A stretch of DNA of 64,000 nt from Phaeosaccion multiseriatum (taxonomy: Eukaryota > Protista > Ochrophyta, other classes), in assembly GCA_965112735.1 (NCBI GenBank), contig OZ218965.1, positions 248,001-312,000 of the forward strand, given 5' to 3'. Each line of letters begins with the position of its first letter. Within the stretch, counting starts at the first letter, position 1. The notes beneath the pieces were generated by a model, which was not told the origin of the DNA, made no database searches, and saw only the letters and a list, made by a program, of their open reading frames with translations. Made by a program: the position numbers and the translations under genes. Positions 1 through 64,000 of the stretch are shown here, piece by piece.

Positions 1-1063
1 ATGGTGACCAAGCTGTGCAGTATGGCCGACAAGCGCGTGATCATCTCCTTCGCCCCGGACTCGTGGTACTACTCCTTCCTTAAGAAGGTACCTGCTGCAG
101 CCTACGTAACTTACTTACGTACTTGCCTGCCTGTCTGTATGCCTCCCCTCTGCGTGTCCACACCTCGCCATCTGTGACCCCTCCCATCGCGCCCAAGGTG
201 TTTTCAAGTCATGGACTGAGCGAGTCATGGACCTAGCGATCACTCCCTTCCTCTCCTCCGGTTGTGTGCTGCCTACTTAACTAACGTACTGCCTGTGTGT
301 GCGTGCGTGCGTGCGTGTGCGTGCGTGTGCGTGCGTGTGCAGATCGGAGAATTCTTCCCCGGCCCCTCCAAGACCACTCGCGCGTACTTGCACAAGGAGG
401 AGGCAGTCACCAAGGTGAGTCACCCCATCGCGTGTGTGTGCGTGTGTGTACGTGTGTGTGCGTGTGTGTGTGCGTGTGTGTGCGTGTGTGTGTGCGTGTG
501 TGTATGTGCATGTGTGCGTGTGTGCACGGGAGGGGGGTGACCCTCCCTCTCCGTTACCTCTCCTTCCGTCCTGGTGGTGTGGCTGAGGAGCCCCTCTCCT
601 GAAATGGGCAGGCATATGGGCAGGCATACAGACGGGCAGGCATATGGGCAGGCATGTGGGCAGGCATATGGGCAGGCATGCGGGCAGGCATGCGGGCAGG
701 CATGTGGGCAGGCATGTGGGCAGGCATATGGGCAGGCATATGGGCAGGCATGTGGGCAGGCATGTGGGCAGGCATATGGGCAGGCATACAGACGGGCAGG
801 CATATGGGCAGGCATGTGGGCAGGCATGTGGGCAGGCATGTGGGCAGGCATGTGCGCAGGCATGTGGGCAGGCATGTGGGCAGGCATGTGGGCAGGCATG
901 TGGGCAGGCATACAGACGGGCAGGCATACAGACGGGCAGGCATATGGGCAGGCATGTGGGCAGGCATGTGGGCAGGCATATGGGTAGTCTTACGGGTCCT
1001 AGGCCGAAGGAGGACGGGACGCTGTTGGCCTCTCTGTGTGTGGCGGAGAGTAACCCTAGTGGT

Positions 1064-1111
<48 letters not shown>

Positions 1112-1426
1112 GTGTGTGTGTGTGTATATATATGTGTGTGTGTATATATATATATGTGTGTGTATGTGTGTGTGTGTGTATATATATATGTGTGTGTGTG
1201 TGTCGGAGAGGGACGTGATTGGTCTTTCTGTGTCGAGTGCTGTGGAGATATCAATGTGCGGCTCTCTCACGGACACTTCTATCTTGTGTGTGTACGTGTG
1301 TGTGTGTGTACGTGTGTGTGTGCGCGCGCTCAGGCCCTGGCGGACGCAGGCTTCAAGGTGAAGCGTAACTCCATGACCTCCACCAACTTCTACTACTCAC
1401 GCCTGCTGGAGGCCGTCAAGGAGTAG
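1..1426 (+). CDS. chlM: Mg-protoporphyrin IX methyltransferase, 3' part (exons <1-87, 343-414, 1334-1426)
   Basis: The spliced translation ...VIISFAPDSWYYSFLKK|IGEFFPGPSKTTRAYLHKEEAVTK|ALADAGFKVKRNSMTSTNFYYSRLLEAVKE* matches the ChlM C-terminus (ISFAP..YY..LK.IGE.FPGPSK.TRAYLH; FY.SRLLEA). Both introns are GT-AG, phase 0. Confidence 0.93.
607..984. repeat. 12-bp minisatellite (GGCAGGCATRTG)n in a chlM intron
   Basis: About 30 visible tandem copies of gggcaggcatat/gggcaggcatgt. The same word recurs throughout the window. Confidence 0.95.
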
Positions 1427-2269
1427 TGCAGTTGGTGATACAGAGCAGAGCTTGTGCATGCAGGCAAAGGTGCGACGCCCAATGGATGGCAATGGATGGA
1501 GAGGGGAGGGATAGAAGTCCCTTAGACGTTTAACAGAGCCGGGCAGCCGGGCAGTCTTGCCGTGGGACAGATTAGAGGTATACGGGGCCGCCCTGTCCCG
1601 TGCATGTACTATATATACACTCACGGGGAGGGTGGATTGACTTATAGTGTGGCGCGGGTTGATAGATAGGTTTACACGTAACATTATTTACTTGTGTTGA
1701 TGACCACGCTCGGTAAAATAAAGGATGGTACCATAAGTCCGGTGTATAAAGGCCAGAGCAGCTGTGCTGTGCTGTGCTGCTGTGCGGTTGGCCCTCCCCT
1801 CCGTTGAGTGCCATCCCTTCCCCGCCTCTGCAGCTCTAGCCTGCAGCTTTAACATGCCTCTCCTGGCCGCCTCGGAGCGTACTGCCTGTTACGGCCTGTT
1901 ACTGCACCGAACCGAACCTGCACGTCGCCTCACGACGATAGCGAAGGGAGGGGCCCATCACTCTGACTCCCACTGACAGGAGAGGGCTCTGGCAGAGAAG
2001 GCTCTTGCCGCTAGACCTAATCGTGTCAAGCATCGTGTCAAGCGGAAGGGAGAAAGGAGCCCGCCAGTGCCACTGACGGTGTGCCACCGCCCGTATGCCT
2101 GTATGCCCGCCATACCCGTCATACCCGTATGCCTGTATACTCGTCCATCCCATCAGGTCCTGAGGTCAGACGCCCCCTCTGCCCCCCCCTCCGTTCGCTT
2201 CTCCATGTCCTCCTTGCTGACTTACTTGGGCGGCAGGCCCTGAGGCCATTGTCAGGCCTTCTCGTTGAC

Positions 2270-5200
2270 TTACTTGCGCAGCAGGGCTGTGAGGCTGTCC
2301 ATGGCCTGCTGCACCGTCAGCAGCCTTTGCGCATTCACCTCCGAACACACTTTCGCCACCTCCTCCTCCGACCATCCCGCCACCCCCGCCAGAGAGGCCA
2401 GACGTGCCCCCCCGGGCACCATGGGGTAGTCCTCCAGCAGGCTGAAGGTGGCCAGTCCCCCTTCCGCCAACGACACGGTGAGCTCGTTGAACTCCGGGCG
2501 GTGCTTGACCACATAGCTTCGCTCCAGGAGCCGCACGTGCTCAGCGGTGGTCTTCTCACAGAGCACTCTCTGCTGGACACTCCTCGCGAGGAGTCGTAGC
2601 CCCTCCGCGCTGCCCCCACCCCTGCTCCTCGGCTCAGATGCCTTGGCCTGGGCGAGGGCCACGATGTCTTCCATGCGCCTTGGTAGCTTGTTCTGTAACG
2701 GTCCCCCCTCCCCCTCCCCGCCTTCGGAGTCACCGCCTGATGGTGATTCTGTAACGCCGCTGCTGCTGTGGCGCACAGACTCAATGGTGCCGTCCTTCCT
2801 GCGGATGGTCACGTCCAGCACAGTGGTCACAGTTGGCACTGCACCACCAACTGCTGCAGCGGTGAAGACGAGCTGCAACCCCATGTGCGACCCTCTGCCG
2901 CCACCGCCACCGCCGCTATCTCCCTTGCCGGAGCCGCCCCTGCCGCTGCCGCCGCTTCTGTGACCACTCCTGCCCGACGGAGGGCTCTTCTCAACCATAT
3001 GCACGCCTCCGACTTGCTCCAGCGCCAGCGTGGCCTGGACAGTGAGTGCGGTAGTGTAGGGCGGTGCAGTGAGGGAGTGGCAAGTCGGTCAGTCACTCCG
3101 TCCATCGCTCGATAGGGCCAAGCAAAGCTCTGAGCGAAGCAAAGGGCACTTCCAAAGAGAATGAACAAACACACCACCCTCTCCACAGACAAACACCATC
3201 ACACCATCACACCCACACCACCCACATACATACAGATACGCACACACACCTCCTGGAAACACGCCTTGATGTCCTCCGCCTGTTGCAGGCCGCTCGTGCT
3301 CTCCGCCATCTCCGCCTAGAGACCAGAGAGGGACACAAACATACACACACACGCACACACACAGAGAGAGAGAGGAGAGAGACGCAGAAATACACACAAA
3401 GAGGGAGGGAGGGAAGGCGAGTGAGTGAGTGAGTGAGTGAGTGAGAGAAAGAGAAGGAAAGACACCGGAGGAGGAGGCGAAGGAGGGGGGGGGGGGGGGG
3501 CAAGTGAGTGAGCCGGAGCATCATCCACTGCCATCCACTGCCATGCTCTGCCATCCACTGCCATCCACTGCCCCTGCCCCTCTCGGCCTGACCTGTAGCT
3601 CCTCCTCGTTCCAGCCCGCGACATCAATGCCCCCCGCCTCTCCCACGCCCTCGATGTCCTCCACCGCCATGTCCCCCACTTCCCGCGCCTCGTTCTCCTC
3701 CATCTGCAACACCTGGGGGGATGGCAGTGGATGGGGGAGGGGCACGCCGAGTCAATCACTCACTCTCTCTCTCACTCACTCACTCACTCACTCACTCAAT
3801 CAATCAATCAACCAGCACATAATCAGGCCATACAGACTCAGGGCAGAGGCTCAGGGCAGGAGTGAGGGAGGGATCGATCGGAGCAAAGAGCACACGCAAA
3901 CTGAGCTGCTTCGATATCACTCCAATTCGATGTTCGATATTGATAAGGTCACATTAACTGAAAATTGACGCAAGGCCGCACCGCTCCCCTCCCTGCACAC
4001 TCCTGCACCCCTCCCTACCGCCAGGCATACCCCCCCCCCCCCGCTCTCGGCCTGCCCCTATCGCAAGCAATGCCCCTCCTCACCTCCTACTAAGTCAATA
4101 AATCCTCCCCTCCTTACCTCTTGCTTCAGCTCCATGCCCGTGTGCTTGCTCTGCTGTAAACCCGCCAGCAGCCTCCTTTTCTTCTCCCTCTGCTCCGAGG
4201 CTCGCCGTGCCCTCCTCTCGCGAGCAGCAGCAGCAGCAGCCGCCGCTGCTGCCTGCCCCTCACCCCCCTCACCCTCCTCTTCGCCCTCCGCCCCCACCCC
4301 CTCCTCCCCACCCCCCACCAGGGGTACAGTCACATCCAAGACGGAGCGCCCCGATGCCGCACCCCCTGCAAGAGGATGAGAGCCTGCCCCTGACCCATGC
4401 AAGGCAGGCCCGCGCCTCGAGGAGCCCGCCCGGGTGGAGGAGCGCGAGGCCGAGAGGGGCGTCGCGCCCGAGGAGGAGGAGGAGGAGGAGGAGGAGGAGG
4501 AGGAGGCGGCACTGCTTGCGTCAGGGGCAGAGGACGCTGCTGTCGCCGCCACTCGGAGCCGCTCCACCTCCTGTGCAAGATGTTCCTTCTTCGCGCCGAC
4601 CTCCGCCTGTTGAGGTAACATGTTGGGGTAACATGTTACGGGGTAACATGTTGGGTTAACATGTTGGGTTAACATGTTGGGGTAATATGTTGGGTCACGT
4701 GTTGGCGTACGCCATTGCGAGAATGGGAAGGGAAGACACGCTCGGGGCGGGGTGGGGCGTTCGCTACCTGACACCAAGTACATCCCTCATCTCACTGCCA
4801 TCCAGTGCCATCGACCCACCTTTCGTTGCCTCACTCGCGTGATGCATACCCTGACTGCCCTTCCCTGTTCCGCCGCTGCCTGCGCCGCCTCCGTGATCTC
4901 CGCCGCCTCCTGCGGTTGGTCCGGATGGTCCTCTAAGGCAGGCATACGGGCATATGGGGATCCGGGCAGGCAGAGCCGAAGCCGGGGGCAGCGTCAGAGC
5001 CAGGGCCGTAGGCAGGCATACAGGCAGGCATGCCAAGGGGGGGAGGAGGGTGGGGCGGTATGGACCGCGGCGAAAGACAGGGCCCTGCAGGGTGTGTGTC
5101 CTTCACGCATTCACTGACCTATCTTACCATTAAACACCAGCCCATCTTCCTCCCTGGTAATGTTCTCTATAAGCAGCTCCTGGTATCGACTGCTCAGGTG

Positions 5201-5551
5201 CTGCAGCATGCCTTGTCCGAGTTCGGCCCGCGACTTGCGGAGCCGCTCGACTGCCTCTGTGTCTGTGTCTGTCTCTGCCGCAGGCCCGAGGTGTTGTAAG
5301 GCTTCGAGCTTTTGGTGTTGTCTGGTGTGGAAAAGCAGGGAGAGCGACATGAGAGGGAGCGATTAAAGTGCGTGAGGTGGAGTCCTTTGGGCCCTTCCGT
5401 GCCCCCCTTCCGCCTTTTGAGAGCAAAACGTTGCAACACCTTCGAGAGTCGCGCTCACCCGCGCTGCACACGCACATACACACACGCACCTTTTTATCAA
5501 GTTCCCCAGCGAGTGGCTCGTCCCGCTCGAGTCTCCAGGAGCAGACGCCAT
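2270..5551 (-). CDS. Coiled-coil + C-terminal tandem RWD-like protein, possibly Zwint-1/KNL1-RWD kinetochore family (exons 5551-5490, 5321-5128, 4932-4850, 4606-4118, 3712-3593, 3315-3250, 3034-2270)
   Basis: Seven exons join in frame via GT-AG sites. The heptad-rich N-terminal half is followed by an RWD-like region with a YP motif (NELTVSLAEGGLATFSLLEDYPMVPGGARLASLAGVAGW...). The family call is by motif resemblance only. Confidence 0.6.
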
Positions 5552-6038
5552 GATCATCCCACGGGATCTCAATCAACCGAGAGGTTGCGGACGGGGGTGA
5601 TGAGGAGGGTGCTACAGGTCCTGTTGGCCACTCGCCATGGCCGGAGTAGGGGAGGGGTGTCTCTCAAACTATCTTCCGAGCCTTATCGATTCGCTTCCTT
5701 AAAGCGACGGCCCTCCCAAGCCCTCCTTCCTCACCCCTCTTACGTTGTGACAGTTTGAATGAGGCCAAGGGACGACAAGGGGGGGGGAAAGATTTGCTTC
5801 CGTCCAATTTCCTCCTAGCAAGCCAGATGGTAGTCTCTGCTGTTGGAAAGTGCTCCAGGTAGACTGTACGTGGAGGCAATGCTCTTAGCTTATCAATGGA
5901 AAGAGCTTTTGAATAAAGAGAGGGGGAGGCCAAGAAAATTTCTCATTGACATAATAATCGCTCGGCAGGATTCTTTAGGCTTGGTGGTGGCTGGAAGGCT
6001 CTCTCTCACAGCCAATCGCGTACATCGCGCGGCCGGGG

Positions 6039-16120
<10,082 letters not shown>

Positions 16121-16426
16121 GCAGAGCAGAGGGCTTTGTGTTTGTGACCACTGGGGGGACCAAAGCATTAAATTAAACAGTCGTTGTTGTAACGACCTTC
16201 GTTTCCACTCGTTGCGACGGACGAGGGAATGTGAAAAGAGGAGCGGAATCACCGCTGCGCACTTCACTTCATCGATTGCTTGTGTGTATTATAAAATGTA
16301 TATTGGTGGGCCATGGTCTAAGTGTATACATACATATATGCTAGGCACATCAACTTCAATCACGCCATCGAGTGTCGGGTCGGCCTAAGATTCATCTTGC
16401 ATTCCCGTTCAGATGACTGAAGCATA

Positions 16427-19400
16427 TCACAGCTGTACCACCACCACGTTGGGGTCGTCGTCCTTGACAGCGGCGCTCAAGTCATCCTCCAGCTCTGCCC
16501 CAAGGTCCTTGCGGCTCGAGAGCTGCCCGCTCACCGCCAGTATGTAGGCAACGTAAGCCTGTGCGTCCATTGCCATCGCTCCGTCGGCTCCGCTCTCTCC
16601 CTCGGCGGCCGATACGCTTTGCTCGTCCTCCTCCTCCCAGCCCTCGTCCTCCTCCCATCCCTCCTCCTCCTCCTCCTCCCCTTCCTCCTGCCCCCCCGCC
16701 GCACCTCCTTCCTGCCCCTGCTGCCAGCCTTCGTCATCCGCCTCACCCCCCACTATTATCTCGACAGTCTTGCCTTTGAGCAGCTTCGCCTCATTGAAGA
16801 GCAAGTTGCCCACTGCCGCCTTCCTCACCTCCCCCGTGAATCGTCTCAAGTCCATGATATCCTTCATGTCCGGGTCCTCCTGCAGACGAATGGAAGATAC
16901 CCGTGGCCCTCCGTCCTTCCACGGCTCGAACACCCTCGCCTTGACCGCCTCAGCGAAGAGGTCCGGTTCAAAGGCCAGCGCCGCTCTTCCACTCGTGCGC
17001 TCCTCCAGCGGCAAGGCGTGTTTGAGGTTGATGATGGCGCTATAGGCCGCAGCATTCGCCTGTAGCCCCCTATCCTTCATGTGGTCGAGCTGCTCCAATG
17101 CAATCTCCAATGCCCCTGCCCGGCAAAGAGCCGTGATGAGCGCATTATAAGCAGGCGTGTCGATACGCACTTCTCCCCCCTTCGCCCCGCGCAGCCCGGG
17201 CTCGTTGGTACGCATGTCACGCGCGAGACTAAGTGCCCCGTCACACTCATTGGCGTTACAGAGTGCCAGGAGCACAGGGTTCATTCGCACCTCATCACTC
17301 ACAAGCATGCCCTTGTCCATGCTTTCCACCACGTACTGCGTGCGGTACACAAGGCCACGGCGAGCAAACACCTTGAGCAGCGTGTGGTAGGCGGGCCTGT
17401 CGGGGTGGAAGTCGTTCTCCCGCATGTCGAGGAACACCAACCAAGCAAGCTCGTACTTCCTCGCCCGTAGACACGCCGTTACGAGACGGCTGCTCGTTTT
17501 GGGGTTGCGCTGTGTCGGGCCCCATTCGGGCTGCCCCATCAAGTGGTGCATGGTCATGGCTTGCGAGAGCTCCTTCGCCTCCATGAGGGCCACGAGCAAG
17601 GTGTCCCAGCTCTTGTGGTGTGGGAACATGCCGTCCGCCTGCATCTCCTGCATGATGGACCAGCCTTGCTCCACCTCCCCCGCCCGGTTCAGTGCGGCCA
17701 CCAGCCAGTCATACGTATCCCTCTCCTCTTCAAACTCGTCAAAGGTCCCCTTCATGGACTCTCTCGCCGCTGACAGCTCGTCCAGGGCCTGCTCGTGCTG
17801 CCCCGCCTCCGCCAGCAGCTGGATGAGTTGGTTATACGAGTCCTGCGTGACTTCGATGTCCCTCTCTCGCATGAGAGCCACCGTGTCCAGGGCGTGTTGG
17901 TGCCGCTTGGCCTTACAGACAGCCCCCAGATACGTGTTCCACCCCTTGTCCGAGACCCCCTCCCTCCCCTCCTCCTCCCTCCCCACCTCCTCCTCCCACA
18001 GATCTGCCGCCAGCTCGTACAGCGCCGGGTCGCTGCTGCACGCCGCCACAAGGTCGGTGACAATGCCCACGTGGGGGCGGAGTCCGTCGCTTCGCATCTC
18101 GTCAAAGGCCATCATGGCGTTGGTGTGATTGCCAGTTGTGAGGCACGCCCCGATGAAGGCGTTGTGCGTGTCCTCGTCGGGCGTCACCCCCGAATCCGGC
18201 CTTCTCATCTCCGCCAGCATGTCGAGGGCCTTGTGATACTGTGTGGGTTCCGTGCTGACACACATACACATGTACTCTCCGCAGCGCCGCAGCGTCTCCT
18301 CATCAGGCCGCCAGCCGTACTCCTCCGTGCGCAGCTCCTGCAGGATGGTCACCGAGCTGGTGTGGTTGGTCATACAGCCCAGCGCCGTGCTCGCACGCAT
18401 GAGGTTGTTGCCACTCTTCACGCCCACCCGAAGCTCGCTCCTGTGTTTCTTGCCCGTCACCTTCAGCGCCTCGCCGAACTCTCGTCGCACACACCACGCC
18501 GCCGTGAGGTCCTCCACACACTCATCCCCTGCGGTGATTCCCCACTCGTCCATCTTGCTCAGCACAAGCTTGGCCTTGTGGGGCAGTGCGCACCTCGCGT
18601 ACGTTGAAACAAGCGCGCTATACACGTCCGGGTGCTTGGCGAGTCCGTCGGCCTTGAGCCCCTTCATGAGCTGTGCGGCTTTGGCATGCTTGCCCGCGTT
18701 GCCGCACGCCTCCACAGCGGCAGCATAGGCAGCCGAGTCAGGCGTCAACCCCTGTGCTCGCAACGTGTCCATGAGGGCCAGGGCCCCGGAGCAGTGCCCA
18801 CTCTCGGCGCAGGCTGCGAGGGCGGTGTTGTAGCTGGCCAGCGGGGGGGCGAGACCCGCCTTGGACTTGGTCAGCCCCCGGAACTGTACCTTCTTGACGC
18901 CCTGCCAGTTCTCCTCCTCGCCGAGCTCCTCCACATAGGCAAGGAAGGCCTCCTCCCCGTCGGTCATATCATTCTCCCATTCCCAACCCTCTACACCCCC
19001 CCAACCCTCGTCCTCGTCCTCGTCCTCCTTCCCCCGCTCCTCCTCCCCCTCCTCCCCATCCCCTCCCCCACCCGCGTTCTTCCACACCGCGTCGGCGTTG
19101 AGCGTACCGTCGAGCCAAGGTGTGTTTTCCGTGACGACCACCTTGGGCATTTTCTCGACGATGGCCGCCCTCTCTCTCTCTCTTCTCTGAAGCAGATCTG
19201 CCTCTGCCTCGCCTCCTCCATCAGGAAAGAAAGACGATGACGACAGCCAAGACCTTGCCCTGCCGCCCCTGCTGCTACCGCTAATATATCTCCCTCGCTG
19301 CTGCTGCTGCCCTCCTTTCCCTAGTGCTGTCGCCCACGCCGTGCTCCTCGGCTGCTGCCGCCGACCCTCTGCTGCCCCTGTTACTGCTGCGGGGGCGGCA

Positions 19401-19705
19401 TGGCTACTGCAAAAGAAGGACTTGCCGAGAGCGGGGGCGACAAAGGCCGAGGCCTGGCCGCCTCTACTGCTGCTGCTCACGGACGTCTTGCCCCTGCCCC
19501 TACTCGTGGTCATGGCTGTTCTAGTTACGCTCATGTGCTTCGCATCTGCGCCGTTGCAGCCCGCACGGCGCGTCCATGACTCGTGCCCGGCCACTGCTGA
19601 CTGGCCGCAGCTCCCCGCAGCCGCCCCCATCACTACCACCGCCGCCGTGGCGGCTCCAACGAGAGATGGCATCCCCCCCCTTCCCCGTCGTTTCCCCAAG
19701 CCCAT
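16427..19705 (-). CDS. Intronless pentatricopeptide-repeat protein with C-terminal SMR-like domain, probably plastid-targeted
   Basis: Single open frame of ~1090 aa (first ATG 19705) with many PPR motifs (SYNTALAACAESG, AYAAAVEACGNAG, SYNQLIQLLAEAG, AYNALITALCRAG). The C-terminal MDLRRF...VEIIVG is SMR-like, and the N-terminus has a hydrophobic stretch plus ASAFVAP. Confidence 0.88.
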   Translation of the reverse strand: MGLGKRRGRGGMPSLVGAATAAVVVMGAAAGSCGQSAVAGHESWTRRAGCNGADAKHMSVTRTAMTTSRGRGKTSVSSSSRGGQASAFVAPALGKSFFCSSHAAPAAVTGAAEGRRQQPRSTAWATALGKGGQQQQRGRYISGSSRGGRARSWLSSSSFFPDGGGEAEADLLQRRERERAAIVEKMPKVVVTENTPWLDGTLNADAVWKNAGGGGDGEEGEEERGKEDEDEDEGWGGVEGWEWENDMTDGEEAFLAYVEELGEEENWQGVKKVQFRGLTKSKAGLAPPLASYNTALAACAESGHCSGALALMDTLRAQGLTPDSAAYAAAVEACGNAGKHAKAAQLMKGLKADGLAKHPDVYSALVSTYARCALPHKAKLVLSKMDEWGITAGDECVEDLTAAWCVRREFGEALKVTGKKHRSELRVGVKSGNNLMRASTALGCMTNHTSSVTILQELRTEEYGWRPDEETLRRCGEYMCMCVSTEPTQYHKALDMLAEMRRPDSGVTPDEDTHNAFIGACLTTGNHTNAMMAFDEMRSDGLRPHVGIVTDLVAACSSDPALYELAADLWEEEVGREEEGREGVSDKGWNTYLGAVCKAKRHQHALDTVALMRERDIEVTQDSYNQLIQLLAEAGQHEQALDELSAARESMKGTFDEFEEERDTYDWLVAALNRAGEVEQGWSIMQEMQADGMFPHHKSWDTLLVALMEAKELSQAMTMHHLMGQPEWGPTQRNPKTSSRLVTACLRARKYELAWLVFLDMRENDFHPDRPAYHTLLKVFARRGLVYRTQYVVESMDKGMLVSDEVRMNPVLLALCNANECDGALSLARDMRTNEPGLRGAKGGEVRIDTPAYNALITALCRAGALEIALEQLDHMKDRGLQANAAAYSAIINLKHALPLEERTSGRAALAFEPDLFAEAVKARVFEPWKDGGPRVSSIRLQEDPDMKDIMDLRRFTGEVRKAAVGNLLFNEAKLLKGKTVEIIVGGEADDEGWQQGQEGGAAGGQEEGEEEEEEGWEEDEGWEEEDEQSVSAAEGESGADGAMAMDAQAYVAYILAVSGQLSSRKDLGAELEDDLSAAVKDDDPNVVVVQL

Positions 19706-20199
19706 CGCCGACTGGGTCCGTTGAAATTGGCACCCGGCAGCGCACAAGCAGTACAGACGCTGTCCAGCAGCTGCTGTGAGTCGCGCCCCCTGCCCTCTCG
19801 ATGCTGCGCCCTTGCACTCTCTGAATGTGTGGCGTTCACTGTTTTGGGGAAAACATAAGTCAGTGGCCCTGCCTTCAGCAAGAGAAATCGCTTTTCTCTC
19901 TTCTCCTTCCTCCCCTGATCCTGATCGGGAGAGAAGAGCAATGTGAGAGTGGTAAGAGGTGTGGCGTCGGTGTGCTCACTGGGTGCCGCGTTCTTGAGAC
20001 TTCAAGGCCATGATTGCTTGTCTCAAAGGGGCAAGTTATCTAAAGGTGAATGATCATCGTATGCAGCCATGTGTCGAAGAAGTCGCACGGAAGAGGCGGC
20101 AGGAAACGATCGGCTCAGAGTTGCGGAAGGATCGAAGGATAATCGGGAGAAGGTGGCTGCACTTCTGCTGGAGAGAGAGCGATTGTGGGGACGTCTTTG

Positions 20200-20800
20200 A
20201 CATACTAAGGCCATCCTGGCCATCTCCGGCTCTGCCTACTCTGAGGCCGCCAAGGAGAGCCGTGTGGTGCAAGTATGCTTGGTAGATAGGACAACACTCC
20301 TTGCCCTCCCTTCACGAGCTGCTCGTGGACAAGGCCGAGCAGAGCTGTGGGAGCTCTGACGGCCAGGACCGGCTTGCCCCCGCTGCATGCTGTCTCCTCA
20401 CCATGCTGCACCCGGCGGGATGTGGCTCCATGGGCATCAAGGGCAGGGTGGAGATGACGTTCAACAGAGGGGACATTACTAACGAGGGTATTGCGGCTCT
20501 CACACGGATTGCAAAGTGCTCGTGGCTGCGACGAATCAAATAGAAGGGCAAGGGGGGGAGGTCAGGTTAGCCTGCCTGTTGCGTAGAAGGGGGGGCGGAA
20601 GGTTGAGAACCTCTGCATCTTCCATCGGAGCTGGAGCTCCCTACCACAGCGAGGCAAACGAACTTGCCGCCACCGTGGGCGCCATCAAGCAACCACTTCC
20701 TCAGGTTATGAGCCTTAGAATCAACCTCTGCCGCGACAGGTTCATCTTGCGGTAGCGGAGTCTTGTGCGGCTGCTGACTGACGCTTACCCACACCAAACC
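20200..20800 (+). pseudogene. Possible degraded LRR (AMN1/F-box-LRR-like) gene fragment
   Basis: Coding-like, repeat-free GC-rich sequence giving the fragments GDITNEGIAALTRIAKCSWLRRIK* and LPQVMSLRINLC in different frames, interrupted by stops. No clean splice model was found. Confidence 0.3.
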
Positions 20801-21479
20801 CATCTGTCGACCTCTCCTTCGCTACATCTACATGCAGCACCGGAGCGGCGACCACTTGTTCAGTAGCATTGGAGTTTCTGTGTATTGTGCCTCAGAGAGC
20901 GGGTGTGATTCGTTCGGGGCGATTCATTCGGTGCGATTCATTCGGTGTGATTCATTCGGTGCGATTCAACTGCACGCCCAGGTGTCTCATAGAGCACCGA
21001 AAAGACTGTGGTATTGCTGTGGGACTGCTGTGGTATTACACGGAGTGCCTTTAAATATATGGGATTGAAAGTCGTGTCATCTCTTTCGATATCCTCTTTC
21101 CGCCTCGCCTGCCCTGGATGCACTCCTGCTGCCATTGGGCGGCCCCACGCACGCGCCCGCGGTCCCAGGGAGGTGGGCTACGGGCGGTTTACAAGCGGCC
21201 TAGTGAGGCCAGAGGCCATCGGCCTAGACCTAGATGCGGGCTTGAAGCAACCCGCTAGGCGTGGCTGGAGCCGATCCTGATCCCCTCCTTCACGCACGGA
21301 AGAGGGACAGCACAACGTTCCTCTGCAATTGACGTGGGAGGGGACATTTCATTGACTTGATAGGAATCGCGTAAGAAACAGAAAGTGTATGTGTGCGCGC
21401 GTTTTGGAGCGGGAGTGGAAATGCTTAGCTAACCCCAGAGTCCCCACATCCACTGCCATCTCCCCCGCGCCCATGCTAC

Positions 21480-34853
<13,374 letters not shown>

Positions 34854-35272
34854 TCTCTGATCCCACAGTACTGCTACAAACGACTACCGCAGATACGGGC
34901 GTTGTCTATCTATAGGATCTATGATCCCATCGTCTGTTGCGATCGTAAATAAGAAAAGGAGGATATCAAACATTTCGATTCACATTTCGTAACGGGGGCC
35001 GTCAAGTGCCTTAATTCCGTGACTTACTGACACGCCCCTCGGGCAGTGATGGCGTGCTTCGCACGTGCCTGCCCCATTTGCAGCGTGCTCTACTGTTTGT
35101 CCGTTACGGCCCCTCACTTCCTCCTCCCCTTGCTCAGTACTACGGGGAACTGAGGGAGATATAAGCGCTGGGGGGCGAGGGCAGACGATAATATCAGAGG
35201 AAAGGGAGGAGAGAGGGCGAAGAAAGGCCTGATGAAATAGGCCGGTTATTGTTTGACGAGAATATATTAAAA

Positions 35273-36892
35273 ATGGACTGCAATAGCATTCCTCGGCGCG
35301 GAAGGCCCTCTGGCCTGCGCCGCAAGAGGGCGTTGGTATCGCTCCTTCCTCCTGGGGCTTGCCTTGCGGCGCTAATGTGCCCAGGGACCACAGCCTTCCT
35401 CACCACACCTTCGTCTCTGAAGGTCTTGCAGCGAGGCGCCCTCCCTTGCGAACTTGGGCGTCGGGCGGGTCGCTGCGAAAGTAGGCGGATGGCTACATCC
35501 TTCGGTGGCGCTGGAGCAGAAGCAGTGTCCGCCGCGGCGGCTGCAGCAATGGCTGCAGCGGTGGACAACAGCTATGTGTCTGTCATCACCGAAGAGGAGA
35601 GCGAGGCGAGGATCGTTGTGCACAGGAGACGCCTGCTGCGCCTCCTCAGCAAGCCCGGCGGGGACGAGGGCGTGGCCCGTGCCGTGGCCTACCTGTCCCA
35701 GCACGGCTCACCTTCGCTGGCTCTGGCACTCTTAGAGTACCTGAGCATCATGCCCGATTGGAGCCGTCCCGTGGACTCCCCTCGTCTGTACTCCGAGCTC
35801 TACCGCACCGCGCTGGACGGACTGAGCACAGGGGAAAGCCGCAGTACTGGGGCCGTGTTTGGCAGCGGCTTACACGTCACCGCCTCTGGCCAGGCCCTGC
35901 GGGACGCCGCTCGAAAGGTGCAGGAGGAGGAGGGGGGGGGCGCCCGGATGGCAGCTCAGGGCGAGAGCAGCAGCAGCAGCAGCAGCAGCAGCCAGGTGGA
36001 GAGGCTGGTGGTAGCTCCCCGGCAGTGGCCCGCGGTGCTGTGGGCGGGCACCATGCTGGGGTTGCTGGCGGTGTCGTCCTGGGCGGGCCTCACCGGGCAG
36101 CCTAGTTTAGGGTGGACAACGGCACTGCTGATGCTTGGCTTCGTGCTGGACAGAGAGACTTTCCACTCGGCGTTCTTTACCGACGCACTCACGCTGCTCA
36201 GCCCTGGGCTCGAGGACCGATCCGTCGCACATGAGGCGGGGCACTTTCTCGTGGCGTATCTGCTCGGCAACCCGGTAGTGTCCTATACACTGACGGGCTT
36301 CGGTGGGATGGTCAATGGCAATGGGCAGCACACCAGCGGCTCCTTGTCCTACTACATGCAGGAGGGGGGGGGGCAGGAGGAGGGGGAGGGGTGGGAGGAG
36401 GACGGGGAGGAGGAGGAGGAGGAGGAGGAGGAGGAGCTTGGCGTTGGGTGGATGGGAGAGGATGGAGGAGCAAGACAAGAGGTCGGAGGCGGGGGAGGCG
36501 TGCGGCTGGGAGGGGCTGCAGAGGGCGACGACTCGTCGGATGACCAACGCATGTACCGCGTGGCCTGCGTGGAGATGGCGGGCATGGCGGGCGAAGTGCT
36601 CATGTACGGAGACGCAAGGGGCGGTGCCAACGACCTCCTCAGCATGCGTAAGGTGATGCAGAGGAGGGGCATGGGCCCTGAGGAGATGGAGGAGGCGGCG
36701 AATCTCGGTCTTCTTGTGGCCATCTCGCTGCTGCGGGAGCACCGCGGCTCGTTCGAACGCCTCATGAGGTGTATGAAGGGCCGAGAGGGGGTGGGGTCTT
36801 GCCTTCTGGCCATCGAGGACGGGCACCAGCTGCCGGCAGGGGGAAGGGCACGACGGGCGGTTGGTAGTACGGTGGAGGGGGCTGACATGTAG
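35273..36892 (+). CDS. Intronless peptidase M41-like (VIR3-like) zinc metalloprotease lacking an AAA domain, probably plastid-targeted
   Basis: HEXXH motif in VAHEAGHFLVAYLLGNPV, followed by MAGMAGEVLMYGDARGGANDL, and preceded by two hydrophobic helices. The leader has a signal-like stretch and TTAFL. Confidence 0.82.
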   Translation: MDCNSIPRRGRPSGLRRKRALVSLLPPGACLAALMCPGTTAFLTTPSSLKVLQRGALPCELGRRAGRCESRRMATSFGGAGAEAVSAAAAAAMAAAVDNSYVSVITEEESEARIVVHRRRLLRLLSKPGGDEGVARAVAYLSQHGSPSLALALLEYLSIMPDWSRPVDSPRLYSELYRTALDGLSTGESRSTGAVFGSGLHVTASGQALRDAARKVQEEEGGGARMAAQGESSSSSSSSSQVERLVVAPRQWPAVLWAGTMLGLLAVSSWAGLTGQPSLGWTTALLMLGFVLDRETFHSAFFTDALTLLSPGLEDRSVAHEAGHFLVAYLLGNPVVSYTLTGFGGMVNGNGQHTSGSLSYYMQEGGGQEEGEGWEEDGEEEEEEEEEELGVGWMGEDGGARQEVGGGGGVRLGGAAEGDDSSDDQRMYRVACVEMAGMAGEVLMYGDARGGANDLLSMRKVMQRRGMGPEEMEEAANLGLLVAISLLREHRGSFERLMRCMKGREGVGSCLLAIEDGHQLPAGGRARRAVGSTVEGADM

Positions 36893-37084
36893 TGGGTGTT
36901 GTCCCCCACTGGCGGGGGTGGTTCTCACGCCTCGCCAGTTGTGAATACGGGGCTCATCTCCATGGAGCGCGAAGGGAAGGGGGCATTTTGAAGGGAAGGG
37001 TGTGGAAGGGGGCGTTTTGAAGGGAAGGGTGTGGAGTCTTTGGGTATACATTTGCATATACAGTGTACAGTACGTTTGCTCCAA

Positions 37085-37290
37085 TTCCTTACAGTTTTTC
37101 TATAGTCAATAACATTAATGAACGATTGCATTTCAACGAGACATTTCAACGACAGCCCCTTTCATCCGGGTCACTCTGTTCTTCCTATTCTAATCCATTT
37201 CCTTACAGTTTTTCTATAGTTAATAACATTAATGAACGATTGCATTTCAACGAGACATTTCAACGACAGCCCCTTACATCCGGGTTACTC
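37085..37290. repeat. Two ~92-bp AT-rich direct repeats, period ~114 bp
   Basis: ttccttacagtttttctatagtYaataacattaatgaacgattgcatttcaacgagacatttcaacgacagcccctt at ~37085 and ~37199. Confidence 0.9.
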
Positions 37291-37544
37291 CGTTCTCCCT
37301 GTTCTCCCATCCTCCTCTCTTCTCATACACAGAGCTTCTCTCTCTCCTGATGTCTCTCCCCCCTCGCTCTCTTTTCTCTTTCTCTGTCTCTCTCTCTCGC
37401 TCTCTTTTCTCTTTCTCTTTCTCTCTCTCTCTTTGTCTCTCTCTCCCTCTCTCTCTCTCTTTCTCTCTTTCTTTCTCTTCAACCCCCTCCCTCCTTGCTG
37501 TATATTTCACGCCGTGGGGTGAGGCGTGGGTACGGATAAGAATG

Positions 37545-38277
37545 GCAGTAGGCCTCAGCACTAGCACTCACAGAGCAGTAGGCCTCAGCACTAGCACTCA
37601 CAGAGCAGTACGCCTCAGCACTAGCACTCACAGAGCAGTAGGCCTCAGCACTAGCACTCACAGAGCAGTAGGCCTCAGCACTAGCACTCACAGAGCAGTA
37701 GGCCTCAGCACTAGCACTCACAGAGCAGTAGGCCTCAGCACTAGCACTCACAGAGCAGTAGGCCTCAGCACTAGCACTCACAGAGCAGTAGGCCTCAGCA
37801 CTAGCACTCACAGAGCAGTAGGCCTCAGCACTAGCACTCACTGAGCAGTACGCCTCAGCACTAGCACTCACAGAGCAGTAGGCCTCAGCACTAGCACTCA
37901 CAGAGCAGTAGGCCTCAGCACTAGCATTCACAGAGCAGTAGGCCTCAGCACTAGCACTCACAGAGCAGTAGGCCTCAGCACTAGCACTCACAGAGCAGTA
38001 CGCCTCAGCACTAGCACTCACAGAGCAGTAGGCCTCAGCACTAGCACTCACAGAGCAGTAGGCCTCAGCACTAGCACTCACAGAGCAGTAGGCCTCAGCA
38101 CTTGCACTCACAGAGCAGTAGGCCTCAGCACTAGCACTCACAGAGCAGTAGGCCTCAGCACTAGCACTCAGCACTAGCACTCACAGAGCAGTAGGCCTCA
38201 GCACTAGCACTCACAGAGCAGTAGGCCTCAGCACTAGCACTCACAGAGCAGTAGGCCACAGCACTGACACTCACAGA
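37545..38277. repeat. 30-bp minisatellite (GCAGTAGGCCTCAGCACTAGCACTCACAGA)n, ~24 copies
   Basis: Near-perfect tandem array. Its terminal, diverged copy overlaps the TGA stop of the amidotransferase gene. Confidence 0.96.
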
Positions 38278-41200
38278 GGGAAGAGGTCGGCGATTTGCGA
38301 GAGGGCCCACTTGAGATCTGCACCGCTGGCCAAGTCCTCTGTGAGCGCCTGCCCTTCCCGTGCAGACAGCCTGGCCAGACTCACATCCCGCTGCAGCAGC
38401 TGCCGTATGCAGAGCAGGCCCGTCTCGCCAGCGCTCCACTCTGAGGAAGGGATGAGAGGAAGGAAGGTAGGGGGGGGAGGAGGGGGGGGGAGGGAGGGAG
38501 GAGGGAAGGAGAGAGAGACGGGAGGAAGAGAGGAGGAGGAGGAGTGAGAGAGAGGGGGAGAGGGAGGAGAGAGAGACAGAGGGAGAGAGGAGGAGTAGGA
38601 GTGAGAGAGAGGAGGGGAGAAAGAAGAGGCAGAGAGAGTGACCGAGGGAGAGGGACGAGAGAAAGCAAAGATGAAGGGGAGGGAGACAGCTAGAGCGGAG
38701 GAGAGAGAGGCAGAGAGAGACAGCCCCCCCTGTGACAAGCACCGTCGTCCGAGCAAACGACCCGCCCTGACTCCCTCCCCCATATGACTGGGCTGTCCAC
38801 GCACCCACCTGGGTGTGCCTGGAAGGTGAGGATGTGCTTGCCGATTCGGAAACCGTGATTGTTGCACGCGGCGCTGCGGCCCCACACTCGCGCTTCTGTT
38901 CGGGGGGGGGGGGGGGGGGTGGCAGTGGATGGAAGGGCGTGGGAAGGGGGGGATGAGGCGGGGGGGAGGACAGCAGAGATGCTCTCCACACACATGCTCA
39001 TATGCCTGCCCATCGGCCTGCCTGCATGTTTGCCCATATGCCTGCCCATATGCCTGCCGTTTCTGCCTCCCCATGCTGCCAAGATGTCCGCCTATCCCTT
39101 CCTTGTCGCCCCCAACACACAAACACATACGTAATTCTCAGGTTGATTCCTGCAAGTCAACGAAATCCCGCCATACATGGACGCGAGAACAGTTGATCCG
39201 TCTTATGGCAGCAAGCAACTCACGCAAAAAATCAAGCAGACAAGTCAAGCAAGTCAAGCAGTCAAGTCAAGCAGACAAGTCAAGCAAGTCAAGCAGTCAA
39301 GTCAAGCAGTCAAGTCAAGCAGTCAAGTCAAGCAAGTCAAGCAGTCAAGCCAAGCAGTCAAGTCAAGCAGTCAAGTCAAGCAGTCAAGTCAAGCAGTCAA
39401 GTCAAGCAGTCACGTCAAGCAGTCAAGTCAAGCAAGTCAAGCAGTCACATCAAGCAAGTCAAGCAGTCAAGTCAAGCAGTCAAGTCAAGCAGTCAAGTCA
39501 AGCAAGTCAAGTCAAGCAAGTCAAGCAAGTCAAGTCAAGCAGTCAAGTCAAGCAGTCAAGTCAAGCAGTCAAGCCAAGCAGTCAAGTCAAGCAGTCAAGT
39601 CAAGCAAGTCAAGCAGTCAAGTCAAGCAGTCAAGTCAAGCAAGTCAAGTCAAGCAGTCAAGTCAAGCAAGTCAAGCAGTCAAGTCAAGCAGTCAAGTCAA
39701 GCAAGTCAAGCAAAGTCAAGTCAAGCAGCCCGTGTGCGTAGCTGCAAGGAGTGGGGCGAGCCGCAGCCGCTGCTTCTCAAGCTCAAGACCATTGCTCTCG
39801 AGTCTTTCCCTCTCCCTCTCCCTCTCTCCCTCTCCCTCTCCCTCTTTGCCCACCTCTTGGCACCTGGAGGCGTACGTCCTGACACCTCTGACCCTCTGAC
39901 CGTACGTCCTGACACCTCTGAGCCTCTGACCGTACATCCTGACACCTCTGAGCCTCTGACCGTACGTCCTGACACCTCTGACCCTCTGACCTGGTGGGGT
40001 GCGGGTGACCTCGTCTCCGTGATGGTACAGTAGGAAGCGCTGCCCCCCCTCCTCCCTCCTCCATCCACTGCCATCCCCCTCCCCCGTCTCAAAGCCCCTG
40101 CGTCCGTAGTGCCTCTCCAGCTCGAGACTGCGCGCTTGCACCTTGCCGCCCAGCGCCTCTGTGCCGCAACAACGGGACGGGATGGAGAGAGGGTGAGCAC
40201 AAGATGGCAGCAGATGGAGGGAGGGGAGCCCGCGGCGGAGGAAGGAGGACGTGCGAACCGATCGGGGTGGTGCGTGTGCGTGTATACCTCACACCTCACA
40301 CCCGATACCCTGTTCTTTTTAAGCCGTATATACCATATACCCTCTTTCCTGTACCCTACACCCTATATCCCATACCCCATACCATATACCTTAGAACCCA
40401 TATCCTTTCCCTTTTTCCCTCTATCCTATACTTCATACCCCATCCCCATACCCCATACCCCATACTATAGCTCATACCCTCTACCCCATACCCCATACTA
40501 TACTTCATACCATCTACCCCATGCCCTATACCTTATACCTTATACCCTCCACCATACACCCTATACCCTTTGACCCATACCCTCTACCTTACACCCATAC
40601 CCTTTACCTTATACCCTCCCTCCTCTACCCCATACCCTATACCCCATACCCCATACCCTTTCCCCCTTCCCCTTATACTCTATACTCCATACTCCATACC
40701 CCATACCTTATACCCTATACCCCATACCCCATACCCCATACCCCATACCCCATACTCTATACCCCATACCCCATACCCCATACCCCATCCCCCCTTTTTC
40801 CTCGTTCCCTCCACCCTATACCCTATACCCTATGTCCCATACCCTCTACCTGATACCCATACCCTACACCCTCTACCATCTACCGCCCTACCCGCGATGA
40901 TTTGGTGTCCGAAGCAGATGCCGAGCAGGGGCCTTTTCTCCTCATGCAGAGACAAGATCTCCCTCCGCAGTCTGTGAATCCACTCCTCTGCAGCGGCAGG
41001 AGAGAGGGGGGGGGGGGTACACGGAGGCCGCTTTAGCGCTGCACGCTGCTGCCTCGTCCCACAGTTGTCCCGCCGTATCACCAACTGCTGCATCGTCCCT
41101 CAGGGCTGGGCTCACTGCTCACTCACCGTCCTCGTAGGCGCTGGCAAGAGAGCCCGGGATTATGAAGCCGTCGTACTCCGCCCTGTGTGTCGGGTATGCC

Positions 41201-41829
41201 AGGGCGGTCTCCACGTCGAAGTCGTCGACAGAAACTGAAACCGATGAAACCGAAGCTGTGGGCTTGTCCTGCAGGCCTGTCTGGAGCGGCGGAGCGTCGC
41301 TGTCCTGCTGCTGCTGTCTGGATGAGAGCTCCGCGGAGAGGAGCTGCGGGGACGGAGGGGGTCAGGGTCAGCTGGTGATGACGTAGGGGCAGGGGGCAGC
41401 GGTCGGCTGCTGAGCAGGGGGGGGGGGCGCACGCACGCACTGACCTTGGCAACGTCGTTTATCATTGCAGGTACGAAGCACCCTGCGGGAACAGCAGCAC
41501 AATTTGACAATTGGGGCCGAGTGAGCAAGAGGGGCGGCCGGAGCCCAAGAGGAGTTGTTCGTCACCGAGCCATGCTTCTTACGCCCAACACCTTACCGTA
41601 GTGCTCGTCATGACAAGTACGCAGAAGGGCGAGGCGAAGCGTTTTGGTGCGCGCGGGAGGGTGCTCCTCTGAGCGAAGGAGCTCCGCCTATAAACCACAC
41701 ACACGACACGCACAGGGTCAAGCTGAAATAGGGGAAACCCCGTAGGCTCCCCCCTCACCAAGACCCTCATGAGCCTCCCTGGCCATCAGGACCTACCTCT
41801 CCGTCCTCTCCAGGGCTTGCGTCCCCCAT
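38271..41829 (-). CDS. Class-I glutamine amidotransferase-like protein (gamma-glutamyl peptidase type); exons 41829-41797, 41687-41597, 41482-41445, 41343-41127, 40987-40892, 40158-39991, 38895-38809, 38440-38271
   Basis: YDGFIIPGSLASAYED|EEWI, nucleophile elbow LLGICFGHQIIA|EALGGKV, HGDEV and LTFQAHP|EW, completing a Cys-His-Glu triad. All junction phases are consistent. Confidence 0.9.
39235..39727. repeat. Compound (CAAGT)/(CAAGCAGT) satellite in an amidotransferase intron
   Basis: Visible tandem mix of 5-, 8- and 9-bp units. Confidence 0.93.
40325..40875. repeat. Degenerate 7-bp (ATACCCC/ATACCCT)n satellite, intron
   Basis: Same family as 11850-12215. Confidence 0.9.
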
Positions 41830-42175
41830 TAGAACCAGAGCTAAAGAATTTTAAGAAATGGAAAAGCCCGCTGCTACTGCTGCGGAGGGATATCGATGAG
41901 GGTTTAGCTTTGGACGATGCTGATCTATGTATTACACCCTGAAGATCTGGATTTAAGTGCCATGATGGCTGCTGCTTCTGAAGTTGGTGCTTTGGATTCA
42001 CAGCTGGGCGCGTTCAACGCACGTCTGCTTCCGCGCGGCACAGTCGCTCTGGATTGAAAACCAACAAAAATTTAAGCAAGGGGTGAGGGAGTCATGCCCG
42101 ATTAATGGCGACCTTGGAGGCTGCCAAACAGCACGACGGTCTTCACTCGCCTTAGAAGGGCTGAGAAAGGAGAAG

Positions 42176-43370
42176 ATGGGTACAGGAAGTGGAGGAACAG
42201 GGAGAAAGAGAAGGAGGAGTGAGGAGGGACGGCCTTCACGGCGAGCACCCGGCCCCCTCTTGGTGCTGCTTGGAGCTGTGCTTCTTCGGAGGGACGTCTG
42301 TCCGATAGGAGCGGGAGCATCGGAGGTGTCACGGGGAGTAGCAGAGGGGCAGGGCGGAAAAGGATCAATAGGACGAGGGAGAGGAGATGAAGACGCAGGC
42401 GCACCAGCCCTTCTTGTCCCCTTCCGCCACAGGGACCCGCACAACAGCCACCGCGATGTCGATGATGTGTTCAACATCCTCGACTCGGACCAGGACGGCA
42501 GCATCGGGGACGAGGAGCTGAGGCAGGTGTGTTGAGAGCAGAGTCGGAGGGAAAGGGGAAGGGGACACAGTGGGAGGTCACGCAGGACAGGGACATCCTC
42601 AATGGCTCCCTGCTCATGTGCATCATGCTCCCTCTTTCCACCATTTCCCACACCCCTCGTTCTGCCTTCGCTCCCCCTCTCCTTCGATCTCCGCCCCTCC
42701 TGCCCTCCCTCTTCCGCCCTCTCCCCTCTTACCTCCTTCTATCAGTTCCTTGCGGGCAGCGGCGTGGATCTGGACGAACCATCCGAGATCGACAAGGGAG
42801 TGGGCAGTATCTTCAGACACCTCGGTACGGCGCCATTACCCATTACCCTTGCCCCCCGTCCCCCATTCCCTGTCGCTGCTCTCCTCTCCACATGCACTTC
42901 CATCCCCCTCCTTGCATAGAATCCCTCCGCGGCAGTCTCTACGCCGCCCCTCGTCTGGCCCCTCGCCGCCGCCCTGCCTCCTGCTAAGCAAGGGAAGGGG
43001 TGGGCAGTGGCTGGGGAGCGGATGGAGGCCTCCCTGCCTCAGAGCAGGCGTGTACACATACACAGCAGGCAGAGACGATCCGCTAACCCTCGTCAACTCA
43101 CATCTGCCTCGTACCACCAACTGTCACCCCGTACCACTCAACTGTGACCCCGTATGCTCCAGACCGCAACGCCGACCACGTGCTGTCCAAGGAAGACTTG
43201 CTGGCGTACTGGCAGAGGCAGGAGCAGCAGCTGTGGCAGGGACAGGCATATGGGCAGGGGGAGGCATATGGGCAGGAGCAGGAGCTGTGGGCCTCGCAGT
43301 CGGTGGAAAACGCGGTGCAGTGGGTGCAGCACGCCGTGCAGCTTCCCTCGCAGGTGCGTAAGCATACGTA

Positions 43371-43402
<32 letters not shown>

Positions 43403-44399
43403 TGTGTATGTTTCGCCAGGGGGGTGCAGGAAGGCCCAGAAAGAGATAAGTGTATTTCACAGCAGTCGGGCGGTCAAGTCGGAACGTCGCCGATCCTCCA
43501 GCCGTTCCTCTGTCGGAGCGGTGTGAGCAGCAGACAGCAGACATGTATAGGCTCTCGCCTCTATTCCCCCTTTGCCCATATGCCTCTATTCCGTCCATAT
43601 GCCTCTCCCCTCATCGTACCCCTCCCCCCCCACACACAAACACACACACACACACACCCCCTGCAGATTGCCGAGCAATTCCGAGTGGCGGACATCACTC
43701 TGGCGGACTTTCCTCTTCTCGTGGGGGAGGCTGACGCCCTGGAGAGGGAGACGGGTATCAGCAGCTCCGCCATCCGCAAGAAGCTGCGCAAGCATATGGG
43801 CTGGAAGGTCCTGGGGGTGGGGGAGAGCCCCTCCACGCCTGTGCTGACCTTGGTGAGTGGAGTGGTGGGGCGAGGTGTCAGGACTGACGTAGTTACGTAT
43901 GCATACATAACGGATGCTTGCAAGCAGAGCTGTGCCACACGGTGTCGCTGGAGCCGCGGCCCGCCTGCTCGTATGCCTCTATTCTCCCACCCCTGCTGGC
44001 GGTGTGCCCGCGCTGTGACCGACGGTTTCGACGGTTTCGTCTGCTCTCTCGTCTATCATGTCTCAACTCTTTCTCTCCTTCCCCTCTTCTCTCCCTCTCT
44101 CTTTCATTCGCTGCCGCTCCTCTCCTCTCTCTTGTGTCTCTCTTTGTCTCCCCCCTCTCTCTCTCTCTCTCTCTCGCTCGCTCGCCCTGTCCACCCCCTC
44201 GCTCCGGTGCCGTTTGATGGCCCAGGAGCCCGAGGTGAATCCCTTGTCAGTGTCTCTGCGGTGGTCGTCAAGCCCGCCCGACGGTATCTTCCCTGTCCAC
44301 AAGTGCATTGTGCGCAGGGCCTTGGCCCATGCGCCGGACAGCATCAACAACCACGGGGTGGTCACAGATGGCAGCAGTGGCACCAGAAGCAGCAGCAGC

Positions 44400-44434
<35 letters not shown>

Positions 44435-46307
44435 AGGCAGTAGACTCGCTTGGCAACTCGTGTCCGAGGGCCCGAAGATGGGCCTGACGGACGTGGGCCT
44501 GTGGCCTGACACCAGCTACGTGTACAGTGTGCAGGCGTGGAACTCCGTGGGGGGCAGCCAAGTGCTCCTCATTGACGTGCGCACCCCGAAGATGGCAGTG
44601 GACGGTGGTGGGGCAGTTGGTGATTCGGTGGAGGGCTTGGGGGGGGAGCAAAGCCTTGCGGAAGTGAGGGCAGGAGAAGCAGCAGGAGGAGGAGGAGGCA
44701 GCAACAACACACCCAGGGGGTTGGGAGTGGGAGCGTATGACCAGCACGAGCACTGGCAGACCCCACCCACGGGGTCGGCATCATCTGCGTCGTCGGAATG
44801 GTCGGCGGTGCTGTTGGGAGCCATGTCGCTACTCACTGCGGCGGGGCTGGCGTCTGCGATGAAGCTTCGGCGCTCAGTCTCGGAGGGAGGAGGAGGAGGA
44901 GGGGGAGGAGGGGGAGAGGGAGGAGGGGGAGGAGGGGGAGGAGGGGGAGGGGTAGGCAAGGAGAAGAGGATGAAGAAGGGGATGCAGGAGGGGGCGACAG
45001 CAGGAGGGAGAGCACGGCCGCCCGCAAGCGCAGGGCTGGGGGGTGGGGCTGGCGACGTCGCTGCGGGGAATTCTACCTCCGCCTCCGTGAGGGGAGATGG
45101 GGCGGTGGGAGTGAAGATTTCCGGGGCTGGACGCTTGTCGTTGGGAACCCCCGGGGGGGGTACTCCCGTGGGGGGCAGCAGCGCGGTGAACTCTCCGGTG
45201 CGGTCGCTGCAGAAGCGCGCATCAGCTGCCTTCGCTGAGAAGTCGGACCTGCCCCAGCCGCTGCAACAGCTCAAGGTGAAACTGACGCTCGAGGCACAGA
45301 GGCGGCTGAACAACAACAACATGCAGCAGCACGGCCCTCCCCTCCGCAGCAGCAGCATTGGCAGCAGCGCGGCGGGCAATGACGCTGTCGACTGCGGCTC
45401 CGGTAGCAGTGCGACGTTTCGGAGCCCAAACAGAGTGAACAGGGGGATCCATAGGGCCCAGACAGTGGGAGAAGGAGCGACGGCGGCAGCTGGGCTGGAG
45501 GTGCTGGCGGTGAGGAGCAGGGGGGGCAGCGCGTCGGGCCGGGCGAGTGGAGACCTGGCATGGAGTAGGGCAAGCAGCCCTGCTAGCAGCGGGGACGAGG
45601 GAGGGAAGAAGAGAGGACGGGCGGTGGGGAGCAGAGTCTCTCGGCGCAGGTTTCCCCTCCTGGATAGGAGTGTGAGTGCGAGCAAGAGTCGAAGCCCCCT
45701 GGCCAGGGAGGGCAGGGACGGCTTCTTTGGCGCACCGCAGCGGCAGGAGCAGCAGCAGCAGCAGCAGCAAGAGGTGGCGCGAAGAAGCAGCGGCTGCGTG
45801 GGCGGGCTAAAGCAGGAGCAACAGCGGAGGGCGTACAGACATATGCAGAGCACAGGGGATCTCGCCAGCGAATCAGAGGCACCTCAGGGGCGAGGGCAGG
45901 GGCAGGAGCACTTGGCGGGGAGGGGGGCGAGGTTGTCTCAGCAGAGTCACGCCAGCTCGGGCTCGAGTGGCAGCAGTTCCAGTTTGCTGGCCGCCTCGTG
46001 TGTGGGGGTGAGGCATTCGGACCAGGCGGTGATGCGCAAGCGGCTCACGGGGGCAAACAGTCTCTCCGCCGGCATGGGCAAGGAGGGCAAAGAGGGGAGG
46101 GAGAGCAGGGAGGGTAAGGAAGCGGAGACTTCGTGTCATATATGCGGGGAGCGGCTGCGCTTCACCACCCCTCAGCACCGCTGCAGCGTGTGCGGACAGC
46201 CGTTCTGTAACCGCTCAAGCTGCGTGGGGCAGAACAAGCACAAACGGTGGCCCTTTGCGTGTCCACACCTCAGCTGCACGTGCAAGGAGTGCTGGCAGCG
46301 AGGTTGA
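42176..46307 (+). CDS. STIM-like EF-hand pair + SAM, FN3, single TM, disordered tail, C-terminal FYVE-like zinc finger (exons 42176-42526, 42746-42824, 43163-43353, 43667-43852, 44226-46307)
   Basis: EF loop DSDQDGSIGDEE and second loop DRNADHVLSKEDLLAYW. STIM-type SAM SVENAVQWVQHAVQLPSQIAEQF...DFPLL...IRKKL...KVLG. FN3 with VSLRW...LWPDTSYVYSVQAWNSVG. TM WSAVLLGAMSLLTAAGLASAM followed by KLRR. Terminal CHIC...HRCSVCGQPFC...C...CKEC. Confidence 0.82.
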
Positions 46308-46430
46308 GGTGTCTGTAAACGGTTTATACATGCTGATGTATTTTTTCATTTGAGCGTTGGATTTCAAATCCAATGAGCGTATCACCACCTTCTGCACATT
46401 CCCCCACGCTGCCACTATAAAATAATTAGC

Positions 46431-47955
46431 ATGCCGACGGGGCACGTGCCCTTCCTGCTGGCAGCTCTCCCACTGGCCTTGGCCTTCTCCACCCCTTCCT
46501 ACATCTCTCTCCCCGACCCCGCCAAGGCGCCGACCCCAGCCTTGTTACGGCACGTCAATGCACCCTTGCCCGGGGTAGTCACTCGGCGAAGGAAGCGCGC
46601 ACGAAGTACACCACTCTCGCAAGGCGCGGCGACCAGCGAGGGCCGGAGTGATTCCTCTGAGGCTGCTCTCTCTCCGTACCATCCCATACGAGTACCAGAA
46701 AACGCCTTACTTCTCAACGAAGAGCCTCCCGTGTACATGGTTCCTGACTTGGTTAGTGCCGAGGACTGTGACGCTCTTGTCAGACTTGCGAGGGATGGGA
46801 GGCTTCAACCGCTCACGGTGAGGCAATGGACGCGAGGAGGTTTGTTTTGTGTCAGAGCAGTGTATTGGACTTTCTTTCTCTTCCTTTCTCCTTGTAAATC
46901 CCCTTCCTGGGCGCAGCAGCGAAGCTCAAATCCGTCCTCATCTCCTTCCTCTCCGTTGCAGGTGAGCGGCGCATTTGTAGAGCTTGACAAGAGGCGCTTG
47001 CTGCCCCTCGTGCCCCTCGCCCTACTGGGGGCCGCCACCTTCGCCACCTTCCACGAAGGCGCGTTTGGCTCGGCGCTGGCGGGAGAAGCGCTGATAATGG
47101 GGTTACTCAGCTTGGGCGTGCCATGGGCAGTTGCCACCTTTGGCACCAAGGCCACATACAACAAGTGGGCATGCGAGGCTATCGCCAACGAGGGGGCGGA
47201 GGGAGGGAGAGAGGGAGGAAAGGAAGGAGGGGGGAATGGAGGGACAGAGGCGAGGCTTCTGTCAGAGGCCCTTCTGGCAAGGGCTGCTGCCATACTCGAC
47301 ACCACTCCGTCACGCTTCGAGGGTTTGACGGTCACGCAGTACCTCCCGGGGGGGCACCAAAAGAAGCACATCGACACGTACCCACCGGGGGCGGAGAGCG
47401 CGCTGGAGCAGGGCGGGCAGCGGCTCGCCAACTGCCTCGTGTACCTCCACGACGAGTGTGAGGTGGGTACAGGGTGTCAGGTGCCGCACATGAGCAGAGA
47501 GGCTGTGCGGTTGGTTCCAGCGTCTATCTACCTGAAAGCCCCACGCCACAGGCGTTGTCCAATCCGGCATGACTCTGGTCCTTCGGCAACCCCGAAGCCG
47601 CCTTCTACACGTGTTGCCGACCTCCACACACAGAGCTATCCCGCCCGTCGTCTCGCCCTACTCCTTTTCTTATTGTATTGGCCTCCCCTCTCGCGCTCTG
47701 TCCCTCTCTTTCCTCTCCTCGGGCACACTTGGGCACACACTTGGGCAGGGCGGCAGGACGCTGTTCCATGACCCCTCGCTGGGGGGCCTCGCGATTGCTC
47801 CGCGGCGGGGAGCGGCGGTCTTCTTCTTCCCGGCCTTCGCTGACGGACGCAGCGACGACCGAATGCTCCACAGCGGGGAGACAGTGACAGGGGGGGAGAA
47901 GTGGATCGTCAACAGCTGGCTGAGGCAGACCGACGCCCCCCGCGCCAGGTGGTGA
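46431..47955 (+). CDS. Prolyl-4-hydroxylase-like 2OG-Fe(II) dioxygenase with inserted hydrophobic hairpin (exons 46431-46817, 46962-47462, 47749-47955)
   Basis: EPPVYMVPDLVSAEDCDALV, FEGLTVTQYLPGG, HxD (HIDTY), GQRLANCLVYL..EGGRTLF and MLHSG..V..GEKWIVNSW. Signal peptide followed by ALAFSTP. Confidence 0.87.
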
Positions 47956-48942
47956 GGGGTATAGGGGTATAGGGGTATAGGGGTATAGGGGTATAGGGGT
48001 ATATAGGGGCGGTGCGGGCAATTTAGAATAAGAAGCCTCCCCATTTCGGAGTGGGCGTGCTCATCAGAGGACTTTGGTGTGTTGCTTTGGACTCTGTGTC
48101 CGAGGCTCCTCACGCTACCCGTGGGCTCCTTCCTCAGAGTGGAGAGGAGGAAGCGAGAGGAGCAAAATGACCAGGCCACTTGTGTGTGCACCGCTCTTGT
48201 TCCCTCTCTGGTCCTTTGCTCCTCTCCATTCTGAGGAGCCCACGGGTACAGTAGTGCGAGCCTCGGACACAAACGAAAAAGTCCATGGACTAGTAAGTAC
48301 ATACTAAACTAAATAGCCCACGGACTAGTACATACGCATGTATCGCACACTTACGCAAGAATGCCTCCTCCTCGACGTCGAGGGCTGTATTTATATATAT
48401 ATATATGTGTGTGTGTGTTTGTGTACGTGTACGTGTACCCGCAAACCTATCAAGTAGGCCTCCTCTACTCCTCTATTACTTCTCAAGCGCTTCATCGTGC
48501 CCTGAGCCCAGCGCTTGCCCATGGCCATTCCTCATGGATGGGGGCAGAGATGGCAGGTGATGGTCATGTGTCCCTCGGGCACTACCGAATGGAGTACCTC
48601 AAAGAAGAGAGCGAGAGAGAGAGAGATAGAGGAAATGGAGGGAGAGATAGAGAGAGGGACAGAGAGAGACAGAAACAGAGAGAGAGAGAGAGACAGAGAA
48701 GCGAAAGTGCGACGCCGAACACCACCACCGCAGCTGAAGGTGAATGTGTCACCTCTCCCCACTCGCCATCAAATGCCATCAAATGCCATCAAGTGCCATC
48801 AAGTGGCGTCAAGTCCTCCCCCCCCCTCCGTACGGAACCACACAGCACGAGGTCTCCAGCCCGCCTATCGTTGTGCTGTATCACCAACCGCTTCTGCTGC
48901 TGCTGCTCCTGCTGTATCACCAACTGGTGCTGCTGTCACGCA

Positions 48943-50298
48943 CTATTCAGAGCCCTTGCCCGCGGGTTTTCTGCCCGACTTTGTCCTGACGTGGCTCTGA
49001 GAGTGTGGCTCTTTCGCCTCCTCTCCCTCTGTATGGTCCTTTCTGGTGAAGAACCCGTTGGCCTCTACTTCGTTCTCCTCTGCCTTCTCCAGCGCGAGTT
49101 GGACAGCTTAAGGGGAGGAGGGGGGTGGGGGGGGGCGTGGCGAGGGAAGGGAGGGGGGGGGGGGGGCGAGAGCGAGAGAGGGGAGAGAGAAGAGAGAGCG
49201 AGAGACACAGACACAGAGAGACAGAGAGGAGAGTACAGAGAGAGAGAGCGATTGGTAAGAGAGAGGAGCGAGAGCGAGAGAGGAGAGAGAGGAGAGAAGA
49301 GGCACAGAGAGAGAGTAAAAAGAGAGCGCGATTGATAAGAGAGGAGTGAGAGCACGAGAAAAGAGAGGGGAGAGAAGACACACACACAGACAGAGTAAAG
49401 AGAAAGAGCGATTGATAAGAGAGAGTGGAGTGAGAGCGAGAGAGGAGAGAGGGGAGAGAAGACACACACAGAGAGACAGACAGTAAGGAGAGAGAGAGAG
49501 GAAGAGACATACTCCCTCACCTTTGGGGCTATCCACTTCCAGGAAGGTCTCTGACTTCTTCACGCGGTGGCTGCCGCTTCCCCTGCTCTTTCCACTGCCA
49601 CTGCGGTGGTGGTGGTGGCGGTGTCGGTGCTGGTGCTGGTGCTGGTGCTGATGGGGAGTAGTAGTAGTATCCTCCTTCTGTTGGCGCTTTGCTTGTTCAA
49701 GCTTTGCCACCTCCTTCTTCATCATCTCTGGAGGAACAAAAGCATTGATGGTACGGGCGAGAAGGGAGATGAGGGAATGGAGAAGAAGGAGAAGAGAGAG
49801 GAGGGACGAGAGAGGGCAAGGCAGTGAAGAAGTGGAGGGTGGGCAAGAGGCTGCGATTGCTACCGCTGCTCTACCGCCAGCCGCAGTGGGTATGGGAGCA
49901 GGCGGGGGTACGGGGGAAGAAGGGAAGGACGGGGGAGGGGAAGAGGAGCAGTAGCAGCAGACAGCGTGCGACTCCTGTCCACCTCTTCAGCGTTCCCTCT
50001 CTGCTGGGTCACTTGGTTCCTCCTCTTCCCCAACGTCTTCGATGGTGGGCTCGGCTTCTTCCTCCTTCTCCTCCTCCTCTTCTTCGCCTTCCTCCTCTTC
50101 CTCCTCCTCGCCGTTTTCAATATCCTCATCCTCTTCGGATGGAGATGCGGAGGAAACCAAAGATCATCATCACCCGTTCTAAAGCAAATCTTTCTACGCA
50201 CCGGCCTTTCTCGTGGAGCTATCGCTGGGCTGAATGATCCCATCTCCCCCTTCCTTCAAATAGGGCGTATACTCCGGCCCGCTCTCCTCATTGCCCAT
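48943..50298 (-). CDS. Small putatively N-myristoylated protein, paralogue A (exons 50298-50202, 49727-49521, 49106-48943)
   Basis: MGNEESGPEYTPYLKEGGDGII...|EMMKKEVAKLEQAK...SETFLEVDSPK|AVQLALEKAEENEVEANGFFTRK...SHVRTK...*. Exon phases and sequence are conserved with the paralogue at 52983-53808. Confidence 0.8.
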
Positions 50299-50500
50299 GC
50301 CGCAGCTGCAGTTGGAGGACCAAAAAAAGGGGGAGAGAGAAAGGAGATAAGATCGATATTCATCGCCATCTGTGAGCCGACCTCACATCGAACTGACTCG
50401 GACTCTCGTCTTGCTGCCTCCTGTAGGAGACCGTCTTCCCCCACTACCGTCTACAGTCTCCTGAAGGGAGATCTTGCGGATAAGAGGAAGAGGGGGAAGG

Positions 50501-52201
50501 ATGGGGAGGAAGTGCTCGAGGAGGAGGAAGAGGGGAAGAAGGGCCAAGCCTCCCGTCCAAGAGGAAGAACGAGCTCCCGACAGAGGGTCTGCCCAGCAAA
50601 GGGAGATGGAGGTCCTGTGTGTGGTAGCCGGGTGGCTGGGGCCCCGGGAGTTGTGGGGCTTGTGCAGGGACATAGAGGCAGCATCGAGGCCGAGGAAGAT
50701 TTTCATGCACGCGCTCATGCCGGACGAGGCCCAGCAACTGATGGTGGAGAGGCTAAAGAGTCAAAAAGATGTTGGCGACACCGCTGTCACTGAGAACCCG
50801 CAGCAGGTAAAGGACGGGGCCGCGGAAGGGGAGGGGAAGAGGAAACGAAGGGCGGAGGGCCCTCCTCGGCAGGGCTCTCCCGAGGAAAAAGGGGTCAGGA
50901 GGAGGTACCGCATCAAGGGTGTGCGTTTGGGATTCGACGACACTCCCCCTGGTGCGCTTATGCACTCAGTGCCGGCCATACTGGAGGCGCTCCACCGCTT
51001 CTCAGCAGTGGCACAGGAAGTGCTGCTCCTGCTGCCGCGCTCCATCAGGCACATCGAGGTGATGCAAAACATGCTCCCGTTGAGTTGGAAGCTGGACATT
51101 TCTTGCTTTGAGTGGCTAAAGAGCGTTAGCTTTGGCAACCCCTACGATGGATCTGCCATTCTCCCGCCCTCACTCAAGAAGGTCACCTTTGGAAGACTCT
51201 TCAATCAGGCTGATTTGGTGTTGCCAAGCTCTCTCGAGGAGCTGGTGTTTTCAGAGGACTCAGTGTTCAACCGGCCAATCGCGCTCCCTTCCTCGCTGAA
51301 GAAGGTCACTTTTGGAAAATGCTTCAATCAGGCTGATTTGGTGTTGCCAAGCTCTCTGGAGGTGCTCAAGTTTTCATCCACTTCGGAATTCAACAGACCA
51401 ATCTGTTTCCCTACCTCTCTACGGAAGGTCTCTTTTGGGAATCAATTCGATCAGTGTAGGTTAGCGTTACCAAGCTCTCTGGAGGAGCTGGAGTTTTCAG
51501 ACCGCTCAGTCTTCAACAGGCCAATCGATCTCCCTTCCTCGCTGAAGAAGGTCACTTTTGGACGATACTTTGATCAGGCTGATTTGGTGTTACCAAGCTC
51601 TCTGGAGGTGCTGGGGTTTCCACCCCGCTCACGGTTCAACAGGCCAATCTTGCTCCCTTCGTCGCTGAAGAAGGTCACTTTTGGAATAGACTTGGATCAG
51701 GCTGATTTGGTGCTACCAAGCTCTCTAGAGGTGCTGGCGTTTCCCGTGGACTCAAGGTTCAACAAGCCAATCGACCTCCCCCCTTCGCTCAAGAAGGCCA
51801 ACCTGGGCGATGTGTACAACCAACCCGTGACCTTGCCAAGCTCTCTGGAGGAGGCGTCGTTTGGCCGCAATTTCAACCAAGTGCTCGACATGCCCAGCCC
51901 GAGCTCGCTCAAAACCCTCCACTTGGGCCTGCTCTTTGACCAACCGATTGAGCTCACCGCCCCCCTGCAGCACGTAACCTTCGGCGCGTCTTTCTCACAG
52001 CGGCTGCCGGATGAGCTTCCCGCTTCGCTCCTCCACGTCGTCCTGGGAAGGGCTTACGCGCAGCCTCTCCCCCCCCTCCCTGCTGGGCTGAAGACACTGC
52101 AGGTTGGCAAACACGCCAAGTTGCCACGGATGCATAAGGGCCTCATTGTGATAAAGAGGAGGAGCAGGGTCCCCGGCAGGAGGAGGAGGAGCAAGACGTG
52201 A
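50501..52201 (+). CDS. Intronless FNIP-repeat protein with a possible N-terminal F-box-like segment
   Basis: Alternating 22/23-aa units LPSSLKKVTFG..FNQADLV / LPSSLEVL.F...S.FNRPI, typical of FNIP repeats. MEVLCVVAGWLGPRELWGL is F-box-like. Confidence 0.88.
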   Translation: MGRKCSRRRKRGRRAKPPVQEEERAPDRGSAQQREMEVLCVVAGWLGPRELWGLCRDIEAASRPRKIFMHALMPDEAQQLMVERLKSQKDVGDTAVTENPQQVKDGAAEGEGKRKRRAEGPPRQGSPEEKGVRRRYRIKGVRLGFDDTPPGALMHSVPAILEALHRFSAVAQEVLLLLPRSIRHIEVMQNMLPLSWKLDISCFEWLKSVSFGNPYDGSAILPPSLKKVTFGRLFNQADLVLPSSLEELVFSEDSVFNRPIALPSSLKKVTFGKCFNQADLVLPSSLEVLKFSSTSEFNRPICFPTSLRKVSFGNQFDQCRLALPSSLEELEFSDRSVFNRPIDLPSSLKKVTFGRYFDQADLVLPSSLEVLGFPPRSRFNRPILLPSSLKKVTFGIDLDQADLVLPSSLEVLAFPVDSRFNKPIDLPPSLKKANLGDVYNQPVTLPSSLEEASFGRNFNQVLDMPSPSSLKTLHLGLLFDQPIELTAPLQHVTFGASFSQRLPDELPASLLHVVLGRAYAQPLPPLPAGLKTLQVGKHAKLPRMHKGLIVIKRRSRVPGRRRRSKT

Positions 52202-52982
52202 AGAGGAGGAGCAGGGTCCCTGGCAGGAGCAGGAGCAGGAGCAGGAGGAGGAGGAGCAGGAGGTAGAGAGGAGGAACAGGGCCCTTGGCAGGAGGAGGAG
52301 GAGGAGGAGGAGCAGGAGGAGCAGGAGGCGCTGACATGCGGGACCGAGGCACGTCTGCCTGGGAGGCCGGGGAGGGAAGGAGGGAAGGGAAGGAACAATC
52401 GGCTGTGGGGCGGCCCGCCCGACAGAGAGACTCATGGACGATACACAGCCCTGTCGCGAAGGGTATTAATTGTATTATTATTGCACAGTTTATTTACAAG
52501 ACAGCAGTTCAAAACACACCGATGGGAGGAAATAGTCGCTGGCTGGAAGCTCTGAAGCTCTGATGGAGAGGAGCGCACGAGAGAGGCCACGCTGCTGCTC
52601 CCTTGCGTGTCCGTTGTGTGCTGGTGCTGTCGAGGCAAAACCATTCTTTTTCTTTTTTAAAAAGGGAGAGCAAGCAAAGTCGAACTCATATTTCCACCAT
52701 AAATGCCCAGAGACTTGGGCTCCTCCTTCGAAGGCTGTGAGAGTGTGTTGTTGGCCATCTAGTGCCATCCAGTGAGCAAATCCCTTCTCTCCGCTGGCGA
52801 TGACCCTTCTCGCCCTGGTCTCCGCCAGCCAGGGGGCCACCCTCTTTCGCCAGCACTCCCCCCCGGCAAGCCCCTACCGACGCCACAACCAAGATGCCTG
52901 TGAAGCTCAGCACGAGACCTTCTGCCCGCCTGCGGCTGTACTGTATCACGAACTGCTGCCGCGGCTGATGCTCTGTCATGCT

Positions 52983-53192
52983 TTACTCGGTGCCCACCTC
53001 TGCCTCATACTTCGCCCTGACATGCGAATGGGGTGCCACCTCCTCTGCCTCTTCCACCTCCGCTTGCTCCAGGCGGGTGGTCCTCGCGTACTGCTTTCTG
53101 GTGAAGAAGCCGTTGGCCTGGACGACCTCCGACTTCGCCTTCCCTAGGAAGAGTTGGACAGCTGAAGGGGGTGTGGGGAGAGAGGGGGTGTG

Positions 53193-53246
<54 letters not shown>

Positions 53247-53808
53247 TGAGAGAGGAGAATGAAGAGAGAGAGAGAGACAGAGGGGAGAGAAGAGAGAAAA
53301 GAGAAAGGAGAGATGCGAGAGAGAGAGAGAGAGAGAGGAGAGAGACAGAGAGATAAGGCCATGGAGGGGGGGCGTACGCCAGGGGGTGCCACACGCACGG
53401 GAGGAGTTTGGAGAGGAGGGGGGGTTATCAACACACGTAGTAGAGGTCATTGTTGCTTACCTTTGGAGCTGTCTACCTCCGAGTAGCTCTCCGACTTGTG
53501 CTTACCTTTTCCGTGTCCACTGTTTCTTTTATTATTCTTGTCCTCCTTCTCCCGCTTCTTGGCCTGCTCCATCGCCACTTCCTTCCTCAACAGCTCTGGC
53601 ACTCGGTAGCGTGAGAGAGCACGGAAAAGCCGAAGATAAGTTTACCAGCAGCAGAAAACAGGAGGAAAGGGAAAAAACCTAGCGCGTCAAAAAATTAAAA
53701 CTATTCCTCACCAGCGGTTCTCAATGAGCTATGGCTGGGCGTCACGATCCCATCTCCTCCCTCCGTCAAATAGGGTGTATACTCTGGTGCGCTCTCCTTA
53801 TTGCCCAT
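52983..53808 (-). CDS. Small putatively N-myristoylated protein, paralogue B (exons 53808-53712, 53595-53461, 53161-52983)
   Basis: MGNKESAPEYTPYLTEGGDGIV...|ELLRKEVAMEQAKK...SESYSEVDSSK|AVQLFLGKAKSEVVQANGFFTRK...SHVRAK...*. Exon 1 is 97 nt in both paralogues. Confidence 0.8.
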
Positions 53809-53970
53809 GATGCTGTTGCTGTGTTTTTTTGTGTCAAAAGGATGTCAAGAAAGTTTTCTGCCCATTTGTGATTTCGGATGTAGAACTAACTGCCTAATAA
53901 GGAGAGGGGTTCGTCGCGATCTCGTCGTGGCGAATTACGACCCTTAAAGAGAACTCCACTTGGACCCACC

Positions 53971-56900
53971 ATGTCAGAGCAAGCTGTGGCCCCTCCGCCC
54001 CCCCCCAAGCCCCAGACAGGGCCATCGCCATCATCACCACCACCGCCACAATTACCGCCACCTCCGCCGCCGGCGCCAACTCCAGCCCAACCTACGCCGC
54101 CGCCACGACCAACAGTCGCAACACCTCCACCAGCGTCTGAGGGAGAGAGTGGGGAGGGACCCCCTCCGACGGGGGGTAGGCATCGACCATCAGACAACAG
54201 CGAGATCAAAAGAGATCTTCTCGAGGAGAAGCGGAGGTCAGATAAAGGAGAAGAAGAGGTTTGGGGGGCAGCGCCATTCTTTGATCGCTCTGCCTGGCAC
54301 GGGGGAACGAACCGCCCACTTCGTTCATAGTCTTGCACCACCCAGTGGGAAGGCCTCCCACCCCCTCTGCCCCTCTTTCCCTCTGCTCTTGCTTGCTGCT
54401 TACCGCACGGCGTCCACCCCCTGCCCATGCCCTATGCAGGTTCGAGCAGCAGCGAAGCGCCTTCTTCATGAAGCGCCAGGGCGAGAACCAGACCTACTGG
54501 GATGCGCTGCTCCACGTGGTCGACGCCAACAAGAAGTCCAGCGAAAGGGCCCTCCTCTACCTGCGCAAGAAGGTTAGGGGGGGGGGTGGTGGGGCAGAGT
54601 AGTGCAGTTGGTGATACAGAGCAAGCAGGGCAGAGTGGAGGTGTAGCATGCTGTGCTGTCCCTCTCCGTTGAATCAATCCGATCCCCGTATGCCTCTAGT
54701 CTGGCGCGGGATTTGCTCTTGGCGTGGTGTTCGTGAGCTCGGGGGAGGAGGCAGCTCGACCTCTCTCTCTCACTCTCACCATATGTGCCCTCCCTCCGCC
54801 CGCCCTTCCCCCCTTCTCCTCTTCTGCCCTACCCGCAAATCGAGGCCCCCCATATGACTAATACATAAGCATACATAAGCCTAGAAACGACTCTCCCGGC
54901 GGCATGCATCTCACTCACTCACTCACTCACTCACTCACTCACTGACTTACTGACTCTCGCGTCACCCTGCTGTATCACCAACTGCCGCAGGAGGCGGTCC
55001 ACCGCACCTACGCCGCCGCCCTCTACGAGAGCTCCGACACGCTCAACGGAGAGAAAAGGGGCACTGCCAAGGCACGCTGCCTCAAGGATAGGGAGAGGGG
55101 CAGGGGCTCGGCCGCAGCAGGGGGGGGGGCGCAGCAGCAGCGGCAGCAGCAGCAGCAGGGCCCGAGGAGGAGCGCCATCGCCGAGCTGCTGGCCATGGAC
55201 TGTGAGGCAGCCCTCACAGTGGAGGACCTCTGCGACGCTATCGCTAAAGAGGTCAAGGACCTCGAGAAAGTGGTGAGGGAGGGAGGGAGGGAGGGAGGGA
55301 GGGAGGGAGGGAGGGAGGGAATCGAGGCCCTCGACAAAGGGGTGAGCCCTTCCCTCAAAATGCTTTGAGTTGAGCTTAGACCTGGACCCAACCGCCCCAC
55401 TGCCATCCCCTGCCATCCTCTGCCATCCCCTGCCATCCTCTGCCGCCCCTCAGGTGAAGTACACGCACCAGCAGCTTGACGTGGTGGTGAAGGAGGGGGA
55501 CGTGTCGCTCACCACCATGAAGGCGCTGGACGGGTATACCACAAAGGCCTTCGCGGACTTCCAGGTCAGTCAGGCATATGGGCAGGCATATGGGCATCGA
55601 TAGCTCAGGCATATGGGCAGGCGTAGGGCAGGCATATGGGTAGGCGTAGCGTAGGCATATGGGTAGGCGTAGGGCAGGCATATGGGTAGGCGTAGGGCAG
55701 GCATATGGGTAGGCGTAGGGCAGGCATATGGGTAGGCGTAGGGTAGGGATATGGGTAGGCGAGGCATATGGGCTTATATAGAGTTGAGACGCAGGCGTTA
55801 CTAGACCTCTGAATCGACACCCATCCATCCTTTGCTGACACGCTCCTCGTTTGGATAGGCGTAGGGCAGGCATATGGGTAGGCGTAGCGTAGGCATATGG
55901 GTAGGCGTAGGGCAGGCATATGGGCTTATATAGAGTTGAGACGCAGGCGTTACTAGACCTCTGAATCGACACCCATCCATCCTTTGCTGACACGCTCCTC
56001 GTTTGGATAGGCGTAGGGCAGGCATATGGGTAGGCGTAGCGTAGGCATATGGGTAGGCGTAGGGCAGGCATATGGGTAGGCGTAGGGTAGGGATATGGGT
56101 AGGCGTAGGGTAGGCATATGGGCTGATATAGTGTTGAGACGGAGGCGTTACTAGACCTCTGAATCGACACCCATCCATCCTTTGCTGACACGCTCCTCGT
56201 TTGGGTAGGCGTAGGGCAGGCATATGGGTAGGCGTAGGGCAGGCATATGGGTAGGCGTAGGGTAGGGATATGGGTAGGCGTAGGGGAGGCATATGGGCTT
56301 ATATAGAGTTGAGACGCAGGCGTTACTAGACCTCTGAATCGACACCCATCCATCCTTTGCTGACACGCTCCTCGTTTGGATAGGCGTAGGGCAGGCATAT
56401 GGGTAGGCGTAGCGTAGGCATATGGGTAGGCGTAGGGCAGGCATCTGGGTAGGCGTAGGGCAGGCATATGGGTAGGCGTAGCGTAGGCATATGGATAGGC
56501 GTAGGGTAGGCATATGGGCTTATATAGAGTTGAGACGCAGGCGTTACTAGACCTCTGAACCGACACCCATCCATCCTTTGCCGACACGCTCCTCGTTTGG
56601 GTAGGCGTAGGGCAGGCATATGGGTAGGCGTAGCGTAGGCATATGGGTAGGCGTAGGGTAGGGATATGGGTAGGCGTAGGGTAGGCATATGGGCTTATAT
56701 AGAGTTGAGACGCAGGCGTTACTAGACCTCTGAATCGACACCCATCCATCCTTTGCTGACACGCTCCTCGTTTGGATAGGCGTAGGGCAGGCATATGGGT
56801 AGGCGTAGCGTAGGGATATGGGTAGGCGTAGGGTAGGCATATGGGCTGATATAGTGTTGAGACGCAGGCGTTACTAGACCTCTGAATCGACACCCATCCA

Positions 56901-59900
56901 TCCTTTGCTGACACGCTCCTCGTTTGCTTCGCCCCTCTCTCCATCCCTCCCCATCCCTCTCCCTCCCCTCCGCCCCTCTCTTCATCCCTCTCCACATCTC
57001 TCCCTCCCCTCCTCCTTCCCTCTCTCCATCCCTCTCCTTCCCTCTCCCTCCCCCTCCATCCCTCATTCCATCCCTCTCCATTCTCTCCATCCCTCTCCCT
57101 CTCCCCCCCCCCCACCCCCAGCGTCTGATGTCCCGTAACCTTGACGAGGCGGTCTCGATCCGCCAAAACTCATCCCTCCTCCTGCAGCGCGGTGGGGACA
57201 TCTGGCTAGCGGACCTGGACTACTGCACTGCCGTCACACAGCAGCAAGTGGCCTGGGAGGATGTGAGTGCGGTGCTGTCGGGGCACTTTGATCGCATCAA
57301 AGAGCTCGAGCTCGCCAGGAGGTAAGGACGGGGGGGAGAGGGAGGGAGGAGGAGGAGGAGGAGGAGGAGAGGGAGGAGGAGGAGGAGGAGGAGGAGGAGG
57401 AGGAGGGAGGGAGGGAGGGAGGGAGGGAGGAGGGGGAGGAGGAAGAGGAGGAGGAGGAGGAGGAGAAGGAGGAGGAGAAGGAGGAGGAGAAGGAGGGGGG
57501 GGAGGAGGAGGGGGGAGGGAGGGGCGAGGGAAGACGGAAGAGGGAAGAGAGGCGTCTGTCGAACGTCCCTCTTTGAAGCTTTCTGCCTCGCGTGCGTCCC
57601 TCCCTCCCCTCCCTGATAAGTACCTGTGCTTGTGTCCGTCTTTCTGGCGGTCTGTCTGTGCCTGCCTCCCTGTCTATGTTTCCCTCCCTCCCCCCCTCCC
57701 ACCCTTCCTTCCTTCCTTCCTCCCTCCCCCCCTCCGTCCCTCCCCCCCTCCGTCCCTCCCCCCCTCCTCCCTCTCTCCCTCCCTCTTTCCCTCCCTCCCT
57801 CCCTCCCTCTCTCCTTCCCTCCCTCCCTCCCTCCTTCCCTCCCTCCCTCCCTCTCTCCCCCCTCCCTTCCTCCCTCCGTCCCCCTCCCTCCCTCTGCCCA
57901 GGTCTGCCATCAAGGAAGCTCTGACTCGCACTGTGAGTGGCCAGAACCAAATGATGCACCAACTGCCCGCACTCAACATCTCGGCCCTTGCCCTGCTCGG
58001 GGAGATTGACCTCAACCCAAGGGCGCTGGATGTGGAAATCAGGGGGAGGTGAGGGGAAGAGGATGGCAATGATGGCAGTGGATGGGGGGAGGGGAGGGAC
58101 GGTGGTGGATGGCAGTGGATGGGCGTGGGGAGTGGTAGGGGAGGGGAAGGATGAAAATGGATGCTGCTTTGCCTCACTTGCCTTGTCTGCTTTCCTTTCC
58201 TTTCCTTTGCTTCTCTTGTCCTTGTCCTTGGCCTTCGTCTCTACTTTGTCTCTATCGTCCTCGTCCTTGGCCTTCGTCTCTCTCCTTTTGCCGCTCTTGT
58301 TCTTCCTTGCCTTCGTCTCTACTTTGTCTCTATCGTCCTTGTCCTTGGTCTTCCTCTCTACTTTGTCTCTATCGTCCTTGTCCTTGGCCTTCATCTCTCT
58401 CCTTTTGCCGCTCTTGTTCTTCCTTGGTCTTCCTCTCTACTTTGTCTCTATCGTCCTTGTCCTTGGTCTTCCTCTCTACTTTGTCTCTATCGTCCTTGTC
58501 CTTGGTCTTCCTCTCTACTTTGTCTCTATCGTCCTTGTCCTTGGCCTTCGTCTCTACTTTGTCTCTATCGTCCTTGTCCTTGGTCTTCCTCTCTACTTTG
58601 TCTCTATCGTCCTTGTCCTTGGCCTTCGTCTCTCTCCTTTTGCCGCTCTTGTTCTTCCTTGCCTTTGTCTCTACTTTGTCTCTATCGTCCTTGTCCTTGG
58701 CCTTCGTCTCTACTTTGTCTCTATCGTCCTTGTCCTTGGTCTTCCTCTCTACTTTGTCTCTATCGTCCTTGTCCTTGGCCTTCGTCTCTACTTTGTCTCT
58801 ATCGTCCTTGTCCTTGGCCTTCGTCTCTCTCCTTTTGCCGCTCTTGTTCTTCCTTGCCTTTGTCTCTACTTTGTCTCTATCGTCCTTGTCCTTGGTCTTC
58901 CTCTCTACTTTGTCTCTATCGTCCTTGTCCTTGGTCTTCCTCTCTACTTTGTCTCTATCGTCCTTGTCCTTGGCCTTCGTCTCTCTCCTTTTGCCGCTCT
59001 TGTTCTTCCTTGCCTTTGTCTCTACTTTGTCTCTATCGTCCTTGTCCTTGGTCTTCCTCTCTACTTTGTCTCTATCGTCCTTGTCCTTGGTCTTCGTCTC
59101 TCTCCTTTTGCCGCTCTTGTTCTTCCTTGCCTTTGTCTCTACTTTGTCTCTATCGTCCTTGTCCTTGGTCTTCCTCTCTACTTTGTCTCTATCGTCCTTG
59201 TCCTTGGTCTTCCTCTCTACTTTGTCTCTATCGTCCTTGTCCTTGGCCTTCGTCTCTCTCCTTTTGCCGCTCTTGTTCTTCCTTGCCTTTGTCTCTACTT
59301 TGTCTCTATCGTCCTTGTCCTTGGTCTTCCTCTCTACTTTGTCTCTATCGTCCTTGTCCTTGGCCTTGGTTTCTCTCCTTGTCCTCGCAGGATGAACGCT
59401 GACATCACCGCCCACGCCACGCCCGTCCCGGTGAAGGCAGCAGCCAACCCCGGGGGGGCATCAGCATCCGGGGGCGGGGGGGAGGGGGGGCCGTCTGTGG
59501 AAGACAACCGATTCCTAGAGGAGATGCCGGTGCGTGTGCGTGCGTGTGCGTGTGTGTGCGTGTGTGCGTGTGTGTGCGTGCATACGTACGTCTGCCGCTC
59601 AGCATAGAGGGAGAGAGAGAGAGGAGCATCGGCGGCGCTGTCCCCGTATATACCCTTCTCAGTCTCTTTCTCTCTGTCACTTGTTCCCTTCTCTCTCTCT
59701 CTCACTTCTTCCCTTCTCTCTCTCCCTTACTCTCTCTCTCTCTTTCTCTCTCACTTCTTCCCTTCTCTCTCTCCCTTACTCTCTCTCTCTCCCTTTCTCT
59801 CTGTCACTTGTTCCCTTCTCTCTCTCCCTTACTCTCTCTCTCTCCCTTTCTCTCTGTCACTTGTTCCCTTCTCTCTCTCCCTTACTCTCTCTCTCTCCCT

Positions 59901-60689
59901 TTCTCTCTGTCACTTGTTCCCTACTATCTCTCTCTCCCTTCTCTCTCTCTCTCTCTCTCACCCCCCTCTCTCTTCTCTTACCTTTCTCCCTGCCTATCCC
60001 TCACTCTCGTATCCCTTTTCTCCATCCCCCTCCTCCTCCAAAGACAGCACTAACCAACCGTCTGCCAAACATCACCCTCCCGCCTCTTGTCCCCCTACCC
60101 CGCGCGTCCCACTCCCCCGTACATAGACCCCTCTAAACAACCCCTTGGTGCGATATCAAGGGCTGCTCGAGCGTAAGTCAACAGGCATGCTCACCAGCTG
60201 GACCTCGGTGCTCGCCCTGTTGACTTGTGATGGGTACCTCCACCTCTTCGCCCTTCCCAAGAGCGGCAGCAAGGGCAGCAGCAAGGCCATTGGGAAGGGC
60301 GGTGCCGCAGGAGGGGGAGCAGTTGGTGCTACAGGAAAGGCCGTAGCGCCGCCTCGACGACGCTCCGACGCCTTTGCAGAGATGGTACCCGACATAGACA
60401 CCGCAGCGGCCTTCAAGAAGAAGGCAAGCAGGGCAAGGGGCAGGAGCATTGCATAGGACAGGGGAAGGGCCATTGCATAGGACTGGGGCAGGGAAATGGC
60501 TTGGGTCAGGGGCAGGGGCATTGCATAGGACAGGGGCAGGGGCATTGCATAGGACAGGGGCAGGGGCATTGCATGGGACAGGGGCAGGGGCATTGCATAG
60601 GACTGGGGCGGGAGTCTGTCTGTCGTGGGTCGTGTGTATGTGTACGGGTATGGCCCAGAGAGTCACGAGAAGTAGTACCAGCTCTACGC

Positions 60690-60725
<36 letters not shown>

Positions 60726-62059
60726 GTGTGGGTGTGTGCGTGTGGGTGCGTGTGTGTGCACGTCGTGTGTGTGCCTGTGCGTCTGTGCCCTCCTCTTACC
60801 ACCCATCCACTGCCGTCCACTGCCATCCACTGCCATCCACTGCCATCCACTGCCCCCCCCCCCAGGACGAGTCGCAGGCGCACGTGGTGCCGTTGCTCTC
60901 TCTGGACTTGGCGGACAGTCACGCCTTCCCCGTGGAGAGCAAGAAGAAGGGCGCCGCATTCGAGGTGCACGAAATCAAGGTGTGTGTAAGAATATATGTC
61001 AGTGGAGAACACCCAACGGTTTCCCCTCCTGCATTTGTCAATAGGGGCACTGGCACGTCTCGCAAGGGTGGGGCCTGTCTGTGTTTGTGTTTGTGTCAGT
61101 GTCTTATCTCACTTGTTTGAGTTTGAGTGTCTTTGTCCTCGTCTTTTGTCTGCACGCTTGTGGGCCGATGCGTGCGTCTCTTTCTATGTGGGTTTCTCTC
61201 TCTGTCTCTGTCTCTTGTCTCTGCGTCTGCGTCGATGTGTGTGTCTCTCCGTCTGTGTCGCTGACCACACGCCGCCTGCCATCCCCTGCCATCCCCTGCC
61301 ATCCCCTGCCATCCCCTGCCATCCCCTGCTACCCCCTGCCATCCCCTGCCATTACCCTGCCATCCCTTGCCATCCCCTGCCATCCCCTGCCATCCCTTGC
61401 CATCCCCTGCCATCCCCAGCACAACACCGGCGTCAAAAGCGTGTTCTCGTCCACCTCCACCAACAAGGTCACCCTCCGGGCCAACAGCCCCGACGAGATG
61501 GTGGAGTGGGTGTGCAAGCTAAAGGTCAGTCAATCAGTCAGTCAGTCAATCAATCAGTCAGTCAGTCAGTCAGTCAGTCAGTCAGTCAGCCCTTAGTCGG
61601 GCGTTAGGCAGGTATTTTGTGTCGTTTGACTCTCCCATTGAGCTCGCTCTCTCCTCCTTGTCCTTCTCCTCCTCCTCCTCCTCGTCCTTCTCCTCCTCCT
61701 CCTCCTCGTCCTCCTCCTCCTCCTCCCCCTCCCCCTCCTCCTCCTCCTCCTCCTCCTCTTCCTCCTCCTCCTCCTCCTCCTCCTCCTCCTCCTCCTCCTC
61801 CTCCTCCTCCTCCTCCTCCTCCTCCTCCTCCTCCTCCTCCTCCTCCTCCTCCTCCTCCTCCTCCTCCTCCTCCTCCTCCTCCTCCTCCTCCTCCTCCTCC
61901 TCCTCCTCCTCCTCCTCCTCCTCCTCCTCCTCCTCCTCCTCCTCTTCCTCCTCCTCCTCCTCCTCCTCCTCCTCCTCCTCCTCATCCTCCTCCTCCTCCT
62001 AGGCGCTCGACGGAGCCACCGCCAGTGAGAGCAGCATCCGCCAGGCGCACTTCTCTTGA
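53971..62059 (+). CDS. Pro-rich N-terminus + BAR-like helical domain + PH domain (Slm1/Ask10-Rgc1-like), 11 exons (approx. 53971-54236, 54440-54572, 54991-55272, 55454-55564, 57122-57321, 57902-58048, 59391-59529, 60127-60423, 60866-60979, 61420-61524, 62003-62059)
   Basis: Helical region with DIWLADLDY...IKELELARR. PH domain YQGLLERKSTGMLTSWTSVLALLTCDGYLHLF...PLLSLDL...FEVHEIK...VTLRANSPDEMVEWV. Phases are consistent. Confidence 0.8.
55565..56925. repeat. Higher-order intronic repeat: seven copies of an ~80-bp cassette separated by variable numbers of 23-bp units
   Basis: Cassette anchors at 55781, 55933, 56131, 56306, 56527, 56702 and 56854. The spacings 152, 198, 175, 221, 175, 152 differ by multiples of 23 (ggcatatgggtaggcgtagggca). 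Confidence 0.93.
58215..59370. repeat. 39-bp pyrimidine-rich intronic minisatellite with two unit types
   Basis: gtccttgtccttggtcttcctctctactttgtctctatc and a ...ctctccttttgccgctcttgttcttcc variant, ~30 units in total. Confidence 0.93.
60430..60610. repeat. 24-bp minisatellite (GGGGCAGGGGCATTGCATAGGACA)n starting at an exon end
   Basis: About 7 imperfect copies. Confidence 0.85.
61665..62000. repeat. (CCT)n microsatellite abutting a 3' splice site; the equivalent (GAG)n run at 26480-26650 lies in the minus-strand LRR gene
   Basis: About 110 mostly perfect triplets ending at cctag|. Confidence 0.96.
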
Positions 62060-62524
62060 GGGGGGGGGTGTTATGTGCACTTACGTATTACTTACGTATT
62101 ACGCGCATTAGACGGCACAAGATGGGAGTCTTCGCAGTCGGTAGTCCATGCTCTGGTAGCAGCTTAGAAGCTTACTCCTCGTCTATATTACTGACTTATT
62201 GGCCCCAAAATAACAACACACGGGTACTTGCGCCAACTATTTAAAACTTAAAACTGTTTCCCCTTGTCCAAAAGCATGTACTTCCTAGTATTACCCTGCC
62301 CCCCTCCATCCACTGCCATCCCACCCTTGGGCGGTGCCCATCCACTGCCATCTCACCCTCTCGGGCGGTGTACATCCACTGCCATCCCCCTCCTCTCTTA
62401 TCCACTGCCATCCCACACCCTCTCGGGCGGTGTGCGCCCCTCCCCCCCCCCCTCCTCTCCCTTGGCGTCAAAAGAGAAACAGGCATACGGGCATACGGGC
62501 ATGGAAGCCCAAACCCAAACCGCG

Positions 62525-62643
<119 letters not shown>

Positions 62644-62717
62644 GAGTCTCTGTCTCTGTATCAGCGTGTCGCTAAACAAGGCTCTTCGTGATACGATACG
62701 AGCATCGGCACATTCTT

Positions 62718-64000
62718 TCACCGCCAGGTCCGGACCTTGCTGTTGCTCTTGCTCCTGCTCTTGCTCCTGCTGGATGATGACAATGATGAAGTCCCTCCAA
62801 CCCTCTTGCTCACCGGTCCCGACCCTCCCCTGCTCACCGGTCCCGACCCTCCCCTGCCTCTTCCTTTGGCGCCCTTCGCTCGACCCCCCTTCGCCTCCCC
62901 ACGGCCCCCCCCCTCCTCCTCCTCCTCCCCCTTCCCGTTCCCCTCCCCCCAGCTCTCCTGTGCGGTAGGTATCTGAAGTGGCTGGCTGCAGCGCGGACTG
63001 TGGCAGCCCTCCTCGTTAAGCGGCGGTTTCGAGTGCGCACGGGATGAGGCCGTCGAGATACGCACGCCATGACGGCCCCTGCTGTGGATGCGTGCGCGAG
63101 TGTGGCTGTTGGCGTTGCTGCGGGGGCTCTGCTTCTGCCCCCTCTTCAGCATCCGACGACGGCCAGTGCCCCCCCGGGGAGGAGAGTGTGAACGCTGCTG
63201 CCGCCGGTGCTGCTGGTGCTGCTCAATGGAGTGAAGCGAAGAGTCGACTCGGAGACCTGGAGATGCTGCAGGGGTGTCAGCCAGAGGGATATCAGCCAGA
63301 GGGGTCTCGCTCCTCGTCCTGCTCCTGCTGTCGACCCTATGTCGGGTTTCAGTGTCAGTGCCAGTGCTATGGACGTGCCGTCCCCTCCCCCTGCGTCCTC
63401 CGTTTCCTCCTTCACCACCCGCTGTATCACCAACTGCTGCTGCTGCGACCGCTGCTGGGGCTGCTGTATCACCAACTGCTGCCCCTCCCTTTCGTCTCTT
63501 TATTCGGGTGGCGGCGGTGAGGGTGACGGCAAAGCTGCTCCCCTGGGAGGCCGCAGCGGCAGCCGCAGGCATATGGGCAGGCCCCGCCCTATGCAACACC
63601 TCCGCCCCGCCCCTTCCCATGGCGGCCTTGGGCCGCACCCTCGTGCCCATATGACTGGTGTTGGTGTCAGGATCCCTGCCCCCGGGACTGCCCATATGCC
63701 TACCGCTGCCCCTGCCGCTACCGCCACTCGCTGTGCCCGCCGTGCCCTTGGGGAGTGGTACCGTCACTTGCAGACGCCGAGTGCCCCCACCCCGGGGGGC
63801 AGGAGAAGACTCGGTCCTCCCACTGGCACTCACACTGGCGGCACCTGCGCTACCCCCCCGGCGGTCCTTCGTCGTGGTCGTGGTGGTGGCCAGCACACCG
63901 CTCCCACGTCGGACGCTGCCGACCTGAGGAGGCTTTCTCCCGCCCCTATGACCCCTGCTGAGGTGCTGCTGTATCACCAACTGCTGCTGCTGCTGCTGGT
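62718..64000 (-). CDS. Partial (3') large exon of a low-complexity G/S/R/A-rich protein of unknown function
   Basis: Stop-free frame of >420 aa running off the window end, with coding-like composition and no recognisable domain. Confidence 0.5.
   Translation of the reverse strand, partial: QQQQQQLVIQQHLSRGHRGGRKPPQVGSVRRGSGVLATTTTTTKDRRGGSAGAASVSASGRTESSPAPRGGGTRRLQVTVPLPKGTAGTASGGSGRGSGRHMGSPGGRDPDTNTSHMGTRVRPKAAMGRGGAEVLHRAGPAHMPAAAAAASQGSSFAVTLTAATRIKRRKGGAAVGDTAAPAAVAAAAVGDTAGGEGGNGGRRGRGRHVHSTGTDTETRHRVDSRSRTRSETPLADIPLADTPAASPGLRVDSSLHSIEQHQQHRRQQRSHSPPRGGTGRRRMLKRGQKQSPRSNANSHTRARIHSRGRHGVRISTASSRAHSKPPLNEEGCHSPRCSQPLQIPTAQESWGEGNGKGEEEEEGGGRGEAKGGRAKGAKGRGRGGSGPVSRGGSGPVSKRVGGTSSLSSSSRSKSRSKSNSKVRTWR

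Follow-up and report, generated by a model that had tools for sequence, protein, structure and literature searches.

Reviews restrict STIM to animals and choanoflagellates. Orai occurs in brown algae and diatoms, and an unknown sensor is expected in Orai-bearing lineages where STIM is missing (PMC11085791, PMC8318260). In a 2016 survey, a P. infestans BLAST match to STIM-1 was said to have "just shared a SAM motif" and was dismissed, and the presence of Orai in oomycetes is disputed between that survey (PMC4820453) and PMC11085791. The gene analyzed here lies in a 64,000-nt stretch of contig OZ218965.1 of the ochrophyte Phaeosaccion multiseriatum (the window). Its product is predicted to place a probable STIM-type EF-SAM unit where a luminal sensor would be expected, and to couple it to another cytosolic output, in a lineage reported to be without STIM. 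No published description of an architecture that combines EF-SAM and FYVE was found in the literature searched for both terms.

The predicted protein of 962 aa is read in frame from five GT-AG exons on the forward strand (42176-46307), with a coding sequence of 2889 nt that contains neither stop nor frameshift (Table 1). From the N-terminus, a hydrophobic segment is followed by EF1, EF2, SAM, FN3, a transmembrane (TM) helix with KLRR, a low-complexity tail and a Cys/His finger. The exon model of the original prediction and all of its elements were recovered at the positions it had given them, with GT-AG introns, an open frame and collinear relatives. GC3 was 0.73-0.88 in exons 2-5 (0.73 in exon 2 and 0.88 in exon 3) versus about 0.6, and aperiodic, in the introns. 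The locus is contained in four sequencing runs, all of them as DNA contigs that run through the introns. The four junctions of the predicted gene are supported because the relatives are collinear across all of them, and the intron at the SAM/FN3 border falls within 1 nt of an intron position in P0004, the Chrysoparadoxa australica relative. The proposed joining of the SAM exon to the FN3/TM exon was borne out by P0004 and by intact metagenome and metatranscriptome contigs, in which both regions are contiguous within a single ORF. The Q-rich linker of exon 3 was also considered as the site of a further intron; none of its in-frame GT...AG pairs of ordinary length was convincing, and GC3 is high there, so that such an intron seems unlikely.

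Table 1. Features of the predicted gene, in window coordinates.
Feature	Residues (aa)	Position	Strand	Remarks
Exon 1	1-117	42176..42526	+	AAGATGG start context, basic N-region, hydrophobic segment, EF-hand 1
N-terminal hydrophobic segment PLLVLLGAVLL	27-37	42254..42286	+	11 residues, signal-peptide length; hydropathy
EF-hand 1 Ca2+ loop DSDQDGSIGDEE	103-114	42482..42517	+	canonical D-x-D-x-D-G...E
Exon 2	118-143 and first base of D144	42746..42824	+	EF1 helix F, EF2 helix E
Exon 3	144-207	43163..43353	+	EF2 loop (to 43197), Q/G-rich linker, first SAM helix
First SAM helix		43300-43353	+	3' part of exon 3
Exon 4	208-269	43667..43852	+	remaining SAM (to ~43816), first FN3 strand
Exon 5		44226-46307	+	FN3, TM, tail, finger
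Exon 5 start, FN3	270-391	44226..44591	+	Ser/Gly-run insertion 44373-44441
TM helix SAVLLGAMSLLTAAGLASAM and basic KLRR	462-481 (helix)	44802..44873	+	Kyte-Doolittle 19-residue maximum 1.83
Low-complexity, probably disordered cytosolic tail	486-900	44874..46118	+	Gly, Ser, Gln runs
C-terminal FYVE-type zinc finger	C906-C958	46134..46292	+	TPQHRCSVC vs family R.RHHC(S/A)(R/K)C
TGA stop codon		46305..46307	+	sequence reading; TGTAA at 46314-46318

P0004 was the best relative of the spliced protein (phmmer, 2.2e-36), which also matched more than 20 other family members at 1e-9 to 1e-23; chance similarity is excluded by these matches, which are collinear over the four junctions. The TGTAA behind the stop codon had raised the idea of a green alga, which was given up because P0004 comes from an ochrophyte. 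Identical domain order was displayed by about 20 intact marine metagenome ORFs. When exon 4, whose nearest ESM Atlas clusters by features are SAM_1/SAM_2, was searched against 1.84 billion representatives, P0004 and P0003 were retrieved. Two further matches of the representative search, P0001 and P0002, were rejected as false, being bacterial Rib-repeat proteins. A metagenome scan with exon 4 alone returned zero relatives, and homologue searches with exon 5 (a query dominated by low-complexity words) and with the finger region returned nothing. The locus is very probably a real gene and a member of this family. The family is not restricted to algae: an oomycete ESM Atlas cluster (565 aa, fn3 + SAM_2, 70 members, automatically named 'Calmodulin'), known from its cluster summary, belongs to the same family by predicted structure (TM-score 0.81 across 227 residues, FN3 among them) and by language-model features (0.87), and fn3 is present in 96% of its members. 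The term 'algal' sensor used in the original prediction was therefore too narrow, and the family, which is unnamed, spans the stramenopiles (ochrophyte algae and oomycetes).

The evidence from Pfam and the PDB was collected with exon-wise pieces of the window protein, with orthologues and with family profiles. Exon 1 aligns to the family EF1, in which the loop columns are near-invariant; the window row was omitted from the early family alignments, and the deep alignment puts it on EF1. Exon 1 matched Pfam EF-hand_5 at 1.7e-4, which is below the cut-off because the exon end cuts the domain, and exon 2 is collinear with P0004 and the family. The EF2 loop, DRNADHVLSKED (aa 144-155), has its first Asp reconstituted over junction 2; at positions 1, 3, 5, 9 and 12 its side chains bear oxygen, and His stands for Gly at position 6. 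A second EF loop was thus present as predicted, but it is near canonical by these side chains rather than 'hidden' as in STIM. Between EF2 and SAM, the Q/G-rich linker (43213-43299) exceeds that of the relatives by about 22 residues. The EF-hands of P0004 and of 19 members matched generic EF-hand Pfam families only, and EF-hand_STIM1 (PF25578) was matched neither by the P0004 EF-SAM (E up to 1) nor by the 19 members (1e-3), assuming that the Pfam copy includes this entry. Calmodulins ranked first when the P0004 EF-SAM was searched as a single sequence against the PDB with phmmer, and they also stood above STIM by summed score with the deep EF-SAM profile.

The SAM-like region SVENAVQW...KVLG (aa 190-257) gave a more specific signal. 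Two SAM-only family profiles ranked STIM first among the 177,635 sequences of the PDB, so that the predicted grouping with STIM rather than with generic SAMs held. With the first of them, STIM2, STIM1 and 6pw7 were on top (2e-6 to 8e-4; next match, 4e-3), and with the second, the STIM2/STIM1 EF-SAM entries (3e-7 to 3e-6; next, Caskin-1, 3e-3); 3-4 orders of magnitude lay between STIM and the Caskin, Eph and Shank SAMs. A profile of EF2 plus SAM matched STIM2 at 4e-9, and two full EF-SAM profiles matched it at 1e-9 and 1.6e-11, in one stretch covering the whole STIM2 EF-SAM. The EF2-to-SAM stretch of exon 3 aligns with the EF-hand 2 and SAM regions of STIM, and the EF and SAM pieces of the window fall in the same columns as the family alignment. 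In Pfam, P0003 matched SAM_2 at 27.1 bits (cut-off 20.5), and 8 of the 19 members had a SAM match at 1e-3 or better. Searched exon by exon, the window SAM, which is split over two exons, had no match to Pfam SAM, and exons 3 and 4 had no STIM match in the PDB (phmmer). Taken exon by exon, the window protein alone reaches neither STIM nor Pfam SAM, and the link to STIM is drawn from the family profiles and the orthologue model. In that ESM Atlas model, residues 276-432 of P0004 superimposed on STIM clusters (SOAR + EF-hand_STIM1 + SAM_2) with a TM-score of 0.76-0.77 over 146-147 residues, both sides being predicted structures, versus 0.51 or less on generic EF-hand clusters. The whole-protein pLDDT of the Atlas model was 0.54, and an AlphaFold prediction of the P0004 EF-SAM (7-row alignment) had a pLDDT of 47. 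Taken together, the profiles and predicted structures argue that the sensor unit is probably homologous to the STIM EF-SAM, in agreement with the STIM-like sensor originally proposed.

An EF-hand pair and a SAM domain could also have been joined independently of STIM, in which case the protein might be a surface Ca2+-binding receptor or adhesion molecule, with a finger that serves only for endosomal sorting. The generic nature of the EF-hands, with calmodulin on top and EF-hand_STIM1 unmatched, would fit such an origin, as would an FN3 domain typical of surface receptors and two EF loops that look Ca2+-competent, unlike the second one of STIM. It would leave unexplained, however, why two independent profiles place the SAM specifically nearest to those of STIM, why EF2 and SAM are spaced collinearly with their STIM counterparts, and why the modeled EF-SAM packs into a fold similar to that of STIM (TM-score about 0.77), and we consider this convergence unlikely. 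Common ancestry with the STIM EF-SAM is the reading followed below.

The FN3-like region (aa 262-391) of the window scored weakly on its own (Pfam fn3, E 0.15), its domain being broken up by a Ser/Gly run; in P0004, fn3 was matched at 27.3 bits (cut-off 25; 4.3e-6), and the blocks FPVHK and Y.Y.V.AWN.VG.S are kept in the window copy. A single-sequence AlphaFold prediction of the window FN3 had a pLDDT of 35. The weak N-terminal hydrophobic segment and the single TM helix with a basic stop-transfer, both proposed earlier, were found by hydropathy. The relatives have an equivalent hydrophobic segment before EF1, which in most metagenome ORFs starts and ends in roughly the first 40 residues, and a corresponding TM with R/K-rich residues behind it recurs throughout the family. 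Hydropathy and the positive-inside rule, in the window gene and in the family, predict that EF-SAM-FN3 is luminal or extracellular, which fits the earlier placement of the EF-SAM outside the cytosol. As read from the sequence, the protein is single-pass; should the N-terminal segment stay uncleaved and act as an anchor, it would be two-pass.

Behind the TM, about 420 low-complexity residues were counted, close to the 400 or so disordered residues that had been noted. This tail has no Pfam match and is unconserved in the family alignment; including the finger, it measures 481 aa here versus 137-335 aa in the relatives. SOAR (PF16533) was not matched in Pfam searches with exon 5 of the window, with P0004 or with 19 members, and neither a conserved coiled coil nor any conserved cytosolic tail motif besides the finger was found in the family. 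The output thus differs from that of STIM, as proposed, and consists of a Cys-rich finger whose FYVE-type nature was established by a family profile: in the PDB, this profile matched the EEA1 FYVE domain (3.5e-7), then WDFY3, Vps27, RUFY1 and Hrs, with seven FYVE proteins besides EEA1 below 2e-3. The window finger alone gave a sub-cut-off match to Pfam FYVE (7e-4). The Cys/His ligand columns (eight Zn ligands in a cross-brace) are invariant in three members. The window finger is without WxxD, reads TPQHRCS for R(R/K)HHCR, as in the PQHRC substitution reported before, and has CTC for RVC; most relatives keep the R.RHHC core, and likewise are without WxxD and RVC. With TPQHRCS in place of RRHHCR, binding of PI3P is doubtful, and since the basic PI3P motif has decayed in this copy, the ligand of the window finger is probably not PI3P.

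A STIM-related EF-SAM sensor with a FYVE-type output is the overall explanation that we favor with fair confidence, its clustering mechanism being inferred. By analogy with STIM, the Ca2+-bound EF-hand pair would keep the SAM compact and monomeric, and a fall of Ca2+ in the compartment would loosen the EF-SAM and allow it to self-associate. With an FN3 spacer and a floppy tail between the sensor and the output, the signal would probably be relayed by clustering instead of a rigid conformational relay. Clustered C-terminal fingers would be multivalent, and hence could gain avidity for a membrane with phosphoinositides or for a protein partner, so that the outcome may be a tether or contact-site protein under the control of a Ca2+ store and without the Orai-gating CAD/SOAR. 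This clustering and tethering scheme is tentative and, in our judgment, somewhat under an even chance; the Ca2+-regulated contact sites and the independence from Orai in the original prediction are part of what is inferred. A broader statement, by which the family would be the store-Ca2+ sensor of stramenopiles, sharing EF-SAM ancestry with STIM and coupled to Ca2+ entry or contact sites via the clustered FYVE finger and not via CAD/SOAR, is speculative and carries little weight for the moment.

The family might also be a functional STIM counterpart, in which depletion of the store opens Orai or another Ca2+ entry channel by a non-SOAR route, for example with the finger joining the ER and the plasma membrane. 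Such a protein is what the Orai-bearing lineages without STIM, brown algae and diatoms among them, would be expected to have (PMC11085791, PMC8318260), and the sensor is the right one, with a membrane-directed C-terminus in a role like that of the lipid-binding polybasic tail of STIM. Yet SOAR/CAD is absent, the finger is the sole conserved cytosolic motif, and the family is carried by oomycetes, on whose Orai the papers disagree (PMC4820453 versus PMC11085791), so that this role appears very unlikely. That the window copy is a decaying paralogue, as its degenerate FYVE motif (TPQHRCSVC versus the family RHHC), its weak signal segment with a hydrophobic core of only 11 residues, the insertions in the EF2-SAM linker and FN3 and a tail of twice the family length could indicate, is highly improbable given an intact 2889-nt coding sequence, a coding-type GC3 signature and the retention of every Zn ligand, of the EF1 loop and of those SAM and FN3 residues that are invariant in the family.

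If the broader reading as the store-Ca2+ sensor of stramenopiles, with EF-SAM ancestry shared with STIM, is true, the EF-SAM sensor would have originated well before animals. The STIM-type module of this family also suggests that animals did not invent the EF-SAM switch, which would be an older sensor module open to reuse. The locus offers a concrete candidate store-Ca2+ sensor gene for experiments, Ca2+-dependent clustering included.

Compared with animal STIM1 and STIM2 (PDB 2k60, 2l5y, 6pw7), the predicted protein likewise has a signal-like segment, an EF-hand pair joined to SAM on the predicted exoplasmic side, a membrane span and, towards the cytosol, a tail with a membrane-directed end. 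In STIM the TM follows directly after SAM, whereas here, and in all full-length relatives, FN3 and a linker (about 200 residues) lie between them. The second EF-hand of STIM does not look Ca2+-competent, in contrast to both loops of this protein, the 22-residue insertion in the EF2-SAM linker of the window copy is without STIM counterpart, and the EF-hand_STIM1 signature, a feature of STIM, was unmatched in the family members examined. CC1, CAD/SOAR and the polybasic tail of STIM are replaced by a disordered tail and the C-terminal FYVE-type finger. This finger has the eight-ligand cross-brace pattern in common with the FYVE domains of EEA1, Hrs/Vps27, WDFY3 and RUFY1, but differs from them in that WxxD is missing, C-x-C stands for RVC, and it forms the very C-terminal end of a membrane protein. 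Protrudin (ZFYVE27), a membrane protein that resides in the ER and carries a non-canonical FYVE domain, acts as a tether between the ER and late endosomes. Its FYVE domain in the PDB matched the family finger profile weakly (E 2.1), and the resemblance is in logic only: both proteins are membrane-anchored, and each has in the cytosol a FYVE-type finger of non-canonical form by which two membranes could be bridged, whereas Protrudin is without a luminal sensor domain.

Over 41800-46700 the sequence reads as five exons joined into one open frame of 2889 nt (962 codons), with GT-AG borders in all four introns. The third-position GC was 0.73-0.88 across exons 2-5, the introns stood at about 0.6 without periodicity, and at three of the four donor sites read-through reached a stop codon within 31 codons. 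The spliced protein was collinear with its relatives over all four junctions. The public runs with this locus are DNA assemblies only, with contigs that continue through the introns, and this collinearity is the best available stand-in for RNA evidence. The Chrysoparadoxa gene has 22 exons; one of its introns lies no more than 1 nt from the window intron at the SAM/FN3 border, and the other three window introns are close to introns of that gene, at differing positions. The architecture read at 42176-46307 in the original prediction is confirmed as an observation, and its interpretation is supported.

Features of the gene and its protein, and two open reading frames elsewhere in the window
Feature	Position	Strand	Remark
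Exon 1	42176-42526	+	in-frame join; GC3 0.59
Exon 2	42746-42824	+	in-frame join
Exon 3	43163-43353	+	in-frame join
Exon 4	43667-43852	+	in-frame join
Exon 5	44226-46307	+	in-frame join
Basic stretch	N-terminus		before hydrophobic core
Hydrophobic core	aa 27-37		11 residues
EF loop 1	aa 103-114		DSDQDGSIGDEE
EF loop 2	aa 144-155		DRNADHVLSKED; first Asp rebuilt across junction 2
Gln/Gly-rich linker	43213-43299		between EF2 and SAM
SAM-like stretch	aa 190-257
FN3-like stretch	aa 262-391		broken by Ser/Gly run
TM helix	aa 462-481		KLRR next
Low-complexity region			about 420 residues, between TM and finger
Finger	C906 to C958
Long ORF, six FNIP repeats	50474-52198	+	Pfam 3.7e-48
1105-aa ORF, pentatricopeptide-repeat protein	16427-19744	-	PPR_2, 7.6e-47

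Several local features of the gene were recorded. Intron 3 carries a (CT)n(TG)n run directly after the donor (43366-43410) and a (CA)n-rich run directly before the acceptor (43636-43659); the two are complementary, and their pairing could bring the splice sites together. In the first SAM loop (QLP..VA.AF) an intron lies within the same five-codon stretch in three lineages (window, 43353/43667; L002, the P0004 gene of Chrysoparadoxa; and the metagenome locus L001:7917-7982), and their positions and phases differ, which suggests sliding or independent gain of the introns. All relatives have a shorter EF2-SAM linker, by about 22 residues. The window's linker holds a direct repeat, GGCATATGGGCAGG twice (43243-43276), which the read contigs also contain at high depth in other places, and it may include a cryptic intron. 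Over the GGAGGAGGAGG-type stretch at 44548-44835 the DNA-run contig depth rises from about 45 to about 760; this is a simple repeat common to many loci, not a copy-number signal.

The protein was analyzed from its exon sequences, its orthologues and local scripts. Searched exon by exon, it gave only sub-threshold Pfam matches to EF-hand, fn3 and FYVE, and SAM was not matched. A search with exon 4 alone against 1.84 billion representatives recovered two true relatives: P0004, from the ochrophyte Chrysoparadoxa australica (760 aa, annotated as 'unnamed protein product'), whose parts come in the same order and whose fn3 match exceeds the Pfam cut-off, and P0003, a fragment of a Tara transcript in which SAM_2 passes the cut-off. 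A third member, P0005/L001, comes from an ENA metagenome scaffold; a single ORF in its N-terminal exon takes in EF1, EF2 and the first SAM helix. Scanning metagenomes with an alignment of four SAM sequences gave 26 loci. Many of these are marine contigs of about 2 kb, each carrying a single intact ORF (560-930 aa) that runs from an N-terminal hydrophobic segment through EF1 (DxDGDG...E), EF2, SAM, FN3 and TM with basic residues to a tail of 200-330 aa; most of these ORFs finish with a C-terminal finger. The spliced window protein matched P0004 at 2.2e-36 and the other members at 1e-9 to 1e-23. The Atlas cluster nearest to P0004, both by structure (TM 0.81 over 227 residues, FN3 included) and by features, was a 70-member oomycete cluster (fn3 and SAM_2), so the family spans ochrophytes and oomycetes. 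Because its automatic name is 'Calmodulin', keyword searches do not reveal the cluster's SAM-FN3 architecture. A GC-rich subgroup (loci L014, L016, L020, L024 and L028, and P0003) reads TALDFPLLV in place of TGYDFPELV, has L(S/N)LPQ(H/Y), close to the LPQY of STIM, and its finger poorly matches the finger regular expression; the window motif, TLADFPLLV, resembles this subgroup, the best overall match being nonetheless P0004.

The sensor had been predicted to be STIM-like, and profile comparisons bore this out. Against all PDB sequences, a five-row SAM-only profile ranked STIM (6pw7, 2.1e-6), STIM2 (2l5y, 7.5e-6) and STIM1 (2k60, 8e-4) ahead of Caskin-1 (4e-3), and a 23-row profile ranked STIM2 (3e-7), STIM1 (1.7e-6) and 6pw7 (3.3e-6) ahead of Caskin-1 (2.8e-3). 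With profiles taking in EF2 or the whole EF-SAM, STIM2 was matched at 4e-9, 1e-9 and 1.6e-11, and both whole-EF-SAM profiles aligned to it in a single stretch, from the first EF-hand helix through the last SAM helix. Calmodulins stood above STIM by summed score in the deep profile because they have four EF-hands each, and they cover the EF part only. Independently of the profiles, the ESM Atlas predicted model of P0004 residues 276-432 gave TM 0.76-0.77 over 146-147 residues to the predicted structures of two STIM clusters carrying SOAR, EF-hand_STIM1 and SAM_2, against at most 0.51 for generic EF-hand clusters. Other results speak against a close relation. Single-sequence searches did not find STIM, and the Pfam STIM-specific EF-hand model matched no member. 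In contrast to STIM, the second EF loop looks functional as well as the first.

The output end, predicted to differ from that of STIM, did so: no SOAR/CAD match was found anywhere in the sequences searched, and a finger profile built from three members matched the FYVE domains of EEA1 (3.5e-7), WDFY3, Vps27, RUFY1, Hrs and ZFYVE16. The family consensus retains R.RHHC(S/A)(R/K)C, but lacks WxxD and RVC; the window copy reads TPQHRCSVC at that motif, in agreement with the PQHRC noted originally in place of RRHHCR. The tail from TM helix to finger is unconserved across the family.

By analogy with STIM, the SAM would be set free once the EF-hands lose their Ca2+, and this would drive self-association on the exoplasmic side. 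Given the FN3 spacer and the disordered tail in between, clustering would be the likely signal passed across them, and it would render the C-terminal fingers multivalent. Monomeric FYVE domains generally need avidity for membrane binding. We infer that the protein may act as a Ca2+-regulated tether.

According to published work, STIM is absent beyond animals and choanoflagellates, and Orai-bearing algae must have another sensor (PMC11085791; PMC8318260; PMC11506743). In 2016 a survey of oomycetes set aside a match to STIM-1 in P. infestans as 'just a SAM motif' (PMC4820453), and our literature search found no paper with both 'EF-SAM' and 'FYVE'. In the window protein, a sensor module of the STIM type occurs within a new architecture and in a new lineage. 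The protein does not belong to the STIM family proper, because STIM has CAD/SOAR and a SAM adjoining the TM helix, whereas here no CAD/SOAR match was found and FN3 stands between SAM and TM helix.
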